IMG/VR virus record: IMGVR_UViG_3300016657_000022
Location: 1 to 64,000 of that record
Direction: 5' to 3' (one strand)
Source: a virus
Lineage: Duplodnaviria; Caudoviricetes
DNA: 64,000 bases
Program-made: the position numbers and the translations under genes
In this document: positions 1 through 64,000 of the stretch, piece by piece
Numbering within the stretch: position 1 is the stretch's first letter
How the letters are laid out: each line of letters begins with the position of its first letter
The notes under the pieces: generated by a model
Told to the model about the DNA's origin: nothing
Databases searched by the model: none
The model's input: only the letters and a program-made list of their open reading frames with translations

Positions 1-752
1 TTGTCCTTGTTGGCCTTGATGGCGGCCAGTTTGGCACGGACAAACAGTTCCGTGTCGGCCAGAGAAAGCAGGGGGATGTCCTTGTACTCGACCCTCTTCT
101 GGGGGTACTTCGGATTGCTCCGGGCCATCACCTTCTGCCAGTCGGTGAACACGTAGTTCACACGCATGAAATCCTCGGTGATCCGGGGGATCTCACGGAC
201 GGCATCAATCCAGCGGTACAGGCTGCCCTGAAGCTGGTTTTCTTCGTCTCTGGTTCCGAACACCCAGCCGTAGGCTGAGGTGGACTTGTTGTCCTCGACA
301 TGGCCTTCAGCCACGGCGTCGAACTTGCCGCCGATCACATAGCCGCCGAACTCACGGAAGCCCCGCTGTTCGAGGTAGATCGGGATCATGTCCGGCATGG
401 CCCGGCGATCATCATCGGTCGGGTTGACTCGAACCCGGTCGATCACGGCATCAGGGACACCGAGCTTGGCGAGATTGCGGGCATAGCTCTTGGTCCATGC
501 ACGTTCGATGCCATCATGGATGGTGGAACCAAGGCCCCGAGAGATGAAGTCCGACACGTCCTCCACCTGCTTCTCGACCGGCACCCGCTGTGCCAGCAGG
601 ATCTGCTTGAGCGGACGCATCAGAGTGGTCACGCTGATGTAGGGCTTCTCGGCTTCGGCACTGACCGTCGCAGCGGTGGCGTGGTCATAGTTGTCGTCGA
701 TGAGCCAGACGGCCAACAGCAACGAGATGTCAAGTTCGTTCGTGATCCTCAC
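1..752 (-). CDS. N4 gp41-like PD-(D/E)xK exonuclease (3' end beyond window start)
   Basis: Manually translated open frame from GTG 752 (alternative ATG 773) to the window edge: MRITNELDISLLLAVWLIDDNYD...GGKFDAVAEGHVEDNKSTSAY; position downstream of DNAP/gp40 as in N4-like phages. Confidence 0.75.
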   Translation of the reverse strand, partial: MRITNELDISLLLAVWLIDDNYDHATAATVSAEAEKPYISVTTLMRPLKQILLAQRVPVEKQVEDVSDFISRGLGSTIHDGIERAWTKSYARNLAKLGVPDAVIDRVRVNPTDDDRRAMPDMIPIYLEQRGFREFGGYVIGGKFDAVAEGHVEDNKSTSAYGWVFGTRDEENQLQGSLYRWIDAVREIPRITEDFMRVNYVFTDWQKVMARSNPKYPQKRVEYKDIPLLSLADTELFVRAKLAAIKANKD

Positions 753-774
753 GATGCGTCTCCAGAATGTCATG

Positions 775-813
775 GGAAAGAGAGCGGCAGCCCCCCGAAA
801 AGGACTGCCGCTC
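775..813 (-). terminator. Intrinsic terminator-like hairpin
   Basis: GAGCGGCAG (782-790) / CTGCCGCTC (805-813) stem followed by UUUCCC on the minus strand. Confidence 0.5.
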
Positions 814-849
814 CACAATCAGAGCGGAAGCTCCAACTGCTCTTCCGGC

Positions 850-1188
850 TCAGCGGGGAAGAGTTCCCCCTGATCCGCTTGCAGGTTGATGTTCATCTTC
901 AGCGACCTTTCGCTTCAGACGACGCAGGATGCGGCCTGCATAGTGGACGATCTTCTCGGCACCATAGACTGCGGAATGACCCGGCTTGCCGTTGGCTTTA
1001 CGGGCGTTTGCCGAACGTCAGATTTCCTTGAAGATGTTTGCCTCGTCCGGGTTCAGTTCGAGTGCTTCGATGATGTCTTCACACTCGGCCTGATACGCAG
1101 GCTGATCCTCTCTCTGGGGATGCGTCACATGGACGAGGTAATAATTTACCCGTCCCCCGGAGAGCTTGGTTTCGGCTTGGAGGCTCAC
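850..1188 (-). pseudogene. N4 gp40-like (DUF3310/T7 gp1.7-like) gene with in-frame TGA at 1018-1020
   Basis: GTG start overlaps the upstream stop; reads ...YQAECEDIIEALELNPDEANIFKEI*RSANARKANGKPGHSAVYGAEKIVHYAGR...; the family-like sequence continues past the TGA. Confidence 0.7.
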
Positions 1189-1529
1189 GCCTCCAGCTCG
1201 CTTGCCTGTTCAACAGGCACCTGAGCCATGCCCTCAGGGGGAGCTTGGAACTCCTCCTCCGTCATGAAGCCGAGGTGGGAGACCGACTGCACCACGATGT
1301 CGTGGACGTTGATGACGGCACGAGCTTCCTCGGGCATCTTGGTCATCATCGACTTGTGGAGGTTCTGCTGGGCCTTGGCCAGCTTGGCAGCCGGGAAGTT
1401 CGTGTCATCGTGACGAACGATGGCGTTGACGGGCATCGTGCTGATGTTCGGCTCGTTCGGGCGTTCCGGGTTGGGGAACGAGAACATCACGAGGCCCGAG
1501 ATGAGGAAATAATGCTTCTTGTCGGACAC
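1185..1529 (-). CDS. Conserved N4-like hypothetical protein
   Basis: GGAGA RBS and GTG at 1529; KKHYFLISGLVMFS...SVSHLGFMTEEEFQAPPEG; sits in the DNAP-gp40 interval. Confidence 0.7.
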   Translation of the reverse strand: MSDKKHYFLISGLVMFSFPNPERPNEPNISTMPVNAIVRHDDTNFPAAKLAKAQQNLHKSMMTKMPEEARAVINVHDIVVQSVSHLGFMTEEEFQAPPEGMAQVPVEQASELEA

Positions 1530-1563
1530 TGGGTCTTTCTCCGATGGTCGTGGTTGGTCGATA

Positions 1564-1599
1564 CGACGGGGAGGTTTGCGACCATATACCTCCCCGTCG
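1564..1599. other. Perfect 12-bp inverted repeat just downstream of the DNA polymerase stop
   Basis: CGACGGGGAGGT (1564-1575) / ACCTCCCCGTCG (1588-1599). Confidence 0.6.
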
Positions 1600-1606
1600 C
1601 TGAAAG

Positions 1607-4270
1607 CTAGGCAGCTTCTGCCATTGCCTTCTCGACAACACCGAAAATCTCGTCCTCGGTGGCGTCGTTGGGAATAGTGATCTCGGTCTTCCAATTAGGA
1701 TAGAAGATACCAAGTTCACCGCCCAGCTTTACTTCATCGTGCTGAATATCAGGCAGTTCCTGCCACTTCACAGCCGTAACGAGATTGTCGTTGGCGTATT
1801 TCACCGCCTTAATATCGTCTCGGATGAGGAAGTATTGAGCGTCATGGATCTGAGCACATGGTTTGATGTCAAGCCTAAACTTGCTCTTGCGTACTTTTCC
1901 ATTGAACTCAACACCTGCTCGACTGTTGAGAAGACAGTAGGATTGTCCCAAGGCATTTCCAGCAGTTCGACCCTCGGCCTCGGCCTGATGAGGAGTCTTG
2001 CTGGTTCCACGCACCACTTGGTGCAGGAGGGGCGTGCGAAGACGCAGCCCGAATGCAATGGTGACATAGCCATCCTTCGTTGCCTGATCGAGCTTAGCAG
2101 CGACCCATTGGTCACTGACCACATACAGCTCGTGGTATTTCGCCTCGACCGACTTCGCCTTCTCCTCCGAGAAACCGCAGTTGACCATTAGCGTCTTGTA
2201 GGTGCCCTGATACGTCAGGGCGAAGGTGGGAGCCTTGCTGTCCTGACGATAGGATTTGTACTTCTTCTCGATGGAATTGATGCTGACCACCGATGTGGGG
2301 TCGATGTCCGGCATCTCATCACCCCAGTAAGCATAGGCCCGGAGGCTGTGCCCATCATAGCCATCGGTATAGACCTTCAGCTTGTTGGGATCCTTACTGG
2401 TGAGGGCGGAAATCCTGTCTTCCAGAGAGGCAAAGTCCAGTCCCACGAACAACCATCCGGGGGGTGCCTCGAAACAGCTCTTGATGAGCTTGGCGTACCG
2501 GCTGGATGCTGGCAGGTTCTGGAGGTTCGGGCCACTGGACGAAAGCCGACCACTCTTGGTGCCCCCGAGGTTGAAGTTCCCGAACAGATAGTGCCATCCG
2601 TCGTTGCCACGCTGAGCGTTCTTGAGCGACGGGATGAAGTCCGTGATGATCTTGTTCACGGCCTTGTAGTCTTCCAGTGCCTTCAGGAACTGGAGGATGT
2701 CCGGGTCGGACGTGTGCTTCTGCAATGCCTTAATGGCATCGCCGTCTGCACTTGGCTGCTTGCTGTCGGTGTACCCGACGATAGGAAGCCCGAGGATCTC
2801 GAACAGAAGCTCCTGCAACTGGGGTGCCGAGTTCGGGTTGAAGGTGGTTTCCTTCCGTGTTGGTTCATGGGTGAGCGCCAGCTCAGCCATCTCCTCAACG
2901 GTGATCGACTTCTTCTTCCACTCAGCATTCTTCTTGTTCGTGTAGTGCTCAAGCCGGGTGTAGTTGTATTTCTGCACCACCTGTGTGGCAAACATCTCAC
3001 GGACTGTTCGGTCCTGCTCGATGGTCAGCTCTTCTTCCACCTCCAGCACACGCTTCATGTTCACCGGCATCCCGGTGAGCTGCATCTGAATGATGTCGAT
3101 GGTCGCTGGCTGAAACAGCTCACGATACACTGGAAGCTGGTCGTCCTTGACCAGTTGATCCCAGTGCTTGTTATAGACATACCATGTGCTGAGACTATCC
3201 ACCAAGTTATATTGGAGGAGGGTCGGCATCGGGATCTTGGTGATGTCCTTGATCTCTTCGACCGCGTAGTTCCCAGCGAACTCCTGAGCCTGATCCTTCA
3301 GGCCAAGCTGATTGCCAGCACAGGAGTTGGTAGCCAGATAGGTGATGAGCTTGGTGCAATCCCACTCACCAACATCGCCAAGCATGACCTCCAGCCCATA
3401 GAGCAACCCCTCTTGATCGAGGATGTGTTCCATGAAGAGCTGATAGATCAGGACGTAAACGTCGAAGGCGATGTTGTGCCACATGATCTTGACGCCCTGC
3501 TCTCGACACAGCTCGAAGAACCGTTTGAGCATGGCACGACGTGTGGGGCTTGGGCGCCTGAAACCATAGGTGCCGTCAGCCTCAGCAGCCATAGGACTGA
3601 AGACGCTGTGCGGATGGTAATCGACCGGGAAGGCCAATCCCTCTCCTTGGTTCCAAGCGAAGCTGATGGTTCCGATACCGCATTCCCAGTGCTTCAGGCC
3701 GAAGCCTTCGATGTCAGCGGCAAGGGGCTTGCCCATCTCCAGCAGCTTGATAAGCCACTGTTCGATGTCATGGTCGGTGTCGGGATAGTGAGCCTTCTTG
3801 ATGACCGACTCACCCGGTGGTGCATATTTACCACACCGATGATCGAACACGGCTTTGATGCCCTGTGCGATCTTCTCCTTCGTTGGTCCGGGATTGTGGA
3901 AGATCTGTGCCGAACTGGGCACATACACCACCTTGAAGTTCCCAAACGGGCTGTCCATCACATAGCCCAGATGGGCTTCGATCTTGGACGCCTTGGTCAG
4001 AGCTTTGAAATACTCGCCATCGGTGCAGATGACGTACTCGACCATCATGTCGGTGAATGTCGGGACCAGCATCTCCGTGATGTAGGACCGCATCTCAACC
4101 ATCGGGGTCTTCTTCCCAGTGCGGTGCAGGTCAATGACCAGCACATCATCCGGGACCAGCTCCGGGGTATTGAGATAGGCGGTCCTGATGTCATCCTTGC
4201 GGATGGTTGGAACCAAGAGGCAGACTGGATACCTGCCAAGCTCTGTGTCGGAGAAATAGGCGTACCGCAT
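1607..4270 (-). CDS. Family A DNA polymerase with 3'-5' exonuclease domain (N4 gp39-like)
   Basis: 887 aa; exo DIEGFG, TKSGRLSSSGPNLQNLP, motif A GLDFASLEDRI, motif B KAPTFALTYQG, motif C QIHDAQYF. Confidence 0.97.
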   Translation of the reverse strand: MRYAYFSDTELGRYPVCLLVPTIRKDDIRTAYLNTPELVPDDVLVIDLHRTGKKTPMVEMRSYITEMLVPTFTDMMVEYVICTDGEYFKALTKASKIEAHLGYVMDSPFGNFKVVYVPSSAQIFHNPGPTKEKIAQGIKAVFDHRCGKYAPPGESVIKKAHYPDTDHDIEQWLIKLLEMGKPLAADIEGFGLKHWECGIGTISFAWNQGEGLAFPVDYHPHSVFSPMAAEADGTYGFRRPSPTRRAMLKRFFELCREQGVKIMWHNIAFDVYVLIYQLFMEHILDQEGLLYGLEVMLGDVGEWDCTKLITYLATNSCAGNQLGLKDQAQEFAGNYAVEEIKDITKIPMPTLLQYNLVDSLSTWYVYNKHWDQLVKDDQLPVYRELFQPATIDIIQMQLTGMPVNMKRVLEVEEELTIEQDRTVREMFATQVVQKYNYTRLEHYTNKKNAEWKKKSITVEEMAELALTHEPTRKETTFNPNSAPQLQELLFEILGLPIVGYTDSKQPSADGDAIKALQKHTSDPDILQFLKALEDYKAVNKIITDFIPSLKNAQRGNDGWHYLFGNFNLGGTKSGRLSSSGPNLQNLPASSRYAKLIKSCFEAPPGWLFVGLDFASLEDRISALTSKDPNKLKVYTDGYDGHSLRAYAYWGDEMPDIDPTSVVSINSIEKKYKSYRQDSKAPTFALTYQGTYKTLMVNCGFSEEKAKSVEAKYHELYVVSDQWVAAKLDQATKDGYVTIAFGLRLRTPLLHQVVRGTSKTPHQAEAEGRTAGNALGQSYCLLNSRAGVEFNGKVRKSKFRLDIKPCAQIHDAQYFLIRDDIKAVKYANDNLVTAVKWQELPDIQHDEVKLGGELGIFYPNWKTEITIPNDATEDEIFGVVEKAMAEAA

Positions 4271-4809
4271 CAGTAGATGAGCCTCGCTGCTGCATAGAAC
4301 TCGATCCGCTCAAGCATGTCGTTGAACTGCTTGGTGGCTCGGGTGTCGTTGGAGATGGAGCAGCCGACTTCCCCCTGACGGGGGAGCGACCGCAAGGCCG
4401 GGATCATCTCTGCCAGACAATCCGGGAGGGTGTCCCGCATGGTCTGAAGCTCCTCGCAAGGCGAGAGCAGTTTGAAGATGATCTGTCCGATGAGCTGTTC
4501 CTCTTCCGAGACACGCTTGGCGCTCTTGAGGTGCCACTCCATCTTGGCTTCGAGGGTTTCATGCAGGATGGGACGGGTGCCCGCTCCACCTGCACCAGCT
4601 ACCACGGTGAAGGCAGTCGAGGTATAGACCTCACCTTCGTACATGAAGCTGGATGACTGAACGACCCGGACCTCGTTGTTGGCCCGGATCAGATCGGCAA
4701 GGGACTTGTCGAGACGACGCTTCTCGGCAACGAACAGATCCTCAAGGAACTGCTTGATGAGCTGGTAATAGCTCGACCCCTTGCGGGGCATCTTCAGTGA
4801 CGGGTTCAT
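4270..4809 (-). CDS. N4 gp38-like hypothetical protein
   Basis: 179 aa ORF between helicase and DNAP, TGATG-coupled; C-terminal TMRDTLPDCL...RLIY. Confidence 0.75.
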   Translation of the reverse strand: MNPSLKMPRKGSSYYQLIKQFLEDLFVAEKRRLDKSLADLIRANNEVRVVQSSSFMYEGEVYTSTAFTVVAGAGGAGTRPILHETLEAKMEWHLKSAKRVSEEEQLIGQIIFKLLSPCEELQTMRDTLPDCLAEMIPALRSLPRQGEVGCSISNDTRATKQFNDMLERIEFYAAARLIY

Positions 4810-4818
4810 GGTTGCCTC

Positions 4819-6135
4819 TTACAGAATGAGGCCGCCGTACTTCTCCGAGAGCGAGCCGTAGAAGACGACACGCTTGCGGGCACGAGACCCGGCGACGTAG
4901 AGCATACGAGCTGCCTGCGATGGGTTGTTTGAACGGCTCAGGTTCGACACGTCAATGTAGACCGTATCGAGCGTGGAGCCTTGGGCCTTGTAGACAGTCG
5001 AAGCATCACGCTGCCGGAGATCCAGCATCGCATCCTTTAGGCTGTACATCTTGGACCATGCCTTGCGATGAGCCAGCCAGTTCACGGTGTCCGTGAAGTG
5101 CTTGCGGTCCATGGGCAGGCGAACGTCCTTGAACGTCATGCCCAGACGGGTGCGGATGTCAGCGAACTGATACATCACGTCCACGTCCTGCCCTTCCCAC
5201 TGATCGACGGTCAGAGCGAATGGGTTCTGGTTGATCGAGAGGATCTCGACTTCCTCTTCAACCGACAGCATGTACTTCTTCAGAGGCACAGCACTGTTGC
5301 TGACAAGGAACTCACCGACCGTAAACTGATCGGGGAGACCACGCAGACCACGGACGTGATCGTTGAACTCCATCACTCGGGCATTGGTGTATGCCAGAAT
5401 GCGGCTGTCCAACGTCTGCTGCATGAAGTCAGCAGCGATGGCTGCTTCCATCTGGGCATCGCTGAACCAGTCGATGATGCCGGGCACGATCTGGATCGGC
5501 TTGAACTCGCCGGTCTCGACAGTGTGACGGAGCTGCCAGTTGAGAGCATGAAGCTCGGGAATCTGGGTTCGCATCGGCTGGGTCAGCTCGATGTGGGTGA
5601 TGCCGTTCCGGTAGACCGGGCTGAGCGGCTCCTTGATGGGAGCCATCTGGCAGTGGTCGCCGACCCAGACGATCTTGCAGTTGAGGGTGCCCTCATGCAC
5701 GAGCTGGTACAGCGGGCTGTCCACCATGGAGCACTCGTCCACGAAGAGGATGGTGTTCTCGTGGACCATCCACGAGTTCTTCTTCGTGAGCTTCTGCTCG
5801 CCGGTCTCGAAGTCGCCTGCGACCTTGAGGTTGAGGAAGGAAGCCAGAGTGCTGGCAGGCTTGCCGCTGGCAAGCGAGAGCACCTCTGTCGCCTTGTTGG
5901 TGGTGGCCGTCCAATGAACGCTGTCGTACTTCGGCGGCAGGTTCATCATCTTACAGGCGTCGAGATACTGGGGCATGACCTGATCGGTCATGTGGCCCAT
6001 CAGGGCAGTCTTGCCGACGCCGCCCGGTCCGGTGATGCCCATCTCCTTCTCGGGGGAGAAGAGGAAGGAGAAGAAATGGTCAGCAGCATCCTGCTGCCCC
6101 TGATTGGGGGTGAAGGTGGTGGTCACATCCGTCAC
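4819..6135 (-). CDS. SF1B (Dda/RecD-like) DNA helicase
   Basis: Walker A GPGGVGKT, Walker B FVDECSM, VGDHCQMAP, STVYKAQGST, LYVAGSRA. Confidence 0.93.
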   Translation of the reverse strand: MTDVTTTFTPNQGQQDAADHFFSFLFSPEKEMGITGPGGVGKTALMGHMTDQVMPQYLDACKMMNLPPKYDSVHWTATTNKATEVLSLASGKPASTLASFLNLKVAGDFETGEQKLTKKNSWMVHENTILFVDECSMVDSPLYQLVHEGTLNCKIVWVGDHCQMAPIKEPLSPVYRNGITHIELTQPMRTQIPELHALNWQLRHTVETGEFKPIQIVPGIIDWFSDAQMEAAIAADFMQQTLDSRILAYTNARVMEFNDHVRGLRGLPDQFTVGEFLVSNSAVPLKKYMLSVEEEVEILSINQNPFALTVDQWEGQDVDVMYQFADIRTRLGMTFKDVRLPMDRKHFTDTVNWLAHRKAWSKMYSLKDAMLDLRQRDASTVYKAQGSTLDTVYIDVSNLSRSNNPSQAARMLYVAGSRARKRVVFYGSLSEKYGGLIL

Positions 6136-6152
6136 GGGATGGCTCCTGATGT

Positions 6153-6176
6153 AGAAGACCCCGCCGAAGCGGGGCC
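6153..6176 (-). terminator. UUCG-capped terminator hairpin
   Basis: Minus strand CCCCGC-TTCG-GCGGGG followed by TCTTCT. Confidence 0.55.
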
Positions 6177-6182
6177 TTGCAG

Positions 6183-6662
6183 TTACTGGCGGGAGAGGAA
6201 CGGCGTCAGGTCCGGCTTGGTGTAGTTCGGACCCTTGGCGATCTTGCCGTTCTCATCGAAGATGGCCTTGCCATCGACGAACTTGGAGAAGTTCGAGCGG
6301 TTGGTCTCAGCCAGAGCACCAACGATGTCGTAGCCGCAGACCTGTGCGGTGCCTGCCGCCGTCACGATCTGATCGCAGAGGGCGTCGAGGAAGCGGAGTT
6401 CGTCTTCGCTCTCGATGTGCAGCACGTCGTCGTTCTGCTTGAGGTAGACGGCGAGGTTGTGGTTGGCGAGCTTGGCCTGCTCGATCAGAAGAGCCAGCTC
6501 GGGTTCGAGCGTGCTCATCTCCTGCGTCATCTCCGAGACTTCCTCGAAGTGAACGCCGGTCTGGACGTGGAAGTTCTTGCGGGTGCCTTCACGGCCACGG
6601 GCCTCGTCGAACCAATCGACGGTATCGGCAAGCGTATTGCCCAGCGAGGGGAGGGTGCTCAA
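6183..6662 (-). CDS. MazG/PRA-PH-like nucleotide pyrophosphohydrolase
   Basis: HFEEVSEM...LDALCDQIVTA...ETNRSNFSKFVDGKAIFDENGKIAKGPNY. Confidence 0.8.
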   Translation of the reverse strand: MSTLPSLGNTLADTVDWFDEARGREGTRKNFHVQTGVHFEEVSEMTQEMSTLEPELALLIEQAKLANHNLAVYLKQNDDVLHIESEDELRFLDALCDQIVTAAGTAQVCGYDIVGALAETNRSNFSKFVDGKAIFDENGKIAKGPNYTKPDLTPFLSRQ

Positions 6663-6979
6663 GTGGTTGCTTCCTTCTGGTTCTGCCGAAGGTATTCCTC
6701 GGTCAGTAGGTTGGTGACGAAATCCTTGATGGAGTGGTGAGGCCCGAGCTGGTCTGCGATCCAGTCGAGCTGGGCAGGCGTCAGTCGTTGAGCCACATCT
6801 TCCATGAAGGCACGGCGGGTATCGGCGGGGGGGATGTTCAACGCCTTCAACCGCTGCGTCACCGTGGTGTGGTGACAGCCGAGGATGTTGGCGATGGTGC
6901 CAAGAGACAGGCCCATGCTGTTGAGCCGGATGAGATCCGCATCATTGGCCTTGCGGTTGGCACGAAACACTGAGGACAT
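6659..6979 (-). CDS. N4-like HTH DNA-binding protein
   Basis: ATG 6979; LIRLNSMGLSLGTIANILGCHHTTVTQRLKALNIPPADTRRAFMEDV. Confidence 0.8.
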   Translation of the reverse strand: MSSVFRANRKANDADLIRLNSMGLSLGTIANILGCHHTTVTQRLKALNIPPADTRRAFMEDVAQRLTPAQLDWIADQLGPHHSIKDFVTNLLTEEYLRQNQKEATT

Positions 6980-6990
6980 TCTGAAATCCC

Positions 6991-7032
6991 AAAAAAGAAA
7001 CCCTCCCCAATTAACTTGGGGAGGGTCTTTTT
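6991..7032. terminator. Bidirectional intrinsic terminator after rIIB
   Basis: ACCCTCCCCAA / TTGGGGAGGGT stem with A-tract and T-tract flanks. Confidence 0.8.
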
Positions 7033-7049
7033 GCAAGGTATCTTGGGGA

Positions 7050-8897
7050 TCAAACCCAGTCGGGCTTGTTCGTCTTGATACGCTCGATCTCCTTGGCGGT
7101 GAAGCCGAGGATGCTCCAGCTCTTCTTGCATTCCTTCTGGTGACGCCACAGCGATCCCCAGCGAGACTTGTCGGCGGGCTGCCCTTCGGCAGACCCGGTG
7201 CCCGTTGCTTGATCGTACAGCTTACGGGCGACTTCGGCACGGGTGCCTTCCATCTTCGGTTTCTCCAGATCGGCGGCGATGCTGTCAGCTTCCTTGAGAG
7301 CCTTCACCGTCTTGGCGTTGGGGGTCTTGACCGGCTCAGCCGTTACCGCCGCCACGGGCGTCGGTTCCGTCTTCGCACTGTTGAGGATCATGGCTTCTTC
7401 GGTGGCGTTGAAGCCGAGAGCGTGCCACCCCTTCTTGGCCTTCTTCTTGAAGGCGATCAGGGCAGCATAGTCGCCAGCGACGAACAGGGCACGGGCTTCC
7501 TGAGCCTTGCTCTTCGTGGCACCTGTTTTGGCTTCAGTGACCTTCTCGGCCACCGCCTTGACATCGACCTTGGCTACGCCAACGCCGTCCTTGTCGTCGT
7601 CGATGGATGCCACCGGCTCGGCCTTCTTGGCCTGCTCGACGGCAACCTTCTTCTGACGGCTGGCTTCGGCTTCACGCTCGACCGGCGTGATCTTCAGGTT
7701 GCCACCCTTCGATCCACCGATCTCGACACGCTCGATGATGCCGATGTGCTGACCACGAATGACGGCTCCGAGGAGCTTGGCAGTCGCCGAGTCCTTCGGG
7801 ATCGGGCTGTTGGAGAACACCTTCTGGTGGTCATCCTTCGGCACGTCACCGACGATGTGGTAGGCACAGACACGCATCTTGTTTGCGTCGTATTCCGGCA
7901 CCGCGATTGCGTCTGCCGGGTCCACCTTGATGAGCACCATGACGCCCGAGCTTCCACGGAAGCCGCCGACGTAGGCACGGCGTGCAACGTGCAGGCCGTT
8001 GGAGCAGTCACGGCGACGGTTGTGGTCCACCATGCTCTCCGCCATGAAGACGTAGGAACCAACCCGCTGAATGACATTGCCGGAGTGGATGTCCTGATAG
8101 ACATCCGAGTGGTTCCCGCGACGGTTGAGCGTCTTGAAAGCCACGAGGCAGCCATCGTCAGCGATGGGCATGTCGTTCTTGGCCATGAACTTGAGCAGGT
8201 CTCCGATGGAGTGACCCCGCTTGTCGATCACGGTGCTGATGCGACGGAGGAAGTTCTCCACCCCCTTGGTGGAACCGAGCTTCAGGGCCGCTGCGAAGTG
8301 GTCCTTCAGGTGTTCCATGCCGGGGATGTAGAGGGCTTCGCCATCCTCCTGCTCGACCACGGCGATGATGGTCTCATCTTCCTTGGTCTCGTCGTCGGTG
8401 AAGTTCTTGTCGTTGACCGACTGGGCCTTCGACAGAATGCTGCTGGCAGCGTTGCTCAACTTCTCCGACTTCTCGGTGGGGGCAGGTGCCTGCTCGACCG
8501 GAGCCGGGGCAGGTTCTTCTGCCACTGGTTCCACCGCAGGCACTGCGGGCTGGCCGTTGGTCAGGACCGGCACGGTGCCAATGGTCTGAGCTTCCAGCTT
8601 CGCCCGCTCTTCGCGGTCCTGTTCGTCCTCGAACAGATGCTTAACCCACTTCTTCGCCACGCGGAACAGCTTGACGATGCCGCCAGACTTCTCCTCGAAG
8701 TTCTTGTAGTGGGTGGTGGTGACGGACTCGAAGCTCACATCAGCCGGACGACCGGCAGTGATGAACGGAGTGGCCACCTCAACGATCCCCGGAATGCGGG
8801 GATCATTGCTGGGGAGTTCGATGGTCGAGCCATCCTCCTTGTAGAACGTGGTGTTTTCTTCGCCCACCACGATAGCGAGAATGCGAATGATCGCCAT
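7050..8897 (-). CDS. rIIB: rIIB-like protein
   Basis: 615 aa directly after rIIA; LLKFMAKNDMPIADDGCLVAFK, CSNGLHVA, KVDPADAIAVPEYDANKMRVCAYHIV. Confidence 0.88.
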   Translation of the reverse strand: MAIIRILAIVVGEENTTFYKEDGSTIELPSNDPRIPGIVEVATPFITAGRPADVSFESVTTTHYKNFEEKSGGIVKLFRVAKKWVKHLFEDEQDREERAKLEAQTIGTVPVLTNGQPAVPAVEPVAEEPAPAPVEQAPAPTEKSEKLSNAASSILSKAQSVNDKNFTDDETKEDETIIAVVEQEDGEALYIPGMEHLKDHFAAALKLGSTKGVENFLRRISTVIDKRGHSIGDLLKFMAKNDMPIADDGCLVAFKTLNRRGNHSDVYQDIHSGNVIQRVGSYVFMAESMVDHNRRRDCSNGLHVARRAYVGGFRGSSGVMVLIKVDPADAIAVPEYDANKMRVCAYHIVGDVPKDDHQKVFSNSPIPKDSATAKLLGAVIRGQHIGIIERVEIGGSKGGNLKITPVEREAEASRQKKVAVEQAKKAEPVASIDDDKDGVGVAKVDVKAVAEKVTEAKTGATKSKAQEARALFVAGDYAALIAFKKKAKKGWHALGFNATEEAMILNSAKTEPTPVAAVTAEPVKTPNAKTVKALKEADSIAADLEKPKMEGTRAEVARKLYDQATGTGSAEGQPADKSRWGSLWRHQKECKKSWSILGFTAKEIERIKTNKPDWV

Positions 8898-8900
8898 GTG

Positions 8901-11468
8901 CTATCCTTCCAGACAGTTGAGGAGCATGTCACGGACTATGACACGCTGATTGATCCCGGACTTGCCCGTGGGCTTCGACCGAAGGATCTCCTTGATTGTT
9001 TCCCCCTCAAGGCAGTGCAGCAACTTCGCCGCAAGGATTGTCTCCATCAGCTTCAAGAAGACGGTGGACAGGGGAATGTCCTTGATGAGCTTGGTCAGCT
9101 CATCCTTCTTCTTTTCGGTGCCCCGGAGATAGTAGCAGTCGATGACACTCTGAGCGAGACGCATGACCTTCTTCTCCCGGTCAGTCCGGTTATCAACCAA
9201 ACCGAAATACTCGCTGAGATCTTTGTCTGCCCGGACGCAATCCAACCAGACGATCTTGCCGTAGAACTTCCCGTGATAGCTGATGTCCAGCCGGTGGTGG
9301 TCGAAGGCAAGGTACTCACGGATCCCAGCACTGCTGGTGTATTCCTCCACCAACTTATTGAGGAGGTAGTCCTCCCAGTCAATAGCTCCCGCCGTTTTGT
9401 AGCGTTCGTACTGGTTCTGGTTGACACACACTGCACCGGCAGAGCCGTACAGCTCGATGAACAGCCCGGTGGACTGCTTGTTGAAGCTGGTCAGCTCGAA
9501 CTCATGGTAGTCGTTCCGGCGTCCATCCTTGATGATGAACTCCGGCTTCTGGGTACGTCCGATGTTCTCTTCCGTATCCATCCGGCGATTGTGGTAGACG
9601 AACTCGCCCTTCTCGTTCTTGCCGCCCATCTCGGAGAGCTTGGGGATACCCGTCCGCTTGGGCCGGGTCGGCACGATGTTGGGGTTGGCCGCTGCACGCT
9701 CTGCCTTGTAGGCGTAGGCTTTCTCCTGCTTGACGGTGAGATCAATCAGGTGGCAGCCCTTGCGTGCGAAGAACTCCCGTGCCTCCTGCACCTTGGCAGG
9801 TGCTCGGGGGCAGACGTAGACGAGGCTGTGCTTTGTCTCGCCCAGCCAGTAGCGGGAAAGAGCCGTCTCGTCGCCGTCGCCATCGGCGGGGTCGATCTTG
9901 TTGAAGGACAGGATGACGATGTTCCGTGCGAACGGAAGCATGTCCTCCATCCCCCTTGGTTCCCACGTAGTGGCCTGCTTCAGCTTCTCCCGGTCATGGG
10001 AGTAGCTGGCCTTCTCCGAGTAGACGAACATCTTGTTCGGCTTCATCGTGTTGCCGTCTTCGCCCATGCCTTTCAGCAGGGGCCACAGCAGATCCTTGTG
10101 GAACCAAGTGGACTCGAATGTCCGCTTGCCACGACGGGACAGGCCGCCCTTCTCCTCACGGAGATAGGCACGACGGTATGCCTTCAGCAGCTTCTTGCCG
10201 GGGACGCCGCCGAAGCCTGCTTGGATGAGGGCGTTGACACGACGCACGATGTCCTTGCGTCGGAAGTCGGTGAACTCCGGGTAGGCCGAGGTGGCATACT
10301 GCCGGACGAACTGCGGGAAGCTGGTGAGGTTTGCCTCATCAGCGAAGCGGTTCTCCTGCCGACCATGGTGATAGGTCTGCCCGTTGGACAGACGTTCACG
10401 CACGAGCATGTTCGGGATACGCTTCTCGGTCAGGAACAGCTCCGAGGGAGCCAGCTCCAGCCAGCTCATGCCGATCCGTTCGTCGAGGAGCTTGTAGCAC
10501 TCGGCGGTCAGATCCTTGTCCCGGCGTTCGAGGAACGCACGCATCAGCGTCTGGATGGTAGCCAGCGTGTGCTTCTGGTTCGATAGGCTCTCACGGCTGG
10601 GCGTGACCGAGACGGTGTTCGGGGCAGCCTGAAGCACGAGGGACCACTCGTTGTTGCGGGCGTGGTAGCCAATGCCACTGGCCAGACGGGTCAGGAACTT
10701 GGTGATGTCTGCCCACTCACCGGCGTATTCGGGTGCCGACTCGATGGGGTAGATCACGTTGCCGTACCGGATGACGATGGGGCTGAAGTTCTCCAGCACC
10801 TTCTTCTTCGTGAGCATGAAGCCGTTGGTCATGTCATCGAAGGGCAGGCTGGGCAGCAGCTCACCATTCAGGGTCATCCTCATCGCACCGTTCTGGACGA
10901 TACGACGGATCAGTTCATCGAACCGTTTGCGGTCGCCGGACTTGATGGCAATCTTGACCTGAATGCCCTGCTCGTCGGTGGGCACCGTGACGATGGGGAT
11001 GATCGACGGCTTGCCGCCGACCTCTGCGTTGGACTTCGACAGACGGTAGATCGTCTTCTGCCCTGCGTGGTGGCTCGTGACCTCGAAGTCATCGACGTAT
11101 GCGAACGGAGCCTTGCAGCCCAGTCCGAAGCCGCCAGTGACGTTGCCGTTGGCAACCTTGGTCGAGCCACCATAGACACCGTAGATCGGACCCATCATGT
11201 GGGGAGCGATGCCGATGCCGAAGTCTCGGATGATGAGTTCACTGTCCGTCAACGTGATCTCCACAGCCTTGTCCGTGCAGTCCGACTCGATGTGAATGTC
11301 CCATGCGTTGCACAGGGTCTCACGGATGACGGCGAGCTTCTGGTCACTGTAGAGGGTGGACGACAGGATGTTGAAGAACTCCGGGCTGTCACTGATCCCG
11401 AAGTCGATGGCCTGTGTGCCTGCGATGGTCACGCTGGTGACGTGATCCTGAACGTGAGTTACCTGCAT
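8901..11468 (-). CDS. rIIA: rIIA-like protein (GHKL/HATPase N-terminus)
   Basis: ATG 11468 after GGAG; LYSDQKLAVIRETLCNAWD, IRDFGIGI, GGFGLGCKAPFAY. Confidence 0.92.
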   Translation of the reverse strand: MQVTHVQDHVTSVTIAGTQAIDFGISDSPEFFNILSSTLYSDQKLAVIRETLCNAWDIHIESDCTDKAVEITLTDSELIIRDFGIGIAPHMMGPIYGVYGGSTKVANGNVTGGFGLGCKAPFAYVDDFEVTSHHAGQKTIYRLSKSNAEVGGKPSIIPIVTVPTDEQGIQVKIAIKSGDRKRFDELIRRIVQNGAMRMTLNGELLPSLPFDDMTNGFMLTKKKVLENFSPIVIRYGNVIYPIESAPEYAGEWADITKFLTRLASGIGYHARNNEWSLVLQAAPNTVSVTPSRESLSNQKHTLATIQTLMRAFLERRDKDLTAECYKLLDERIGMSWLELAPSELFLTEKRIPNMLVRERLSNGQTYHHGRQENRFADEANLTSFPQFVRQYATSAYPEFTDFRRKDIVRRVNALIQAGFGGVPGKKLLKAYRRAYLREEKGGLSRRGKRTFESTWFHKDLLWPLLKGMGEDGNTMKPNKMFVYSEKASYSHDREKLKQATTWEPRGMEDMLPFARNIVILSFNKIDPADGDGDETALSRYWLGETKHSLVYVCPRAPAKVQEAREFFARKGCHLIDLTVKQEKAYAYKAERAAANPNIVPTRPKRTGIPKLSEMGGKNEKGEFVYHNRRMDTEENIGRTQKPEFIIKDGRRNDYHEFELTSFNKQSTGLFIELYGSAGAVCVNQNQYERYKTAGAIDWEDYLLNKLVEEYTSSAGIREYLAFDHHRLDISYHGKFYGKIVWLDCVRADKDLSEYFGLVDNRTDREKKVMRLAQSVIDCYYLRGTEKKKDELTKLIKDIPLSTVFLKLMETILAAKLLHCLEGETIKEILRSKPTGKSGINQRVIVRDMLLNCLEG

Positions 11469-11483
11469 GTCTGTCTCCAAAAG

Positions 11484-11690
11484 AATGAAGGGGAGCTGGA
11501 CTCACATGCTGTCCAGCCCCCCTCTAGTGCTGTTAAACCCTGCACTGGGTAGCCACCTGTTCCGACTCGGATGTGACCAGTTTCCTGCCCGCTCTACATT
11601 GCGTGGTGTGAATGACCGGGAACGCACACCTTCCACGGAGACTTCATGTCGCTTCGGTCTCACTAGACGTGCCCGGTTCCCACCGGACAA
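11484..11690 (-). ncRNA. Candidate structured leader RNA upstream of rIIA
   Basis: About 200 nt with no credible ORF and six stems read by eye (see findings). Confidence 0.35.
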
Positions 11691-11693
11691 AAA

Positions 11694-11933
11694 TCACACC
11701 GTTACGGTGCTCTCCATTTCGACGACGTGGTACTCGTCCAGCGTCGTCTGGATTTCAGCAGCGAGACGGGCGTTGGTTTCCGCCTTCTCGTCGCCGTCCT
11801 TGGTGTTCTTCGCACGATGTTGCTCGGCGTAGAACAGGAACTGGTAACGGGCCTTCTCAAGCTGACGCTTGAGATCACGGCCCTTCAGAACGATCCGACT
11901 GTTGGCAGCCAGCAGTTCAGTCACTCGATCCAT
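11694..11933 (-). CDS. Hypothetical protein
   Basis: 79 aa ORF with AGGAGAAG RBS, helical composition. Confidence 0.65.
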   Translation of the reverse strand: MDRVTELLAANSRIVLKGRDLKRQLEKARYQFLFYAEQHRAKNTKDGDEKAETNARLAAEIQTTLDEYHVVEMESTVTV

Positions 11934-12372
11934 TCTCTTCTCCTTCTGGTTCCAATGGAACCTCTTTCATATAGTCCTTTTCGTAACCGCAATTCCCGCA
12001 GGTCTTGCTATCGAAGAGGCCGGACAGTTCCCACTGCTGGGTGTCCTCATCCCAGCGAGCGGTAGCGTCGCAAGTGATGTCGTCGGAACCGCAGTTGGAG
12101 CATACGATCTTGACCGGGTTGGGCTTGCTGTCCGGCTTGATCTCTTCAGCCGTGATGCGTGCCAATGCACCTGAGGGAAACTTCACATCACGGGTGACGG
12201 TCTTGGTGCCGTTGACCTCATAGAGATCGGCACAGAAGGCCAACAGGAAAGGGCCGGTCACATTCAGGAGACGCTTCACAGTCCGGGGTCGGCCCGGAGC
12301 GTAGCGTTCCTCAACGATCCAGAAATCTCCGGTCTCCCGGTCCATCCTGATGTTCAAATTCTTCGGGTTCAT
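11917..12372 (-). CDS. Hypothetical protein with C-terminal Zn ribbon
   Basis: ATG 12372; CSNCGS...CGNCGY pairs. Confidence 0.7.
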   Translation of the reverse strand: MNPKNLNIRMDRETGDFWIVEERYAPGRPRTVKRLLNVTGPFLLAFCADLYEVNGTKTVTRDVKFPSGALARITAEEIKPDSKPNPVKIVCSNCGSDDITCDATARWDEDTQQWELSGLFDSKTCGNCGYEKDYMKEVPLEPEGEENGSSD

Positions 12373-12460
12373 GGGAGCATCCTTTGAGCCATTTGCCCAG
12401 CAGAACACCGAACAGAGTGGCTAATAAAAAATAGCCTCCCACGTATAATAAGATCTTCAT
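12311..12460 (-). CDS. 49-aa single-pass membrane peptide whose start lies in a terminator stem
   Basis: AAGGAG RBS; MKILLYVGGYFLLATLFGVLLGKWLKG...; below the ORF-track size cutoff. Confidence 0.4.
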   Translation of the reverse strand: MKILLYVGGYFLLATLFGVLLGKWLKGCSHEPEEFEHQDGPGDRRFLDR

Positions 12461-12468
12461 GGGAGGCT
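12426..12468 (-). terminator. Intrinsic terminator
   Basis: AGCCTCCCA / TGGGAGGCT stem followed by ATTTTTT on the minus strand. Confidence 0.65.
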
Positions 12469-12480
12469 CCTTGAATGTGG

Positions 12481-12590
12481 TGGGTTGCTATCCACGCGAC
12501 CAACGAGGGTCACTGATAGCAGTAAGATCAACAACCTGTGTGGGAACTCAAGTTGTTTACTCACCCTCAGCCACCGGCAGATGGCCACGT
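12481..12590 (-). ncRNA. Candidate pseudoknotted RNA element
   Basis: Crossing stems 12505-10/12563-68 and 12486-92/12515-21 plus nested stem 12530-35/12552-57. Confidence 0.4.
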
Positions 12591-12612
12591 CTTAAAACCA
12601 AAAAACAAACTG

Positions 12613-12930
12613 TCAGGTTATGCGTTGCCTTTCAAGTGATCTCTTCACTTTTAGTCCCTTTGCGGTGAGACGATAGTAAGAGAACTCTCGGGCGACAGTT
12701 GCCTTCCGGCGTTGGGTCATCTTCTCGGCAAGGTCGATGTCCTGATAATGCCAATGCAGGAACTCAGCCCCACTATGGGAGAAACGTCCTGCCTTTGACT
12801 CCTGCCACTCGGAAGTGAGCTGGAGCATCGCTCTTCTGGCACCGATGGTAATCCGGCGAGCGATGTAGTCGATGGTGCCTTCTTCATCCCCAACCAGAAT
12901 TTCGGGGATCAGGATAGATGTCATGGTCAT
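12613..12930 (-). CDS. Hypothetical protein, possible winged helix
   Basis: 105 aa; C-terminal YYRLTAKGLKV wing-like motif. Confidence 0.6.
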   Translation of the reverse strand: MTMTSILIPEILVGDEEGTIDYIARRITIGARRAMLQLTSEWQESKAGRFSHSGAEFLHWHYQDIDLAEKMTQRRKATVAREFSYYRLTAKGLKVKRSLERQRIT

Positions 12931-13406
12931 CGCCGTCGCCTACCATGGCGTTTGGTAGGGTCAAGCGCCAGATAACTGGCATCCCTGCCGTTCTGTTTGA
13001 CCGGCTTGCGGTACTCCCTTTCCTCTGGTTCCGGCAACGCCCTAAAGTCGTTGTCGCTTAGCAGATCGAAAAGCTCGGGACCGATTATCGGAGTGATGTC
13101 GTCGATGATGACCAGATCAGCCTTGAGACCCTGATAGAAGTCGCCTTCGAGGATCTTGTGGATGGTCAAGTGCCCATCCTTCTGTCCCACCAACATAGCG
13201 ACAGTTCGGGCTTCCAGCTCGCCGAAATCCATTCCCGAAATTATTGGAATTTCTGGGGAATTTTCCAAAACTGCCATAGGTTCCCGCAGATAAGTTGGGG
13301 TAGGATGCCCCATCCAACGATCCATGAAATCAATCAGGCTGTCGGACTTGATCCTGCCGGTGGGCGTTCCGGTAGGCGATGATGCACTCTCCTTCGGGGT
13401 GTCCAT
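12927..13406 (-). CDS. Hypothetical protein
   Basis: 159 aa ORF with GGAG RBS, coupled to the next gene; basic C-terminus. Confidence 0.6.
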   Translation of the reverse strand: MDTPKESASSPTGTPTGRIKSDSLIDFMDRWMGHPTPTYLREPMAVLENSPEIPIISGMDFGELEARTVAMLVGQKDGHLTIHKILEGDFYQGLKADLVIIDDITPIIGPELFDLLSDNDFRALPEPEEREYRKPVKQNGRDASYLALDPTKRHGRRRR

Positions 13407-13490
13407 GGCGAACGCACTCCTGAATTGCAGTGGCCTGACCGGGTGCGTTGCACCCGGCCTGAACCAAGAGAAGGGAAAGGACCAGCCGCC

Positions 13491-13532
13491 TCACAAGACG
13501 TACTCACCCTTGAGCTGCTTGCGATGCTGGAT
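13491..13532 (-). pseudogene. Stranded original 3' end of thyX (IQHRKQLKGEYVL*)
   Basis: Codon-for-codon paralogue of the thyX C-terminus IQFRKTLKGEYVN* at 13962-14003. Confidence 0.8.
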
Positions 13533-13972
13533 CACTTGTAATGCTCCACATAATCGGCAACACGACGTATGAGTGCTGGATCGTCTTTCAACTTACCAAT
13601 AGCATGATTGCAACAGAGCATTCCTCTGAACTTATTACTCTTATGGCAATGATCTATTGCAAGTTCTTTCCAGCGCCCATCACCAGCATTGCCGCAGATG
13701 TCACATAAACCGTTGTGCGACATAAGGTATTCTAGCAACCAATCTTCAGCGGGTATCCCTAATCGCTTTAGACGATACTTAAATCGTTTCAGTGGATCAT
13801 TGTGATACCTAGAACTCGATTGAGCATTTAATTTTTCCCGATTATTCTGTCGGTATGCTCTCATGTAATCCTTGTTGGCTTGTGCTTTTAGAGGATCAGC
13901 ATCTCGCTTTGCTCTTGCACGAGCACAAGCCGCTCGCTTATTCTCGGTTGTTTTGAATACTTTAGTTGACAT
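13532..13972 (-). CDS. Free-standing endonuclease VII-family homing endonuclease (possibly degenerate)
   Basis: AT-rich codons; CDICG...LAIDHCHKSNKFRGMLCCNHAIGKLKDD. Confidence 0.85.
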   Translation of the reverse strand: MSTKVFKTTENKRAACARARAKRDADPLKAQANKDYMRAYRQNNREKLNAQSSSRYHNDPLKRFKYRLKRLGIPAEDWLLEYLMSHNGLCDICGNAGDGRWKELAIDHCHKSNKFRGMLCCNHAIGKLKDDPALIRRVADYVEHYK

Positions 13973-14912
13973 ACTCACCTTTCAGGGTTTTCCTGAATTG
14001 TATCCAGCCGGAAAGATTGCCGTGCAGGTGGGAGTTTTCCCACTCAGGTTGCCACGACAGGTTCTTGCCGTCGCCAGCGTGACGACTCATCATTGCATCC
14101 TTCTGGTCGTACCAGTCGGGGGTGCATTGGTGCTCAGCAGGGCTGGCGTGAAGCGGCGTGCTGCCGATCAGACGATCAGCGAGCTTGCGGTCTTCCTCGA
14201 ACGTGGTCTCACGACCATCGTGGGTGAGGTAGGACACACGGGCACACCGGGCCGTCGAGATCAGCTTCAGGTGAGCGAGCTTCTCCTCGTAACGGGGTTC
14301 GTCACGGGTGATGCGGTTCACCTTGCAGTGAGTATAGGCGTCGTTCCAGTCCTGTGCCCGGCTGGCGAAGGGCAGATGCCACATGCCACGCTGGAGCATC
14401 TGGACAGGAGCAGCAGCGATGCTCTCCTTGATGCACTTGGCCAGCTCGTGGATCTCCGGCTGGGCATCTGGGTGGATACGCAAGGCGTAGAAGTTGTTCC
14501 AGCGGCTGGACGTGATGAGCGTGTTTATATGTGCCCACGGCTCAAGGATGCGGTTGCCGATCTGCTTGTGCAGGCCGATCCAGTAGAGGATCAGGGCAAA
14601 GCCGATGGCCATCCACATGGCACCGAGCCAAGCCTTCTTGGCTAGCCAGAGCTTCCAGCCGGTGAGCTGGGCACCTGCCTGCATATTGGGCTTGTTGCTG
14701 CCCCAGTAGATGGGCATCGCCGGATCACGGATGATGTTCTTGATGAGACGCATGATCGGGATGGCACGGGAGCTAGACGCATTCCGGCTGAAGTCCTTGT
14801 GGGTCATTAGCTCGGCATGGATGAAGTGAGGATAGCGAGCCATGACGGTCGCCACTTCCTTGCCGGTCTCCTGCGACTTGCTCCTGAGAATGATGGTTGC
14901 AGAGATAGTCAT
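13962..14912 (-). CDS. thyX: FAD-dependent thymidylate synthase (ThyX/Thy1-like)
   Basis: ATG 14912; RYPHFIHAELMTHKDFSRNASSSRAIP, HKQIGNRILEPW, ISTARCARVSY, PLHASPAEHQC. Confidence 0.85.
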   Translation of the reverse strand: MTISATIILRSKSQETGKEVATVMARYPHFIHAELMTHKDFSRNASSSRAIPIMRLIKNIIRDPAMPIYWGSNKPNMQAGAQLTGWKLWLAKKAWLGAMWMAIGFALILYWIGLHKQIGNRILEPWAHINTLITSSRWNNFYALRIHPDAQPEIHELAKCIKESIAAAPVQMLQRGMWHLPFASRAQDWNDAYTHCKVNRITRDEPRYEEKLAHLKLISTARCARVSYLTHDGRETTFEEDRKLADRLIGSTPLHASPAEHQCTPDWYDQKDAMMSRHAGDGKNLSWQPEWENSHLHGNLSGWIQFRKTLKGEYVN

Positions 14913-15187
14913 TTCCGGTTCCTCAGCATCTCGGTATAGGCTCTCACCTTGTCGAGTTCGGGGTGGTGGTGGATCCACATTCCAGTGGAAGGATCGAAAT
15001 GCTCACGGAAGTAAGCATCGAGATCCGGTCGGGTGGTGTCGATTGAGAAGTCAACGAGCTTACAACCTTCGTCGAACTCTTCATCAGAGATGATCGAGTC
15101 GTTGTCGATTTCATATGCGTAGGCAGCGGCTGCCAGCCTCATACGGATGAGGGTTTGTACCTCGGTCGGCGATCCCCATTCGGCCAT
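14909..15187 (-). CDS. Stand-alone protein resembling subdomain Ia of NAD-dependent DNA ligase
   Basis: AAYAYEIDNDSIISDEEFD resembles the Ia motif Y-Y-x4-P-I-S-D-x-E-Y/F-D. Confidence 0.6.
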   Translation of the reverse strand: MAEWGSPTEVQTLIRMRLAAAAYAYEIDNDSIISDEEFDEGCKLVDFSIDTTRPDLDAYFREHFDPSTGMWIHHHPELDKVRAYTEMLRNRK

Positions 15188-15504
15188 GGGTGTCCCATCC
15201 TTTCCAGTCTGTCAGCAACGACCCGGCCCATGGAAGTAACATCGTAGCAGCAGCCATAATAGCCGAGGTAGTCCTCTCTGGTCATCGTGACCAAGCGGAC
15301 AAGCTGCTTGTATTTCAGGTTCCGAAGGCAGGACCGGGTGATGTCGTAGGACAACCCGGCGTCGGTAGCTATCTCATTGACGTAGGGGTGCCACGTCGGG
15401 TGACGAACAGCGAGAAGCACGGCGGCATGATCGGGAGGGATCTCCCAGATGTGTGCCTGTATCTCGGCTTCCTCCAGCTCGAATGGCGTGGGAGGCCAGT
15501 TCAT
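15139..15504 (-). CDS. Winged-helix DNA-binding protein
   Basis: VNEIATDAGLSYDITRSCLRNLKYKQLV...YDVTSMGR. Confidence 0.65.
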   Translation of the reverse strand: MNWPPTPFELEEAEIQAHIWEIPPDHAAVLLAVRHPTWHPYVNEIATDAGLSYDITRSCLRNLKYKQLVRLVTMTREDYLGYYGCCYDVTSMGRVVADRLERMGHPWPNGDRRPRYKPSSV

Positions 15505-15854
15505 GGTTGAGCCTCCTTGGTTCGGAACAGGCCCGTGATCGGGGCCTGCTTCACGATCTCGTCGAGGCGACCGGCGACGATATTGTAGGGGAAGGGCATG
15601 TCGCCCATGTCACCCCAGATGGTCGAACGGCTGAGGTCGTCATTGATGCGAACGACCACGCCGAGGCGACGCACGAACTGCTTGTCGTAGTTGCCGTCAT
15701 GCTCGGTGCGGACCCGGAACATCGGGTTCGTGCCTTCCGGGAAGGCGGCCAGATAGCTGGCGAACAGGTCCACGACATCGACGGTGTAAAGCTCGCCCTT
15801 GGCGAGTTCAGTATAGCGGCGGGCAACCTTGGTTGCGAAGGTCTTGAACATCAT
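15501..15854 (-). CDS. 117-aa protein matching the N-terminus of a widespread ~650-700 aa phage protein (probable truncation)
   Basis: LFASYLAAFPEGTNPMFRVRTEHDGNYDKQFVRRLGVVV...STIWG...PYNIVA, as recalled from family sequences. Confidence 0.55.
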   Translation of the reverse strand: MMFKTFATKVARRYTELAKGELYTVDVVDLFASYLAAFPEGTNPMFRVRTEHDGNYDKQFVRRLGVVVRINDDLSRSTIWGDMGDMPFPYNIVAGRLDEIVKQAPITGLFRTKEAQP

Positions 15855-15889
15855 AATCTCCGGGTATGAGCCGATTGGGGAAATCCCAT

Positions 15890-15924
15890 AAAAAACGCCC
15901 CCAAGGAGAACCTTGAGGGCGTTT
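15890..15924 (-). terminator. Intrinsic terminator
   Basis: AAACGCCC...GGGCGTTT stem with U-tract on the minus strand. Confidence 0.7.
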
Positions 15925-15953
15925 CTTCATAGGACGGATTTGCCGACCGGCAA

Positions 15954-16463
15954 TTAGTGCCGGGTCGGGGCATTCAGTTCAGCACGGATCTCGTCGATCT
16001 TGGCGATGCCGACACCAGCGTTCCGCATCAGGGTGTCCTGATGGACCTGATCGAGACGCTCGAACGGCACGCCGGGGAACAGACCAGCCGCCAGTGCTTC
16101 GGCATAGCCCTGCACGCGGATCTGGTGGATGTGCTCCTGCATGTGCTCGTGGCAGGCGAGGTGATCCTTCACCCCTTGCTCGGCAGCCGCACGGGCTTCG
16201 TCACGCTCACGGGTGAGACGGGCGATCTGCTCCGACGAAAACTCGACGTAGCTGTTGAAGGCGTCTTCGTCGATGACCGAGGCTTCGGGAGCCTCTTCCG
16301 GGATCGAGAAGCTGAAGCTGGCGACGGCCTCTTCAGCATCGGGACCGGCCTGAGCGACGGCAGCAGCGATACCCTGATCGACCACTTCCTGCGGCAGCGG
16401 GGCGAGGCCCAGCTCTTCGGTCAGGAACTTGTTGAGGTCTTCGAGCGAGGTGAACATCTTCAT
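15954..16463 (-). CDS. Hypothetical acidic/coiled-coil protein
   Basis: ATG 16463 with GGAGAG RBS; phage-like codon usage. Confidence 0.7.
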   Translation of the reverse strand: MKMFTSLEDLNKFLTEELGLAPLPQEVVDQGIAAAVAQAGPDAEEAVASFSFSIPEEAPEASVIDEDAFNSYVEFSSEQIARLTRERDEARAAAEQGVKDHLACHEHMQEHIHQIRVQGYAEALAAGLFPGVPFERLDQVHQDTLMRNAGVGIAKIDEIRAELNAPTRH

Positions 16464-16489
16464 GGGAAAATCTCTCCGACACTGAGATG

Positions 16490-16522
16490 AAAATGGGGGG
16501 AGGCGTGTCAGTCTCCCCCCAT
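16490..16522 (-). terminator. Intrinsic terminator after HU
   Basis: ATGGGGGGAG / CTCCCCCCAT stem followed by TTT. Confidence 0.7.
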
Positions 16523-16545
16523 CAGCCTTGGTACGACCCGAAGGC

Positions 16546-16815
16546 TTAGAGAACGTCCTTGAGCGTCTTCGACGCCGAGAACTTGACCGCCTTGCTTGCA
16601 GCGATGGTGATCGCCGCGCCGGTGGCGGGATTGCGGCCCTCACGCTCGGGGCGGTCGTTGACCTTGAACTTGCCGAAGCCGTTGAGGCTGACTTCGTTGC
16701 CAGCGGCGAGGCTGGTCGTCAGGGCCGAGATCACAGCGTCCACGTTTTTCTTGGCATCAGCTTTCGAGGATCCGGTGATACCGGCAACGCTGTCGATCAG
16801 ATCAGAGGTGTTCAT
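16546..16815 (-). CDS. hup: HU histone-like DNA-binding protein
   Basis: EVSLNGFGKFKV...REGRNPATGAAITIAASKAVKF signature. Confidence 0.95.
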   Translation of the reverse strand: MNTSDLIDSVAGITGSSKADAKKNVDAVISALTTSLAAGNEVSLNGFGKFKVNDRPEREGRNPATGAAITIAASKAVKFSASKTLKDVL

Positions 16816-16907
16816 CTTCGATTGTCCTTTCGGATTGGTTCACAAACAAACCAAGAAAAGAACTATCAGATATCTTGGGGGGTCGTAAACCCCCAAAACA
16901 CGGGTTA

Positions 16908-17546
16908 TTAGTTCCTGTTACGACAAAATGGACCACAATCTTCGGTCCGGTGACACCCATCTTTAGAGCAGATGGGCTTGCTCGATTGGCGACCGTACAT
17001 GGTCTCCGCCAGTGCTTTATTGTCCCTTGGGCTGGACATGCGAGCCTCCTGCGGACCGGCTTCCTGATCCTGATACTTACCCACGTAAAGGGCGTTCTCC
17101 TGAATGGTCTCGAAGATAACCTGACAAATGCCGGAACCAGCAGGAATGATGAGATCATCCATTCCGTGATAGAGCAGCTCGATGGTGAGGAAGCCATGCC
17201 AGCCGGGTTCGATGTTGGTGGTCATGGAGGCGTCCAGACCCTTACGCGCCCATGTGGACTTGTTCAGCACACGTCCCATGAGGAACGTGGGCATGTTGAA
17301 CTCCTCCATACTGGAACCAAGGGCAAGGATGCCCTGCACATGACGTGCCGGACCATTGACCGGCTCGATCTGCACCATGGGGTGCAACGAGAGATTATGC
17401 TTGCCAGTGAAGTGAATGCTCTCGGCAATGCGGATGTCGTAACCGCACTCGGTCAGTCCGTAGCTGGTCACTGGACCTTGCACCTTCTCGGTGAGCATGT
17501 CCTTGATGGGGGCAGCACGAAGCAGCCCGGTGCGGTTGACGATCAT
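16908..17546 (-). CDS. dcd: dCTP deaminase
   Basis: SYGLTECGYDIR, KSTWARKG, NIEPGWHGFLTIEL, ICQVIF, YVGKYQDQ. Confidence 0.92.
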   Translation of the reverse strand: MIVNRTGLLRAAPIKDMLTEKVQGPVTSYGLTECGYDIRIAESIHFTGKHNLSLHPMVQIEPVNGPARHVQGILALGSSMEEFNMPTFLMGRVLNKSTWARKGLDASMTTNIEPGWHGFLTIELLYHGMDDLIIPAGSGICQVIFETIQENALYVGKYQDQEAGPQEARMSSPRDNKALAETMYGRQSSKPICSKDGCHRTEDCGPFCRNRN

Positions 17547-17731
17547 TTCGAGGATTTCCTCTGCTTGCTGGCGAGCTTGTTGGCCTTCCGACGCTTCTGG
17601 ACGGCCTTGCTCTTCTTCGGCTTGGTTCCCTTACGGGACTTGCCGTAGAGCTGGTTGATGAAGCTCAGCGGATCTCCGCTGGGCGAGGATGCAACTGCCT
17701 GCATGGCAGCGAGAACGGCTTCTCCGTACAT
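17543..17731 (-). CDS. Small basic hypothetical protein
   Basis: 62 aa, coupled on both sides; Lys/Arg-rich tail. Confidence 0.55.
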   Translation of the reverse strand: MYGEAVLAAMQAVASSPSGDPLSFINQLYGKSRKGTKPKKSKAVQKRRKANKLASKQRKSSK

Positions 17732-17732
17732 A

Positions 17733-18938
17733 TTAGCCTTTCAGGTTGATCCGAGTCCCGAATGGGATCGGGGTTTCCTTGTTGTCGATGGCGACCCAGA
17801 TGGTCGGCACGTCAAACGGGAGGGGTTCCATAGGATCACAGTAGAGATCTGAGAAGATCACTGCTGCGGTGGGGCGAAGCTCGATCATCATCTCGCGAAC
17901 GCACACCAGACAGGTGCCACCACGACCGACGACCTTGACCTCCACGAAGTCGTCACCTTCCTTCAGAACGATGATGTTCTGGATTTGGGTGTCGAACTGC
18001 ACGATGGTCATCTTCTTGGGCTTGAGTTCATCCCAGACGTACTTGAGTTCGGAATTGAACCGAACCACCTGTGCGTCAGTGATGCTTCCACTCACGTCCT
18101 CGAAGTAGACAAGGTGATCCAACCTGCCTTCGTCTTCATACCGACTGGGCAGATAGATCATGTCCAGCATACGCCGGTTGGGCCTTGACCATGTGTAATC
18201 TTCCTCGATCAGATCTTGGAAGAAGCGTTGGAACTCCACTTCCCATGGGATCTTCGGCTGAAGGAACTGCTTCAGCACGTACTCGGTCTCACCGGGGATG
18301 TCCCCGGCCTGACCTGAGAGGCGAGCCTGATGAGCAGCCGATACCACGGATGAGAGCACGTCCTGATTGGTGATCTTCTGCATCCCATCGGGGGAGTCGA
18401 GCATGTCGCCCTCCTCCTCTTCTTCTGGTTCCCCGTCCCACGGGTTGTTGCAGAGCAGCTCATCCAGATCCGATGGCAGCATGGCCATCAGTTTGTCGTA
18501 GATGTCCTCTTCCGAGGCTCGACCGTGATCGTCGAAGCTGTGGTCCATCCATGGGCGGGTGCCCACGAAGGAGTAGCCCTCACGCTGGAGGTCGTTGTTG
18601 ATGCGGACATCGCAGGCGAAGTTCCACACCTTGGGATTTCGGCTGCCACACCGGATGATGTGCAGCCGAGCGTTGTGCCATAGCTCGTGGATGAGCACGG
18701 TACGCCTGACGGCGGGATCCAACCGGAGAAACCACTTCGGGTTCCAGTAGAAGGTCACGCCGTCAGTCGCAGCAGTCCGAACGTCCATGCTCCAGACGAA
18801 CTGAAGATAGGACATCAGCGGACCAAAAAACGCTGCACCGGGGTTCATGAACACCTGCGACTTCGTGATGTCCAACAGGCGTGTCATCTCCTGAAGGTTG
18901 AAATCGAACTCAGAAACGGGTTGACGGGTCTTGGACAA
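17733..18938 (-). CDS. Metallopeptidase plus vWA domain protein (N4 gp25-like)
   Basis: TAATDG, HELWH (HExxH), vWA DVSGS and GRGGT. Confidence 0.9.
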   Translation of the reverse strand: MSKTRQPVSEFDFNLQEMTRLLDITKSQVFMNPGAAFFGPLMSYLQFVWSMDVRTAATDGVTFYWNPKWFLRLDPAVRRTVLIHELWHNARLHIIRCGSRNPKVWNFACDVRINNDLQREGYSFVGTRPWMDHSFDDHGRASEEDIYDKLMAMLPSDLDELLCNNPWDGEPEEEEEGDMLDSPDGMQKITNQDVLSSVVSAAHQARLSGQAGDIPGETEYVLKQFLQPKIPWEVEFQRFFQDLIEEDYTWSRPNRRMLDMIYLPSRYEDEGRLDHLVYFEDVSGSITDAQVVRFNSELKYVWDELKPKKMTIVQFDTQIQNIIVLKEGDDFVEVKVVGRGGTCLVCVREMMIELRPTAAVIFSDLYCDPMEPLPFDVPTIWVAIDNKETPIPFGTRINLKG

Positions 18939-19179
18939 TTGCTCTCTCCCATTGGAGACGGTGCGTGGTCTGGCACACCGTGCAGTAAAGATAGATGGTG
19001 ATCCCCTCCACTTCCAAGTCCCACTTGTGTGGGCCTGAGCATGGATTCCGAATGGGGTGGTTCACACCATCCAGTGCTTTCCGCGTGAGCAGACCGGCTC
19101 GTCGGAAGTCGTCTTCAGTCCACATGATGATGGACTTTTCCGCCAGATCAGGCGGAAATGACGGTTCCGGCTGCTGCAT
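18910..19179 (-). CDS. Small hypothetical protein, possible Zn-binding
   Basis: 89 aa; CSGPH...CTVC; overlaps both neighbours slightly. Confidence 0.45.
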   Translation of the reverse strand: MQQPEPSFPPDLAEKSIIMWTEDDFRRAGLLTRKALDGVNHPIRNPCSGPHKWDLEVEGITIYLYCTVCQTTHRLQWERAIVQDPSTRF

Positions 19180-20284
19180 TCGGGTTCAGGTACTTCGAGA
19201 GCTGGATCATCGCCTTGGCGAAGGCCGGGTGCTCCTGAAGTTCCGGGCGCTGGACCAGAGTGCCACGGAAGAAGAGAATGCGGAAGTCCAATGCGAAACG
19301 GTTCGCATAGGTGGCGAAAGCCCCGTAGTTCTTGTCGTCCACCAGCTCCATCAGGTGAGCGATGTTCGCCCACTGCTGGGCGTTTTCGGTGGCGATGGGG
19401 CAGTTCTCCGGGTCGGCGATCACGTCCTTGTAGGACACGAGCTTGTCGAAGCAGGCCGTGAAGTTCACGAAGTCCACTGCCACCCCTGCCGTGATGGTCC
19501 CAGCATAGGTGCTGGTCTCACCCTTGGCGATGGTGCCCTTGGGTTCGTTCTCGACATAGCTGTTCACGAAGTCCCATGTGCGGGGACAGCAGAACGTCTC
19601 CTCGTTGTGGTCGGCCCGGAAGTCGAACAGGCGAGTCGGATAGCGGCTCAGATAGGCCACGACACGCTTGTCCCAGTTCCGTGCAAGGGCCACGTCGAGC
19701 ATGAACTCGCCATGGTCGATGACCAGCTTGAAGTGGGATAGACGGCTCTGCATGGCCGTCGAGAGGTTGTTGGTGATCGCCCGGTCAGTGGACAGGTTGC
19801 CTGCTGCACCGATGGCCACATGGCCGTGCAGGTGGGCCTGACCGACCATGCGATCCAGCACCAGCTTGTACGCTGCTGCCTGCACGCTCTTCGGGGCCGA
19901 GTTGAACTCGTCCAAGAACAGGAGCCAGCCGATATAGCCTTCCGGCGTCGTCTGCCCTTCGATGGGGAAGATGTCGAACGGGGCGAAGCGAGCACGGCGA
20001 TTGCCGTCACCATCGGTGTAGAACTCAGGCAGGCCGGAAAGATCTTCCGGGGCCGAGGTGCTCAGCCGGTGATCGACTAGCTTGAGGCCCAGCTTCTTGG
20101 CAACCTGAGCGAAGATGCTCGACTTGCCGATGCCGGGGCTGCCCTTGACCATGGGCACCACACCGGCACGAATGGCCTTCTCGATCTTGATGGCAAGCTG
20201 CCGGGGTGTGACTGTGTAGAGGCTCTCGACCGTGACGCCATCGTCAAGTTGGGTCGGAGCAGGATTGAGGACTGCACCGCTCAT
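19148..20284 (-). CDS. MoxR-like AAA+ ATPase (N4 gp24-like)
   Basis: GSPGIGKS, LFLDEFN, AAGN, LSTAMQSRL, CPRTW. Confidence 0.92.
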   Translation of the reverse strand: MSGAVLNPAPTQLDDGVTVESLYTVTPRQLAIKIEKAIRAGVVPMVKGSPGIGKSSIFAQVAKKLGLKLVDHRLSTSAPEDLSGLPEFYTDGDGNRRARFAPFDIFPIEGQTTPEGYIGWLLFLDEFNSAPKSVQAAAYKLVLDRMVGQAHLHGHVAIGAAGNLSTDRAITNNLSTAMQSRLSHFKLVIDHGEFMLDVALARNWDKRVVAYLSRYPTRLFDFRADHNEETFCCPRTWDFVNSYVENEPKGTIAKGETSTYAGTITAGVAVDFVNFTACFDKLVSYKDVIADPENCPIATENAQQWANIAHLMELVDDKNYGAFATYANRFALDFRILFFRGTLVQRPELQEHPAFAKAMIQLSKYLNPNAAAGTVISA

Positions 20285-20712
20285 CGTACTGTTTCCTGTT
20301 CGGTACGAGGCGGGATGTACGCCTCGTAGGGGTTGTCGGCAGGGCAGAGATGCCCAACCGGGGTCATGAGGAACTCGCCGTCCTCGTGGCTCACCAGAGC
20401 GAGAATGGAGCGTTGCTTCATCGTCTTGGCATCCAGCCCGGCCATGAGAGCGACGTTACCGTCGAACATGGCCCGCTTGAGCTGCTCGAACCACTGCTTG
20501 TGGTGAGCAGGCAGCTTGCCGATGGGATCGGGGAGACCGATGCTCTCGGGCACCTGACCGTTGAGGGCATCATTGATCCGACGCCAGATGCCATTGGACA
20601 TCTCAACGACGGTGGTGCCATCATCGTCCTTGGTTCCCCGCATCAGCATGTCTGAGCGGATGGCTTCAAGGAGCTGAAGCAGCTCCCTGTTTTCCTTACG
20701 GTGATTAGGCAT
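20281..20712 (-). CDS. Hypothetical protein with DUF6117-like C-terminal half
   Basis: GNVALMAGLDAKT...FLMTPVGHLCPADNPYEAYIPP. Confidence 0.6.
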   Translation of the reverse strand: MPNHRKENRELLQLLEAIRSDMLMRGTKDDDGTTVVEMSNGIWRRINDALNGQVPESIGLPDPIGKLPAHHKQWFEQLKRAMFDGNVALMAGLDAKTMKQRSILALVSHEDGEFLMTPVGHLCPADNPYEAYIPPRTEQETVR

Positions 20713-21050
20713 CAGGCTTTGGCCCTTGTGAGAGGAGCCGGGTTCACACGGCGATCATGGCCGTAGACTAGCTCGTAGAGGTCGAGGATCTTTTCCCAGC
20801 GGGCACAATGCCACTCAAGGAAATCCTGTTTCGGGCCAACGAGGAACTGCTCGTTGATCTCGTTCGTGCTCAGGCGGGTCACGTTGCCGAAGTCGGTGAC
20901 GACCTCGTAGAGATACTGATTGGTGTCAGCCAGATAGCTGAGCAGGCTGGGAGCGAACTCCCTGATTTCATTGTTGGGCACGACACGACGAAGGATGGCA
21001 TTTCCCATCTTGGTTCCGTCTTTCGTGTAGAGGATGGTTCCGGGTTCCAT
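20712..21050 (-). CDS. Phage hypothetical protein
   Basis: ATG 21050 with AAAGGA RBS; LYTKDGTKMGNAI...TDFGN. Confidence 0.7.
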   Translation of the reverse strand: MEPGTILYTKDGTKMGNAILRRVVPNNEIREFAPSLLSYLADTNQYLYEVVTDFGNVTRLSTNEINEQFLVGPKQDFLEWHCARWEKILDLYELVYGHDRRVNPAPLTRAKA

Positions 21051-21063
21051 GATCGGTCCTTTC

Positions 21064-21097
21064 AAAAGAAAAACCCCACCAACCGAAGTTGATGGGG
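21064..21097 (-). terminator. UUCG-capped intrinsic terminator
   Basis: Minus strand CCCCATCAAC-TTCG-GTTGGTGGGG-TTTTTCTTTT. Confidence 0.85.
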
Positions 21098-21129
21098 CTC
21101 CCTTCACATGGGGTTGTGAACGGTGTAGA

Positions 21130-21555
21130 TCAGTCCTTCTTGGACTTCCCCAAAGGCTTTTTGGCCGAGGCCTTGTCAGCCTTTTGGGACTTATTCTCGG
21201 GCTTCTCGTGATGCTCGGTCGCCTTGCCGTTGACCTCAGCGAGATCGTCCGGTTTGCCTTCCTCACGGATATTCTCGACCGCTTCCTTGACGGTGGGGGT
21301 GTAAGCACTCCCGACCGGCTCGTTGCTGGCCTTGTCCTCGATCACGATGGAGTCGGCATCGTTGATGCCGTAGTCCTCCAGCACCTTGCGGGCATTGGCG
21401 ACATAGGGATGATCGCCCGTCTCGGTCTGAAGCGAGGCGTCATTGATGTCATAGTTGAAGTGACCGATGACCTTGTAGCCATCGACCTCCTGACCATCAT
21501 TCAGCACGGCAGCACGACGGAGACCGTCATTCAGTGCGACGTTGAACTTGGGCAT
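21130..21555 (-). CDS. Hypothetical protein with charged C-terminal tail
   Basis: 141 aa ORF with GGAAGGA RBS. Confidence 0.7.
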   Translation of the reverse strand: MPKFNVALNDGLRRAAVLNDGQEVDGYKVIGHFNYDINDASLQTETGDHPYVANARKVLEDYGINDADSIVIEDKASNEPVGSAYTPTVKEAVENIREEGKPDDLAEVNGKATEHHEKPENKSQKADKASAKKPLGKSKKD

Positions 21556-21584
21556 TTCAGGTTCCTTCCATGGAAAGTGCCTTG

Positions 21585-21785
21585 TCAGGCATCCACGAAA
21601 CGCGCCTGTCTTACTTTGGTTCTAAGATAGAGGTTGACCGTCGCTCGCGACACACCAAGCTCATCTGCGATTTCGAGCTTCGTTGCCCCAGCTTCTTGTA
21701 ATTTGCGGGCCTTCTCTCGATTGGCAGTTCGCTTGGCCATGGCTCGGGCGGTTGCGGCGTTATAGCCGGAGTTGCGTTGTCTCAT
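21585..21785 (-). CDS. Small HTH protein
   Basis: AGATKLEIADELGVSRATVNLYLR. Confidence 0.8.
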   Translation of the reverse strand: MRQRNSGYNAATARAMAKRTANREKARKLQEAGATKLEIADELGVSRATVNLYLRTKVRQARFVDA

Positions 21786-21789
21786 GGCC

Positions 21790-21935
21790 GGTCTCCATAG
21801 ACGGTAGTGGCCGGAGTAGCATCACCATAAATGGGAGAGGCTCTCCGGTCGCACCGTCAATCCCCGAACCGTCTTTTGGAGTGTTTCAACCCTCTCTTTT
21901 AGAGGGCGTTTCTCTTCCTACTCGAACGTCGTAGG
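21790..21935 (-). promoter_or_regulatory. Structured 5' leader of the HTH gene
   Basis: Stems CCGGAG/CTCCGG, GACGG/CCGTC, CCCTCT/AGAGGG, CCTAC/GTAGG in a noncoding gap. Confidence 0.35.
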
Positions 21936-21939
21936 GATC

Positions 21940-22350
21940 TCAAAAGACGCGGACCATCTCGGCAGTGATCGTCCAGAAGTCATGAGACTTCCGGTAGATC
22001 TTGCCTTCGTAGACCCTATCCCGATCACGGATCAGGTGCGTCTGGTTACGGGCAACGTAGCCTGCCCTCACCCACGTATAATCACCCTCGCACTCGTGCG
22101 GCATGGTGACGTAGCAGGCGACAGCATCTTCGTCGTGTGGGTTGGCCGGGTCTGGGATCAGAATGATCGCAGTCCCGGTCTTCTTGACCTTGAGGAAGTC
22201 AGCGTATGCCTGATGCCTCATGCCGACGCAGGACAGGTGATCGGTGGGGCCGACCTGCTCTTTGTGGCTGAAGTCCTTCAGAGCTGACAGCATGGCGGGA
22301 GCTTGCATCTGGCCCTTGAGAATGGCTCGGATGATCTGCTTATCCGTCAT
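21940..22350 (-). CDS. Stand-alone HIRAN-domain protein
   Basis: ATG 22350; LIPDPANPHDEDAVACY...AGYVAR. Confidence 0.7.
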   Translation of the reverse strand: MTDKQIIRAILKGQMQAPAMLSALKDFSHKEQVGPTDHLSCVGMRHQAYADFLKVKKTGTAIILIPDPANPHDEDAVACYVTMPHECEGDYTWVRAGYVARNQTHLIRDRDRVYEGKIYRKSHDFWTITAEMVRVF

Positions 22351-22424
22351 GTGTCCCGTTGCCGGGACGGGAACCAAGGAGTCCCCAACAGGCTCTCCCG
22401 TGGGAGCATCTTGCTCCTGTGGGG

Positions 22425-23021
22425 TCAGCCGAAAGGGTTCTTGTCGCCCATCAGCATCATGAGCATGAGCGGGTTCATGGCACCGGCTGCACCGCCGCCG
22501 AGACCGCCTGACAGCATGAGCATCGGGAGCATGTCCTCGAAGTTGCCCTTGTCGCCGGTCATCATGCTCATCATCATGAGCTGGCCCATGTCCATGGAGC
22601 CACCTTCCGAACCGCCGCCGAACAGGTTCGTGAACGACTTGATGATCGTCACGCCCTTCTCGATGCCCATCATGTTGACCTTGGTGGGCAGGAAGCGGGA
22701 GCTGTGGCCTTGCACGTTGAGCGTGCGGAGCGAACCGGACTCGGTGACTTCCTGAATGAAGCCGTATGCCTTCTTCTCGCTGACGAGAATGTCGCCGGTC
22801 TTCACCTGCGATACAGGCGTCAGCATGGCGAACGCCGGGATGTCCATTCCGAAGAAGTCGAGCGGGTTCTTGCTCAGGCCCTCACCATCGAACGTGACGA
22901 TGCCGGTGCCGGTCTTGATCCCGGTCAGGCCGGTCTGGAGGTCGTAGCTCACGTTTTCGATGGGCTGGATCATGGCCGACATTGCGGTGGCCATCTTGCT
23001 CTTCATATCCTTGAACATCAT
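22425..23021 (-). CDS. Phage protein with Met/Gly-rich C-terminus
   Basis: 198 aa, AGGAG RBS; IPAFAMLTPVSQVKTGDIL...MLPMLMLSGG...NPLMLMMLMG. Confidence 0.8.
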   Translation of the reverse strand: MMFKDMKSKMATAMSAMIQPIENVSYDLQTGLTGIKTGTGIVTFDGEGLSKNPLDFFGMDIPAFAMLTPVSQVKTGDILVSEKKAYGFIQEVTESGSLRTLNVQGHSSRFLPTKVNMMGIEKGVTIIKSFTNLFGGGSEGGSMDMGQLMMMSMMTGDKGNFEDMLPMLMLSGGLGGGAAGAMNPLMLMMLMGDKNPFG

Positions 23022-23044
23022 GCTTCTCCTGCGTCATTGATGGG

Positions 23045-23520
23045 TCGGAATTGACCCAAGGAAAGGGGAATAAACTGAGTGTGCTGCTGGACGCCGTTGT
23101 TCCCATTAAGCCAGTCTCGTCTGACTCACACACCCCATGCCCAGCCGGTCCCTGACGGTTTGCAAGGATCCTTGACCAGACAGGCATGGCCTCGGGTCCG
23201 TCGAACGGTTTCCCTCGGTCTAACTGTAAAGGGTGGCAGGGAACTCTAACCTGCGTCACGTCCTCCCGCTTTTTAGCACGGGACACCCTAGCACGGACAG
23301 CTATTATGGGCCGCTTACGGTTTCGCCCATCGGGTGGTCGCCGTCTGTCCATGTCTCTATTTGGTTCCCCCGCCCAGCTTCTGCCTCGGGGTTCTGGCGC
23401 GTAAACACATCTGGGCTTGCGGCTTCGACAGAGCTTCCCTGTCTAGGCAGTCCTGCATTAACGTCTTAGTCCACCAGCATCACCGAGTTGAACTGCGGTG
23501 GGATAGCCTCGGGGAGACGG
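23045..23520 (-). ncRNA. Candidate large ornate noncoding RNA (~480 nt)
   Basis: More than 12 helices, a long-range helix, a possible pseudoknot and GNRA/UUCG-type loops; no credible ORF. Confidence 0.55.
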
Positions 23521-23544
23521 GAAGAGGACATTACTGATCTGGTA

Positions 23545-23661
23545 TGGCAGCCGTGGATGGACTCGAACCACCGACTATCTGGCCCGTCATCCTTAGTGAA
23601 GGCGCCTTCACGCACAGGATGCTGCTAGGGTTTCGTGCTCTACCGACTGAGCTACACGGCT
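23545..23661 (-). ncRNA. 117-nt tRNA-like RNA with acceptor, D and T arms and CCA but no canonical anticodon arm
   Basis: AGCCGTG/CACGGCT-G-CCA; TA-GCTC-AGTCGGTA-GAGC-A; GGTGG-TTCGAGT-CCATC; 63-nt insert between the D and T arms. Confidence 0.8.
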
Positions 23662-23675
23662 ATACCAATCTCGAT

Positions 23676-23746
23676 CTATATGGCCGGTGGGTTTGAGCTG
23701 AGCCTACCCACAAGAGCCGTCAAATGCTGGCCTATCGGCCATATAG
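23676..23746 (-). ncRNA. Candidate 71-nt small RNA
   Basis: 11-bp closing stem CTATATGGCCG/CGGCCATATAG; inner GTGGGT/ACCCAC stem. Confidence 0.45.
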
Positions 23747-23813
23747 AACGAGGAACGCGGCGAAGCCGCAACCCAAGAAAAGAACTGACCGGAGATCCAT
23801 CCTAAGTCAAGCC

Positions 23814-23841
23814 AAACGGGGAAGGGATCTCTCCCTTCCCC
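23814..23841 (-). terminator. Terminator-like hairpin after the Ig-domain gene
   Basis: GGGGAAGGGA/TCCCTTCCCC stem followed by GTTT. Confidence 0.55.
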
Positions 23842-23858
23842 TTGGTTCAGCCGCAGGC

Positions 23859-24431
23859 TTACGCCGTGCAGGTGATGTTTTTGGTGGCGGTCTTGGCACC
23901 ATCCTGCGAGGTCGCAGTGATGACCGCCGAGCCGTTGGCGACGCGAGTCACCAGACCCGTGCTCGACACCGTGGCAACGGCGAGGTTGCTGCTGGTGTAG
24001 GTGACGGTGCCATTGCTGGCATTGGCCGGGGTCTTCGTGATGGCGAGCTGCACGGTGGGCGAAGCCACGGTCAGCGTGCTCGTGCCGGTGGGCGTGATGG
24101 CAATGCCCGTCAGCGCCACATAGTCGGTGTCGATATTGAGGGTGATGCCCCCCATATCGGTGATGTTGTCCGGGAACAGGAGTTCACCGGGAACGGCAAC
24201 ACCGTCCGACGCACGGGTGTGGTAGAGAGCATCACGGACGTGATGCCAGATGACGTGGCTCTCAGCCAACTGACCATCGCCCGGAATGAGCGGGTTGTTG
24301 CCGAGAGGATCGGCCAGCTCGTCATGCTTGAACGTGCCGATCTTGTTGGAACCAGCGGGAAGAGCGTCCCCGTTGGACTGGACAGTCACCACCTTGGTGG
24401 TGTTGTTATAGGCAATCTGATACTCAGCCAT
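23859..24431 (-). CDS. Ig-like (Big_2) domain protein, probable capsid decoration (N4 gp17-like)
   Basis: C-terminal TGIAITP...QLAITKTPANASNGTVTYTSSNLAVATVSSTGLVT...GSAVITATSQDG. Confidence 0.85.
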   Translation of the reverse strand: MAEYQIAYNNTTKVVTVQSNGDALPAGSNKIGTFKHDELADPLGNNPLIPGDGQLAESHVIWHHVRDALYHTRASDGVAVPGELLFPDNITDMGGITLNIDTDYVALTGIAITPTGTSTLTVASPTVQLAITKTPANASNGTVTYTSSNLAVATVSSTGLVTRVANGSAVITATSQDGAKTATKNITCTA

Positions 24432-24452
24432 GGCAATCTATCTCTTTCTTGC

Positions 24453-24477
24453 AAGAAGAGGTGGGCCGAAGCCCACC
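24453..24477 (-). terminator. UUCG-capped terminator
   Basis: Minus strand GGTGGGC-TTCG-GCCCACC-TCTTCTT. Confidence 0.7.
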
Positions 24478-24487
24478 CCGACTTACA

Positions 24488-24943
24488 TTAAGAGGCTGCT
24501 GCCAGCAAGGCGACCTGCATAAGTGGGCTTTCATCCAGCTTCCCACTCATCACATCATTGATCTTGCCCTTGTCTCCCTGACGGGAGAATACCTCAGCCA
24601 CGACACGACGGGCTTCAAGGATCTCAGGCTTTACACCCAGAGCCGGGTATTTCCTGATTGCTTCCTCTTGCCATGTTTTGAGTCTGAGCACCTCTTCTTC
24701 CAGCTCAATAATACGCTGATTGAGTTTGGTGCCAGCAGACATGCGGAGTTTCTTGGGGACGATGGGCTTACCGTCTCCCGGAAAGTGCTGGCCGCCCTCA
24801 CGGCGAACCAAACCCCGCTTAACAAACACGGATAGGCGGGCAGATGCACTGCCCATATTGATGCCTGTGAGGGTGGCGATTTCTTTGGAAGTGCTGCCCG
24901 GCATTGCCCGGACAGCTTCCAATATCTGTTCATCATTGGTCAT
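24488..24943 (-). CDS. Winged-helix DNA-binding protein
   Basis: PGSTSKEIATLTGINMGSASARLSVFVKRGLVRR. Confidence 0.75.
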   Translation of the reverse strand: MTNDEQILEAVRAMPGSTSKEIATLTGINMGSASARLSVFVKRGLVRREGGQHFPGDGKPIVPKKLRMSAGTKLNQRIIELEEEVLRLKTWQEEAIRKYPALGVKPEILEARRVVAEVFSRQGDKGKINDVMSGKLDESPLMQVALLAAAS

Positions 24944-24953
24944 AGATCGTTCC

Positions 24954-25755
24954 TTATGAAAGGGCGTAGTCCGTGGCCATGATGTCCTGCCAGAGTTCAG
25001 GATCCAGCTTACCGATTTCCACCTTGCGACCGATGATCTGGGAGATCAGGTCGCTGAGCAGCTCGCTCTTGGCGATCAGCATCAGTTGACGTGCGTACTG
25101 GATACGCAGATCATTGGCGTAGTTCGGATGGCAACGGAAACAGTCATGCACACTCAGAACCTTGAATGGCTTGTTGGGCAGACTCTCAAGCAGCTCCCAG
25201 ATGACGGCGGGATCGACATGTCCCAGATTATCCGCGTTGAGTACGTCGATGATACGCGCCGACAGATACCCTGTGCGGTTGTAATGGCCCCAGAGAGCCA
25301 CGACGAGCTTGTCATTGTCGGTCCCGGTGTTCTGACCGTAGGTTGCTTCACCGTCTGAGAGCAGATCATACAGGGCATTGACCTGTGTGACATTATAGTC
25401 ACACCGGCGTCCCATCTCCCGGCAGATCATGCCGTCGATGGAGTGGATGCTGTTCGCACCCAGAGACCTGCCCTCTTCCATCGGCTGGTTCACACGATGG
25501 AACACATCGAAGGGCTGGTTCAGGAAATGCACGGTCTCCTTGATGGAGTCCATGACCTTCACTTTGACGTGGAAGTTGTCGGGTAGCACCCAGTCATGGC
25601 TGAGTGCCTCGTTGTTCCAGAACGTGAGCATGGCCTCGTTGAGTTCCCATGCACCCGGTGCAGCTTCGCCCATGACGCCGTAGAACACGTCGAGCAGGGC
25701 ACCCTCACCGAAGATACGCTTGGGCACTGCCTTGCTGGAATACAGGGCCGTCATA
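24954..25755 (-). CDS. RNA polymerase II subunit 2 (N4 gp16-like), exon 2
   Basis: MTALYSSKAVPK...APGAWELN...WVLPDNFHV...GANSIHSIDG...LSVHDCFRCHPNY; exon 1 plus exon 2 = 1227 nt, 408 aa. Confidence 0.92.
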
Positions 25756-26574
25756 CAATTCTTCAACTTGGTTCGTTAATCCAAGCCAGCAGCATTACCT
25801 GCATCTCCACATTGCTGTGGAGTTGGGACTATATCATACCACACTGAGGTTTATCAGTGGGTCCGGGCGCTTCGATAGCACTTGCTACCTACTCTACTAG
25901 ATTCAGCTTATGCTGCCGTTCGATAGTCTCTGCACCTTCCGATATTCCAAGATAGCCTCACACATCTCATAAAGATGCTCAATGTGAAGCTCGCCTTTGG
26001 CACGGTTTACGCACCAAGCAAGCCATTGAACATTATCCGGTGTGTAGCCTTTTGACGGATCTTTTTGATCCAAGGACAGGCACAGCGGATGCTCCTTTTC
26101 GAGATTAAGGGGAGCACCTGTCAAAGCACATGAACGCTTTTGTTTGATGAACAACTCGTAGAGTTGATCGGCAGTCACCACAGGGGGTTCTTTGCCTAGC
26201 TTTTTGCATCTACCACGGGCGTCAACCAGTCGTTGGCGTATTGCTGACATCAGCAAACGATCTTCTTCTGGAATTGCCTTGAGCTTGCCTGACCCTCGAT
26301 AACCGGGACGGGCTTTACGCCATTCAGCCGCTCGCTGTGCATTGCACTGCTTGCAGTAAGAATGGTGTGTCCTATGGGCATTTTTGAAACTGCTTGAGGA
26401 CTTAGCTCTGGTGAATTGGTCAATGTTTTTGACCTCACCACATTGGTTGCATTTCTTGGTTTGCATATACCACCTAACTGGAAGTGATATATGCATATCG
26501 GCTTGGCTCATGATTGTCCACTAGGGATGTTCCATGAGTTCACCCGGTTTTAAGGCCACCATGCTTATTGGTTA
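25756..26574 (-). mobile_element. Group I self-splicing intron (819 nt) with an endonuclease ORF
   Basis: P1: exon AGGCCAU pairs IGS GUGGCCU with a U.G splice pair; GAACUCAUGGAA...CAAUCAUGAGCCAAG core; P7 GAGACUA (25924-30) and AUGAUAUAGUCC (25826-37); terminal G; removal restores KEAI-MTALY in frame. Confidence 0.92.
25903..26466 (-). CDS. Intron-encoded HNH-like homing endonuclease
   Basis: ATG 26466 after AGGTGG; N-terminal CNQC...CKQC; CALTG...LSLDQKDPSKGYTPDNVQWLAWCVNRAK. Confidence 0.85.
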   Translation of the reverse strand: MQTKKCNQCGEVKNIDQFTRAKSSSSFKNAHRTHHSYCKQCNAQRAAEWRKARPGYRGSGKLKAIPEEDRLLMSAIRQRLVDARGRCKKLGKEPPVVTADQLYELFIKQKRSCALTGAPLNLEKEHPLCLSLDQKDPSKGYTPDNVQWLAWCVNRAKGELHIEHLYEMCEAILEYRKVQRLSNGSIS

Positions 26575-26999
26575 ATGGCCTCTTTCACCTCGTCACGCTT
26601 GATCTTACTCTCCTCGTTGATGAGAGCCAGCATCATCTGATAGATGACGGTGTAGCCGTCCCGGCGCTGAGCCTCAGCTTCTTCGCCGAAGACATAGGGC
26701 ACGACGTTGCACAGCTCGGCACTCTTCCGGCAGCCGGTGAGAGCAGCCAAGAGCTGCAATCCAGAGCTGGTGGCATCCAGCGAGATCATGTAGCCGCTGG
26801 GCGTACCCGACATAGCGTCGATGTAAGCCTTGCAGCCAGCATAGAACATAGCCGGTTCCTTGGCTTTGGGCATCAGCTCGCCCATGCGATCCTCATTCTC
26901 GTCGAACCATGCGATACGCTGGTTCCACGTCAGCTTGTCGTGGCCATACGAGTTGGCGATGTCGATCTTGAGGTACTGAAGTGCGGTGAAGGTTTGCAT
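26575..26999 (-). CDS. RNA polymerase II subunit 2 (N4 gp16-like), exon 1
   Basis: MQTFTALQYLKIDIANSYGHDKLTW...motif A ISLDATSSGLQLLAALTGC...KRDEVKEAI. Confidence 0.92.
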
Positions 27000-27026
27000 A
27001 TCTCTGCTCCTAGCTTCTTGAGATGA

Positions 27027-27263
27027 TTAGAAATCTTGGTCTTGGTCTTCACACCGTTCATCAATGTGAAGGATCGTGCCTTCCAAGTGAGCACGGTGGT
27101 AGATCTTGAACTCGTCCTCTCCGAAGAGCTGCTCGCAATCAGCGAACGTCTCGACGGAACGGTCTTCGTTGTAGATCAGGCAGGGATGCCGGAGGTTTCC
27201 GGCAATGGGCTTCTGGATCTTGACGATGAGAGTCTCATCGTCCGTGGTTTGGGTGGTAGCCAT
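27027..27263 (-). CDS. Small acidic hypothetical protein
   Basis: ATG 27263 inside the HNH 3' end; LIVKIQKPI...CLIYNEDRS...KIYHRA. Confidence 0.55.
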   Translation of the reverse strand: MATTQTTDDETLIVKIQKPIAGNLRHPCLIYNEDRSVETFADCEQLFGEDEFKIYHRAHLEGTILHIDERCEDQDQDF

Positions 27264-27735
27264 ACAGCTTTTCCATTTCCTTGCGGGCTGTGCAGGCGAG
27301 GTCGAAAGCTCCTTGCTCGCCATACTTTTTGATGGAGAAAGTCTTGATGACCTGCTTGCCGTTGGTGTCGTGGCAGGTGGCCCGCCACATGGCGACTTTC
27401 TGATTGCCCCGGCGTGTGGTTTCCCAACGCGATACGCCTTGCACACCAGAGGTGTTAGTCGCTCTCTTTTTGCGATTACGTTTTTGGTGTGCTTGGGGAA
27501 TACACCTCAAATTATCGAGGCGATTGTCAGTGCGATTACCGTTGATGTGGTCAATTTCCCAGCCTGCTGGGATAGGTCCATAGATCTGTTCCCAGATCCA
27601 ACGGTGTAGGTAATGGACCACATTATCACGGGAGATACGGATATAACCGTTCTCCCCATTGGCGTCTGACGCAGGATAGCACTGGGCAAGATCGTATGCT
27701 GATCCTGCCCAGTATTTTGGCGGTTTACGCGACAT
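27235..27735 (-). CDS. Free-standing HNH-AP2 homing endonuclease
   Basis: LHRWIWEQIYGPIP...IDHINGNRTDNRLDNLR...NTSGVQGV...FSIKKYGEQGAFDLA. Confidence 0.9.
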   Translation of the reverse strand: MSRKPPKYWAGSAYDLAQCYPASDANGENGYIRISRDNVVHYLHRWIWEQIYGPIPAGWEIDHINGNRTDNRLDNLRCIPQAHQKRNRKKRATNTSGVQGVSRWETTRRGNQKVAMWRATCHDTNGKQVIKTFSIKKYGEQGAFDLACTARKEMEKLYGYHPNHGR

Positions 27736-27766
27736 CGTTTGATCTCCTTAGTGATACCCAAGGGAG

Positions 27767-28600
27767 TTATATGTCGATAATCTCCTTATCTGCAAGCTCT
27801 ATAACTGCCTTATTCCACGGTGCTCCCTGGTACGTCACGTGGTAGCCCTGACAGTAGATGCGGCCACGCTTGTCGTACTTGTGGGTCAGGTAGAACGAGT
27901 CTCCTGCCTCTTCCAACTTAGCGTGGACATCATGGCAGGTGCGGTCGTACTTCTCGAAGGCACGAACACGCTTCTCGAAGTCCTGACGGCTCTCCCCCTC
28001 CTTGGGCTTGTCAAGGTTACGCCACGAGTTGCGTACCATCGTAGCCGTGTCGGTGTTGATGGTGAGTCGGATGGCATTCTGCCTGTTGATGTGATCGAGA
28101 CACACATCATCGCTGTGGTGGTTCTTCTTCAGGATGATCGAACCACGGTTGAGTACGTAGCCCGTGTCCCGGTTGGTCTTCACTTCCCTTGGTTCGATCA
28201 CCATGGGCAGAGGGAACTGGAAGCGATCCAGCTCTTCCTGCACGTCGTCGCTGATCGTGATGGCCACGACCAGTCTCTCTTGCACCGGGTGCCAGTGGCA
28301 GAGGTCAAGCTCACACATCTTGATGATGAGTTCGACGACCTCCTGAGCCGTATCGCAGTGGCTCCTGAGCACGCCTACGATGGTCGGCAAGGGAGCACGC
28401 TTGTGGAGGGCCATCTGGACCAGCAGGGCATAGCCGAAGTCCAGCGGAATGCCGTTGCTCTGGAAGATGGCACTGAAGTCGATCTCCTTGCAGCCGGTGA
28501 ACTCGGCCTTGATACGAGGGATGAGCTGGTTCTTTGAGAATAATTGCTCAAGTTCAATTTGCTTTTTCATAAGATCTGCGTCTTGCATCTCGATCTCCAT
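27767..28600 (-). CDS. RNA polymerase II subunit 1 (N4 gp15-like)
   Basis: FQFPLPMVIEP, GSIILKKNHH, LDHINRQN, HKYDKRGRIYCQGYHVTYQG. Confidence 0.93.
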   Translation of the reverse strand: MEIEMQDADLMKKQIELEQLFSKNQLIPRIKAEFTGCKEIDFSAIFQSNGIPLDFGYALLVQMALHKRAPLPTIVGVLRSHCDTAQEVVELIIKMCELDLCHWHPVQERLVVAITISDDVQEELDRFQFPLPMVIEPREVKTNRDTGYVLNRGSIILKKNHHSDDVCLDHINRQNAIRLTINTDTATMVRNSWRNLDKPKEGESRQDFEKRVRAFEKYDRTCHDVHAKLEEAGDSFYLTHKYDKRGRIYCQGYHVTYQGAPWNKAVIELADKEIIDI

Positions 28601-28869
28601 TACAAAAAAGGGTTAAACTCCATTAACATCTTGCTAATTGCCAAGGGCACTTCAGCATTGTTATTACAGACGGTAATGGCTGCATCATAGTCAAGAGAAC
28701 TGTGATTGACGGTAGCCGAGATCTGTCCTGTAGACAGAATCTCAATCTCGAAGTTGTAGCCACGTTGTAGCAGTTTGTCTGCTTTGGCTTCTACTTCTGG
28801 AGCCAGAGAGATGGTTATTTCGCGGGTGTGACCGTGCGGCAGAATAAACTGTGTGAACTTAATGCTCAT
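28600..28869 (-). CDS. AT-rich hypothetical protein
   Basis: ATG 28869; FTQFILPHG...FEIEILSTGQIS; coupled on both sides. Confidence 0.65.
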   Translation of the reverse strand: MSIKFTQFILPHGHTREITISLAPEVEAKADKLLQRGYNFEIEILSTGQISATVNHSSLDYDAAITVCNNNAEVPLAISKMLMEFNPFL

Positions 28870-29117
28870 CAGAGTTGCTCCGTAATAGTCGTGACCTTGA
28901 AGGCGTGAACCCTCGCGGCATTGTGCTTGTGGGTCTTGAACTGGGCAGCCGACCACTTTTCCAACAGCTCCAAGCTGCTGAAGCTCATGACCACACGGCC
29001 CGAGCTTGCACGGATCTGATATTCCGTCTTGGTTTGAACCGAGGTCTCTGCCTCATTGGTTCCCGGCAGCGGGAGATCTGCTGCCTGAGCAGCAATGGTT
29101 GATTTACAGGGCTTCAT
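28869..29117 (-). CDS. Hypothetical protein
   Basis: ATG 29117 after GAAAGGAAG. Confidence 0.55.
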   Translation of the reverse strand: MKPCKSTIAAQAADLPLPGTNEAETSVQTKTEYQIRASSGRVVMSFSSLELLEKWSAAQFKTHKHNAARVHAFKVTTITEQL

Positions 29118-29128
29118 GCGTCTTCCTT

Positions 29129-29476
29129 TCAATCAGGTAGGGTGATAGTAATTGCGACGACTTCCATGTCCTCGCGACGACGATGCGGTGTGGGTGTGAC
29201 GCTGATGTCCTCGTAGTAGCCGTCCCATTGGTCGCCACCACGATGAGCCGTGAACTTGCCTTGCAGCCACGAGGAGAGCAGATTGTTGGCTGCTTTCTTG
29301 GTGGTGTAGCTGCGGATCTGCATGTCCTTCTCATAGCGAGGAGGCCAGCTTGAGCGATCTGCGAAGTCCACTGGTTCAAGGTGTGAGCCACCTCGGCCAT
29401 CACGACGCTGAGGTCGTGGGAGGTACATGTGCGTGCCTTTCACCCGAACCGCATATTCGGTCAGGTGGACAGGCAT
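29129..29476 (-). CDS. Phage hypothetical protein
   Basis: TAATG-coupled start; YLPRP...GRGGSHLEP...SWLQGK...PHRRREDMEVV. Confidence 0.7.
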   Translation of the reverse strand: MPVHLTEYAVRVKGTHMYLPRPQRRDGRGGSHLEPVDFADRSSWPPRYEKDMQIRSYTTKKAANNLLSSWLQGKFTAHRGGDQWDGYYEDISVTPTPHRRREDMEVVAITITLPD

Positions 29477-29950
29477 TAGAACGTGCCCCAGATGTTGTAG
29501 CCAGCCTGCCTCATCTCGCCGGTGGCTGCGAAGTAGTGCATCCACACGTTGTCGAAATAGAGGTTGGGATAGCTGGCCTTGTCGCAGTGGACGAACATCG
29601 GTGCGATGTCCTCGTGCCTGAGACCGGCAAGGCCACAGCCAATGCAGGTCATCTGGAACGTCAGCTCAGGGTGGCCACGAACATATGCGAGGAAGCCCTG
29701 CACATAGTCCTTGATGGTGCTGAGGCTCAGCGTGTCACCGACCACCATGCTCTCGCTGTTGCGACCCTCATGGTTGCGGATCATCTTGAAGCCCTTGGTG
29801 GGGATGGCGAAGCTCTGACCGAAATGGCCATAGCTCAGTCCCCAACGGGCACCACGTTCCTTGTATGCGAAACGGGCGGCACCGCCTCCGTGGATACCAG
29901 CTTCATTACTGCCGAAACACGAAGACCATTTTGTTCGTCTGAACAGTCAT
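29476..29950 (-). pseudogene. N4 gp14-like (FVFGSN/A1S_2505-type, macro-like) gene with a +1 frameshift at 29915-29917
   Basis: GGAGG RBS; GTG TTT C GGC AGT AAT; removing one T gives MTVQTNKMVFVFGSNEAGIHGGGAA...IPTK...TCIGCGLAG; 475 nt = 158 codons + 1. Confidence 0.85.
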
Positions 29951-29953
29951 GAT

Positions 29954-30595
29954 CTACCTCCTTTGTTTTGATGTGTTGATTGGGGTTGTCAGAGCAGTAA
30001 TAATATCCATGCTCTGACGCGATTGTCGTTGTTTTACTCTGGCATAACTGATGCCAAAATGTTTGCACCATCCTGAGATGGTGTTCTGAACTCCATTGAT
30101 AGTAATCATTTTGGAGTTGGTGCTGTTGGTTGCTTGAGTTTGTCTGGTTGCCCAGACGCAATTGGTGGGTTCGTAGTCCTTGGTTCCATCCAACCTTTCA
30201 ATTGTATGGTCCTTGGGTCTCGGCCCCATGTCTGCGAAGAAATTCTCAAACCCATTTGGTCCAGACCACCGGGCACAGACAGAGATGTGCTGGTAAATTC
30301 CGGGCTGCCCGCACCTCTGGTGCATGGCAACCCAAGATCTGTAAGCGCCTGTGTGATTTCCACGTTCAGCTTGACCGTGTTTTATATTGGTGTTTGTAAC
30401 CGACTCTGATCGGAAGCATCCGCAAGATGTAGTGTTGAGATGCCTTACCCATGCGATAGGCCTTTCAATGATATTGCCACAATCGCACTCAAAGAATGCT
30501 GCTCTGGCTTTGCCCTGCTTGGGTGCCTCGCCTTGATATGTCAGGCGTGTATTGGGAAACCTCTGGCCGACTTGATATTGGATAGCTGCTGGCAT
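29954..30595 (-). CDS. Free-standing HNH-type homing endonuclease
   Basis: AT-rich; CDCG...TTSCGC...YRSWVAMHQRC...FENFFADMGPRP...TIERLDGTKDYEPTNCVWAT. Confidence 0.88.
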   Translation of the reverse strand: MPAAIQYQVGQRFPNTRLTYQGEAPKQGKARAAFFECDCGNIIERPIAWVRHLNTTSCGCFRSESVTNTNIKHGQAERGNHTGAYRSWVAMHQRCGQPGIYQHISVCARWSGPNGFENFFADMGPRPKDHTIERLDGTKDYEPTNCVWATRQTQATNSTNSKMITINGVQNTISGWCKHFGISYARVKQRQSRQSMDIITALTTPINTSKQRR

Positions 30596-30642
30596 TTTTG
30601 TCTCCTTGTATCCCTAAGGATAACAACCAAAGACAAACATGT

Positions 30643-30681
30643 CTAGCTACCGAACACGAAGATCATCTTGTTCAATTCCAT
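30643..30681 (-). pseudogene. Stranded original 5' end of the gp14-like gene (MELNKMIFVFGS*)
   Basis: Aligns codon-wise with NKMVFVFGS of the downstream copy; AAAGGA RBS; overlaps the upstream stop. Confidence 0.8.
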
Positions 30682-31220
30682 GGCACGCTGTCCTTTTCGT
30701 TGACGAAGGCGACGAGAGCTTCCAGCTCATCGTCCAGTCTGATGTTGAAGGTAGGAATGGCGAAGGTCTTGGCGATCCTGAGCGAGTGATTGGTGCCACC
30801 GAAATAGTCGGCTGCACCCTCTTCGCTCTGCCAGTAGATCACCATGTCCACGGGCAGATCTGCATCCTGTCCCAGAATGATGTTCACATTCCGGTTCATG
30901 AGCTGCTGATAAGCGGGACGCATGGTGTCGTACTTGGTGTGGTGCATGGCAGCGATGTGCCTCACTTTGTCGCTGTCATTGCCGACCATGTAGCAGTCGT
31001 AATGAGGTGCGTCGTTGAAGCCCGGCTTGGGAATGAAGATCTCCTTCATGTCCACAGGAGCACCAGCACCAAAGGCTTGGTCAGCTCCCTTACCGTGGCC
31101 ACTTCTCAGCAACCACTGACTGCCAGCAAGCTGTGATGCAATCTCGCTCATGATGGGTAACACCGTTAAAGGTGTCACGCGTGGACCAATTCCACCATAA
31201 AGTTTCTGGGTCATATTCAT
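30672..31220 (-). CDS. DprA/SLOG-like nucleotide-binding protein
   Basis: ATG 31220; LYGGIGPRVTP...LLRSGHGKGADQAF...RNVNIILG...GGTNHSLRIA..IPTFN. Confidence 0.8.
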   Translation of the reverse strand: MNMTQKLYGGIGPRVTPLTVLPIMSEIASQLAGSQWLLRSGHGKGADQAFGAGAPVDMKEIFIPKPGFNDAPHYDCYMVGNDSDKVRHIAAMHHTKYDTMRPAYQQLMNRNVNIILGQDADLPVDMVIYWQSEEGAADYFGGTNHSLRIAKTFAIPTFNIRLDDELEALVAFVNEKDSVPWN

Positions 31221-31521
31221 TACGCAATGCTCCTCCGCGTCTTTTGTCGTGTTGAATGTTGTATCGAACGTACTGAAGCAGTCCGTCGATGACGAATGAG
31301 TCGTGAGTTTGTAGGATCTGACCATCAAACCTATGACCATGAATGTCACGTTCATTGGTGATGATCTTGATCTTATCTAACCGTCCAGACCATTTGGTTC
31401 TCACCCAGACCCACGATGCCGTGCTTAACACGTCACTCACTGTCTCTAGGAAGAAGCCATTCATCTCCTTGAGATGCTGGACAGCAAACTGTCTACGCTC
31501 GCTGACCAGAGCGTGTATCAC
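31090..31521 (-). CDS. Hypothetical protein (overlaps the next gene by 131 nt)
   Basis: GTGA-coupled start; the only ORF filling the 31221-31517 gap. Confidence 0.35.
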   Translation of the reverse strand: MIHALVSERRQFAVQHLKEMNGFFLETVSDVLSTASWVWVRTKWSGRLDKIKIITNERDIHGHRFDGQILQTHDSFVIDGLLQYVRYNIQHDKRRGGALRNEYDPETLWWNWSTRDTFNGVTHHERDCITACWQSVVAEKWPR

Positions 31522-31889
31522 CCTTTGGCCAGCTTTTCGATGAGCCTCTTCACCACATGAGCATGGGTGATATAAGGCTGCGGTACGCATCGAGTCTGAA
31601 GAATGATGCCACCGTTGACAGCTTTGTTGAAGATGTCATCGAGTGCAGTCATCACTTCTTGGTTCCCCAGCTTGAGCTGAGTCTCCAGCCAGATGTCATA
31701 CTCATCCACCTGATCGCTATATGAGCGAATGGTGTAGTCGTGACCGCCTCCACAATCAGTGCCTTGAGCACCGATCCTGATGTGTGACGGCAAAGCCAAA
31801 GGACCACTATCGACAGAGTAAGTCGAAGCAATGGCCTGTGCCCCATTCCGATTGTCGGAGTGGTCCACTTCGATGAAAGGCTTGCTCAT
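31518..31889 (-). CDS. Divergent DUF4326-like protein
   Basis: ATG 31889; YDIWL...LQTRCVPQPYITHAHVVKRLIE resembles the CxPxxCHxxVI motif. Confidence 0.5.
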   Translation of the reverse strand: MSKPFIEVDHSDNRNGAQAIASTYSVDSGPLALPSHIRIGAQGTDCGGGHDYTIRSYSDQVDEYDIWLETQLKLGNQEVMTALDDIFNKAVNGGIILQTRCVPQPYITHAHVVKRLIEKLAKG

Positions 31890-31990
31890 GGGCTTTAGGT
31901 ATCCTTCGCCGAAAGTTGAAAAAATCCAACTTATCCTTTTTAGGAAAGTTGGAATGTGAGTAGCGGTATGTTGGTGGTCCATCATACTGC

Positions 31991-32020
31991 AAAGAAAAGG
32001 GAGGAGCCGAAGCTCCTCCC
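31991..32020 (-). terminator. UUCG-capped intrinsic terminator after gp2
   Basis: GGGAGGAGC-TTCG-GCTCCTCCC-TTTTCTTT. Confidence 0.9.
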
Positions 32021-32026
32021 TCATAT

Positions 32027-32473
32027 TCAGAACGTGAAATCGTTCTCGTCTTCGATGTTGACGGACGGTGCCGATGCACCTGCACGACGACGCAGTTCGA
32101 TGCCGGTGTTGCGTTCCTTGTCGAACGACACGATCACGGCTTCGCCCGGTGCCAGCGTCTTCGCCTTGGCGAGCAGGCCGTCACGGAACTTGTTCTGACG
32201 CTGACGCAGCGTGGCCATGTCAGGCGTCGGAGCGACCTTGCGGTCGGTGATGTCGAACTCGTTCACCTGATCGAGCGGAATGCCGAGACCGAGGCTCACC
32301 CACGAGACCTGCTCGTTGCCATCGGCGTCGGTGTATGCCTTCGGATAGCCGAAGTTCAGCCAATATTCGGCCTGCGGACGGTCAGCACGCTGACCATTGC
32401 CCGATGCCTGAGCACCCGAGACGGGAGCTGCTTCACGGTTGACACCGGCGAACTGTGCGAGATTGAGGGTCAT
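32027..32473 (-). CDS. N4 gp2-like ssDNA-binding RNAPII coactivator
   Basis: YWLNFGY...WVSLGLGIPLD...LAPGE...IELRRR; early-region position. Confidence 0.82.
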   Translation of the reverse strand: MTLNLAQFAGVNREAAPVSGAQASGNGQRADRPQAEYWLNFGYPKAYTDADGNEQVSWVSLGLGIPLDQVNEFDITDRKVAPTPDMATLRQRQNKFRDGLLAKAKTLAPGEAVIVSFDKERNTGIELRRRAGASAPSVNIEDENDFTF

Positions 32474-32538
32474 GATATGTACTCCAAGTTGATTGACGGG
32501 TTCAGGAACAAACCCAAGAAAATGAATGAATTAACGGA

Positions 32539-32802
32539 TTACTTGATGACGACAGGCTGAATGTTTAGCGAGATCTGGTTCGCACGACGGTAGATATTGT
32601 CGATGCGGAGCTGGAGAAACACCACCATGGACTGGCGGATATTCTCGAACTTGGGATCGCTCTTGTCCAAGGACACCGAGCGGTTGAAGAACTCGACCTT
32701 CAGCTTTTCCAGCTTCGGATCGTTGAGTTCATTGAGCTGATCCTGAGCAACCTTGAGGCTCTCGACGAGCTTGGTTGCTTCCTTGAGATGTTCAGGCTTC
32801 AT
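32539..32802 (-). CDS. Early hypothetical protein
   Basis: 87 aa, TGATG-coupled. Confidence 0.65.
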   Translation of the reverse strand: MKPEHLKEATKLVESLKVAQDQLNELNDPKLEKLKVEFFNRSVSLDKSDPKFENIRQSMVVFLQLRIDNIYRRANQISLNIQPVVIK

Positions 32803-32987
32803 CAGAGAATGATCCTTTGCTTGTTGTAGTGCTCACGCACCAGCTTGACATTGCGGATGTGGATGATGGTGCCGTACCCGAGGTACAGAGCACCGATGAC
32901 ACCGAGAGGGTCGATGTCGAAATGGTAGCTCATGAGAATGAGCACCAAGCCCACGAGCGTGGGCAAGATCGGAAGGGTCTTAGTCAA
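32802..32987 (-). CDS. 61-aa two-TM membrane protein
   Basis: GGAG RBS, TTG start; LPILPTLVGLVLILM...PLGVIGALYLGYGTII. Confidence 0.55.
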   Translation of the reverse strand: MTKTLPILPTLVGLVLILMSYHFDIDPLGVIGALYLGYGTIIHIRNVKLVREHYNKQRIIL

Positions 32988-33138
32988 CCTTGTTCTCCTG
33001 TTTGATTTTGCTGGTGGCCCAGCAATAGATGAGAGCACCGACGACGATGAACAGGCCATATTTGCTGGCCTTCTCGTGGCTGAGCACGATCATCATGCTG
33101 CCCATTATGAGGAAGGGCAAAGCCTTGACGTAAGCCAT
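32980..33138 (-). CDS. 52-aa two-TM membrane protein
   Basis: TAATG-coupled; MAYVKALPFLIMGSMMIVLSHEKASKYGLFIVVGALIYCWATSKIKQENKVD. Confidence 0.6.
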   Translation of the reverse strand: MAYVKALPFLIMGSMMIVLSHEKASKYGLFIVVGALIYCWATSKIKQENKVD

Positions 33139-33269
33139 TAGTAGTGATCCCAGTCAGAACTGGAGATCGCCTTGAAGCTGGCCTTGATCGAACGCCATAC
33201 CTTCCTGATGGTCAGGAAGATGACGTAGAGAACGATCACGACGATGAGGTGTGCAAGTCCGTTTTCCAT
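33138..33269 (-). CDS. 43-aa single-TM membrane protein
   Basis: AAAGGA RBS; MENGLAHLIVVIVLYVIFLTIRKVWRSIK... Confidence 0.6.
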   Translation of the reverse strand: MENGLAHLIVVIVLYVIFLTIRKVWRSIKASFKAISSSDWDHY

Positions 33270-33271
33270 TG

Positions 33272-33448
33272 TCAAACAGTCCTTTCAAAGTTGGACTCGA
33301 CTCGGACCATGAAGGCACCGAGGAGTGAGATGAACAGGAACAAGACCGCGAGAAACTCTCGGCCATTGTCCTTCAGAGGGATGATGTAGCAACAGATCAT
33401 GAGGCCCATGGCCAGCATGAGCGGCATGAGCCACAAGAGATGTCGCAT
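33272..33448 (-). CDS. 58-aa two-TM membrane protein
   Basis: TAGGA RBS; MRHLLWLMPLMLAMGLMICCYIIPLKDNGREFLAVLFLFISLLGAFMVR... Confidence 0.6.
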   Translation of the reverse strand: MRHLLWLMPLMLAMGLMICCYIIPLKDNGREFLAVLFLFISLLGAFMVRVESNFERTV

Positions 33449-33539
33449 CTAGTAATCCTAGCTATAAGTTGGTGGTAGGTATATCTATCGGATGTTTAGG
33501 GTGGGACCAGCCACGAATGACTGGTCCCTGACATTTCGG

Positions 33540-33854
33540 TTAGCCGAAGATGTCGTCAGGCAGATACTCAGTAGCCTGAGTGTACAGCTCTTTGTTCTGT
33601 GCGGACTCGTTAACGAAGTCCAATACCTCAGCATTGCTGCGAGCTACTTCCATACGGCTATCCCGCAGGAGCTGATCGCGGAAGGTCTTCCGATGAATGA
33701 TCTGACGATCCTTCTGGTCGATCATTGCGCTTTCAACGAAGCGGTTGCCGATGGTAACAGCGTCACTCACCGTCTTGACGACGTTGGTAACAGTGGATGC
33801 AGTCTCGGTAACAGTGCCAAGAACAGCAGAGAGAGTCATACGAGCAGAGGTCAT
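33540..33854 (-). CDS. N4 gp1-like first early protein
   Basis: ATG 33854 with AGGA RBS; MTSARMTLSAVLGTVTETASTVT...TIGNRFVESA; first gene after the vRNAP promoter. Confidence 0.8.
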   Translation of the reverse strand: MTSARMTLSAVLGTVTETASTVTNVVKTVSDAVTIGNRFVESAMIDQKDRQIIHRKTFRDQLLRDSRMEVARSNAEVLDFVNESAQNKELYTQATEYLPDDIFG

Positions 33855-33897
33855 GAGTATGTGTCCTATGATGGATGTGGTGCATGATTGCACACGA

Positions 33898-33919
33898 TCC
33901 AAACCACGCGGAGCGTGGT
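33898..33919 (-). promoter_or_regulatory. Virion RNAP hairpin promoter (template on + strand, transcribing leftward)
   Basis: + strand TCC-AA-ACCACGC-GGA-GCGTGGT; same C-GNA-G hairpin and 9-nt TCC-to-loop spacing as the N4 P2 template TCCAAAAGAAGCGGAGCTTC (recalled). Confidence 0.85.
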
Positions 33920-34100
33920 ATTAATGGGGGCACCCCATGTATTATGTATTAAGCAAGTACCGGGGGGTACTTGGTATTACAAAGGGGTGGACCCCCACCC
34001 CCTACCCCCAGACACACCATGAAAATCCGCCTATAGGCTCCCCCAAAATATATATATAATATGGGGGTCTATATACGCAGGTATGTTGGGGGTTACCTAT
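33920..34100. repeat. Dense cluster of short palindromes and AT tract; probable genome terminus/origin region
   Basis: ATGGGG-GCA-CCCCAT, AAGTACC-GGGG-GGTACTT, GGGGTGG-ACCC-CCACCCC, CCCCCA-(AT-rich)-TGGGGG; lies at the strand switch. Confidence 0.55.
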
Positions 34101-34108
34101 CGTGCATG

Positions 34109-34142
34109 AAAAAACCCCCGGAGCGTTAGCTCAACGGGGGTT
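34109..34142 (-). terminator. Leftward intrinsic terminator in the terminal region
   Basis: Minus strand ACCCCCG...CGGGGGT-TTTTT. Confidence 0.75.
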
Positions 34143-34361
34143 CTCTCGATGGGTTTGCGGCCCTCTTCATTTAACGTCTGATAGACGGGTAGATCAGTCA
34201 CCGCTGCTGAGCAGCCCCCGAATACAGGTCGCTAAACCCTTAACCGGAGAGGAGTTCGGACCTCTACCTGTGGCAGTTATATGCCCCACTAACCACTGGG
34301 GTCAGGCACGCTCTCGCATACCACCGACTGAGCAAAATCACGAAACTCTGGTCGGCCTGAC
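34109..34361 (-). ncRNA. Candidate ~250-nt small RNA
   Basis: TTGCAT-N17-TATCAC upstream, five stems, ends in the terminator above. Confidence 0.35.
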
Positions 34362-34594
34362 TGTGATATGTTGGTGAGGGAATTTATGCAAGAGGGATTT
34401 TCTTCTCTCCTCTTGGTTCAATAGGGAGGGGCGTTAGCCCTGACCGTTGGACAGCCTCCTCCGTTTCCTTCCTTCATATAATTAAAGGGGATCCGTGCTG
34501 GGCACCGTGTGTAACAGGATGGTCCGTCCCGTATTGTCAGATGGCTATATATGACCTAAAAGGGTGTGGCACAATGTGGTAAAGGAGCAACACT

Positions 34595-34921
34595 GTGACG
34601 ATCAAGGATGAGAATGAGCATCTCAATCTGCTGACTGCATATCGGTCGGGGCAGGTATCGGAAGCCCAGTGGGTACAGCATCTGGCTGACCCTGAGTTCA
34701 AGGCTTTCGTGGAGAAGCAGACGGCTACCTCTTCGCAGCCCTTCGGTGTCCAGCCTGAGCAGCACGCATATATCTTGGAAGGGATCAACGATCTCCGGTG
34801 CCGGGTGAACGCACTTCCGAATAGTCGGGAGAAGAGCACCATGCTAACCAAGCTCGACGAGCTGCGTCACTGGAATGAGGATGATCGTCTTCGTTCCCAC
34901 TTCGAGGCAGGAGGACATTGA
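34595..34921 (+). CDS. Hypothetical protein with possible Acb2/Tad1-like hairpin domain
   Basis: AAGGAG RBS, GTG start; LRCRVNALPNSREKSTMLTKLDELRHW. Confidence 0.6.
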   Translation: MTIKDENEHLNLLTAYRSGQVSEAQWVQHLADPEFKAFVEKQTATSSQPFGVQPEQHAYILEGINDLRCRVNALPNSREKSTMLTKLDELRHWNEDDRLRSHFEAGGH

Positions 34922-35148
34922 GCCTCTACCAAGATACCCGGCTTCAGGATCTGGCGAAGATCGCCGCTGAAGGTGCCGGGAAGAATGCCGGGGTAGCTCC
35001 TCAGCTCCTCTTTGCCGACATCATGTTCATGTTGGTCGATGCCGTGGAGGACGGCAGGTTGCTCCTCCCTCCGAACCAGACCCCCAAGATGACTTGGGAT
35101 GAGGTCTGGAAACACTTTGACGACAAGCGTGTCGAGAACCGGGGTTAA
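34918..35148 (+). CDS. Small hypothetical protein
   Basis: GGAGG RBS, coupled start, 76 aa. Confidence 0.6.
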   Translation: MSLYQDTRLQDLAKIAAEGAGKNAGVAPQLLFADIMFMLVDAVEDGRLLLPPNQTPKMTWDEVWKHFDDKRVENRG

Positions 35149-35177
35149 GAGTTACCCCCAACTTAATGAGGTAAAAA

Positions 35178-35927
35178 ATGAACGCTGTGACTGAAGACGA
35201 GCTGATCGAGCGTAGCCTCTATCCGCGAGTGACCTTCGACCAGCTTCAGGCCAACATCGTCGGCAAGAAGTTCATCCAGCATGACCTGCTGACCATCTGT
35301 GTCCTGACGCTGGCCAATGGCTTCACCGTTCTGGGGCAGTCGGCCTGTGCTGTGCCGGGCAACTTCAAGCTGGATGTCGGCCAGCGTCTGGCTGAGCAGG
35401 ATGCCCAGAACAAGATCTGGGCACTGATGGGCTATGAGCTGAAGACCAAGGTGGCTCTCGCCATGAAGGCGACTGGTCCGAGCAATCCCGAGCAGACCAC
35501 CTTCGTCGGCACCAAGGCAGTCCATGCCCAGCCGATGGATCGGGCGTCGTACAACTATCTCCGTGGCTGGGCACTGCCTGCCGACGAGAATGGTGAGGAT
35601 GAGGGCTATCTGGTCGAGTATCCCGATCAGCCCGCCAACACTCTCATCTATCGGGGCTACGTGAGTTGGTCCCCGAAGGACGTGTTCGAGTCGGCCTATG
35701 AGAAAATCGACCTCAAGGGCGAAGGCTCTGTCGGCGGTATGACGTGGGAAGCCCGTCTGGAGATCGAGGCGACCGAACTCAAGGAGCGGATCGACAAACT
35801 GCAAGCCTTCATGGAAGGCGACCTGTTCACGTCGATCCCGAAGAGTGCCCGTTCGGTTCTGGCCGACCAGAAGCAGGTGATGGACACCTACTACTCCATC
35901 CTCTCCCTCCGATTGCTCGGAGCATAA
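35178..35927 (+). CDS. Three-module phage protein (Gp49-like + GTK...WSPK..FE..Y module + crAss001_48-like helix pair)
   Basis: LTICVLTLANGFTVLGQSAC...NKIWALMGY; FVGTKAVHAQPM...YVSWSPKDVFESAY; ELKERIDKLQAF...QKQVMDTYYSIL. Confidence 0.8.
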   Translation: MNAVTEDELIERSLYPRVTFDQLQANIVGKKFIQHDLLTICVLTLANGFTVLGQSACAVPGNFKLDVGQRLAEQDAQNKIWALMGYELKTKVALAMKATGPSNPEQTTFVGTKAVHAQPMDRASYNYLRGWALPADENGEDEGYLVEYPDQPANTLIYRGYVSWSPKDVFESAYEKIDLKGEGSVGGMTWEARLEIEATELKERIDKLQAFMEGDLFTSIPKSARSVLADQKQVMDTYYSILSLRLLGA

Positions 35928-35929
35928 GG

Positions 35930-36140
35930 ACGAGTCCGGGCCGAAGCCCCGCGAAGACGTGAGCGCCAGCGAACGGCGAGCAAGGGGCGAGGGGCACGGG
36001 CGAAGTCCGCATATAAGTTGGGGAGAGTATCGGGCGACCAACCCACTCTCCCCAACCACACTCTTTCGAGAGACAGGAAAACCCAGAAACCTGTCTTGGA
36101 ACCAGTGAGGCAAACAGCCTCGGACCACAACGCTAATTAT
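35930..36140. other. Highly structured noncoding interval upstream of the gp69-like gene
   Basis: 12-bp stem 36017-28/36045-56, GGGC-CGAA-GCCC, CTCT-TTCG-AGAG, GACAGG/CCTGTC. Confidence 0.45.
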
Positions 36141-36150
36141 CGAGGGTCGC

Positions 36151-36852
36151 GTGAACGCCATTACACTCATGACGCGGGCAGACATTGAGAAGGCTCTTCC
36201 AGCCAACCTCAAGTCGTCGGCAACTCAGGCCCTGACCGACGCGATCAACCAGATCACCACGGATCCGGTGCTGGCTGAGCATATCCGCGAGAACTTCATC
36301 ACCTACACCCATGTTCTTCAGGAAGGGAAGTGGAGTGCTGAGCAGTACGCGAATGCCGTTACCTATGTGACGCACAAGCTCATGGGCCGGACGAACCAAG
36401 ACGCATATGCTCTTACGTTCCCGGATCGTATGAATGAGCTGGTTGCTCGTGGCACCACGTCCAAGGACATCAGCGCCTACGTTGCCGCTTACCACAAAGG
36501 TAAGTTGGTGAACGCGATCATGGAGAAGTGCCTGATCCCGGTCCATGTCCAATATGTGGACGTGTACCACAAGGCGATCTCGGTACAGCTAGATCTGATG
36601 CAGAACAGTCAGAGCGACAAGGTTCGACAGGACGCAGCCAACTCGATCCTCACCCATCTGGCCAAGCCGAAGGAGCAGGCTCCGACCGTGGCCGTTCAGG
36701 TGAACGTCAACTCCGAACTCGATGCCATGAAGAAGATGATGGGCAACTTGGCCCAAGCCCAACTTGATGCTATCGACGGTGGGATGACAGCAAAGGATCT
36801 GGCGGGGCAGGTTCTGATCGAACAAGAGACCAAGACTGATGACGCTGATTAA
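36151..36852 (+). CDS. N4 gp69-like protein (probable terminase small subunit)
   Basis: KALPANLKSS...RENFITY...YVTHKLMG..NQDAY..TFPDR...YVAAYHKGKLVNAI...DAANSILTHL; precedes TerL. Confidence 0.8.
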   Translation: MNAITLMTRADIEKALPANLKSSATQALTDAINQITTDPVLAEHIRENFITYTHVLQEGKWSAEQYANAVTYVTHKLMGRTNQDAYALTFPDRMNELVARGTTSKDISAYVAAYHKGKLVNAIMEKCLIPVHVQYVDVYHKAISVQLDLMQNSQSDKVRQDAANSILTHLAKPKEQAPTVAVQVNVNSELDAMKKMMGNLAQAQLDAIDGGMTAKDLAGQVLIEQETKTDDAD

Positions 36853-38431
36853 GCAGGATCTCGATGAATGGCTGGATCAGGTGGACTACTCCCACCTGAA
36901 CAGCACGGAGTTCAAGCCGTCTGGCTTCTCGCTCCAGTTCATGAACTTCATCAAGATGGTCAACGGATCTGAGGGGGAGTCCCATAAGACTCCCCCCGTG
37001 CATCTGGCCATGCTCGACAAGATCACCGAGCCGACATCCTACATCGCCAACCTGTGCTTTCGTGGGGCCGCAAAGACCACGCTGTTCGCGGAATACTTCT
37101 TCCCGTTCGTCGCGATGATGGGTGAACTCCCCAACTTCGGGGAAGTTTCCGGTGCCATCTACGTGTCCGACTCGATGGACAACGGCGTCAAGAGCCTGCG
37201 ACGGAACATGGAGTTCCGTTACAACAACAGCCCGTTCCTTCAGAAGTGGCTGCCCAAGGCGACCTTCACGGACGCCTATATCGAGTTCGAGAACATCGCT
37301 GGCCACAAGTTCGGCCTCAAGATGTTCGGTGCGAAGACCGGCCTGCGTGGTACGAAGATCTTCGGTAAGCGACCCACCCTCTGCGTGCTGGATGACCTTG
37401 TGTCTGATGACGATAGCAAGTCGCAGGCCAGCATGATCGCGATCAAGGATACGGTCTACAAGGGCGTGAACCACGCTCTCGATCCGACGAAGCGGAAGGT
37501 CATCTTCAACGGCACGCCGTTCAACAAGGATGACATTCTCATCGAGGCGGTCGAAAGCGGCGCTTGGGACGTGAACGTCTGGCCCGTATGTGAGCGGTTC
37601 CCCTGTGAACGCGATGAGTTCTGTGGAGCATGGGAGGATCGCTTCTCCTTCGACTATGTGCAGGCCCAGTATGACATGGCCGTCAAAACAGGCAAGCTCT
37701 CTGCGTTCATGCAGGAGCTGATGCTTCGCATTACGTCTGAAGAAGAGCGTCTCGTTCAGGACGATGAGATCCGTTGGTATCCTCGTATGAACCTTCTGGT
37801 GAACCGAGGCACATACAACTTTTATATCACCACGGATTTTGCTACATCGTCTAAGCAGACTGCCGACTACTCGGTCATCAGTGTCTGGGCGTACAACGCC
37901 AATGGAGACTGGTTCTGGGTGGATGGCATTGCCGAGCGCCAGACCATGGACAAGACGGTGGATGATCTCTTCCGCTTGGTTCAGTTCTACAAGCCTCAGC
38001 GGGTGGGCATCGAGATCACTGGCCAGCAGGGGGGTTTCATCCCTTGGCTTCAGACCGAGATGCAGAACCGCAATGTGTGGTTCAACTTCGCCACATCCAA
38101 TCCGAAGAGCAATACGCCCGGCATCCGACCTACGGTGGACAAGCTGAGCCGCTTCAATGTCGTCGTTCCTTGGTTCAAGATGGGCAAGATCTACTGGCCC
38201 AAGGAGATGGAACGCACGGTCATTATGGGCATGTTCATCGGGCAGATCCGCCTCGCCACGGTCTCTGGGATCAAAGGCAAGGATGACTGTTTGGATACGG
38301 TGTCGATGCTCCAATACATGAACCCATGGAAGCCTTCCGAGTCGGCCCCGGCGACACCGCATGAGATCGACATCTGGGAAGAGCAGCAGGCACAGGAACA
38401 GGTCTCGGGCCTGAACTCCTATATCGTGTGA
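36839..38431 (+). CDS. Terminase large subunit
   Basis: CFRGAAKTT, VLDDL, NGTPFNKDD, TTDFATS, VGIEITGQQ, DDCLDTVSML. Confidence 0.95.
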   Translation: MTLIKQDLDEWLDQVDYSHLNSTEFKPSGFSLQFMNFIKMVNGSEGESHKTPPVHLAMLDKITEPTSYIANLCFRGAAKTTLFAEYFFPFVAMMGELPNFGEVSGAIYVSDSMDNGVKSLRRNMEFRYNNSPFLQKWLPKATFTDAYIEFENIAGHKFGLKMFGAKTGLRGTKIFGKRPTLCVLDDLVSDDDSKSQASMIAIKDTVYKGVNHALDPTKRKVIFNGTPFNKDDILIEAVESGAWDVNVWPVCERFPCERDEFCGAWEDRFSFDYVQAQYDMAVKTGKLSAFMQELMLRITSEEERLVQDDEIRWYPRMNLLVNRGTYNFYITTDFATSSKQTADYSVISVWAYNANGDWFWVDGIAERQTMDKTVDDLFRLVQFYKPQRVGIEITGQQGGFIPWLQTEMQNRNVWFNFATSNPKSNTPGIRPTVDKLSRFNVVVPWFKMGKIYWPKEMERTVIMGMFIGQIRLATVSGIKGKDDCLDTVSMLQYMNPWKPSESAPATPHEIDIWEEQQAQEQVSGLNSYIV

Positions 38432-38437
38432 GGTGGT

Positions 38438-39139
38438 ATGAAGCTGGACGATCTCTTCAGTACCTTGGCTCTCGGCGAACTCAGCAACCTCTCCATCGCT
38501 GAGGGAGGCGTGCTGGCAGATGCCGCCAAGCCGAAGGTACGCAATGCGATCAACAAGGCGATGATGAAGCTCTATACGAAGTTCATCGTCTCCAAGAATG
38601 ATCTCATCATCGACATGCAGATGGGAGTGACCAACTACCATCTGCTCTCGAAATATGCCTACAGCTCGGCTGATCCTGAATTGGACCGGGAGCCGTATAT
38701 CCGGGATTTCCTTGGTGAGCCTTTCAAAGAGGATGTCATCAAGATCCTTGAGGTCTACGCCGATAACGGTCAGCGGCTTCCGCTGAATGATGCGAACCAG
38801 CCGATGTCGGTCTTCACACCGCAATACAATGTGCTGCATGTGCCGAAGTCGGATGGGCGTCATTCACTCAGTCTGATCTACCAAGCAGCCCCTTGGCCGG
38901 TCACTCAGGAGACCTCCGGGGACACTGAACTGATCGTCCCCGATGTGTTGGAGGAGGCTCTCTGCTCCTACATCGGCTACTTGATGCACACTGACATGGG
39001 CACCCAAGAGTCGATCAATAAGGGTCAGACCCTACTCGCCCGGTACAATGACGGCGTTGATACGGCGACATTGCAGGATCTCGTGAATACGAGTATCTCC
39101 ACTACTGATGAAAAATTCCACATGCGAGGTTTCGCCTGA
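38438..39139 (+). CDS. N4 gp67-like virion protein
   Basis: LALGELSNL...LYTKF...FTPQYNVL...EALCSYIG...TDEKFHMRGFA. Confidence 0.8.
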   Translation: MKLDDLFSTLALGELSNLSIAEGGVLADAAKPKVRNAINKAMMKLYTKFIVSKNDLIIDMQMGVTNYHLLSKYAYSSADPELDREPYIRDFLGEPFKEDVIKILEVYADNGQRLPLNDANQPMSVFTPQYNVLHVPKSDGRHSLSLIYQAAPWPVTQETSGDTELIVPDVLEEALCSYIGYLMHTDMGTQESINKGQTLLARYNDGVDTATLQDLVNTSISTTDEKFHMRGFA

Positions 39140-41325
39140 TGCGTGCTCCCTTTGATCCTTACGGTGCGGCCAGCCCCGCCATCGACCAGCAGCTCGGCGA
39201 TGCCTTTCAGGTGGTCCGCTTCGTTGCCCGACACATTCCTGAGATCGCTTCGGTGGCCTACCACATGGAAGGTCTCTACAAGCTGGTGTCGGCTGGCGGC
39301 AAGGCCAACGCTGATCTTCTCGGCCTGCCCCCGGAGGCGCTGAACCTCGGTGAGATGGAAGGCTCGATCATCCCGGATGACTCGACCGTCTATGCTGCCC
39401 TCCAGATCATCGCTACCTTCGTCGAGAACCTGAAGGAGCAGACTGACAATCTGCTGTCTGATATGGGTAATTTCGTCGGAACCACCATTCCCGATCAAGT
39501 CAGTCTGCATGATGCCCTTCAGGCTCTGGAGACGGCTATCGAGCGTGTGTTCTCCGAAGCCCCCGTGCTCTCTACGCAAGAACAGGCCGAGGAAGGCACG
39601 GACAATACGACCGTAATGTCGCCTCTTCGGACGGCTCAGGCTATTGCCGCACAGACCGAGAGCAAGTTCGATGACATCGACGACTCTCTGGCTGCCCGTC
39701 CCACGGCGGCGGCTCTTGCTCTTGCCGGTGGTGCTGCGACCATTGGAACCTCGACGGGTGAGACTGTTGAGGCCTCCTTGGCTCGGCTGTCCTCGCTGAA
39801 GATCATCAGCCTTTTCCAGTTCATGACGGAAGAGGAGATCCTTGATGTCACGAGCGGCACCCCGACGCTGGATGTCGCTCACGCATTTCAGGCTCTCGTT
39901 GACTACTGCTTCGAGAACAAGTCGGTTGCCTACATCCCCGATGTGAATGCCCTTCTGGGTTCGCAGATTGTCTCAAAGGTCAGCGTCAGCATCTTGTGCC
40001 ATCCCTATGGCCTGTTGAAGTGGACCAGCCTGTCTTCGTGCGGCTGGAAGGTTACTGGTCAGGGCACCGGAACCCGCCCGGGATACGCTTCCATCGAACT
40101 GCCCCAGCTTCTGGGTCCGAACGACTATTCGGCCTATTACACCAACAAGGTGTATAGTGTCGCTGGCTGTTCCTTCACCGGCAGCATCTCGGGCACGACC
40201 CTGACGGTATCGGCTATCTCTGGTGGCCGGATCGGGGTCGGTTCTCCTGTTACTGGTTCCGGTGTTGCTGCTGGAACCAAGATCACGGGGGTTGGCTCGG
40301 GTAACGGCAACACGGGCACCTATGCGGTGAACGTGAACCAGAACGTGGCATCGACTGCGATGAATGCGGCTGCCTTCACCGGCATCGCTCTGCACATCGA
40401 AGACTGCATCTGGACGAATGTGCGTGTTCAGCAGATCACCGGCTGGGGTGCTGGTGTGAAGATGTCGAACACGAACATTCCCACGGATAACAACCACTTC
40501 GTCATCGGCACGACCGACATCTGCTTCTACGGGCTTCTCATTGAATGCCCGTCTGGTGCGACGAGTGCGGTTGGGCAGTCTCGCTTCGATACGATGAACA
40601 TCTTCGCTTACTACCCCATCTACATCCGTGCTGCTTCCGGCACGGGTGGCGTCTTCGAGTGCGAGATCAACGCCTTGGGCATGGGTGTCTCCGAGGAAGG
40701 TGGCTCCTGCGTCTATTTCGAGGGGCCGGGCAACATCTCGGATATGCGGATCAAGGGTAAGGCGTTCAATGGGTACACCCCCAACGATAGCCCCGCCTCC
40801 ACTCCGACGACCATGCGAGGCCGTCTCGTGACCGGCAATTATGGCAGCACGGATGGTTATGCCAACGGCTCCCGTAACTATTTCGATCTGCATATTGCAG
40901 AATACCTGCCGGTTGCTGGGAACCCCATTGCGATCAAGGTTCGGGGACCGGGCAGCAAGGCCAACATCATGGCCCCCAGCTCTCGGGTGGACAACCCGTA
41001 CACCTCGAATGCTCTGTCCACGACGGCTGGTGAGGCTAACTATAACGGCGGTGTGGGTGGTGCTGCTATCCATCCGATCACCCGCGTCAGTTGCTCTCTG
41101 GCTTCTCTGGATCCGGGTGCTGTGGTCGATTTCTATTTCTATCACCAGCGCCTGAACCCGGATAACATCGAAGCCTTTGAGGTCATCCAGAATGATAACA
41201 TCAGTCCTCTGATGATCTTCACCCAGAACGATGCACCGACGACCGAGCGTCAGGGTCGCATTCGCATCATGAACCCCACTGCCTCGGCACAGGTGGTGGG
41301 TCTCAATCTCTGGGTCAAAGTGTAA
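39139..41325 (+). CDS. Tail spike/fibre with probable beta-helix (depolymerase-like) body
   Basis: 728 aa; N4 gp66-like N-terminus; AFQALVDYC and repetitive Gly/Asn/Thr beta-strand pattern. Confidence 0.75.
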   Translation: MRAPFDPYGAASPAIDQQLGDAFQVVRFVARHIPEIASVAYHMEGLYKLVSAGGKANADLLGLPPEALNLGEMEGSIIPDDSTVYAALQIIATFVENLKEQTDNLLSDMGNFVGTTIPDQVSLHDALQALETAIERVFSEAPVLSTQEQAEEGTDNTTVMSPLRTAQAIAAQTESKFDDIDDSLAARPTAAALALAGGAATIGTSTGETVEASLARLSSLKIISLFQFMTEEEILDVTSGTPTLDVAHAFQALVDYCFENKSVAYIPDVNALLGSQIVSKVSVSILCHPYGLLKWTSLSSCGWKVTGQGTGTRPGYASIELPQLLGPNDYSAYYTNKVYSVAGCSFTGSISGTTLTVSAISGGRIGVGSPVTGSGVAAGTKITGVGSGNGNTGTYAVNVNQNVASTAMNAAAFTGIALHIEDCIWTNVRVQQITGWGAGVKMSNTNIPTDNNHFVIGTTDICFYGLLIECPSGATSAVGQSRFDTMNIFAYYPIYIRAASGTGGVFECEINALGMGVSEEGGSCVYFEGPGNISDMRIKGKAFNGYTPNDSPASTPTTMRGRLVTGNYGSTDGYANGSRNYFDLHIAEYLPVAGNPIAIKVRGPGSKANIMAPSSRVDNPYTSNALSTTAGEANYNGGVGGAAIHPITRVSCSLASLDPGAVVDFYFYHQRLNPDNIEAFEVIQNDNISPLMIFTQNDAPTTERQGRIRIMNPTASAQVVGLNLWVKV

Positions 41326-41363
41326 CTGATCGTCGAACTACATTATTTGAGGTACTAGCTATC

Positions 41364-43226
41364 ATGGCCATTCCTGATTTCATCCCGCTCGATCAGTTCC
41401 GCAATCTGGACTGGATGAGCAGCCGTTTTCCCCGACCGGATCGGGCGAGCTATATCAAGGCTCTGGAGCAGAGTATCTCTGATATTCAGGCTCTCCTTGG
41501 TACGCCGGAAGGCGACCGTAATATGGGCATTTTCTCTGGAGAAATCCTATCCGACAGTGCAACTTTGAAGGTTGTTCTTCAGGAGATCGAAAATAAACTG
41601 TCTCAGTTGTATTCTGAAGCTCCTGTAGTTGCCTCGGAAGTGGAAGCACAAGAAGGCACGAACAATCGTAAGATCATGACCCCGCTACGGGTGGGTCAAG
41701 TTCTTGATGAGAAGTCCACTAAGGTTAAGGCAAATGCTGAACCCCTTGGTATTGAGGCTGAAGCGACTTCTGCCGGGAGCTACGGCAGCGTTGTTATCCC
41801 CGGCGATAGCACCTTTAAGTCTGCTTTGACCCTTCTTGCCGCAGCCGTTGATGGTTACGACCTAAATCTTGATGATTTCGGTGGAATTGGGTCGGGTGCC
41901 TACAATAACAATACTGCAATCCTCGCTGCTCTCGCTGCGGACCCCAATCGTGTTGTTAACCTTACCACTTCCCGCCGTGGGACCGGCAGGTTCCTCACCA
42001 ATACCAGCTTCTATGGCTACCTGAACTGCCGCTTCACTGGTAGCGGCCAGCTTGTGGTGGGTGGTAAGGGTCAGGCTCGTGATCGAGCCTTCATCACGAA
42101 TGAAGTTGTTGACCCTGATTATAACACACTAGAAAACTATTTTGACGGCGATTGGTCGAAGCAAATCAGCACTCGTTTTACCTTCGTCGGGCAGAATGTT
42201 GGCACCACACCAATTACTCAGTATCGTTTGCTTGACCGCGCCTCACAAGAGGCGAATATGTTCGTCAACGCTGGCGGTGCCAATACCTCGACCGGCAATC
42301 AGTCTGGCGGACGCACAGGCATTTTCCGCGAAGCTACGAAAATGATCCAAGGCGGGCAGGGCGACCTGATGGCCCGCTATACGAATTTCTATTCGTATAG
42401 TGTCCGCGCCGGGGCCACGCATTTCCTCGCAAACCCTGCTGTATCTCTTGACGCAGCGGATTGGTTCGCCGGGGCAGACGGTGGTTATTACCAACATTAT
42501 GAGGTAAACTTTCACGACAACGGCTATGCCATCGCAGTGGGTAGTGTATCCAACTATGACCGCACAAATTCTGGAAATACCCAGAGCCAGACGTGGAAGC
42601 ATCGGTTCGTAAATTCGCGTGGTACTCAACCAATTGATATTGTGTATCAGTCCATTGGCCTGATCCATTGCCACACCGATGTTTCGTCGGCCACTCTCAC
42701 AAATGGTTGCGCTTTCGCATTGAAGGCAGACCAGCGCATCTACTACGATGTGACACCTGTTGCCGATCCGATTGGTGTAACAGGTGTGCCGATAGTATCG
42801 GATACGTGGCAGGGTTATGATAGCGCCACGTCATCCATGATGGTCAGCCTTGCGGCTGGGAAAAAGTTCAGCATTAAGAACCCGTCTGTTACGCTCACCG
42901 CTGACCCGACCGCATGGGCAACCCCGGCACTCTCGAACAGCTGGGTGGCGAATACGTCTAATGGTGAGGTCGCCCCCCAATACCGTCGAGATATGGGCGG
43001 TAAGGTCGTACTCCGTGGCCACGCATCTGGCGGTGCAGATAATACGGCAATGTTCACGCTACCCATCGGCTACCGCCCACCGTATCGTATGCGGTTTGCC
43101 TCTAACAGCCTTGGAGGACTATGCACCATCACGATTGATCCTGATGGTGTCGTGTTCGTTCTCGGTTCGGCAGGCTCCTCGCCTAAATATGCTGGATTGG
43201 ATGGTATCTCTTTTGAACTTTCCTGA
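41364..43226 (+). CDS. Second tail fibre/receptor-binding protein
   Basis: 620 aa; EAQEGTNNRKIMTPLR repeat; LDDFGGIG...NNTAI; C-terminal YRRD..KVVLRG...FTLPIGYRP. Confidence 0.75.
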   Translation: MAIPDFIPLDQFRNLDWMSSRFPRPDRASYIKALEQSISDIQALLGTPEGDRNMGIFSGEILSDSATLKVVLQEIENKLSQLYSEAPVVASEVEAQEGTNNRKIMTPLRVGQVLDEKSTKVKANAEPLGIEAEATSAGSYGSVVIPGDSTFKSALTLLAAAVDGYDLNLDDFGGIGSGAYNNNTAILAALAADPNRVVNLTTSRRGTGRFLTNTSFYGYLNCRFTGSGQLVVGGKGQARDRAFITNEVVDPDYNTLENYFDGDWSKQISTRFTFVGQNVGTTPITQYRLLDRASQEANMFVNAGGANTSTGNQSGGRTGIFREATKMIQGGQGDLMARYTNFYSYSVRAGATHFLANPAVSLDAADWFAGADGGYYQHYEVNFHDNGYAIAVGSVSNYDRTNSGNTQSQTWKHRFVNSRGTQPIDIVYQSIGLIHCHTDVSSATLTNGCAFALKADQRIYYDVTPVADPIGVTGVPIVSDTWQGYDSATSSMMVSLAAGKKFSIKNPSVTLTADPTAWATPALSNSWVANTSNGEVAPQYRRDMGGKVVLRGHASGGADNTAMFTLPIGYRPPYRMRFASNSLGGLCTITIDPDGVVFVLGSAGSSPKYAGLDGISFELS

Positions 43227-43268
43227 TAAAAGGAAAGTCCGGCAGTATGTGGGAAAGAGATAATTATT

Positions 43269-43601
43269 ATGTCTGAGACTGTTGAGGTACGGGTCGCACG
43301 CCTCGAAGAGCAGCTCAAGTTTCTGGTGGAAGATGCTCGGGAGGCCAAAACCTCCCGAGGTCGCCAGTACGAGAGCATCGAAGCGTTGAGCAAAGCGGTC
43401 ACTTTGATGGCCACCGAAGTCTCGGACGTGAAGGGTAAGCTCGCTGGGCAGGCCCCAACCATCGAAGAGTTCATCACGATCAAACACAAGGTCGTGGGGG
43501 CAGGCAAATTGGGGAAATGGGTATGGGTCACGCTCGGCGGACTCATCACCTTCCTGTTCTCCAGTCGTGAGGCGATTATCGGATGGCTGACGAAGCAGTG
43601 A
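43269..43601 (+). CDS. Holin-like membrane protein (N4 gp63-like)
   Basis: Coiled-coil N-terminus, one C-terminal TM; first gene of the lysis cassette. Confidence 0.65.
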   Translation: MSETVEVRVARLEEQLKFLVEDAREAKTSRGRQYESIEALSKAVTLMATEVSDVKGKLAGQAPTIEEFITIKHKVVGAGKLGKWVWVTLGGLITFLFSSREAIIGWLTKQ

Positions 43602-43834
43602 AGAAAACCGGGGTGAAGAAACATCTCGTCGATGATGTCGGTGGCGTCTGGAAGCGGTGGTCCACTTGGATCACCACTCTCATGGTGACGGCACAGGCCA
43701 CTTGGGCACTGGTGCCCTCCGAGGCTCGGGAGATGCTCCCGAAGCCACAGTATCTGGGGCTTGGTCTGGGTGTCGCTGCTCTGATCGCCTCCATGCTGAA
43801 GCAGGGGAAGAAAGATGGCGGAACTGAAGAGTAA
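43598..43834 (+). CDS. Holin
   Basis: GTGA-coupled; WKRWSTW followed by two hydrophobic segments. Confidence 0.7.
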   Translation: MKKTGVKKHLVDDVGGVWKRWSTWITTLMVTAQATWALVPSEAREMLPKPQYLGLGLGVAALIASMLKQGKKDGGTEE

Positions 43835-44453
43835 GGTCTCGAACCTGAGTGGAAAGCAGAAAGCGGCTGGGGGTTCTCTGGCCGCTCTTGCTATGATCCT
43901 CGGCACCATCGCCCTTGAAGGCGGCTGGGTGAACGACAAGGACGATCCCGGTGGCGAGACCAATATGGGCGTGACCAAAACGGTCGCTGTCCAGCATGGC
44001 TACACCGGCCCGATGAAGAAGCTGCCTGAAGAGACGGCCATCTCCATCTACTACAAGAGCTATCTGGTGAAACCGGGGTACGAACCCCTGATCGCCGTCA
44101 ATGCTCCTGTGGCCGAGGAGCTGTTCGATACGGCAGTGAACATGGGACCGAACCGTCCTTCTCGCTGGTTCCAGCAGACCATCAATGAGGTCTGCAACAC
44201 CAAGCTGACGGTCGATGGTCAGGTCGGTCCGGGCACCCGTGAGGCTTTCACGAAGTGTCAGGTCACTTACGGTTCGACCAAGATGTGCATCACCTTCCTG
44301 AACAAGCTCGATGCCAAGCAGGAAGCTGAGTACGAACGACTGATCCGTAACAACCCCGTGCTGGCCAAATACCGTCGTGGCTGGCTGAACAACCGGGTCG
44401 GGAATGTCCCCCGGTCGCACTGCGAGGTGAAATATGCCTATTCCGTGGGTTAA
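43815..44453 (+). CDS. SAR-type endolysin, glycoside hydrolase family 108
   Basis: Hydrophobic N-terminus; EGGWVNDKDDPGGETNMGVT; FDTAVNMG; GWLNNRV. Confidence 0.92.
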   Translation: MAELKSKVSNLSGKQKAAGGSLAALAMILGTIALEGGWVNDKDDPGGETNMGVTKTVAVQHGYTGPMKKLPEETAISIYYKSYLVKPGYEPLIAVNAPVAEELFDTAVNMGPNRPSRWFQQTINEVCNTKLTVDGQVGPGTREAFTKCQVTYGSTKMCITFLNKLDAKQEAEYERLIRNNPVLAKYRRGWLNNRVGNVPRSHCEVKYAYSVG

Positions 44454-44988
44454 GCTGCTGAAGTTCGGTCTACCAGTCCTCCTCGTTCTCGGGGTCGGCT
44501 GGTACGTCTATTCCCTTGGTTCCAGTCACGGCGAAGCCGTGGTTCAGGCCAAATGGGACAAGCAGAAGGCAGCCGACGCCAAGATGGTGGCGGATGAGAA
44601 GGCGAAGATCGCCAAGGATGAAACAGCCCACCGGGCTGAAGATCGGAGGATTTCGGATGAGCTGGTTGCCGCGAAAGAGCAGGCTTCTGCTGGGAATGCT
44701 GCCAATGACCGTCGTACTGCTGAGCGGCTGCGGAGCAGCGACGAACGAGCGGCCCTGTATCGGTCTCAGGCCGAAGCTGGAGCCGTTGAGCGAGCAAACC
44801 TTGCAAGCCATGCAGCCGAACTCGACCGACTACTCTCGGAAAGTCTTGGACTTCTCGAAGAAGGCCGACTCCTCGTTGAACTCCGTGATGGACAAATCCG
44901 GGGATTAGCGGCACAGATCAACAACGACCGCCAACTTATCTCGGGACAGAGCACTGCCAATGGAAACGATGCAGCCCCGGCTCAGTGA
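44434..44988 (+). CDS. Inner-membrane spanin (Rz-like)
   Basis: N-terminal TM followed by coiled coil, directly after the endolysin. Confidence 0.85.
44657..44908 (+). CDS. Embedded outer-membrane spanin (Rz1-like lipoprotein)
   Basis: GGAGG RBS; signal peptide [25 protein letters not shown] lipobox; nested in another frame of Rz. Confidence 0.85.
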   Translation: MSWLPRKSRLLLGMLPMTVVLLSGCGAATNERPCIGLRPKLEPLSEQTLQAMQPNSTDYSRKVLDFSKKADSSLNSVMDKSGD

Positions 44989-47191
44989 GAACCAGAGCCA
45001 GAAGCTGACGAACTGGAAGAACGAACCTTCCATTCAGACGCTCAAGGAAGATTTCGAGACGGCGAAGCCCGCTCACGACAGTCAGATGACCCGTATCCAG
45101 ACATGGAACGATCTGATGGCTGTTCGTGGGAAGGCACGTCCCCCGAAGGTCAAGGGTCGCTCCAGCGTCCAGCCGAAGCTCATCCGTCGTCAGGCCGAGT
45201 GGCGTTACTCGGCTCTGACGGAGCCGTTCCTGTCCAGCAAGAAGCTGTTCAGCGTCAGCCCGGTCACTTTCGAGGACACGGACGCTGCCAAGCAGAATGA
45301 GCTGGTCCTGAACTGGCAGTTCCGAACCAAGCTGAACCGAGTCAAGTTCATCGACGATTTCGTCCGTGCCGTGGTCGATGAAGGCACCGGCATTGTGCAG
45401 GTCGGCTGGGAACGAGACACCATTACCGTCACCGAGCAGGTGCCGGAGTTCACCCACTATGCCATCCAGACGCAGGAGCAGCTTCAGCCGTTCCAGCAGG
45501 CTCTGGAGTTGAAGCAGGCCGATCCTCGCCATTACGACGAGAATGTGGATCCTGCTCTCAAGGCAGCCGTCGATTATTACGAGCAGTCCGGTGAGGCGAC
45601 CTACGCCGTTCAGACCGGCACCCGTGGTGTTCAGGTGGACAAAGTGCTGAAGAACCAGCCTACCGTCCAGATTCTGAACCCCCAGAATTTTTATATCGAC
45701 CCGAGCTGCAACGGCGATGCCGAAAAGGCTCTGTTCGGTGTGGTCTCTTTCGAGACCAACAAGGCCGAGCTGAAGAAGAACCCGAAGCGGTACAAGAACC
45801 TCGATCTGGTCAACTGGGAGGGCAACATCCCTCTCAGCCAGCCGGACCATGAGACTTCGACGCCGGACACCTTCCAGTTCAAGGATGCCCTGCGTAAGCG
45901 GGTTGTGGCCTATGAATACTGGGGTTTCTACGACATCCATGGTGATGGCCGACTGGTGCCGATTGTCTGCACTTGGATCGGTGATGTCATCATTCGGATG
46001 GAGGAGAACCCCTTCCCGGATCAGAAGATCCCGTTCGTTCTGGTGCCTTACCTTCCGGTAAAGCGTGAGCTTTACGGTGAGCCGGATGCTGAGCTTCTGG
46101 AGGACAACCAGAAGATCCTTGGTGCCGTGTTCCGTGGTATGATCGACCTTCTGGGTCGTTCGGCCAACAGCCAGCAGGGCTTTGCCAAGGGTCTGCTCGA
46201 TCCCCTGAACCGTCGCCGTTACGAGAACGGTCAGGACTACGAGTTCAACCCGAACCTGTCTCCGGCCAATGGCATCATCGAGCACAAGTATCCAGAGCTT
46301 CCCCAGTCCGGCCTGCTCATGGCCAGCCTTCAGAACCAAGAGGCGGAAAGTCTCACTGGTGTGAAGGCGTTCGCCGGTGGTCTTTCCGGTGATGCTTATG
46401 GTGACGTGGCAGCCGGTATCCGTGGTGCTCTGGACGCTGCATCGAAGCGTGAGATGGCCATCCTTCGCCGTATCGCGAAGGGCATGATCGAGATCGCCAA
46501 CAAGATCGTGGCCATGAATGCCGTGTTCCTGTCGGCTGAAGAGGTCATCCGGGTCACGAACAAGGAGTTCGTGAAGGTCAAGCGTGAAGATCTGATCGGC
46601 AACTTCGATCTGGACACAGACATCTCGACCGCCGAGGTGGACAACCAGAAGGCTCAGGATCTGGCCTTCATGCTCCAGACCATCGGCAATAACATGGATT
46701 TGGGGATCACCATCATGATCCTCGCCGAGATCGCCGACCTCAAGCGGATGCCGGAACTGGCCGAGAAGCTCCGTACCTTCAAGCCTCAGCCGACTCCTGA
46801 GCAGCAGCAGATGCAGCAGCTTGCTCTCCAGAAGGCCCAGCTCGAAGTCGAAGAGCTTCGTTCCAAGATCGCCCTCAACAATGCCAAGGCAGCCGAAGCC
46901 GGGTCCAAGAAGGACAAGACCGACCTCGATTATCTTGAGCAGGAGACCGGCACCACCCATGCTCGTGAGATGCAGAAGATGCGTGGGCAGGCTCAGGGCA
47001 ATCAGGATCTGGAAGTCACCAAGGCTCTTCTGGCTCCCCAGAAGAAGGCTGATGGTGGAGAAAGCCGACCCGATGTTGGGGCAGCAGTTGGTTGGAATGA
47101 GCTTTCCGACGAACTCCGTGATGATGGGCGACCGTCATCTCCTGTTGACATCCCACCCCAAGTTGGTGGACAGCAGTTCCCGACTCTTTAG
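44960..47191 (+). CDS. Portal protein (N4 gp59-like)
   Basis: [48 protein letters not shown]. Confidence 0.95.
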
Positions 47192-47235
47192 TCACTGACC
47201 ACAAACCCAACCTAATTTTGTAGAGGCCCTACAAC

Positions 47236-47610
47236 ATGTCGATGATTGCACGTCTTGAAGAACAACTGAAGGATGAGAAGGAGCTGATCGAGCGCCGTGA
47301 CACCATCCTTCGGCTCAGCAAGAATGCCGATTTCCGCAAGGTCATCCTCGAAGCATTCTTCGTTGAGGAGTGTGCCCGCTATGCTCGTGAGAGTGGCGAT
47401 CCGGCACTGCCCCCCGAAGCTCGGGCCGACGCCCTTGCCATCGCTCAGGCTGCTGGCCACCTGAAGCGTTTCCTGAACATCCAGATCACTCTGGGCAATC
47501 AGGCTGAACGCAAGCTCCCCGAAATCGAGGAGGCCATCGAGCAGGAACGTCTTCTCGAACAGGATGGGGTCGAGGCCCTGCCCGAAGGTTATGAGGGGGA
47601 CGTTGACTAA
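47236..47610 (+). CDS. N4 gp58-like protein
   Basis: FRKVILEAFF..ECARY...AQAAGHLKRFL. Confidence 0.8.
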   Translation: MSMIARLEEQLKDEKELIERRDTILRLSKNADFRKVILEAFFVEECARYARESGDPALPPEARADALAIAQAAGHLKRFLNIQITLGNQAERKLPEIEEAIEQERLLEQDGVEALPEGYEGDVD

Positions 47611-48893
47611 TGGCCGACGCTGTGACGAACCCGCTTGAGCTGTCCGACGAGGACTTCGCCAAGCTGCCCATGCCGGGCTATGAGGTCTCCGAACAGACGA
47701 CTGAGGCTCCGGGTAACACCGGGGCCGAAGGCGTTTCCGGGGAAGAGGGCAACAACACCAACGAAGGTGGCGACGCCAACCAGCAGCAGCAGGGGGCTGA
47801 AGCAGGTGAAGAGGGCAAGCAGACTGAAGGAGCCGAAGGCACCGGAGCAGAAGCTCAGGGGGCTGAAGGCGAAGGCAACGGTGGTGGAAACACGACCGGG
47901 GCTGAAGGTGCTGAAGGTGGTGCTGACGGCAAGAAGCCCGAAGAACAGGCGAGCAAGGAAGGGGCAGAAGCTCCGAAGCCCGAAAGTGCTGTTCCTCCCG
48001 CTGGATCCAAGCCCGAAGGGCAGGAAGCTCCGGCAGCAGGTGTAGTCGTCCGCACGGCTGACACTGACAAGGCTTTCTACGATAAGGTGATGGCTCCGTT
48101 CATCGCCAACGGGAAAGAGATCAAACTGAATAGCCCTGAAGAGGTCATTCAGTTGATGCAGCAGGGTGCTAACTACACCCGTAAAATGCAGGCTATCGCC
48201 CCGCATCGAAAGATGCTAACGATGGCTCAGAACAACGGTATCACTGAAGACAAGTTGTCCTTCCTGATTGACTTGGAGAAGGGCAACCCCGAAGCGATCC
48301 AGAAGTTTCTGAAGGACAAAGGAGTCGATCCACTGACGATCGACACTGAGTCCGAACCGACTTACCGTGAGGGCACTCACAAGGTCAGTGATACTGAAGT
48401 TGCGTTCCGTACCAATCTGGACGAGCTTAGCTCCACCCCAGCCGGTAAGGAAACTCTCCAGACGATCAACTCGACTTGGGACGACGCCAGCAAGGAAGTG
48501 CTGTGGGGAGAACCCGCACTGATGACGGTAATCCATGCTCAGCGTGAGAGCGGGGTCTATGACCTCATCACGACCGAGGTGGACCGGCGACGGATGCTGG
48601 GACAGATTGCCCCTGACACCACATTTTTCGACGCTTACCGGATGGTCGGAGACGATCTGGTGAAGAAGGCCGAAGCAGAGAAAGCTGCTGCACCTGCACC
48701 TACGGCTGTTGCCCCGGTGGCTGTTGCAACGACCGCTGCTGCTCCGAAGGCCGTCGTCGATAATGCGGACAAGGCCAGTGCCGCCTCTCCCACGAGGAGC
48801 ACTCCGAAACCGGCAAAGGTCAACTTTAACCCGTTGTCCATGTCTGACGAAGAATTTGAGGCCCAATTCGCGAAGATGCAGGGCCGAGTCTGA
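47610..48893 (+). CDS. N4 gp57-like scaffolding/head assembly protein
   Basis: Acidic low-complexity N-terminus; FIANGKEI...[13 protein letters not shown]; ends [10 protein letters not shown]. Confidence 0.82.
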
Positions 48894-48907
48894 GGGAACC
48901 GACTCCA

Positions 48908-50140
48908 ATGCTGAACTACAATGCCCCCATCGACGGTCAGAAGTCGTCCATCGACGGCACGGGTTCTGACCAGATGAACACCTTCTTCTGGCTGAAGAAG
49001 GCGATCATCGACGCCCGCAAAGAGCAGTATTTCATGCCGCTCGCCAGCGTCACCAACATGCCGAAGAACTTCGGCAAGACCATCAAGGTCTACCAGTACG
49101 TTCCGCTGCTGGACGACCGCAACGTCAATGATCAGGGCATCGACGCCAACGGTGTGACCATTGCCAACGGCAACCTGTATGGTTCGTCGAAGGACGTGGG
49201 CACCATTGCTGGCAAGCTGCCGACCCTCACCGAGAACGGTGGCCGAGTGAACCGCGTCGGCTTCACCCGTCTTCAGCGTGAAGGTTCGATCCACAAGTTC
49301 GGCTTCTTCACCGAGTTCACGCAGGAGTCGCTCGACTTCGACAGCGACTCGGAGCTGATGTCGCACCTGTCTCGTGAGCTGATGAACGGTGCGGTCCAGA
49401 TGACCGAAGCCGCTCTCCAGATGGATCTGCTCGCCGCCCCTGGCGTCGTGATCTACGCTGGTGCTGCCACGGACGTGGACGAGATCACCGGCGAGGTCAT
49501 CCCCGAAGTTCCCGGCACCAGCCCCGAGATCCCGGCGTCCATCGTGGACTACGAAGATCTCATGCGTCTGGACGCCGTGCTGACGGACAACCGCACCCCG
49601 ACTTCGACCACGATCATCACCGGCAGCCGCCTGATCGACACGAAGACCCTCGGTGCGACCCGCATCCTCTATGTCGGCTCGGAACTCGTTCCGGTCCTGA
49701 AGCGGATGAAGGATCTGTTCGACAACAAGGCGTTCATCGAGGTCCAGCACTATGCCGACGCAGGCACCGTGCTGAACGGCGAGATCGGCTCCATCGACAA
49801 GTTCCGCATCATTCAGGTTCCTGAGATGCTGCACTGGGCCGGTGCCGGTGCCGAGGTGGACGACAATCCGGGCTACCGCACCAGCACGGTCGGTGGCGTC
49901 GAGCGTTACGACGTGTTCCCGATGCTCTGCATCGGCGACCAGAGCTTCACGACCATCGGTTTCCAGACTGATGGCAAGACCGTGAAGTTCAACGTCATGA
50001 CCAAGATGCCGGGCAAGGAAACGGCTGACCGCAACGACCCGTTCGGTGAGACCGGCTTCAGCTCGATCAAGTGGTACTACGGTATCCTGATCCTGCGTCC
50101 CGAGCGTATCGGCGTCATCAAGACTGTTGCCCCGGTCTAA
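48908..50140 (+). CDS. Major capsid protein (N4 gp56-like)
   Basis: EQYFMPLA...MPKNFGK...NLYGSSKD...[18 protein letters not shown]...[16 protein letters not shown]. Confidence 0.97.
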
Positions 50141-50163
50141 GACCAGTGGCATAAGCCTAAGTT

Positions 50164-50195
50164 GGGGGTGGAGGAAACTCCGCCCCCTTTCTTTT
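50164..50195 (+). terminator. Intrinsic terminator after MCP
   Basis: GGGGGTGGAG-GAAA-CTCCGCCCCC-TTTCTTTT. Confidence 0.9.
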
Positions 50196-50221
50196 GACCA
50201 AACCCGGAAGGTTCTTCCTCA

Positions 50222-51091
50222 ATGACTGAACAGACTGAAGGCAGCGGCCCGTCTGAACTGGATCTCCTGAAGCAGCGAGCACGCTTGCTCGGTGTGGAGT
50301 TCTCGAACAACATCGGTGTCGATACCCTGCGTCAGCGTGTCGCTGACAAAATGGCCGAACTGGACGGCGAAGAGACGCAGCCTGCGACTCCACCTGTTTC
50401 GGAAGGCGACCAAAGCCTGCCCGAGCAGGTCGATACGGCAAGCGAGGGCGGTGACGCTCCGAGCTTCGACGACGACATCGAAGAGGAAGAAGAGCAGGCC
50501 GACGAGAACGCTCAGCCTAACGCTTTCGATGCTGCTGCTCAGATCGCCGCCGCCAAGGTGACGGCTCCCCCGGTGACGCCGATCAAGGGTGCCGATCAGA
50601 TCATCAATCCGATCAAGCCTCTGGCTCGTGCTGCCGTCGAACCTTCGGCGGGAACCAAGCTGGGACAGGCCACCTCGGTCAAGGCTGGACGCACTCCGAC
50701 TCTTCGCCAGCATCTCTACAACGAGCAGATGAAGCTGGTCCGGGTTCGCATCCAGAACCTCGATCCGAAAAAGGCTGACCTCAACGGCGAGGTCATCGCT
50801 GTTGGCAACAAGCATCTCGGCACCATCAAGATGTTCGTGCCTTACGGCGAAGTCACCGATGATGGCTGGCACATCCCGTACATCATCTACAAGGAGCTGG
50901 AGCGTCGTCGCTTCCTCTCCATCCGTACCGTGAAGGATCCCCGGACCAAGCAGCCGGTGGTCAAGAAGGGTTGGGCCAAGGAGTTCGCCATCGAAGTCCT
51001 CGCTCCCCTGACGGCGACGGAACTGAAGCAGCTTGCCACGGCTCAGGCCGCTGCTGGCTCCATCGAAACCGGCGACAGCTCGCTGCTGTAA
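50222..51091 (+). CDS. N4 gp55-like protein
   Basis: ELDLLKQRARLLGV; KLVRVRIQNLDPKKADLNGEVI..GN..LGTIK..VPY. Confidence 0.85.
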   Translation: MTEQTEGSGPSELDLLKQRARLLGVEFSNNIGVDTLRQRVADKMAELDGEETQPATPPVSEGDQSLPEQVDTASEGGDAPSFDDDIEEEEEQADENAQPNAFDAAAQIAAAKVTAPPVTPIKGADQIINPIKPLARAAVEPSAGTKLGQATSVKAGRTPTLRQHLYNEQMKLVRVRIQNLDPKKADLNGEVIAVGNKHLGTIKMFVPYGEVTDDGWHIPYIIYKELERRRFLSIRTVKDPRTKQPVVKKGWAKEFAIEVLAPLTATELKQLATAQAAAGSIETGDSSLL

Positions 51092-51122
51092 CCGCTGACG
51101 AACCAAGGTAAAGGAACCGTCA

Positions 51123-51968
51123 ATGAGCGTCTGTGGTGCAGAGACCGAAGCGAATGAACTCCTCAATGCCCTTCTGGCAGGTGAGGACGTAACGCTTCCC
51201 GACATCGACTTCGATAGTGACATCTGGGACATCCCGGATAGCATTATGCAGAATTTGCAGCAGGCGGTTGACCGTCTGACGAACGATGATCTGACCACGG
51301 GTGCCATTGACGGTTCTGGCACCTTCGATGCCCTAATGAGGGGCTTCAAGGCCCATCTCCGTGAGGAGTTCGACAAGGGCCGTATCACCGGGGCTGAGTA
51401 CACGAAGGCATATATCGCTCTCACTGAGGGGGCGATGTCCAATGCTGTTCAGTATCTCATCAACCGGGATCAGACCTACTGGTCGGCAGTGACCGCTCAG
51501 CTTCAGGCATTCACGGCCCGTGCTGGTTTCGAGACTGCCAAGATGCAGCTTGCCATGGCCAACTTCCAAGCCCTGACGGCGAAGTCCGAGTACGGCCTGA
51601 CCAAGATGAAGATCGCCTCGGAAGAGGTGGCCTACTGCACCGGCAAGTATCAGCTCGACAACATCCTGCCCCAGCAGCTCGTGCTGGTGAAGGAACAGGT
51701 CGAAACGCAGCGTTCGCAGACGCTCGATACCCGCACCGATGGCATTCCTATCACTGGTTCCGTGGGCAAGCAGAAGGATCTGTATGCCCAGCAGATCGTG
51801 TCCTATCAGCGTGACGCCGAGGTCAAGGCGGCCAAGATGTGGACCGACGCATGGATCACCATGAAGACCATCGACGAGGGCCTCGATCCGCCTGACGCTT
51901 TCACCAATACACATCTGGATCAGGTGCTTCAGGTTATCGCCACGGCGAACGGTTTCGGGAGTATGTAA
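51123..51968 (+). CDS. N4 gp54-like virion structural protein
   Basis: LTTGAIDGSGTFDALM...HLREEFDKGRITGAEY...KQKDLYAQQIVSY. Confidence 0.85.
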   Translation: MSVCGAETEANELLNALLAGEDVTLPDIDFDSDIWDIPDSIMQNLQQAVDRLTNDDLTTGAIDGSGTFDALMRGFKAHLREEFDKGRITGAEYTKAYIALTEGAMSNAVQYLINRDQTYWSAVTAQLQAFTARAGFETAKMQLAMANFQALTAKSEYGLTKMKIASEEVAYCTGKYQLDNILPQQLVLVKEQVETQRSQTLDTRTDGIPITGSVGKQKDLYAQQIVSYQRDAEVKAAKMWTDAWITMKTIDEGLDPPDAFTNTHLDQVLQVIATANGFGSM

Positions 51969-54649
51969 TGGGTCTCTTTGGTAGCAAGAAGACCTACGTT
52001 TCTTCGACGGTCCAGAATTTGGCTGGACCCGAGAAGGACAGGCCAAACTACCTCAAGACCACGGTGATTGGCAGTGTCCTCGCAGATCAGGAGGACATTG
52101 CCGACACCCTTCAGCGTGCCTACCTCAAGGGGCCGGGAATGAAGCTGCGTAGCTTCTTCCGTTGGTCCAAGCTCGGCGATAACTTCGACGCCATCGGTCT
52201 ACCGACCGCCACCATCGGCACCGTCAAGAACGTGAACGGCTACACCATCGGGACACAGATCCCAGTTGGTGCCGGTCAGTCTGTGCAGGTACAGACTGCC
52301 GAGATCGGCTTTGCCGATTATTCCTACTGGGCCGAGCAGTATATTCTGGCGAATGATCCGGGTAGCTTCGACACCGAGTGGACGGCAGACATCAACAACG
52401 ACACGGATGTCATCACCATCACATGGGAAGACAATTCGATCACGTCGTTCAGCCCGGCTGATTTCGACCGGGATGCCCAGTATATTTACGCTGCCTACCT
52501 TGTGACCAAGAGCGGTGAGGCCGGACCCATTCAAACTGGGACCACCATCGACCTTGGGACTGGGGCTTTTCCCAGCACTTCCGGGTGGGTGCTTATCACG
52601 TCCAGCACATCGAATGTGCCTGTGACGCTGCACACGACCGTCAATAAGACGATGAGCTATTCCGATGGTCGTCCGAATGAGACGAGCACGTCCACTTCGA
52701 CCAACGATACGACCTATGTTCTCTACTCGGCTGAGTATCAGCGTGAGACCTATGAGGGCACGGATACCGATCTGTTTGGGCCGGATGAGACCACGAAGCT
52801 GGTGGAGTACATGTACTTCAACCAGACCAGCAACGTGGGTTCGACCACCACGACGGATACCACGACCGAGGATATTGGGGGTGGTGTCACCAAGACGACT
52901 GTGACCGAAACGATCACGGAGAGTCTGACGATCAACCGCAAATACCGGATCGACAAGCAGACCGTCACGATCAAGTCGTGGACCGGGCCGTACATGTTCA
53001 TCTATCGCCTTGGTTCCGGCAACGCCGTTCTCGATGCCATGCTGGATGAGCAGGATGGGGATGACCGCTTTGGCAATGCCGAGTTCTTTCCGACGATCCC
53101 GATCCGCATGAACAACAAGTTTGTCTCCTCGACCTACCTTCCTGATGCCTACGCTGAGGGCAAAAAGGGCTTCAAGAAGGCTGTCGATGGGAAGTTCGAT
53201 GATGTAGTGGATGAGCTGTCCGACGCCGAGAACCTCAGTGATATGGACTACATCTATGTCGCTTTCGGGGTGTCTGCGAACGTCGTAGACAACTCTTGCC
53301 GGAAGTACATTTATGAGTTCTTTCTGGCTCTGTCTCAGGCCCAGAACACATCCTCCAGCGACTATGCCGCTTGGAAGGCTCAGCTCGATGCCTACCAAGC
53401 CAGCCTAGACGCATGGATGGAATGGAAGCGAGACCAGTCCAATCCCTTCAGCTCTGGCTTTGGGGATGATGAGCCGTCTGTGTCGCCGTACCCGACGCTG
53501 CCCAGCTCGCAGCTCAACCTCAAGGCCAATGGCGACACGGACCTGAATTATCAGATCCAGTTGTCGTGGCAGAGCATTTCAGAGGTTGCAGGTGGTGGGC
53601 TGGCCAAGGCCGGAGCCAAGAACAATGAAGTGTGGTTCCAGTACCTTGGGGCCGACAATACGCAGGACATGCTCTATTATGCCAAGAACCTGATCCCGGT
53701 CGGCGGTACGACTGTGGGCCGCTGGCGGCTGTATTGGCAGTTGGATCAGGACACTTGGAAGGCCCTCGACATCGTGGGCATGGTTCATCGGAACTACATC
53801 TACAACGGCAAGTATGTAGAGACGACGCTGACCGATGCCATCAACGATGATGAAGACTCGGGCTTCATCGTTCCGCTGCACTATCCGACGCTGAAGTCGA
53901 TGTCTCTGGTGGACACCACTCAGATGAGCACGGCTTGCGTGTTCATGGTGTTCAACAGCTATGTCGTGAAAAAGACGGGTCTCCTCGGATCCCTGTTCTT
54001 CAAGATCTTCCTGATCGTCGTCATCATCGTGGTGATCGTCTACGCTCCGCAGCTTGCCCCAACACTGGCTAATGCCGCTGCTGCAACAGGCACGGCTATT
54101 GGTCTTTCGGGTACGGCTGCCCTCGTGGCAGGTGCAGCGATCAACGCCATTGCTGCCATGGTAATCACGTCGGTCATCATGAAGGCGAGCATTGCTGTTT
54201 TCGGCCAGCGTCTGGGCTTTATCATCGGGACCATCGCTTCCATCGTGGCGATGAACGGGATGACCAATCTCATCAACGGTCAGGGCTTGACGCTGAACTT
54301 CGGGAACATGATGTCTGCCCAGAACCTGACGATGCTGACCTCGGCCATCGGCAACGTGTATGCCCGGTTCGTGGCTCTCGACACCATGGACACGATGAAG
54401 AAGACCGAGGAGCTGCAAGAGGAGCTGGTCAAGAAGACCAAGGAGATCTCTCAACTCTATGCAGACACATTCGGCTATGGTAGTGGGATCATTGACCCGC
54501 TGGCCCTGCTCGATAGTAGCAACATGTTGGTGGAAAGCTCGTCTCAGTTCCTCGACCGGACACTGATGACAGGTTCTGACATCGCTGAGTTGTCTGTCAC
54601 CATGCTTCACTCGTTTGCAGACATCACGCTCAATTTGGACCTGCAATAG
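51968..54649 (+). CDS. N4 gp53-like virion protein
   Basis: MGLFGSKKTYVSS; FIVPLHY; C-terminal hydrophobic stretches. Confidence 0.82.
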   Translation: MGLFGSKKTYVSSTVQNLAGPEKDRPNYLKTTVIGSVLADQEDIADTLQRAYLKGPGMKLRSFFRWSKLGDNFDAIGLPTATIGTVKNVNGYTIGTQIPVGAGQSVQVQTAEIGFADYSYWAEQYILANDPGSFDTEWTADINNDTDVITITWEDNSITSFSPADFDRDAQYIYAAYLVTKSGEAGPIQTGTTIDLGTGAFPSTSGWVLITSSTSNVPVTLHTTVNKTMSYSDGRPNETSTSTSTNDTTYVLYSAEYQRETYEGTDTDLFGPDETTKLVEYMYFNQTSNVGSTTTTDTTTEDIGGGVTKTTVTETITESLTINRKYRIDKQTVTIKSWTGPYMFIYRLGSGNAVLDAMLDEQDGDDRFGNAEFFPTIPIRMNNKFVSSTYLPDAYAEGKKGFKKAVDGKFDDVVDELSDAENLSDMDYIYVAFGVSANVVDNSCRKYIYEFFLALSQAQNTSSSDYAAWKAQLDAYQASLDAWMEWKRDQSNPFSSGFGDDEPSVSPYPTLPSSQLNLKANGDTDLNYQIQLSWQSISEVAGGGLAKAGAKNNEVWFQYLGADNTQDMLYYAKNLIPVGGTTVGRWRLYWQLDQDTWKALDIVGMVHRNYIYNGKYVETTLTDAINDDEDSGFIVPLHYPTLKSMSLVDTTQMSTACVFMVFNSYVVKKTGLLGSLFFKIFLIVVIIVVIVYAPQLAPTLANAAAATGTAIGLSGTAALVAGAAINAIAAMVITSVIMKASIAVFGQRLGFIIGTIASIVAMNGMTNLINGQGLTLNFGNMMSAQNLTMLTSAIGNVYARFVALDTMDTMKKTEELQEELVKKTKEISQLYADTFGYGSGIIDPLALLDSSNMLVESSSQFLDRTLMTGSDIAELSVTMLHSFADITLNLDLQ

Positions 54650-54672
54650 CAGGGGAATAGGGATAAACGCCA

Positions 54673-55104
54673 ATGGCTGGTCTGGATGACATCATCGTCA
54701 ACCCCAATGCTCTGTCGAGCATCTCCTCGCTGAGCAGCCTTTCGACTCTGCCCAAGATCGACTTGAGTGCATATGACGGTCTGGTCCCCACGACCACGAC
54801 GACCAGCACCAATCCCCTTGGTTCTGGTAGCGGTCTGGGCCTGAACCTCGATACGCTGAAGCTGGGTCTGACTGGCCTTTCGACGGTCGGCAATCTCTAT
54901 GCCGCCCTTCAGGCTAACAGTCTGGCGAACAAGCAGTTCGACTTCACGAAGGCATATGCCAACGCGAACATGGCCAATCAGGTCCAGTCCTACAATACGA
55001 CCCTTGCTGACCGGCTGAACAGTCGAGCCAAGGTGGAAGGCACCTCCGCCGAGGATGCTGCCGCCGAGATCGCGAAGAACAGCCTGAAGAACGTGACGCT
55101 CTAA
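54673..55104 (+). CDS. N4 gp52-like internal virion protein
   Basis: Gly/Leu/Asn-rich; NQVQSYNTTLADR. Confidence 0.75.
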   Translation: MAGLDDIIVNPNALSSISSLSSLSTLPKIDLSAYDGLVPTTTTTSTNPLGSGSGLGLNLDTLKLGLTGLSTVGNLYAALQANSLANKQFDFTKAYANANMANQVQSYNTTLADRLNSRAKVEGTSAEDAAAEIAKNSLKNVTL

Positions 55105-55114
55105 GGAAACAGCT

Positions 55115-57091
55115 ATGGCCCAGCTCACTTGGCGGGAACTTTCCGCCCCGGACTTTAGCTCCAGCCTTCGTGGCACCGAGCTGTTTGCGAACCTGCTCAA
55201 CCGGGCCACCTCTGGTCTGGAAGCGGGTGTGGAGGCGTTCGACCAGAGCCGGACGGACCGTGTGAACAACGATCTGGCCCTGCGAATTGCAGGTGCCACG
55301 GATCCAGAAGCTGCCAAGGCACTCGCTGCCGGTCTGGCTACGGATCCGAATGCTCGTCGTATCACGGCCCAGTCTGCTGCACTTGCTGCTGCCCGTCCCG
55401 GCCAGCTTATCGCTCAGGCTGCTCAGGAGCAGAACCTGACGGATATGCAGCGTGCATCGGCTCAGGGCATTGCTGCTGATGCTCTGGCGTCGGATCAGGC
55501 CCGAGCACAGGCTGCCCGCTTTGCAGGCAAGCCCGATCTGGCACTGGAAGCCAGCATCAATGATCGTCTGGGATCGGTCGGTTTCAAGACTGCCGGTGCC
55601 ATCACTGATGCACTTCAGCAGGCAGAGACCCGTGGTCTCGGCAATGATGCCACTCGTCTTGGTATGGACAATACCCGACTGGGTATGGAGCAGACTCGCC
55701 AGAACATGGAGTTCGCTCGTGACACCCATAACTGGGAGGTCAGCGACCGTAACGACATGAAGGCCGGTCAGAATGCCTTCCTTGCGATGCAGGGCATGGC
55801 CACTTCGCCGGAGTCGGCTCTCGCTGCCTTCTCGGATGGTCAGTTCGCCAGCCTGTCGCCGGGTGCGAAGATGTACGCCCTTCAGCAGCTCAACCAGAGC
55901 TGGGGCAACATCTACCAGCCGCAGCAGCTTGCTGGTGTAGCAGGCTTCTCTGGTTCGCCTGCCGGTGGCGGCAATGGCTTCACCATGCAGGTGGGTGGTG
56001 CTCAGCTTCCCTCGTCGGTTCGTACCATCGGGGATGCTGTGAACTACGGGGAGAACGTCCTTATCCCGCAGACCCGGAACAGTGCCCAGTACGGTCTTCA
56101 GGGCACCGGCAAGGGAACCAGTGCGATGGGGGCGTATCAGATCGTCTCCTCGACGCTGAAAGCGGTTGCCCCCAAGGTGTTCGGTGCTGATTGGAAAAAT
56201 CAGGACTTCACCAACCCGCAGGTGCAGGATCGTCTGGCTGAACGGATCTTCAACGACAACAAGGGTTCGGCTGCTTCGCTCCGTGCCCAGTGGCAGTCGC
56301 TGTCTCCTGCTCAGGCACAGGCACTGGTCGGCAAGTCGTGGGCACAGGCTCGGGACATCATCTCCCGTGGCGAGACTGGCACGTCTGCTTCTTCGATCCT
56401 TGCATCGACGACGGGTGCCCAGCTTCGTCAGGCTCAGGACAATGCTCCGAAGTCGAATGCTGGTGCTTTAATCGACGCTGCTGTGTCCGGCTCGAACAAT
56501 CCCCGTGAGGTGGTCAGCCAGCTTCAGGCCGGTGCATTCAAGGGCACGAACACCCAGTTCCTGCACAGCCAGCTCGATGACATTGTTCGTCGTGGTGGTG
56601 GAAAGATCACCTATGGTCAGGCCGGTGTGATCCTGAATGATGCTCTCCGTGAGAACAACGACTCGTGGGGTGTGACCAACTGGCTGATAGGCAACTCGGC
56701 TCGGGTGAACCGGAATGGCGACCGTATCAACGGCCAGTACGTCACCAACGAGATCGAGCGTGCCCGTAGTGGTGGTCTGGTGCAAGATGCTGCCCGTCAG
56801 GGTGATGTCACCACGGGCATCCAGACGCTTCAGGCCGCCCAGCAGGCACAGGCTGCTGCTCAGGCCGAGTACCAGCAGACTGCTCAGCGTGTGGCAGTTC
56901 AGCCGGGTGCAGCCGCACAGCTTCCCCGCCTCAAGGCAAAGCTGGATGCTGCCAATGCTGCGGTCATCCGGGCACAAGGTAATGTGGAGAGGATTGCTGC
57001 TCCCCAGCCTGTGGCCACGACCCGAGGTCAGCCGGAAGGCGGCAGCTTCACCGATCAGCTCCGAAGCATGTTCGTTCTTCGTCGAAACTGA
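55115..57091 (+). CDS. N4 gp51-like ejected protein with lysozyme-like domain
   Basis: MAQLTWR start; SAMGAYQIVSSTL...QVQDRLA...LRAQWQSL. Confidence 0.75.
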   Translation: MAQLTWRELSAPDFSSSLRGTELFANLLNRATSGLEAGVEAFDQSRTDRVNNDLALRIAGATDPEAAKALAAGLATDPNARRITAQSAALAAARPGQLIAQAAQEQNLTDMQRASAQGIAADALASDQARAQAARFAGKPDLALEASINDRLGSVGFKTAGAITDALQQAETRGLGNDATRLGMDNTRLGMEQTRQNMEFARDTHNWEVSDRNDMKAGQNAFLAMQGMATSPESALAAFSDGQFASLSPGAKMYALQQLNQSWGNIYQPQQLAGVAGFSGSPAGGGNGFTMQVGGAQLPSSVRTIGDAVNYGENVLIPQTRNSAQYGLQGTGKGTSAMGAYQIVSSTLKAVAPKVFGADWKNQDFTNPQVQDRLAERIFNDNKGSAASLRAQWQSLSPAQAQALVGKSWAQARDIISRGETGTSASSILASTTGAQLRQAQDNAPKSNAGALIDAAVSGSNNPREVVSQLQAGAFKGTNTQFLHSQLDDIVRRGGGKITYGQAGVILNDALRENNDSWGVTNWLIGNSARVNRNGDRINGQYVTNEIERARSGGLVQDAARQGDVTTGIQTLQAAQQAQAAAQAEYQQTAQRVAVQPGAAAQLPRLKAKLDAANAAVIRAQGNVERIAAPQPVATTRGQPEGGSFTDQLRSMFVLRRN

Positions 57092-57096
57092 AAAAG

Positions 57097-57127
57097 AAAA
57101 CCCCCGATTGAAAGATAGGGGGTTTTT
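57097..57127. terminator. Terminator-like hairpin before vRNAP
   Basis: AAAACCCC...GGGGTTTTT. Confidence 0.6.
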
Positions 57128-57165
57128 GATATGACGGCACCTCAACCATGCGAGGAAGGTGCCTC

Positions 57166-60100
57166 ATGGCTAGTCGTTATCAGGACTTGCTGAATATCTA
57201 TACGCAGTCCAATCCCATTCTGAATACGAAGCTGTTTGACACGTCTGACATGGCTCAGACCAAGGCAGCGGAGGTAGAACGGGCATCGGCAGCCAAGCAG
57301 GCAGAAGCCAATGGTAGCCCGGACGGCTACAACCTCGCTACCATGCGTGCCACTGGTTCCGGCGTAGCATCGGCAAAGCCGATTGATCGTGACTATGTGA
57401 CGCTCTCCCCTTTCCAATTTGAGCTGAAGTACGGTGCTGACACCCGTGCCCAGTATGCTGCTGCTGAAGCGTCCGGCGAGTCGGCACGTCGTGCAGGCAC
57501 TCAGGGAACCCGTGACGGCTATCAGATCGCCGGGGACTCGGCCAATTCGGCTCTGATGGGCTTTGCCAATGCCTTTGGTGGCATCGGTGCTCTCGCCACT
57601 GGCCTTGTCAGCGATGATGCCGGTGCATGGGTCAGCACCAAGTTGGGCCAGCTCAACCAGTTCAGTCAGAGCCTTCAGTCTCGTGAGCTGAACGCCAGCC
57701 GGGCCGCCTACGGTTCCCAGAACGAGCTGGATGCTGCCGACAACAAGGCTGAGGCTGCACAGGTCACGAAGGACTACGGCAAGATTGCCGGTGGCACCTA
57801 CCGTTTCCTGAACGACGCCTATGACAGTTTGGGCAATGCCCTCAAGGATCCGAACATGGCAGCCGATACGGTTGCCTCCGGTGTCGGCTCGTTGTTTGCT
57901 GGTGGTCCTCTGTCGAAGGGTCTTCGGGCCATTGGCACGGCTACCATCGGTCGGTTGGGTGCTTCGGAGGCCATTGCTGCTGCTGCCAGCCGTGCATCGA
58001 CGGGGCGGTTCCTCGGTACGAGTGACCGTCTGCTCCTGAGCACGGCTGAACATGCTCCGATGACGGCTGCCATTGGTCTGATGGAAGGTGGTGGTGCCTA
58101 CCAGCAGACGGTAGACCAGTCTTATCAGGAACTGATTGCTCAGGGTGTCGCCCCGGAAGAGGCCGCACGTCGGGCCAATGCTGCCGGTCTGGAAGCTGCT
58201 GCCATCCAGACGCCGATTGCTGCCGCCACTGGCCGACTGGTCAGCAAGTTCGAGGGGCATCCCACCCGAGTCGGATCGCTGTCCAGTGCTGCTGGCAACA
58301 TGATCCGTGAGACGGTGGAGGAAACTGCCCAGTCTGCTGCCGGTCAGGTGGCCCAGAATGTGGGTATGCGTGACAACGTGAACCCCAATCAGGATCTGCT
58401 GGAAGGCGTCGGTGAACAGGCTGCCCTTGGTGGTCTGGGTGGCCTTGGTTCCGCTGGGCTTGCTCAGGCTCCGGGTGTCACTTTCCGTGCTTCGGTGGAG
58501 ACGGCCAAGCTGCCGTTTAAGGCTCTCGGTGCTGGCCTGAAGTATCAGGCTGATCGAGTCCGGGCCAACAACCAGAAGGTGCAGGACCAGCTCCTGTCGG
58601 GTCTCTACGATCAGGCCGATCAGGCTGTGCCCGATGCACAGGCCGAGATGGAACAGGTCATCGCCAATGCCAACCCGTCTGTGTCCGGGGATCTCGGTCG
58701 CTGGGCTGGTGAGCAGGTGAACCGTCTCCAGCAGTCGAAGGCTATTCAGGCTGCTGCCCAGACGGTCATGGCCAAGGGCGGTGCCGTCAAAGACAAGCTG
58801 GCGTCCTACTTCCAAGTCCGTGATGGCGTGCAGGAAATGCAGGCTGCTCAGGATGAGGCCACCCCGGCTGGTGCCGAGAACACGACCATGCAGAGCATCA
58901 AGGATGCTGCGGTCAATGTCACCCAGTCTCAGGCTGTTCAGGACTCGCTCGCCAAGGGCAAGTTGATGGTCAAGTCGGCTGCTTCGGTGGTCAATGCCAA
59001 TGTGCGTGCTGCCCTCAGTCGTATGACGGCCACCCAGAACAACACCCCCGACAGTGAGGGTGCTGCGAACCTGAACGATCAGGCTCAGGTGATGGCTGGT
59101 ATTGCTGCCGACGCGCCGGAATTGGTGGATACCAAGGCTGCCGAGCAGGTTCTGTATCATGACAGTCAGGGCACCATTGCCCTGAGTGCTCCTCAGCGTA
59201 ATGCCCTGCGTACCGCTGTGGCAGCGGGTAAGGCTGCCCAGTCGGGATCGGAACTGGCTTCGACCTTTGGTCTAGCTGACGCTGATGCGGTGAGCCGTCA
59301 GGTTCTGACGGATAAGCCCAAGGAAGGCAGCAACCTTTCGCTGAATGGCCATCTTCAGGGGATTGCTTCGGCGTACAACTCGGGTGATCTCCAGCTCGCT
59401 TCCCAGCGTCTGACTGACCTTCGCCGCTTTGCTCAGCACCTGAGCAACAAGGTGGTCTCGTTCAATGATGCTCTGGCCGGGGGGAACACGAACGAGAATA
59501 ACGCAGTCTCGTTCCCTGCACTGGTGAACGGTCGCTTCATCCCCGACAGCGGAAAGACCTACTTCCAGCCCCGGAGTGCTCGCTCCGTCCAGTTGGCTCA
59601 AGAGGTCGCCGTACAGGCCCGAACGGTCGCTGACGCGGTGAACAACCTGAGTGACGCTTTCCCCGATCTGGGCATCGAACATATTGAGCCTGCCGTTCTT
59701 GACGCCTCTCTGTCTGGAAAGGCGGAAACCGTTGCGAATGAATACCGCAATGGTCAGCGTACCGTTCCCAACAGCGAGACGAAGGGTGTCCAATCCGAGA
59801 CGGCGGAACCTGCACAGGCATCTGAGGTCGCCGAACCGGAAGCTGCACCTGTAGAAGAACAGGCTGCAACTGACTCGCAGCTTAACGCAGATCAGATCAC
59901 AAGTGAACAGTCTGATGCACCCGTCGCAAATGAAGCACAGGTGCAAGACGAACCGACTGTAACTTCAGAGGAAGTGCCTTCGGCTGAACCAGTGGAAGAG
60001 ACTGCTCCCGCTGCGAAGACGGAACAGGCTGCACCGGAAGCTGCGTCGGAGACTGCTCCTGCTGAGGCTCCTCGCTTTGGTGGGACCGAAAACCGTATTA

Positions 60101-63100
60101 GCAAGGCATTCCGTGCCGCCAAGACGGCTACTAGCCGGATCATGGACAGTGACTCACCGCTCCAGACGATCCGTGATGCCTTCAAAAGTAAGGAAGCTCT
60201 GGAAGAACTGATCGGCTCGAAGCTGAACCGTGGCTATTCGGTCGAGGTTTCCAAGGCGTACACCAACTTCCTGAAGCTGGGTGATGGTCTAAAGACCATC
60301 ATGGAAGAGCGTCTTCAGTCTGCACTGAAGGCGAAGCTCGACCGTGGGCTGAAGCCGGAAGATATGGTGAACTTCCTTGAGGGTGGTGCTCTCAATGCTG
60401 TGATCCAGAACGAGGACGGTTCGTACTCGTATGATCCCAAGCTGCTAGAGGCTGCTACTCTGGCCGGTCTTCAGTGGTATCTGAAGATGAACAAGAACGG
60501 CACCCAGCTCGACGATAACGATATTCGTCAGATGTATGGCCTGTCGGACACCGTTCCTCTGCCGGATGGTCTGGCCGCCATGCTCAGTGAAGGTATGGGC
60601 GACACGGAAGTGTCTCGCTCGCTTGCTGCCGAGATCGGTCGTTTCTGGGGCATGGACATCAATCCGAATGCTCCGGCCAACTATGCCCAGTCTGCTCTTG
60701 AGGGCATGGCCAAGGAACTCATCGAGTCGATGGTTGCCGGTGGCCTGATCCAAGAGACGCAGGTGGACACCAAGGATGTCCTGAACGTCCCGCACGTCAG
60801 CCGGTACAGCCCGGTCCTGACGGAAGAGGTGGCCCGTGCTGATGGCTCGACCTACACCAAGCGTAAGGGTCCGGCTCTGGATGAGACGACTCTGGCTGGT
60901 CTTCGCCAGTTCCCGGCTGCCATCGAGAAGGCTGCCCTGATCGACGGTGAGGAAGTCAACTACGTCGGGGAGAAGCCGGGAGACCGCAACTCGAAGACCC
61001 AGCTTCGCAATCCGATGGTGGAGACGACTGACCAGCAGCGTCAGGTCATTGCCAAAGAACAGGCAACCGAGCACCGTATGAACATGCCCTTCGTGGGTAT
61101 GCTGACCCGTCTTGGTGAGGGCCTCACCATGCGTCTGTTCGGTGGTGGGGACACCAACGGTCCCCTGAACGTCAATGATCGTCGTTCACTGGAAGGCCGT
61201 AACCTGACGATGCAGTCGGCTTTCCGGTCGATCTTCAATCTGATGGCTGAAGTCCAGAACCGCTCGGATCTGGATAAGGTGGACCCGGCTGAGATGCCGG
61301 TGTTCTTCGACTACGCCTACACGGTCGTGAACCGTCTCCAGATGCTGGGCAAGGACAACCCGCAGAGCAACAAGCTCATGCGTGAAGCCGTCCTACCGAC
61401 GTGGAAGGAGATGGACCTCACTAACCCGGATATGCGTCTGGCCTTTTCCATGGGTCTGGCTCAGGCACTGGGCATCAAGGTTCATCAGAATAGCCAGCAG
61501 CAGACGCTGAAGGATTTGACCGAGAAGCTCGCTCAGTTCCCGAAGACGTTGGAGCTGCTCCGTGATGATGGGGAGCTGTCGGAAGCCGATGTCGATACGA
61601 TGAAGGCTGAAGGTGTGGACAGCCCTGTGGCTCTGCACGCTCTGATGGAATACGCCCGTCTGACCGACACTGCCCCGACTGACCGTAAGGCATTCCGTTC
61701 GGCTCTCTATTTCGAGGCTGACGGCGTGACGAACGGTGTGGTCAACGCGATGTCGCTGTTCAGCTCGAAGGATTTTACTGACACTTGGTTGTCGAACATC
61801 GAGCGTGGTGGTCTCTGGATCGGTGAGCAGGCGGCATCGCTGTTCAATCTCCGTAGCCGTGGCAACGGAAACGAGCTGGATCTCTATGGTGTGGCGGCGT
61901 CGAACACCTCCAACTACCTGACCGATCTGCTTCGCCGGAATGCTTCGGACCCGGCTGTGTCGGCCAAGCTCACGATGGTGAATGCCTTCCTTGTCCAGTA
62001 CCTGAAGGGCGTGGACATGGATGGGGACAAGCTCCTCCTGAAGCGTGACGTAGTGAAGAACCCGCTGACGATCACCGTCTATGGTTCGGGCACCAATGGC
62101 ATTGCCGGGAACCTGATGGATGAGGCCCTGTCCAAGCTGTACTCGGATCTGTCGGCTGCTGCTGGCCGGATGGCTGGTGACAAGAACCTGTCGCTGGCCG
62201 AGGCGATGTTCCCTGAGATGAGCAAGGCTGAGGCAACCCAGTCGCTCAAGGGGCTGGAAGCCTTGCTCTCGCAGCTCACTGGTTCCACGCTGGGCGTGTC
62301 GGAGAAGAGCCTCTACAACGAGGAGAACTCCAATCCCAATGTGACCATTGCTGATCCGGTCGAGTTCACTCTGTCGTCTGCCCAGAAGCAAGCGATGCAG
62401 AAGAACATCCTGCACGCTTTTGCTGAACCGATGGTGCAGGGCATTACCCAAACTGTGGGTGCTGACCTCATCGATAGCATGGGCACGATCAAGACCCAGA
62501 CGCAGGCTTGGTCTCTGGTCGGACAGTTCATGTTCCAGAACGAGTACGAGAAGGCCCTCGCTGCAAAGCGTAAGGCCAACCCGAACATGAACTCGTATGA
62601 GCTTCTGTCCCAATCTGAGACAGACGCCATCATGAAGAAGATCTCGGCTGACCTGCCCAGCTTTGGGACCGGCACCCAGAACTTCATGTTCGGGATGAAG
62701 CAGCGTCTCGATCTGCCCTTCATGACCAGTAAGAATGGCAAGCCTCTGAAGCTGGAGTTCAGCCGCTCGCTGACCGACAACATGCAGACTCCAGCGTTCG
62801 GCTATATGCCGGGCGATGCTGGTGTCTCCGGCCAGCCGGGACTGACCATCGGTTCGGGTGACGGACAGGCTGTCCAGAACATCATCATGAACCCGGAGAC
62901 TCCTGCCGAACGTCTTCAGATCTTCGACGGTATCCACTCGTCTGTAGCTGACATGAGCTTGATGGGCCGGGTGTCCAATCAGGGCGTGTACGACTCGTGG
63001 GCCAATAACCCGATGCGTAGTCTGGCCGAGGCGTTCGACACCTTCGTCAAGCAGGTGGACCTGTCCGGTCTGAATGAGCGTCAGCGTACTGCCCTGTTCC

Positions 63101-64000
63101 GTGCCATCTCTGGCCGTCAGGGTATCGACGCTGACACCAATACGCTGATGAGCCTGCTCCGTCGTGAGGCTGCCACGGGTCTGAACAAGGCCAAGGGCAT
63201 TGATGAGCGTCAGGCTGTGCTGAAGGTGCTTCAGCTCTCGGTGGACCAGATGGCTGGTGCTGCCACCCCCTACACGCGGGAAGGCATCATCCTCTCTGGT
63301 TCACACGCGGAGCGTGCAGCCCAGCTCAACATCCTGAAGTCTCAGATGGCCAAAGGAGCGGTTCTCAGGGCCACCCAGAGCGAGTCTGCTCCGCAGACGG
63401 GCAATGTGGCCAAGGAAGCCTCAAAGTCTTCTATGGCAGCCCGTGGGGCAGATGTGAAGCTCTTCACGAAGGGCATGGATCGCTACATCACCAAGCTGAC
63501 TTCGGACCCGACGACTCGTGCCCTGCTCCGGGATGTGACTCGTTCGGGTAAGGTCGATGCCTACAAGGTCTGGACCGGCAGCCGTGAGGAGCTGATCCAG
63601 CACGCCGCTGATATGGGGATCTCGATCCCTGCTGATCGTCAGAAGACGTTCATGGGCTTCACCGATCCGGTGTCGAAGCAGCTCTTCGTTGTGAACGGCA
63701 ACGCTGAGACCATGCTCCATGAGCTGATCCACGCTGCTACCTATGAGACGGTGGCTGCCCACTATGCTGGTGAGAGCGTTGCTTCTGAAGCGGCTGCTGC
63801 CATCGAGCGTATCGAGCAACTCATGGCCCAGTTCCGTGAGGCTGGCCTTGATGGCGATGCCTACCAGAATGCTTTGGATGAGATGGATCGTCAGGCTGAC
63901 GCCGGGAACCAAGCCGCAGAACTAAACGAGTTCATGGCATGGGCACTCAGCAATCAGGATCTGGCCGAGCAGCTCAAGGGCACTCAGGTCGAGAACCGTT
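57166..64000 (+). CDS. Virion-encapsidated RNA polymerase (N4 gp50-like), 3' end beyond window
   Basis: GAGG RBS; frame read by hand to the window edge with no stop and no Cys seen; NRLQMLGKDNPQSNK, motif A EADGVTNG, motif B RDVVKNPLTITVYGSG, motif C IFDG, HELIH. Confidence 0.97.
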   Translation, partial: MASRYQDLLNIYTQSNPILNTKLFDTSDMAQTKAAEVERASAAKQAEANGSPDGYNLATMRATGSGVASAKPIDRDYVTLSPFQFELKYGADTRAQYAAAEASGESARRAGTQGTRDGYQIAGDSANSALMGFANAFGGIGALATGLVSDDAGAWVSTKLGQLNQFSQSLQSRELNASRAAYGSQNELDAADNKAEAAQVTKDYGKIAGGTYRFLNDAYDSLGNALKDPNMAADTVASGVGSLFAGGPLSKGLRAIGTATIGRLGASEAIAAAASRASTGRFLGTSDRLLLSTAEHAPMTAAIGLMEGGGAYQQTVDQSYQELIAQGVAPEEAARRANAAGLEAAAIQTPIAAATGRLVSKFEGHPTRVGSLSSAAGNMIRETVEETAQSAAGQVAQNVGMRDNVNPNQDLLEGVGEQAALGGLGGLGSAGLAQAPGVTFRASVETAKLPFKALGAGLKYQADRVRANNQKVQDQLLSGLYDQADQAVPDAQAEMEQVIANANPSVSGDLGRWAGEQVNRLQQSKAIQAAAQTVMAKGGAVKDKLASYFQVRDGVQEMQAAQDEATPAGAENTTMQSIKDAAVNVTQSQAVQDSLAKGKLMVKSAASVVNANVRAALSRMTATQNNTPDSEGAANLNDQAQVMAGIAADAPELVDTKAAEQVLYHDSQGTIALSAPQRNALRTAVAAGKAAQSGSELASTFGLADADAVSRQVLTDKPKEGSNLSLNGHLQGIASAYNSGDLQLASQRLTDLRRFAQHLSNKVVSFNDALAGGNTNENNAVSFPALVNGRFIPDSGKTYFQPRSARSVQLAQEVAVQARTVADAVNNLSDAFPDLGIEHIEPAVLDASLSGKAETVANEYRNGQRTVPNSETKGVQSETAEPAQASEVAEPEAAPVEEQAATDSQLNADQITSEQSDAPVANEAQVQDEPTVTSEEVPSAEPVEETAPAAKTEQAAPEAASETAPAEAPRFGGTENRISKAFRAAKTATSRIMDSDSPLQTIRDAFKSKEALEELIGSKLNRGYSVEVSKAYTNFLKLGDGLKTIMEERLQSALKAKLDRGLKPEDMVNFLEGGALNAVIQNEDGSYSYDPKLLEAATLAGLQWYLKMNKNGTQLDDNDIRQMYGLSDTVPLPDGLAAMLSEGMGDTEVSRSLAAEIGRFWGMDINPNAPANYAQSALEGMAKELIESMVAGGLIQETQVDTKDVLNVPHVSRYSPVLTEEVARADGSTYTKRKGPALDETTLAGLRQFPAAIEKAALIDGEEVNYVGEKPGDRNSKTQLRNPMVETTDQQRQVIAKEQATEHRMNMPFVGMLTRLGEGLTMRLFGGGDTNGPLNVNDRRSLEGRNLTMQSAFRSIFNLMAEVQNRSDLDKVDPAEMPVFFDYAYTVVNRLQMLGKDNPQSNKLMREAVLPTWKEMDLTNPDMRLAFSMGLAQALGIKVHQNSQQQTLKDLTEKLAQFPKTLELLRDDGELSEADVDTMKAEGVDSPVALHALMEYARLTDTAPTDRKAFRSALYFEADGVTNGVVNAMSLFSSKDFTDTWLSNIERGGLWIGEQAASLFNLRSRGNGNELDLYGVAASNTSNYLTDLLRRNASDPAVSAKLTMVNAFLVQYLKGVDMDGDKLLLKRDVVKNPLTITVYGSGTNGIAGNLMDEALSKLYSDLSAAAGRMAGDKNLSLAEAMFPEMSKAEATQSLKGLEALLSQLTGSTLGVSEKSLYNEENSNPNVTIADPVEFTLSSAQKQAMQKNILHAFAEPMVQGITQTVGADLIDSMGTIKTQTQAWSLVGQFMFQNEYEKALAAKRKANPNMNSYELLSQSETDAIMKKISADLPSFGTGTQNFMFGMKQRLDLPFMTSKNGKPLKLEFSRSLTDNMQTPAFGYMPGDAGVSGQPGLTIGSGDGQAVQNIIMNPETPAERLQIFDGIHSSVADMSLMGRVSNQGVYDSWANNPMRSLAEAFDTFVKQVDLSGLNERQRTALFRAISGRQGIDADTNTLMSLLRREAATGLNKAKGIDERQAVLKVLQLSVDQMAGAATPYTREGIILSGSHAERAAQLNILKSQMAKGAVLRATQSESAPQTGNVAKEASKSSMAARGADVKLFTKGMDRYITKLTSDPTTRALLRDVTRSGKVDAYKVWTGSREELIQHAADMGISIPADRQKTFMGFTDPVSKQLFVVNGNAETMLHELIHAATYETVAAHYAGESVASEAAAAIERIEQLMAQFREAGLDGDAYQNALDEMDRQADAGNQAAELNEFMAWALSNQDLAEQLKGTQVENR

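Follow-up and report, generated by a model that had tools for sequence, protein, structure and literature searches.

Introduction

Free-standing homing endonuclease genes of the T4 type, such as those for SegF, SegG and MobE, home without an intron and spread by double-strand-break repair with co-conversion of flanking DNA. Seg and Mob genes sit between genes, and MobE in Aeh1 splits nrdA into two polypeptides ('genes in pieces'). We know of no T4-type Seg or Mob case in which the nuclease gene carries a replacement gene end and the old end is left behind.

Such an arrangement is found in the WHO elements of Torulaspora and Lachancea yeasts, in which cleavage is allele-specific, resistance comes from the upstream 3′ end and the fragment lying downstream is a homology arm (Coughlan et al. 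2020, eLife, PMC7282813). Fungal mitochondrial mORFs with a C-terminal duplication have likewise been described in atp6 of Allomyces macrogynus and in atp6, atp9, cox2 and nad3 of a Glomus sp. (PMC3630166). Among phage enzymes, F-CphI of cyanophage S-PM2 is a free-standing homing endonuclease that has the Endo VII motif and adjoins a conserved metabolic gene, as does the enzyme described here (Fang et al. 2018, PMC6083498). In this work we examined the thyX locus in the first 64,000 nt (the window) of an N4-like phage record from IMG/VR (IMGVR_UViG_3300016657_000022). We propose, with a probability of roughly 80%, that this locus is an end-replacing homing cassette made up of a 13-codon foreign thyX tail and a translationally coupled Endo VII-type (DHHRN) gene. 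We found no published description of such a cassette in phages.

Two thyX ends flank a nuclease gene

Judged from its sequence, the thyX product is a flavin-dependent thymidylate synthase-like protein and the gene is conserved. It matched the PHROG 85 'thymidylate synthase' family with an E-value of 5.6e-74; its Pfam Thy1 score of 22.6 bits was slightly below the 24.8 cutoff, PF02511 is carried by thyX homologues at 50–58% identity, and the signature reads THKDFSRNASSSR here and THRxFSRNASSSR in relatives. A tblastn search with thyX gave >1000 matches in phage records, all at ≤51% identity, the best of them being annotated as thymidylate synthase in Erwinia, Achromobacter and Stenotrophomonas phages.

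Table 1. Features of the thyX locus, in window positions; all features lie on the minus strand.
Feature	Position	Strand	Extent	Remark
thyX	13962..14912	-		
Native thyX body	14004..14912	-	codons 1-303	last residues ...HGNLSGW
Replacement thyX tail	13962..14003	-	13 codons + stop	IQFRKTLKGEYVN + TAA
Endo VII-type (DHHRN, predicted beta-beta-alpha-metal) free-standing endonuclease gene	13532..13972	-	146 aa	
Whole insert (replacement tail + nuclease gene)	13533..14003	-	471 nt	uninterrupted in the nuclease-free relative L001, GGCTGGATCCAGCATCGC; GC trough
Native (old) thyX tail left behind	13491..13532	-		IQHRKQLKGEYVL + TGA
Downstream neighbour gene	12927..13406	-	159 aa	synteny anchor with L001

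The thyX frame ends GGC TGG ATA CAA TTC AGG AAA ACC CTG AAA GGT GAG TAT GTC AAC TAA, and a second tail, ATC CAG CAT CGC AAG CAG CTC AAG GGT GAG TAC GTC TTG TGA, lies beyond the nuclease gene. A preliminary description of this DNA had reported two tails with an Endo VII gene between them and its ATG inside the new thyX end, and this agreed with the sequence base for base. It had also placed the old tail directly after the nuclease stop; the two are indeed adjacent, but they overlap by one base because the tail starts at the A of TGA, the last base of the nuclease stop being the first base of the tail. Across all six frames of the 64-kb window, the motif Q[HFYLN]RK.[LIMF] is seen in peptides just two times, once in each tail, which makes the repeat more than a chance similarity at the sequence level. 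The tails differ at 13 of their first 24 nt (11/24 identical, vs 13/18 in the remainder).

The first 11 nt of the nuclease gene are shared with the thyX end, with the ATG formed by the thyX codons TAT GTC and a Shine-Dalgarno-like site, AAAGGTGAG, just 5′ of it. Since the replacement tail holds both this site and the start codon, it is part of the nuclease unit; the earlier suggestion that this tail is recoded and belongs with the nuclease is thus borne out, its codons being AT-rich and nuclease-like. Together the tail and gene form an AT-rich insert between thyX codon W303 and the native last 13 codons, consistent with the proposed insertion inside the thyX 3′ end, and the recoded junction reads ...GGCTGGATACAATTCAGGAAAACC... 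The exact boundary is ambiguous by 3 nt, because GAT is present at each junction (TGGAT|A... and ...GTGAT|CCAG). GC content is 0.38–0.49 over about 13530–14000 vs about 0.6 on either side. The insert length is 3 × 157 nt, so that the old tail is still in the thyX frame, although it has no start codon and is not translated in this genome. Frameshifting or readthrough from the nuclease into the old tail was considered and dropped for want of a slippery sequence. A search at E ≤ 1 gave no Rfam family, in line with the claim of an intron-free invasion, and a search for an intron, promoter or terminator gave none above background.

An Endo VII-type nuclease with a shortened zinc motif

The nuclease frame matched Pfam PF02945 (E 1.5e-15; 57.3 bits, cutoff 23.6) and PHROG 'endonuclease VII' families (E 1.9e-22 for PHROG 2914, and 7.8e-22). 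It is present in a single copy in the 73.5-kb genome, with a GC of 0.43 and a GC3 of 0.36. T4 Endo VII has as its catalytic residues D40, H41, H43, R54 and N62 (PMC6083498), and catalytic D107, H108, H110, R116 and N122 are invariant in 25 aligned homologues that include the window's copy. An AlphaFold2 model (pLDDT 82.7) has two short strands followed by helices at 106–145, and Foldseek ranked Hpy99I and T4 Endo VII at the top, with E > 1. We also asked if the nuclease end, EHYK*, might be an older decayed thyX remnant (cf. IQHRK), and dropped this idea: the restriction enzyme Hpy99I has ..VIEYLKKY as its end at that point of the alignment, which makes EHYK* the domain's native end.

The zinc site of the Endo VII class combines CX2-4C with CX2C. 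The first pair is present here (C90-D-I-C93), but the second reads C120-C121, lacking two spacer residues, where 24 of 24 relatives and Hpy99I have CxxC. We read the missing spacer as probable recent damage to a true family member and not as a ground for exclusion; the P0121-type protein is an intact member of the family and is 95% identical. The window's copy may therefore be inactive. With two CxxC residues deleted it is probably starting to decay, and, with CC in place of an invariant CxxC, it may have cut nothing in the recent past of this genome.

The downstream tail is the native thyX end

To ask which tail is native, we compared the locus with L001, whose thyX has 86% amino acid identity and whose corresponding site has no nuclease. 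L001 has a single tail of the old type, ending IQHRKQLPSEYVK; its junction is GGCTGGATCCAGCATCGCAAGCAGCT, in which the thyX body is followed by ATCCAGCATCGCAAGCAGCT... The old tail of the window and the intergenic DNA after it are collinear with the L001 thyX end into the next gene, a homologue of which directly follows thyX in L001 (3985..4509); this neighbour gene had no Pfam or PHROG match. The thyX body is ~80% identical to L001 in nucleotides over its full length, with no drop beside the junction (GC3 0.78). The old tail is near this value (first 20 nt identical, 34/42 overall), whereas the replacement tail matches the L001 tail at 22/42 nt and the old tail at 24/42. A co-conversion tract upstream of the junction was looked for and rejected, the last 33 nt of the body being 0.79 identical to L001, equal to the gene average.

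Codon choice separates the tails in the same way: the old tail is host-like by 18 bits (log-likelihood ratio +18) and the replacement tail nuclease-like over host by 5.7 bits (log-likelihood ratio −5.7), its ATA, CAA, AGG and AAA codons each making up 5–15% of their synonymous set in host genes. Nevertheless, the replacement tail keeps Q305, R307, K308 and L310, invariant in the family, and the nearly invariant E313. We conclude that the downstream copy is the original thyX end, as had been surmised, on the basis of its L001-like sequence, collinearity and host codons. The closest thyX proteins, seen as proteins only without DNA context, end IQHRKQLHGEYVK, IQYRKQLPGEYVK and IQHRKILPGEYVS, and the expectation for nuclease-free relatives held in that neither these nor L001 end in IQFRKTLKGEYVN.

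Searches for a donor lineage gave no thyX encoding WIQFRKTLKGEYV in IMG/VR, and a megablast comparison of the region with GenBank phages was negative. A tblastn search with two family members in cultured phages gave only distant Endo VII genes (30–50% identity over part of their length), none of them at thyX; the Kuravirus matches H41 and H60 are at other places in their genomes.

A family of nucleases linked to thyX ends

Nine other metagenomic loci have a related nuclease directly after thyX (L009/L092, L010, L089, L091, L093, L094, L095 and L098). Wherever the nuclease start could be placed, it lies in, or a few nucleotides from, the thyX tail. In all 8 loci that reach the nuclease 3′ end (L095 stops before it), a further tail, whole or shortened, is found there; in L010 and L098 it is a short remnant and not a full copy. 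A thyX tail is also fused in frame at the C-terminal end of at least 14 further nuclease homologues; proteins with thyX-tail endings are P0124, P0125, P0127–P0131, P0133 and P0136–P0143. One such nuclease, P0124, and thyX P0004 are only suggested, from equal lengths of their contigs, to share one 8778-nt contig.

The thyX-linked nucleases make up one clade (support 0.997) that contains 34 of the 118 Endo VII relatives and no non-thyX locus, and every member with a known context is at a thyX end. At 79 other thyX loci the nuclease is absent, and a second Q-x-R-K tail motif was found in 0 of 79. From these comparisons, the layout of thyX tail, nuclease gene and second tail is a family trait of this nuclease clade. 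In most relatives the nuclease frame has no stop of its own and runs into the old tail, which is translated as the nuclease C-terminus. The nuclease of the window's genome and its subgroup retains its own end (..ADYVEHYK*), so that the old tail is untranslated there. The description of the original end as stranded is thus accurate for this genome and does not extend to most relatives.

Proposed mechanism and alternatives

In the window, a replacement end lies upstream of the nuclease and the native end downstream, with the thyX frame intact, as in an end-replacing cassette, and the relatives have the same layout. The nuclease is also sporadic at one fixed site, the window having it and L001 and the 79 thyX loci lacking it, the distribution of a homing endonuclease gene. 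We infer cleavage by the nuclease, and the recoded tail plausibly confers immunity, to judge from WHO elements (PMC7282813). By a route like that of the yeast WHO elements, the nuclease would, during a mixed infection, cut a thyX that lacks the cassette, close to the GW|IQ codons. The left break end could then pair with the donor thyX body and the right end with the old-tail copy after the donor nuclease gene, and repair would copy the replacement tail and nuclease gene into the recipient, displacing the recipient's own tail downstream. The new thyX junction, different at most codons, would no longer be a target.

One explanation that does not require a foreign end is that an illegitimate landing duplicated the local 13 codons and that the upstream copy later diverged, possibly under selection to escape cutting. 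This could account for the LKGEYV shared by both window tails, with a K absent from relatives, for the identical unusual 12 nt, CTGGAGATTTGA, that end both tails of L009, and for the concentration of divergence in the first 24 nt. However, 20 of the 42 nt of the new tail differ from L001, compared with only 8 of 42 in the old copy, which is not under selection; this would demand a very lopsided rate. Moreover, the ATA, CAA, AGG and AAA codons match the AT-rich nuclease gene and not the host, and the L094 tails have nine identical residues with seven synonymous differences, as expected of two orthologous working thyX ends. We therefore regard local duplication as unlikely for this locus. Odd features common to both tails of one locus (LEI* in L009, IPGETI in L094, K311 in the window) fit homing between close relatives or gene conversion, and leave room for in-place duplication in some lineages.

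Still less probable is an ordinary intergenic free-standing nuclease, like T4 Seg or Mob, in which the downstream tail is not native but a passenger flank co-converted from a previous host. Flank co-conversion is usual for free-standing homing endonucleases (T4 SegF and SegG). In addition, among the nearest nuclease-free thyX relatives of L009 (65–67% identical), the 67% one has the upstream tail type, because of which the downstream copy is firmly established as native for the window only. In the window, however, it is the downstream copy that fits the nuclease-free relative and the host codons, and the upstream copy has the nuclease's composition and start codon. We give hardly any credence to the idea that the protein serves the phage itself as a junction resolvase, with the repeat being incidental. 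The Endo VII fold is indeed common to the T4 gp49 resolvase, but the F-CphI study (PMC6083498) places resolvases in clades apart from those of homing or restriction enzymes, and among solved structures the best sequence match here is to Hpy99I, a restriction enzyme, and not to T4 Endo VII. A housekeeping role also sits poorly with the foreign composition of the gene, its absence from the 86%-identical L001 and the tie of the entire clade to thyX ends with duplicated tails.

Comparison with described systems

The cassette resembles WHO elements in combining an endonuclease gene with an upstream replacement 3′ end and in pushing the target's old 3′ end downstream as a fragment, and the discordance between body (~80%) and tail (52%) identity to L001 is that predicted by the WHO model; in FBA1, the WHO target, the body and tail phylogenies disagree. 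In contrast, WHO proteins are intein-like LAGLIDADG enzymes with a zinc finger, not Endo VII/DHHRN; they act on FBA1 in the nuclear genome of a eukaryote and home in meiosis; they replace ~400 nt, compared with 39 nt here; and they make tandem clusters, compared with a single remnant. The likeness does not imply common ancestry with the phage cassette. In mORFs the order is also foreign C-terminal end, endonuclease ORF and native C-terminal end, the ORFs in some cases share the phase of the host gene, and the native end is nearer to a relative than the inserted one (91–98% vs 64–81% of nucleotides in fungi, 81% vs 52% here). However, mORF enzymes are LAGLIDADG or GIY-YIG proteins of organellar genomes and some are fused in phase to the host gene, whereas here thyX is closed by a stop of its own and the nuclease lies in another frame. 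F-CphI avoids self-cleavage through an altered target and not a partner protein, as predicted for this cassette, but the protection of its own genome comes from a group I intron within psbA ('collaborative homing'), whereas here the gene end is swapped and there is no intron. As in the T4-type and Aeh1 cases, the insertion is tied to a nucleotide-metabolism gene.

The 'bring your own gene end' strategy, proven in yeast WHO elements and described in fungal mORFs, would thus extend to bacteriophages. The phage version would use a different nuclease fold and be very compact, with the start codon and ribosome-binding site of the nuclease both lying in the imported 13 codons and its stop, in most relatives, coming from the thyX codons that were displaced. 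For annotation, short duplicated gene ends are to be expected around free-standing nucleases, the last few codons of a phage gene may differ in history from the remainder, and C-terminal residues of nuclease proteins may really be remnants of a host gene. For the study of Endo VII-type homing specificity, the family provides naturally paired targets, one putatively sensitive and one putatively resistant.

Possible specificity classes

A broader and rather doubtful reading is that these nucleases are a deep Endo VII-type homing clade specialised on the last codons of phage thyX, with at least two reciprocal specificity classes and possible protein use of the fused tail. One class, with a Q-F/Y-R-K tail, would invade Q-H-R-K alleles and the other would do the reverse; repeated invasions would then keep altering the thyX end and so generate its variety among N4-like phages and others. 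The protein might make use of the thyX tail that most of these nucleases bear, for example in a ThyX contact, so that the tail would not be a mere by-product. In L093 the carried tail has QHRK and the displaced one QFRK. The residue after Q differs between the tails in 6 of 6 independent two-tail lineages (F/H in three, H/F, H/Y and F/A), a hint of allele specificity, with a statistically weak pattern of about 0.06 under background frequencies in six lineages. A suggestive enrichment of AGG for the invariant Arg was also seen in cassette tails (5 of 9, vs 8 of 48 nuclease-free tails), a comparison confounded by genome GC.

Two thyX ends enclose an Endo VII-type nuclease gene

In the source record, a 73.5-kb viral contig, all genes of the thyX-nuclease stretch lie on the minus strand. 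Homology indicates that the product of the upstream ORF is a divergent ThyX-type thymidylate synthase: its Pfam Thy1 score is slightly below the cutoff, and tblastn returned >1000 matches in phage records, all with ≤51% identity, the best of them being annotated thymidylate synthases from N4-like phages of Erwinia, Achromobacter and Stenotrophomonas. The gene ends GGC TGG ATA CAA TTC AGG AAA ACC CTG AAA GGT GAG TAT GTC AAC TAA (new tail), and the nuclease ATG is made by its codons TAT GTC, with AAAGGTGAG immediately upstream. The A of the nuclease TGA stop codon is the first base of a second thyX tail (old tail). This account of the thyX end, the embedded ATG and the second tail had been given in the preliminary description, and both the sequence and the ORFs agree with it. 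The tail motif Q[HFYLN]RK.[LIMF] occurred at two sites only in a six-frame translation of the 64 kb, namely the two tails, and the duplication is not due to chance.

Features of the thyX-nuclease stretch and of other sites in the window
Feature	Coordinates	Strand	Basis or sequence
thyX, 316-codon ORF	13962..14912	-	PHROG 85 match, E 5.6e-74
Nuclease gene, 146-codon ORF	13532..13972	-	PF02945, E 1.5e-15; PHROG 2914, E 1.9e-22 (Endonuclease VII)
Second thyX tail (old tail)	13491..13532	-	ATC CAG CAT CGC AAG CAG CTC AAG GGT GAG TAC GTC TTG TGA
Insert, 471 nt	13533..14003	-	Comparison with L001
GC-rich hairpin, 7-8 bp	13439..13457	-	CCGGGTGC-AAC-GCACCCGG
Region resembling a second end-replacement	29780..30690	-	
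213-aa ORF	29954..30595		No Pfam match

The old tail is the native end of thyX

Among the loci with the cassette (new tail plus nuclease gene), only that of the window has a close nuclease-free relative, the IMG/VR contig L001, whose thyX protein is 86% identical. The L001 gene ends GWIQHRKQLPSEYVK (stop) and is followed, 96 nt on, by a homologue of the window's next gene. In the alignment, the old tail and all DNA beyond it are collinear with the end of thyX and the intergenic DNA in L001. The old tail and the L001 tail are identical over their first 20 nt and agree at 34 of 42 positions, which is the ∼80% level of the gene body; for the new tail, only 22 of 42 nt agree with the L001 tail. 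There was no sign of a conversion tract deeper in thyX in this comparison. The closest thyX proteins in a large protein collection, compared as proteins alone, end IQHRKQLHGEYVK, IQYRKQLPGEYVK and IQHRKILPGEYVS. The insert boundary is ambiguous by a 3-nt GAT present at both junctions and, as the insert length (471 nt) is divisible by three, the frame of thyX is preserved in the old tail.

The hairpin between the old tail and the ribosome-binding site of the next gene is kept in L001 (about 3950..3968) with another loop (CGGGTGC-TCT-GCACCCG) and may serve as a regulatory element or an N4-type promoter.

The insert also differs in composition. GC content is 0.38-0.49 over about 13530-14000 compared with about 0.6 on both flanks, and GC3 is 0.78 in the thyX body and 0.79 in the old tail but 0.36 in the nuclease gene and 0.50 in the new tail. 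A likelihood comparison of synonymous codons scored the old tail as host-like (+18 bits) and the new one as nuclease-like (-5.7 bits); ATA, CAA, AGG and AAA make up 5-15% of their respective synonymous sets in host genes. No intron was found at the locus at E ≤ 1, in keeping with the 'intron-free' invasion proposed at the outset, and no promoter or terminator there scored above background. The nuclease gene and thyX probably share a transcript and are translationally coupled.

The nuclease of the window has a zinc-motif defect

Residues D107, H108, H110, R116 and N122 of the nuclease, invariant in 25 homologues, match the DHHRN set described in F-CphI and T4 Endo VII (PMC6083498). The top match in a search of solved-structure sequences was Hpy99I, a beta-beta-alpha-metal restriction enzyme (E 0.0085). 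Its C-terminus (..VIEYLKKY) aligns to ..VADYVEHYK of the nuclease, which therefore stops at a natural domain end; an older thyX remnant buried in this C-terminus was rejected on the same alignment. In the AlphaFold2 model (pLDDT 82.7), four helices make up the N-terminal part, and the catalytic core comes after it with short strands and helices; Foldseek ranked Hpy99I and T4 Endo VII at the top, without significance.

At the second zinc motif, the window's nuclease has CC, in contrast to CxxC in 24 of 24 relatives and Hpy99I; a 95%-identical metagenomic homologue (P0121) has it intact (..MLCSDCNH..). A six-base in-frame deletion near 13595..13600 (codons 120-121) removes the two spacer residues. 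Because the structural zinc of Endo VII is bound by CX2-4C plus CX2C (PMC6083498), this copy of the nuclease may be inactive, a state that would agree with the course that homing endonuclease genes usually take once fixed.

The two-tail layout recurs across the nuclease family

With the nuclease as query, about 165 loci were recovered from IMG/VR, JGI/NCBI metagenomes and GTDB genomes. By tblastn, thyX lies directly upstream in nine: L009, L092 (near-identical to L009), L010, L089, L091, L093, L094, L095 and L098. All nine thyX genes have a tail and stop codon of their own, and the nuclease start, where it can be placed, overlaps that tail or sits a few nt beyond. All eight loci that reach the nuclease 3' end have a second tail or a shortened remnant there (L095 ends before it), and at least 14 more homologues in the protein collection have a thyX-type tail fused in frame at the C-terminus.

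Tails at loci with thyX directly upstream of the nuclease
Locus	thyX tail	Second tail or nuclease end
L009	IQFRKTLEI (stop)	..SYLIQHRKLLEI (stop)
L093	RQHRKQLANEFIPG (stop)	..RQFRKMLPNEFVPG (stop)
L094	IQFRKLIPGETIYDN (stop)	..EHHRKLIPGETITE (stop)
L089	IQFRKTIPNECYHG (stop)	..VQARKLVPNEV...
L098	RQYRKTLNGECQ (stop)	..TPKTLPGECQ (stop)
L010	IQFRKTLKNECQ (stop)	..EGDCQ (stop)
L091	SQHRKQLPNEFISG (stop)	..YVEHYQ (stop), then untranslated QYRKMLLNEF

When 118 Endo VII relatives were placed in a tree, the sequences that adjoin thyX or have a fused tail all grouped in a single clade of 34 (support 0.997) that contains no other locus. The nuclease was absent from 79 other IMG/VR thyX loci, none of which (0 of 79) has a second Q-x-R-K tail motif, and the arrangement was not found in cultured GenBank phages. 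We conclude that placement of the nuclease between two thyX tails is a trait of this family.

The cassette extends beyond N4-sized genomes to a 185-kb viral contig (L010, IMGVR_UViG_3300046642_000884) and to a contig of 25.7 kb (L089), which was binned into a Zixiibacteriota MAG and probably derives from a phage or prophage. Several thyX genes share the ending GECQ (stop): L010 (2480..2500), L098 (640..655), P0054, L246 and L250. In L010 and L098 this ending is made by the overlapping nuclease start (GA ATG TCA G..); in L246 and L250 it occurs without this nuclease and could be the mark of a downstream element that was lost or is of another kind.

A proposed homing cycle

The arrangement matches point for point that of the WHO elements of yeasts, and also that of fungal mitochondrial mORFs with a C-terminal duplication (PMC3630166). 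A WHO element, as its authors define it, is a nuclease gene with an upstream resistance-conferring 3' end; they regard the displaced downstream fragment as a homology arm for repair, and experiments showed allele-specific cleavage of FBA1 (PMC7282813). By analogy, we infer the same cycle for the thyX cassette. The nuclease would cut a cassette-free thyX close to the GW|IQ codons. Of the two break ends, the left would pair with the body of the donor thyX and the right with the donor's old tail on the far side of the nuclease gene, and repair would copy the new tail and nuclease gene into the recipient. Such a cycle would account for a nuclease start built into the imported tail, for a nuclease stop codon that is dispensable in many family members, and for a downstream tail that always looks fresh, since each homing event would regenerate it from the recipient.

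The two tails of one genome often share peculiarities, and in-place duplication or gene conversion between tails may have occurred in some lineages. Tails with the same residues differ synonymously (in L094, nine same residues with seven silent differences), a pattern better matched by two orthologous tails from related phages than by decay after in-place duplication.

The residue after the invariant Q hints at allele-specific recognition. It differs between the tails in all six independent lineages with both known (F/H three times, H/F, H/Y and F/A), and related nucleases tend to share the displaced-tail type, perhaps reflecting reciprocal specificity classes. The pattern is only suggestive because of the background frequencies of this residue (Y 61, H 25, F 14 among the 111 of 120 thyX homologues with a motif match).

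The end-replacement mechanism class (PMC7282813, PMC3630166) and phage homing endonucleases with the Endo VII motif, such as F-CphI (PMC6083498), are known. Full-text searches of a literature set with incomplete coverage turned up neither a phage cassette described as end-replacing nor any account of homing endonucleases at the thyX gene of N4-like phages.

Elsewhere in the same genome, a region resembles a second end-replacement: the 213-aa ORF has MELNKMIFVFGS (stop) upstream and a new start, MTVQTNKMVFVF, downstream. The frame is broken by an extra C that follows GTG TTT (CGG CAG TAA), and the remainder of the gene (GSNEAGIHGGGAARFA...) runs on in the next frame to 29476; either this gene is frameshifted in the window or the extra base is a sequencing error.

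Follow-up and report, generated by a model that had tools for sequence, protein, structure and literature searches.

A candidate new family of small structured RNA in the RNA islands of wastewater and freshwater phages

Phage tRNA islands are usually annotated as tRNAs and empty space. Large ornate RNAs of the GOLLD and ROOL classes, which occur in phages and bacteria, often lie beside tRNAs, and the tRNA cluster of phage T4 specifies two small stable RNAs, species 1 and species 2, of unknown function. In the island described here the "empty" part holds a small structured RNA, which we regard as a well-supported candidate for a new RNA family of narrow distribution, and not as a giant ornate RNA. 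Like GOLLD and ROOL, the region is phage-encoded, adjoins tRNA-type genes, contains many helices and is free of ORFs, but its conserved unit is ~172 nt long as against 500-800 nt, and the remainder consists of separable modules. T4 species 1 and 2 are likewise structured non-tRNA RNAs within a phage tRNA operon, presumably processed together with the tRNAs; the phage group and host are unrelated. In Alphaproteobacteria and some phages tmRNA takes a two-piece, circularly permuted form (RF04321, RF01849; PMC9004378). Two-piece tmRNA and the RNA described here are found in the same RNA islands, both are pseudoknotted, both have a CCA-like end followed by a spacer hairpin, and they share an upstream leader; the core of the RNA described here differs in that it has neither a T-arm nor an acceptor stem containing G3-U70 and shows no conservation of a tag frame or stop.

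The phage, its relatives and the noncoding stretch

The window that we analysed is a stretch of 64,000 nt (positions 1 to 64,000 of IMG/VR record IMGVR_UViG_3300016657_000022). The source record is 73.5 kb long, is rated complete, and represents an N4-like phage. An RNAP2-type polymerase subunit is encoded at 25766-24954 (PHROG 2051), and a very long ORF is present at the right end of the window. The closest cultured phages are Schitoviridae of Rhizobium and Sinorhizobium, whose RNAP2 proteins are 56-61% identical, and these nearest rhizobiophages have no RNA island at this place. The region of interest lies at 23045-23520 (hereafter the stretch), and a search of the INPHARED phage collection gave no DNA match. 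The phage belongs to an uncultured N4-like clade, the hosts of which are probably Alphaproteobacteria. Genes from position 1 to ~32500, including all those near the stretch, are on the minus strand, and the features of the island are listed in Table 1.

Table 1. Features of the RNA island and its surroundings in window coordinates
Feature	Position	Strand	Remarks
Ig-like protein gene	24431-23859	-	First in minus-strand order toward the stretch
Terminator-like hairpin	23841-23818	-	Between Ig-like protein gene and leader element
Leader element, ~65 nt	within 23668-23745	-	Conserved, upstream of tRNA mimic
tRNA mimic	23545-23661	-	Rfam tRNA 42.9 bits; upstream neighbour of the stretch
Core RNA ("module A"), ~172 nt	23361..23532	-	Sole unit of the stretch present in every relative
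Helix I	23529-23524 with 23456-23450	-	Closes the 5' domain; 100% of cells paired
Helix II	23519-23515 with 23466-23462	-	90% of cells paired, one double change
Helix III (2 bp), conserved 3x3 internal loop (YUA/GAA) and hairpin IV	23422..23448	-	Comparative
3' pseudoknot domain	23362..23416	-	Found in the window and 12 other loci, changes compensated
Helix V	23416-11/23377-72	-	Outer helix, 5-6 bp; 4 versions
Hairpin VI	23398-96/23385-83	-	3-4 bp; 5 versions
Well-supported pseudoknot, loop VI with tail	23391-88 with 23370-67	-	4-5 bp; then AACCA (23366-62)
Candidate second pseudoknot	CUUCCC 23524-19 with GGGAAG 23439-34 (hairpin IV loop)	-	Three complementary versions
Spacer hairpin	23293..23352	-	Directly after core AACCA; closing stem differs in L008 and L016
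Small tRNA-like three-way element	23232..23288	-	GGGUG...CACCC, two hairpins, the second T-arm-like
GA-motif hairpin block	23185..23226	-	93-95% identical in L002 and L008; flanking genes 66-82%
Insertion stem	23189-83 with 23141-35	-	Holds variable insert
3' block	23083..23134	-	Hairpin 23126-21/23114-09, AUGGG (23106-02), second hairpin, CCAGCAGC (23090-83)
Long-range helix	23469-23478 with 23092-23083	-	9/10 pairs in the window
Leader of 198-aa gene	23022-23072	-	Hairpin 23058-53/23046-41; ribosome-binding site 23030-24
198-aa gene, Met/Gly-rich tail	22425-23021	-	Downstream of the RNA in most loci

The comparison set consisted of the window and 12 related loci (designated by L numbers). 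Loci L005-L015 were reached via homologues of the 198-aa protein, L016 was added from metagenome contigs by DNA patterns, and L030 came from a protein-profile scan. Searches with two exact motifs and with two gapped patterns yielded L002 alone among viral contigs and L016 alone among metagenome contigs, and their matches in genome contigs and in L017 are attributable to chance. The known range of the family is thus wastewater and freshwater phages, with 13 loci and additional variants in sequencing runs. An RNA island precedes the 198-aa gene in every locus, and in relatives it includes genuine tRNAs. The 198-aa protein itself has a beta-rich N-terminal part ahead of its Met/Gly-rich tail and matches no family in Pfam or PHROG. 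Its predicted fold (pLDDT 66) has no PDB match at E 0.001 or better, matches only uncharacterised phage proteins in BFVD, and gave nothing in the fold search that points to an RNA-binding partner; related proteins are also encoded by Bacillus phage G and by jumbo phages whose hosts are Vibrio and Rhizobium.

The original prediction, made from the letters of the window alone, held that the stretch lacks a credible gene, and this was borne out: 23022-23547 contains only short or unconserved ORFs. The 156-aa ORF at 23352..22882 matches nothing in Pfam or PHROG and is not kept in L008, where the DNA is 82% identical, and the conserved 8-nt word CCAGCAGC falls in different reading frames among relatives. 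We rejected protein coding on the grounds that the ORFs of the stretch have no family match and are not kept in L008. The further claim that the stretch is packed with helices does not hold by energy alone, as neither strand folds better than shuffled sequence (minus-strand minimum free energy -185.8 against a shuffle mean of -185.4, z -0.05; plus-strand z +0.29). The evidence for structure comes instead from comparison with relatives. Short blocks are 93-97% identical between the window and L002, compared with 66-77% for the flanking genes, and are separated by inserts that differ greatly in length and sequence. The stretch is thus noncoding and under selection, and the evidence supports a structured RNA beside a tRNA-like gene, on the sense strand of the operon and outside the families of Rfam.

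Structure of the core RNA

The core, which recurs in eight loci, keeps its length exactly in five. A covariance model of the core (R1), built from six full copies, scores 172-191 bits in the window, L002, L006, L007, L008 and L016, partial copies stand at contig ends in L005 and L015, and weak full-length matches on the right strand of the same island occur in L012 and L009 (E 0.003-0.008). L011 contains another full-length copy; it was recognised by reading the sequence and reaches no more than 5.7 bits (E 2.5) with R1. An HMM built from the core copies of L009, L011 and L012 (the group-2 HMM) matches L008 and the window in return, and it also finds the 3' domain alone in L014 and L030.

We derived helices I-VI of the core from RNAalifold together with pair counting in six full copies. 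In the resulting model 94.9% of cells are paired, as against 33-43% when the partners are slid, and seven pairs are changed on both sides, where the slid controls give 0-3. Covariation scores 0.291 in the model and 0.139 in shuffles, of which 0 of 500 reached the observed value; the statistics are nonetheless modest because the number of independent lineages is small (about three close clades and four distant forms). The core helices thus covary among relatives. The G-U pairs (16 cells) favour the minus strand as that of the RNA, with 97.7% of cells paired there as against 90.2% when the plus strand is read.

Individual helices vary in ways that keep their pairing. Helix I contains one pair that changes from C-G to G-C between clades and has GACCC/GGGUC as its equivalent in L009. 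Helix II encloses a variable hairpin (23500-23481) that is represented by other sequences in L005, L002 and L007. Helix III occurs as GC/GC, UG/CA, CC/GG, GG/CC, GGU/ACC, GGA/UCC and AGGG/CCCU, and hairpin IV, which shows an A-U to G-C switch, keeps its architecture through four versions.

The 3' domain follows one plan in 13 of 13 loci, namely a helix, a hairpin, its loop, a single G, 4-5 bases complementary to the loop, and an invariant AAC. Loop VI reads (A)GA(A/G)-N4-5-GA in all 13 loci. The loop and tail pair as CCCC/GGGG, CCGGU/ACCGG, CUGGU/ACCAG, GCACA/UGUGC or CGGU/ACCG, and in only 1 of 120 permutations are all five versions complementary, which we take as strong evidence for a pseudoknot between loop VI and the tail. 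No strand other than the loop of hairpin VI was found to be complementary to the bases before the CCA, and a terminal CCA follows the pseudoknot in 8 of the 13 loci. A second pseudoknot, between the 5' strand and the loop of hairpin IV, is suggested by three complementary versions at a similar place (CUUCCC/GGGAAG, CCUCAC/GUGAGG and GUGCA/UGCAC), each of which has a 6-29% probability of arising by chance.

Every helix named in the original prediction is present in the window where it was placed, and the relatives divide these helices into those that persist and those that do not. One of the two helices that had been proposed to cross, GCCCAG/CUGGGC (23411-16/23372-77), shows compensatory change. 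The other, CUGCCU/AGGCAG, fails in L002, L006 and L007, and covarying alternatives take its place, namely a 2-bp helix (23447-48/23422-23) and a hairpin (23396-98/23383-85). The pseudoknot is therefore unsupported in the form in which it was proposed, and the one between loop VI and the tail was found instead. From these comparisons, the core is a compact, conserved RNA with at least one pseudoknot, of an undescribed family absent from Rfam. Its combination of invariant loops and compensated helices is typical of ribozymes, riboswitches and protein-binding RNAs.

Modules around the core

Downstream of the core, the remaining ~300 nt contain, from 5' to 3', a spacer hairpin, a tRNA-like three-way element, a GA-motif hairpin, an insertion stem and a 3' block, and each of these five modules has comparative support as a structure. 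Among the stems originally predicted here, AUGGACAG/CUGUCCGU, CCAUGCC/GGCAUGG and AGUCAG/CUGGCU are all backed by compensatory change in relatives, and GGGUG/CACCC is conserved in L008 and L016. The helix UGGGUC/GACCCA is also real, but it belongs to the leader of the downstream gene rather than to the RNA: L005 and L006, from which the middle modules are missing, still have it, and this leader is 100% identical in the former and 87% in the latter. In all, six of the originally predicted helices are supported.

The modules differ among phages in presence, size and order. The three-way element is conserved in L008, is ~150 nt larger in L016 and is replaced in L002. The GA-motif hairpin undergoes concerted G-to-A changes on both sides in L002 and is located downstream of the 3' block in L016. 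Four versions of the insertion stem pair (7, 8, 8 and 5 bp) around inserts of 41, 57, 86 and 4 nt, and the insert in L002 is tRNA-like (Rfam tRNA 25.2 bits, below threshold). The 3' block is 96% identical in L002 and L008, and its hairpins stay paired through changes in L008, L016 and L006; it is present in only five of eight close relatives, and L005 and L007 have the core without it. In contigs of runs X10 and X16, a natural deletion of 132 nt (23227-23358) joins 23226 to 23359 and removes the spacer hairpin together with the three-way element. The first two modules are replaced in L002, and in L011 only a long hairpin follows AACCA. As judged from this variation, the ~300 nt outside the core are independent modules that are exchanged, lost and re-ordered among phages.

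In L009 the acceptor piece of the tmRNA ends in CCA and is followed by a spacer to which the spacer hairpin of L016 is 86% identical. Copies of this ~60-nt hairpin are found at L030 3287-3351, L016 (reverse strand) 2070-2128 and L009 485-543, and it looks like a mobile or reusable RNA module. The sites at which it was seen are the tmRNA spacer, the position after the core RNA, and a third place.

The behaviour of the modules bears on the earlier picture of one ~480-nt RNA of the GOLLD or ROOL kind, closed by the long-range helix 23478-69/23092-83 and carrying variable peripheral domains. We consider this picture improbable, since the unit that recurs is only the 5' 172 nt and the rest is a mosaic of modules. 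The closing helix has 9 of 10 pairs in the window and one compensatory change in L002 (U-A to C-G), an 8-bp counterpart in another register can form between the equivalent regions of L016, and the peripheral stems bear variable inserts, as they do in large ribozymes. However, the helix is reduced to 3+3 pairs in L002, the block that contains its partner is absent from L005 and L007, which have the core without it, and the GA hairpin of L016 lies outside the supposed closure. In addition, a local hairpin that competes with the long-range helix covaries equally well, and in L006 the same word pairs with a downstream partner instead. Because the downstream modules behave as separate units, the long-range helix cannot belong to the core fold, although it may form in the window's own lineage.

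Upstream of the core, the tRNA mimic has 59 nt in place of an anticodon arm. In runs X16 and X6 the same tRNA scaffold carries 19 or 18 nt in place of 60 nt of the mimic (23576-23635), which gives an anticodon arm of normal size, and one of these variants resembles the anticodon loop of Asn (GUU). The mimic thus resembles a tRNA gene that has had its anticodon arm exchanged for other sequence. It is not a constant neighbour of the core, being absent from L006 and from another contig of run X6. The stem of the ~65-nt leader element covaries (GUGGGU/ACCCAC, GUGGAU/AUCCAC and GUGGAC/GUCCAC), and this leader may serve the stable-RNA operon either as a promoter-proximal RNA or as a processing signal. 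In L006 it immediately precedes the core, and in L009 the tmRNA.

Comparison with described RNAs and possible mode of action

Consistent with the original prediction, Rfam 15 contains no family that matches the stretch at gathering or permissive thresholds, and the same element in relatives likewise matched no family at either setting. The GOLLD (RF01998) and ROOL (RF03087) models gave no match even at E 10. Within 23022-23547 nothing scores as a tRNA with RF00005 or ARAGORN; only the neighbouring mimic does, and with RF00005.

As the two-piece tmRNAs are the RNAs most similar in setting, we considered in some depth whether the core derives from one. No tmRNA model matched the region, the whole genome or close relatives at E up to 10, and ARAGORN called neither a tmRNA nor a tRNA in the region, the mimic included. 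The same tools do detect tmRNA in L009, L011 and L014, which have bona fide permuted tmRNAs of the alpha type (79-93 bits), and L030 has a tmRNA by nhmmer (1.5e-99). The helix before AACCA encloses a 33-nt loop and no T-loop, unlike the tRNA-like domain of tmRNA. A tag frame was rejected as well: by eye, the frames that follow AUGGG end differently in each relative, and the frame of CCAGCAGC varies. Finally, the 3' pseudoknot domain co-occurs with tmRNA in L009, L011, L014 and L030, and the whole core does so in L009 and L011. Because a real tmRNA stands beside the 3' domain in four loci, the RNA is not a variety of tmRNA and does not take its place either. We therefore rejected derivation from tmRNA, with which the RNA has only the mobile spacer hairpin in common by nhmmer.

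Models of other RNAs did not match either. The RNase P model (RF00010) found nothing in the genome or the region at E up to 10. The motifs CAGAACCCC and GCCUAGAU resemble motifs of RNase P, but the hairpin loop that contains CAGAACCCC pairs with downstream sequence, a topology other than that of P4, the helix between CR-I and CR-V, and RNase P was rejected. Y RNA and YrlA systems have a gene for Ro60 (TROVE) close by, usually together with RtcB, and neither protein had a match in the genome.

Two structural likenesses of the 3' domain deserve mention. As in HDV-like ribozymes, whose fold is a nested double pseudoknot that includes P2 and has a catalytic C in J4/2, an outer helix encloses a 3-bp hairpin whose loop pairs directly 3' of the helix, so that counterparts of P1, P3 and P1.1 are present. 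The domain differs from these ribozymes in that no conserved P2 partner was seen by eye, there is no P4 or J4/2, and the pseudoknot has 4-5 bp instead of 2; Rfam ribozyme models gave no match on the stretch. The second likeness is to the tRNA-like 3' ends of plant viruses of the TYMV type, in which a hairpin loop also pairs with the strand directly before (A)CCA and the paired segment is stacked on an adjacent helix, with almost no break between their 3' strands. In contrast to the TYMV type, the core lacks anything equivalent to the T, D and anticodon arms, a single base stands between its two 3' strands, and two bases instead of one precede the CCA. The CCA, moreover, varies among loci, and the element lies inside the transcript of a DNA phage. 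That the core is a new class of functional RNA in a phage toolkit for translation and RNA processing, whether a self-processing, HDV-like ribozyme that trims the stable-RNA operon or a mimic of a tRNA 3' end (a pseudoknotted minihelix with ACCA at its end), seems to us rather doubtful. A tRNA 3'-end mimic, if that is what it is, could engage a host enzyme acting on tRNA ends or a defence system that targets tRNA.

The island might instead consist of decaying remnants of tRNA or tmRNA genes that have no function of their own. It does hold tRNA-like fragments, relatives have intact tRNAs or tmRNAs at corresponding places, and the three-way element has a degenerate hairpin resembling a T-arm. We nevertheless regard decay as very improbable, given that the core resembles neither tRNA nor tmRNA, that its blocks are more conserved than the flanking genes, and that its single-stranded motifs stay invariant and its helices compensated even between forms that can hardly be aligned.

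The reading to which we incline, with confidence only a little better than even, is that of a stable-RNA island in which a ~172-nt core of a new family is released and acts in trans, accompanied by accessory modules. The core would be co-transcribed with the neighbouring tRNA-like genes in a unit that starts after the hairpin at 23841-23818. It would then be excised from the operon transcript to give a small stable RNA whose end may lie at AACCA, and the released core would act in trans on the machinery of translation or RNA processing. This reading draws on the tRNA-type elements, substrates of RNase P, that flank the core, and on the strong hairpin that always comes after AAC(C)(A), as at the acceptor CCA end of the L009 tmRNA; the L016-type spacer is homologous to that of L009, yet it is also present elsewhere. 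Further points in its favour are that L016 keeps the RNA without the 198-aa gene and that the distance to this gene varies from about 20 to 340 nt. Weighing against it are the unremarkable folding energy and a terminal CCA limited to 8 of the 13 loci. Only one run is a true metatranscriptome, and its coverage is confined to 22816-23033, in the neighbouring gene; the other runs labelled "RNA" are probably DNA.

The main rival to a processed RNA is a cis-acting leader of the downstream operon, whether riboswitch-like, a protein operator or an antitermination element, that controls the 198-aa gene and the genes following it. In 12 of 13 loci the element lies upstream of this gene and in the same orientation, no terminator was found between the two, in L014 and L030 only ~20 nt lie between the end of the 3' domain and the ribosome-binding site, and the terminator-like hairpin upstream suggests that the RNA heads a transcription unit. 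Against this, unrelated modules intervene over the variable distance of ~20 to 340 nt, among them a tRNA-like element in L008, L016 has the RNA without the gene, another ORF lies between them in L009, and no alternative pairing with the ribosome-binding site was seen. On balance, control in cis appears unlikely to us, though less so than the ribozyme and tRNA-end readings.

For a processed, trans-acting core, the company that it keeps would be of interest, as the tRNA mimics, two-piece tmRNAs and hammerhead-like motifs nearby may represent a phage toolkit that acts on host translation and RNA processing. Hammerhead-like cores (CUGAUGA, a stem and GAAA) occur in the same islands of relatives as the core RNA, at L030 ~4470-4520, in L014, and at L002 8335-8374. 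Those of L030 and L014 are directly behind the tmRNA, with stems that would give a type I hammerhead, and that of L002 scores 27 bits with Rfam Hammerhead_3, below threshold. These motifs may process the 3' ends of stable RNAs.

Several other elements were seen in the islands of relatives. Permuted tRNA-like modules, in which a T-arm is followed by the acceptor 3' strand, the acceptor 5' strand and a D-arm, are present at L030 ~3185-3260 and L002 8740-8840, the latter with a YrlA-like match that, at 22 bits, stays below threshold. Group I introns (L008 1265-1505, 77 bits; L014 639-896, 68 bits) are present in relatives within the RNAP2 gene or near it. The tRNA-like element of L008 (~4420-4490), between the 3' block and the 198-aa gene, is small, was called by neither ARAGORN nor Rfam, and has a 7-bp acceptor stem with G3-U70, a good T-arm and ACCA; at the matching place, L013 has a tRNA-Ala.

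Follow-up and report, generated by a model that had tools for sequence, protein, structure and literature searches.

mascRNA, at the end of MALAT1, is a natural tRNA-like processing element of the eukaryotic nucleus, and 'tRNA scaffold' RNAs were reportedly engineered by Ponchon and Dardel in 2007. In both, the anticodon arm of a tRNA body is replaced or degenerate, and the body provides recognition by RNase P and the 3'-end enzymes as well as stability. We know of no established natural counterpart of either in bacteria or phages. In phage T4, two small stable RNAs that do not decode adjoin the tRNA genes, namely rnaC (species 1), with a terminal T-arm-like hairpin, and rnaD (species 2). tmRNA and YrlA (RF02553) both have a long helix at the position of the anticodon arm, in the first case together with a tRNA-like acceptor/T-arm domain, and in the second as part of a tRNA-mimicking module that is permuted, with a closed acceptor, in an RNA that ends in a long Ro-binding stem.

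Here we analyse a gene that belongs among such tRNA-like non-coding RNAs. It lies in IMG/VR record IMGVR_UViG_3300016657_000022, of which positions 1 to 64,000 were analysed (this whole stretch of 64,000 nucleotides is called the window). The source is a freshwater/wastewater N4-like (Schitoviridae) phage with a 73.5-kb genome, in which there are an RNAP2 gene (phrog_2051) and a giant ORF, longer than 2,284 aa, taken for the N4-type virion RNA polymerase. Its closest cultured relatives are N4-like phages of Rhizobium/Sinorhizobium, at 61% RNAP2 identity. A first-pass annotation had described the element largely correctly, and its reading of the RNA as a mimic or decoy is a possible one. The element resembles the tRNA scaffold and mascRNA in its body and in the features that would allow its processing, and differs from the laboratory construct and the eukaryotic RNA in being a phage gene.

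The tRNA frame and its replacement arm

The gene lies on the minus strand with the 5' end of its RNA at 23661, and the 117-nt CCA-ended frame had been placed at the correct coordinates. Its parts are listed with the evidence on which each assignment rests.

23545-23661, minus strand: tRNA-shaped gene of 117 nt; RNA position 1 is 23661, G73 is 23548 and CCA is 23547-23545 (RF00005, sequence)
23655-23661, minus strand: 5' acceptor strand AGCCGUG, pairing 7/7 with 23549-23555
23637-23652, minus strand: D arm GCUC-AGUCGGUA-GAGC (Rfam match, sequence)
23573-23635, minus strand: 63-nt substitute for the anticodon arm and variable region, RNA positions 27-89 (Rfam match, folding)
23588-23621, minus strand: solid core of the arm, helices 41-46:69-74 (CAUCCU/AGGAUG) and 51-56:61-66 with loop GCGC (constrained folding)
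23596-23611, either strand: tip of the arm, with the 16-nt perfect DNA palindrome GTGAAGGCGCCTTCAC (palindrome scan)
23556-23572, minus strand: T arm GGUGG-UUCGAGU-CCAUC (Rfam match)

The acceptor, D and T arms, as first drawn, are confirmed by the sequence and by a match of 23661-23548 to model positions 1-71 of RF00005 (42.9 bits, E 9e-6, gathering score 29), which is the sole tRNA match that Rfam finds in the 73.5-kb genome. The acceptor stem AGCCGUG/CACGGCU has Watson-Crick pairs at all 7 of its 7 positions and is followed by G73 and an encoded CCA. The tertiary nucleotides U8, A9, G15/C48, G18G19, U54U55C56 and A58 are present, and the last five nucleotides of the 63-nt replacement, UAGUC, resemble a normal variable loop with its G46 and C48. 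Compared with canonical tRNA (RF00005), the element therefore has the 7-bp acceptor stem, discriminator and CCA (N73-CCA), both the D and the T arm, the tertiary nucleotides and the end of the variable loop, with all 16 frame pairs intact. The anticodon arm alone deviates: 59 nt are aligned where the model has a 17-nt arm, and the 5-bp stem, the 7-nt loop, U33 and an anticodon at 34-36 are all absent. With an irregular hairpin in place of this arm, the RNA is unable to read codons. It should be kept in mind that detection through RF00005 recovers intact frames only, so that the pattern of an intact frame with an altered anticodon arm is partly an ascertainment effect.

The earlier statement that no anticodon arm can be drawn is borne out in two further ways, since ARAGORN at default settings calls no tRNA on the element and a fold constrained to the tRNA frame contains no such arm. 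As standard tRNA finders overlook the gene, genes of this type are likely under-annotated. Judged by its sequence, the element is a real tRNA-shaped, CCA-ended RNA gene without an anticodon stem-loop. It also carries the features on which bacterial RNase P and 3'-end maturation would act, that is a coaxial helix of 7-bp acceptor stem and T arm, a U at -1 and an RCCA end. A U at -1 and a 3' GCCA suit the preferences of bacterial RNase P, and at this level of sequence features the proposal that the RNA could be processed by the enzyme holds.

When the acceptor, D and T helices are enforced, the replacement arm is predicted to form an irregular hairpin of roughly 19 pairs. In helices 41-46:69-74 and 51-56:61-66 the pairs form with probabilities of 0.98-1.0, and the outer pairs are weak, with alternatives to CGA:UCG and CCC:GGG at 0.4-0.74. 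The long helix of the first description thus stands in its two inner parts, but its base does not, as CGA:UCG and CCC:GGG fail in the constrained fold. This cloverleaf-compatible fold lies 1.6 kcal/mol above the unconstrained minimum, and folding of the insert or of the entire RNA gives no stability beyond that of dinucleotide shuffles (z = -1.1). Neither the window nor the 80 fetched loci contain anything similar to the insert.

The self-complementary tip at 23596-23611 had been correctly recognised, and GTGAAGGCGCCTTCAC is the only perfect palindrome of at least 14 nt within the 64-kb window. Palindromes are under-represented there (seven 12-mers versus about 16 expected, and one of at least 14 nt versus about 4), a shortage that is consistent with restriction-site avoidance. 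An exact scan of IMG/VR for the palindrome gave 10 matches, all unrelated and within RecD-like helicase coding sequence. In silico, an extended duplex dimer beats two hairpins by about 20 kcal/mol, as holds for any palindromic hairpin; dimerisation through the palindrome is thus thermodynamically feasible in the model and may be possible. In a copy of the element from another metagenome (X2, see below), a G>A change at 23602 falls on the central base of the palindrome, within the 4-nt hairpin loop of the predicted fold, and because of it the X2 DNA is no longer a perfect palindrome.

A decoding tRNA interrupted by an intervening sequence of 34-42 nt, either tRNA-Leu(AAG) or an amber suppressor with CUA at 34-36, is a very improbable explanation of the insert. 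With its intron option, ARAGORN does return Leu(AAG) with a 34-nt intron at 32/33, but the stem of this model has 3/5 pairs, of which one more is lost in X2 (G28>A), position 33 is a C, and the 13-nt variable arm forms no stem. The CUA is in register at 34-36, and the variants found at 37 (G>A) and 38 (C>A) fall on typically tolerant loop positions; against a suppressor, the ORFs of the window are long under the standard code. The same genome has an HNH-bearing insertion in its RNAP2 gene; however, 34-42 nt is far under the size of a self-splicing group I core (about 200 nt or more), and Rfam gives no intron match. No contiguous deletion restores a 5-bp stem in any register against 27-31 and 39-43, all of which were checked manually, and no 3-4-3 bulge-helix-bulge can be drawn on the constrained fold. 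To our knowledge, bacteria have no enzyme for bulge-helix-bulge introns.

Relation to other tRNA-like RNAs

Among the RNAs described above, tmRNA occupies the same genomic slot in relatives of the phage. In the element, UAGCA-GCA and a short GCA...UGA frame are reminiscent of the surroundings of a tmRNA resume codon; both the motif and the frame, of 5-6 codons, are within chance expectation. The element has C3-G70 rather than G3.U70, a full 4-bp D stem and no pseudoknots, and tmRNA models give no match on it, although they score the tmRNAs of relatives at 93-109 bits. The element is thus not a tmRNA, as had been claimed from the outset. YrlA can equally be set aside: no match to RF02553 was obtained at E up to 5, and the element, unlike YrlA, ends at its acceptor stem. 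T4 rnaC and rnaD have no RF00005 match, whereas the element keeps a complete tRNA frame, and a relationship was rejected, the common sequence being a 7-nt T-loop word only.

A further comparison is offered by phage tRNA arrays in IMG/VR, where we found a recurrent family of tRNA-shaped genes of 111-123 nt, with three frames per phage, in which Rfam sees tRNA only. Their extra domain consists of AAUGYG, a covarying hairpin and then CRC-UAACAGCAAU, behind which some members have a mini anticodon-like hairpin (loops CUGUUAA, AUUUUAA and CUUGUAA). Examples are the following, with others among loci L014-L042:

L014:710-820, 1052-1166 and 1253-1367
L028:523-875
L024:422-928
L025:8492-9562

These genes resemble the element in length, in having the same D and T arms, in the roughly 45-50 extra nt at or near the anticodon arm, and in the motif UA(G/A)CAGCA. 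They differ from it in occurring three per phage in tRNA arrays and in mostly keeping an anticodon-stem-like pairing. A covariance model of the extra domain (R1) found no match on the element in a scan of 23000-24200, and membership was therefore rejected.

The acceptor end had been likened to that of tRNA-Trp. A scan of 185,579 genomes for the acceptor stem gave six matches, which are tRNAs Val-GAC and Ile-GAU in gene arrays plus four chance matches. Since the scan named no ancestral isotype, and no cellular tRNA with the same acceptor stem and a known isotype supports a Trp-like identity, we do not retain this claim. A scan of IMG/VR for exact matches to the 5' half of the element found one, in L043, where an unrelated, odd tRNA of actinophage type (L043:3204-3283) has its 5' 26 nt in common with the element, an 8-nt anticodon loop and the ARAGORN anticodon 'gcga'; it is possibly a four-base decoder or a pseudogene. 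In the literature, we found no description of anticodon-less tRNA-shaped phage RNAs.

A cassette site within a conserved non-coding unit

On the minus strand, the genes are arranged in the order RNAP2, a MarR-like gene, an Ig-like (Big_2) gene ending at 23859, a hairpin, a leader, the element, a trailer and a gene for a 198-aa protein. The RNAP2 gene itself is interrupted at 25756-26574 of the window by about 830 nt that include an HNH/EndoVII-type ORF (25903-26511, minus strand). This insertion is missing from the relatives L012, L013 and L054, where RNAP2 is a single 410-aa ORF, and it gave no intron match in Rfam at the gathering threshold. The surroundings of the element are made up as follows:

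23818-23841, minus strand: terminator-like hairpin 3' of the Ig-like (Big_2) gene, upstream of the leader
23662-23790, minus strand: conserved structured leader before the cassette site (comparison of relatives)
23022-23544, minus strand: conserved non-coding trailer of about 520 nt, between the cassette site and the 198-aa gene (22425-23021)

The leader contains a long hairpin with arms at 23670-23691 and 23731-23752 (22 nt, 86% complementary) that encloses an inner hairpin at 23687-23711, the latter with compensatory changes among relatives (GUGGGU/ACCCAC, GUGGAU/AUCCAC, GUGGAC/GUCCAC and GAGGAU/AUCCUC). The trailer has invariant blocks and compensatory changes in six relatives, for example GACAG/CUGUC versus GGCAG/CUGCU, and a second module that is present in the window, L065, L057 and L013 and missing from L063 and L054. 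It matches nothing in Rfam and is probably a large structured RNA or a 5' UTR that hosts inserted RNA cassettes. A promoter in the leader was considered and rejected, as its TATAGAT belongs to the long hairpin, which covaries, and is found nowhere else in the genome; a scan for sigma-70 promoters found nothing upstream of the element. The ORF at 22882-23352, which lacks homologues, is unlikely to be a gene and was discarded as a marker. The 198-aa protein has a Gly/Met-rich tail and belongs to no Pfam or PHROG family, nor was anything RNA-related found in it.

Using this protein as a query, we fetched relatives graded by divergence, in which the site, bounded by the end of the leader (about 23662) and the start of the trailer (about 23542-23544), is occupied in very different ways:

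L054: empty, the leader running straight into the trailer (window 23669 abuts 23540); of the relatives in which the region is intact, this is the closest
L058: two-piece tmRNA (L058:367-739)
L063: two-piece tmRNA (1679-2057) and a degenerate tRNA (2062-2132)
L065: tRNA-Asn(GUU)-like gene, a second acceptor/T-arm RNA of about 130 nt and a 39-aa membrane ORF
L057: tRNA with a 12-nt anticodon loop (L057:2083-2162)
L061: tRNA with a 13-nt anticodon loop (L061:1695-1776)
L062: tRNA-Thr(UGU)
L056 and L013: tRNA-Arg(UCU); the leader differs
L060: tmRNA (1914-2290) and a 67-nt tRNA-like gene (1014-1080), with a tRNA-Arg(UCU) elsewhere in the locus

The same leader is found ahead of a tmRNA (L058, L063), ahead of tRNAs (L057, L061, L062, L065) or ahead of the trailer itself (L054). 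As leader and trailer are conserved and the content between them is swapped, the element makes up, by this comparison of sequences, the whole content of a defined cassette site for RNA genes, which lies in a conserved non-coding unit. In the cultured relatives RHph_X3_15, Arace01 and ort11, no RNA gene is annotated at the equivalent place.

The two-piece tmRNAs of L058, L060 and L063 are of the alpha/betaproteobacterial permuted type, one of them with the tag VNDNEPVMAHRLAA, which points to an alpha- or betaproteobacterial host; taken together with the nearest cultured relatives, they point to Alphaproteobacteria. We found no account of a tmRNA in Schitoviridae in the literature beyond mentions in methods. 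Behind the tRNA-Asn-like gene of L065, the RNA of about 127 nt at L065:1645-1771 has an acceptor stem CUCCUGU/GCAGGAG (7 bp), a T arm and GCCA, with expanded arms replacing the D and anticodon arms, and RF00005 is blind to it; the 39-aa membrane ORF that follows it is also present in L057. In L013, the tRNA-Arg at the site is followed about 360 nt downstream by a minimal sequence resembling a type III hammerhead, CUGAUGAG...CGAAAC (L013:8335-8374), with a sub-threshold Rfam score of 27 bits (E 0.048).

Several occupants of the site combine good frames with abnormal anticodon arms, that is loops of 12 or 13 nt, a truncated arm in the 67-nt gene, or a loop without U33. Some of their traits, such as U.U mismatches in the acceptor stem and the loops without U33, are decay-like. 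The concern that homologues of the element might be ordinary tRNAs is justified for the occupants of the site, which are ordinary or mildly abnormal tRNAs of other sequence and not orthologous to it; it is not justified for the true orthologues, which retain the insert.

This arrangement bears on an alternative that we consider improbable, namely that the element is a processing signal acting only in cis, where RNase P and the 3'-end enzymes would cut between the leader hairpin and the RNA of about 520 nt and leave the excised piece as a by-product. Such a signal would fit a cassette lying inside one conserved non-coding unit whose leader and trailer are contiguous in L054, and occupants that are all RNase P substrates whatever their anticodon arm, several with abnormal arms and kept frames; mascRNA at MALAT1 and the tRNA punctuation of mitochondria would be parallels. 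However, the empty site of L054 shows that processing there is dispensable, the decoding-competent tRNAs and the tmRNAs of the same site clearly act in trans, and the ascertainment bias of RF00005 applies to the kept frames. This alternative overlaps with the reading that we prefer (see below), but denies the RNA a role in trans.

Copies of the element and its possible roles

Contigs from freshwater and wastewater sequencing runs of 12 studies contain the locus, and copies of the element with its insert are present in at least three other metagenomes, in runs from other studies and years. Contigs of four runs were examined and yielded three informative copies (X4, X7 and X2). The phage is rare in IMG/VR and JGI metagenomes: searches for relatives based on RNAP2 found two loci in IMG/VR and one close locus in the metagenome collection, none with the element. 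The element is also missing from the IMG/VR relatives L012 and L013 and from 14 Logan, ENA or NCBI relatives, a blastn search of 23400-23800 against 50,697 phage records gave no match, and exact scans of IMG/VR with the junctions between D arm and insert and between insert and T arm gave coding or fragment matches only and no further copy.

In X4, the element shows 0/117 differences, against 6/115 in the downstream flank (Fisher p = 0.014). The X7 copy has five differences, C38>A and four that amount to two double-sided pair swaps in the T stem (91-105 from G.U to C-G, and 92-104 from U-A to A-U); the chance of two such pair-preserving double changes among five random substitutions is about 5e-5. 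The X2 copy has G28>A, G37>A, the change in the palindrome loop, changes in the D loop, and indels in the 5' acceptor strand, the pairing of which drops to 5/7, and it is more divergent in the element (8/117) than in its flanks (11/406; p = 0.048). Changes are few overall, and none of the variant positions in the three copies lies in the two solid helices of the arm.

Homology of the X4 and X7 contigs with the window stops exactly at RNA position -1/-2. In X7, the element lies 13 nt behind a tRNA-Asn-like gene, and its upstream sequence is the 3' end of a tRNA-Asn of the L065 type. The pairing of a leader UGGUAU with a trailer AUACCA, which the first-pass annotation had pointed out, can be formed in the window but is not shared by these copies, whose upstream sequence is unrelated. 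A further contig from X4 (contig 4, 275 nt) has positions 1-37 in common with the element, followed by 82 unrelated letters, and therefore points to recombination inside cassettes.

These copies give two sides of the question of whether the element is selected. It might be a recently crippled tRNA without any selected function, in which a bad join or a small palindromic insertion broke the anticodon arm of a formerly normal gene at a hotspot of swapping, too recently for the remainder to have decayed; we think this unlikely, while granting it an appreciable chance. The site is indeed very fluid, with empty, tRNA, tmRNA or tandem forms in close relatives, and the contig that shares only 37 nt and the X7 element right behind another tRNA gene are in keeping with such an origin, as are the damaged acceptor strand of X2, the mismatches of neighbouring occupants, and an insert that is unremarkable in stability and has no relatives. 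It is harder to reconcile with a frame whose 16/16 pairs and tertiary nucleotides are all intact while the arm alone differs, with a copy in X4 that stayed identical despite about 5% divergence of its flank, with the double compensatory change in the T stem of X7, and with persistence in two habitats and in samples dated between 2018 and 2025.

The reading that we prefer, and hold as just short of probable, is that the element is a functional, non-decoding small RNA with a tRNA body, matured by tRNA enzymes. The identity of X4 next to a diverged flank speaks for it, and the compensatory swaps of X7 point to a maintained structure, as far as comparison of these sequences can tell, although gene conversion by another tRNA, instead of stepwise compensation, could have produced the swaps. 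A narrow lineage, the damage in X2, a folding energy that is nothing out of the ordinary and the untidy site speak against a selected function. Located in the non-coding stretch that separates the Ig-like gene from the 198-aa gene, the element is presumably cotranscribed with that stretch, and every other cargo of the site being an RNase P substrate argues that the site is expressed as RNA. RNase P would then cut at position 1, guided by the acceptor stem, the T arm, the D arm and GCCA, and the ordinary tRNA 3'-end enzymes would trim the product to CCA, giving a stable RNA of about 117 nt; the same processing would provide the downstream structured RNA with a defined 5' end.

Because the RNA cannot decode, any selected function must come from its tRNA body or from the arm that it displays. 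The body may tie up enzymes or toxins whose recognition of tRNA relies on the elbow and the CCA end; a role as a decoy for tRNA-targeting defence, as put forward by the first-pass annotation, is putative and purely speculative. Alternatively, the body may be a mere chassis for processing and stability, by analogy with the tRNA scaffold and mascRNA of MALAT1. More specifically, the site as a whole might be a cassette for counter-defence or translation rescue, with tmRNA, tRNAs, tRNAs with enlarged loops and the anticodon-less form as its contents, and the element as a scaffold that serves as bait or presents the arm: a lure that can neither be cleaved nor decode, for effectors that detect the body or the CCA end of tRNA, or a hairpin arm shown to a partner. 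We give this last scenario a small chance.

If the element is only a crippled tRNA, it shows the speed at which tRNA cassettes are shuffled at a hotspot of Schitoviridae, and warns that the pattern of an intact frame with an odd anticodon arm can be an ascertainment effect. If instead the RNA is made and selected, it would be a further example of a tRNA body put to a non-decoding use by a phage. The locus also provides a natural experiment: among phages with about 80-95% identity elsewhere, this one site contains a tRNA in some, and a tmRNA, the mimic or nothing at all in others, which allows the effect of each cargo to be compared directly.
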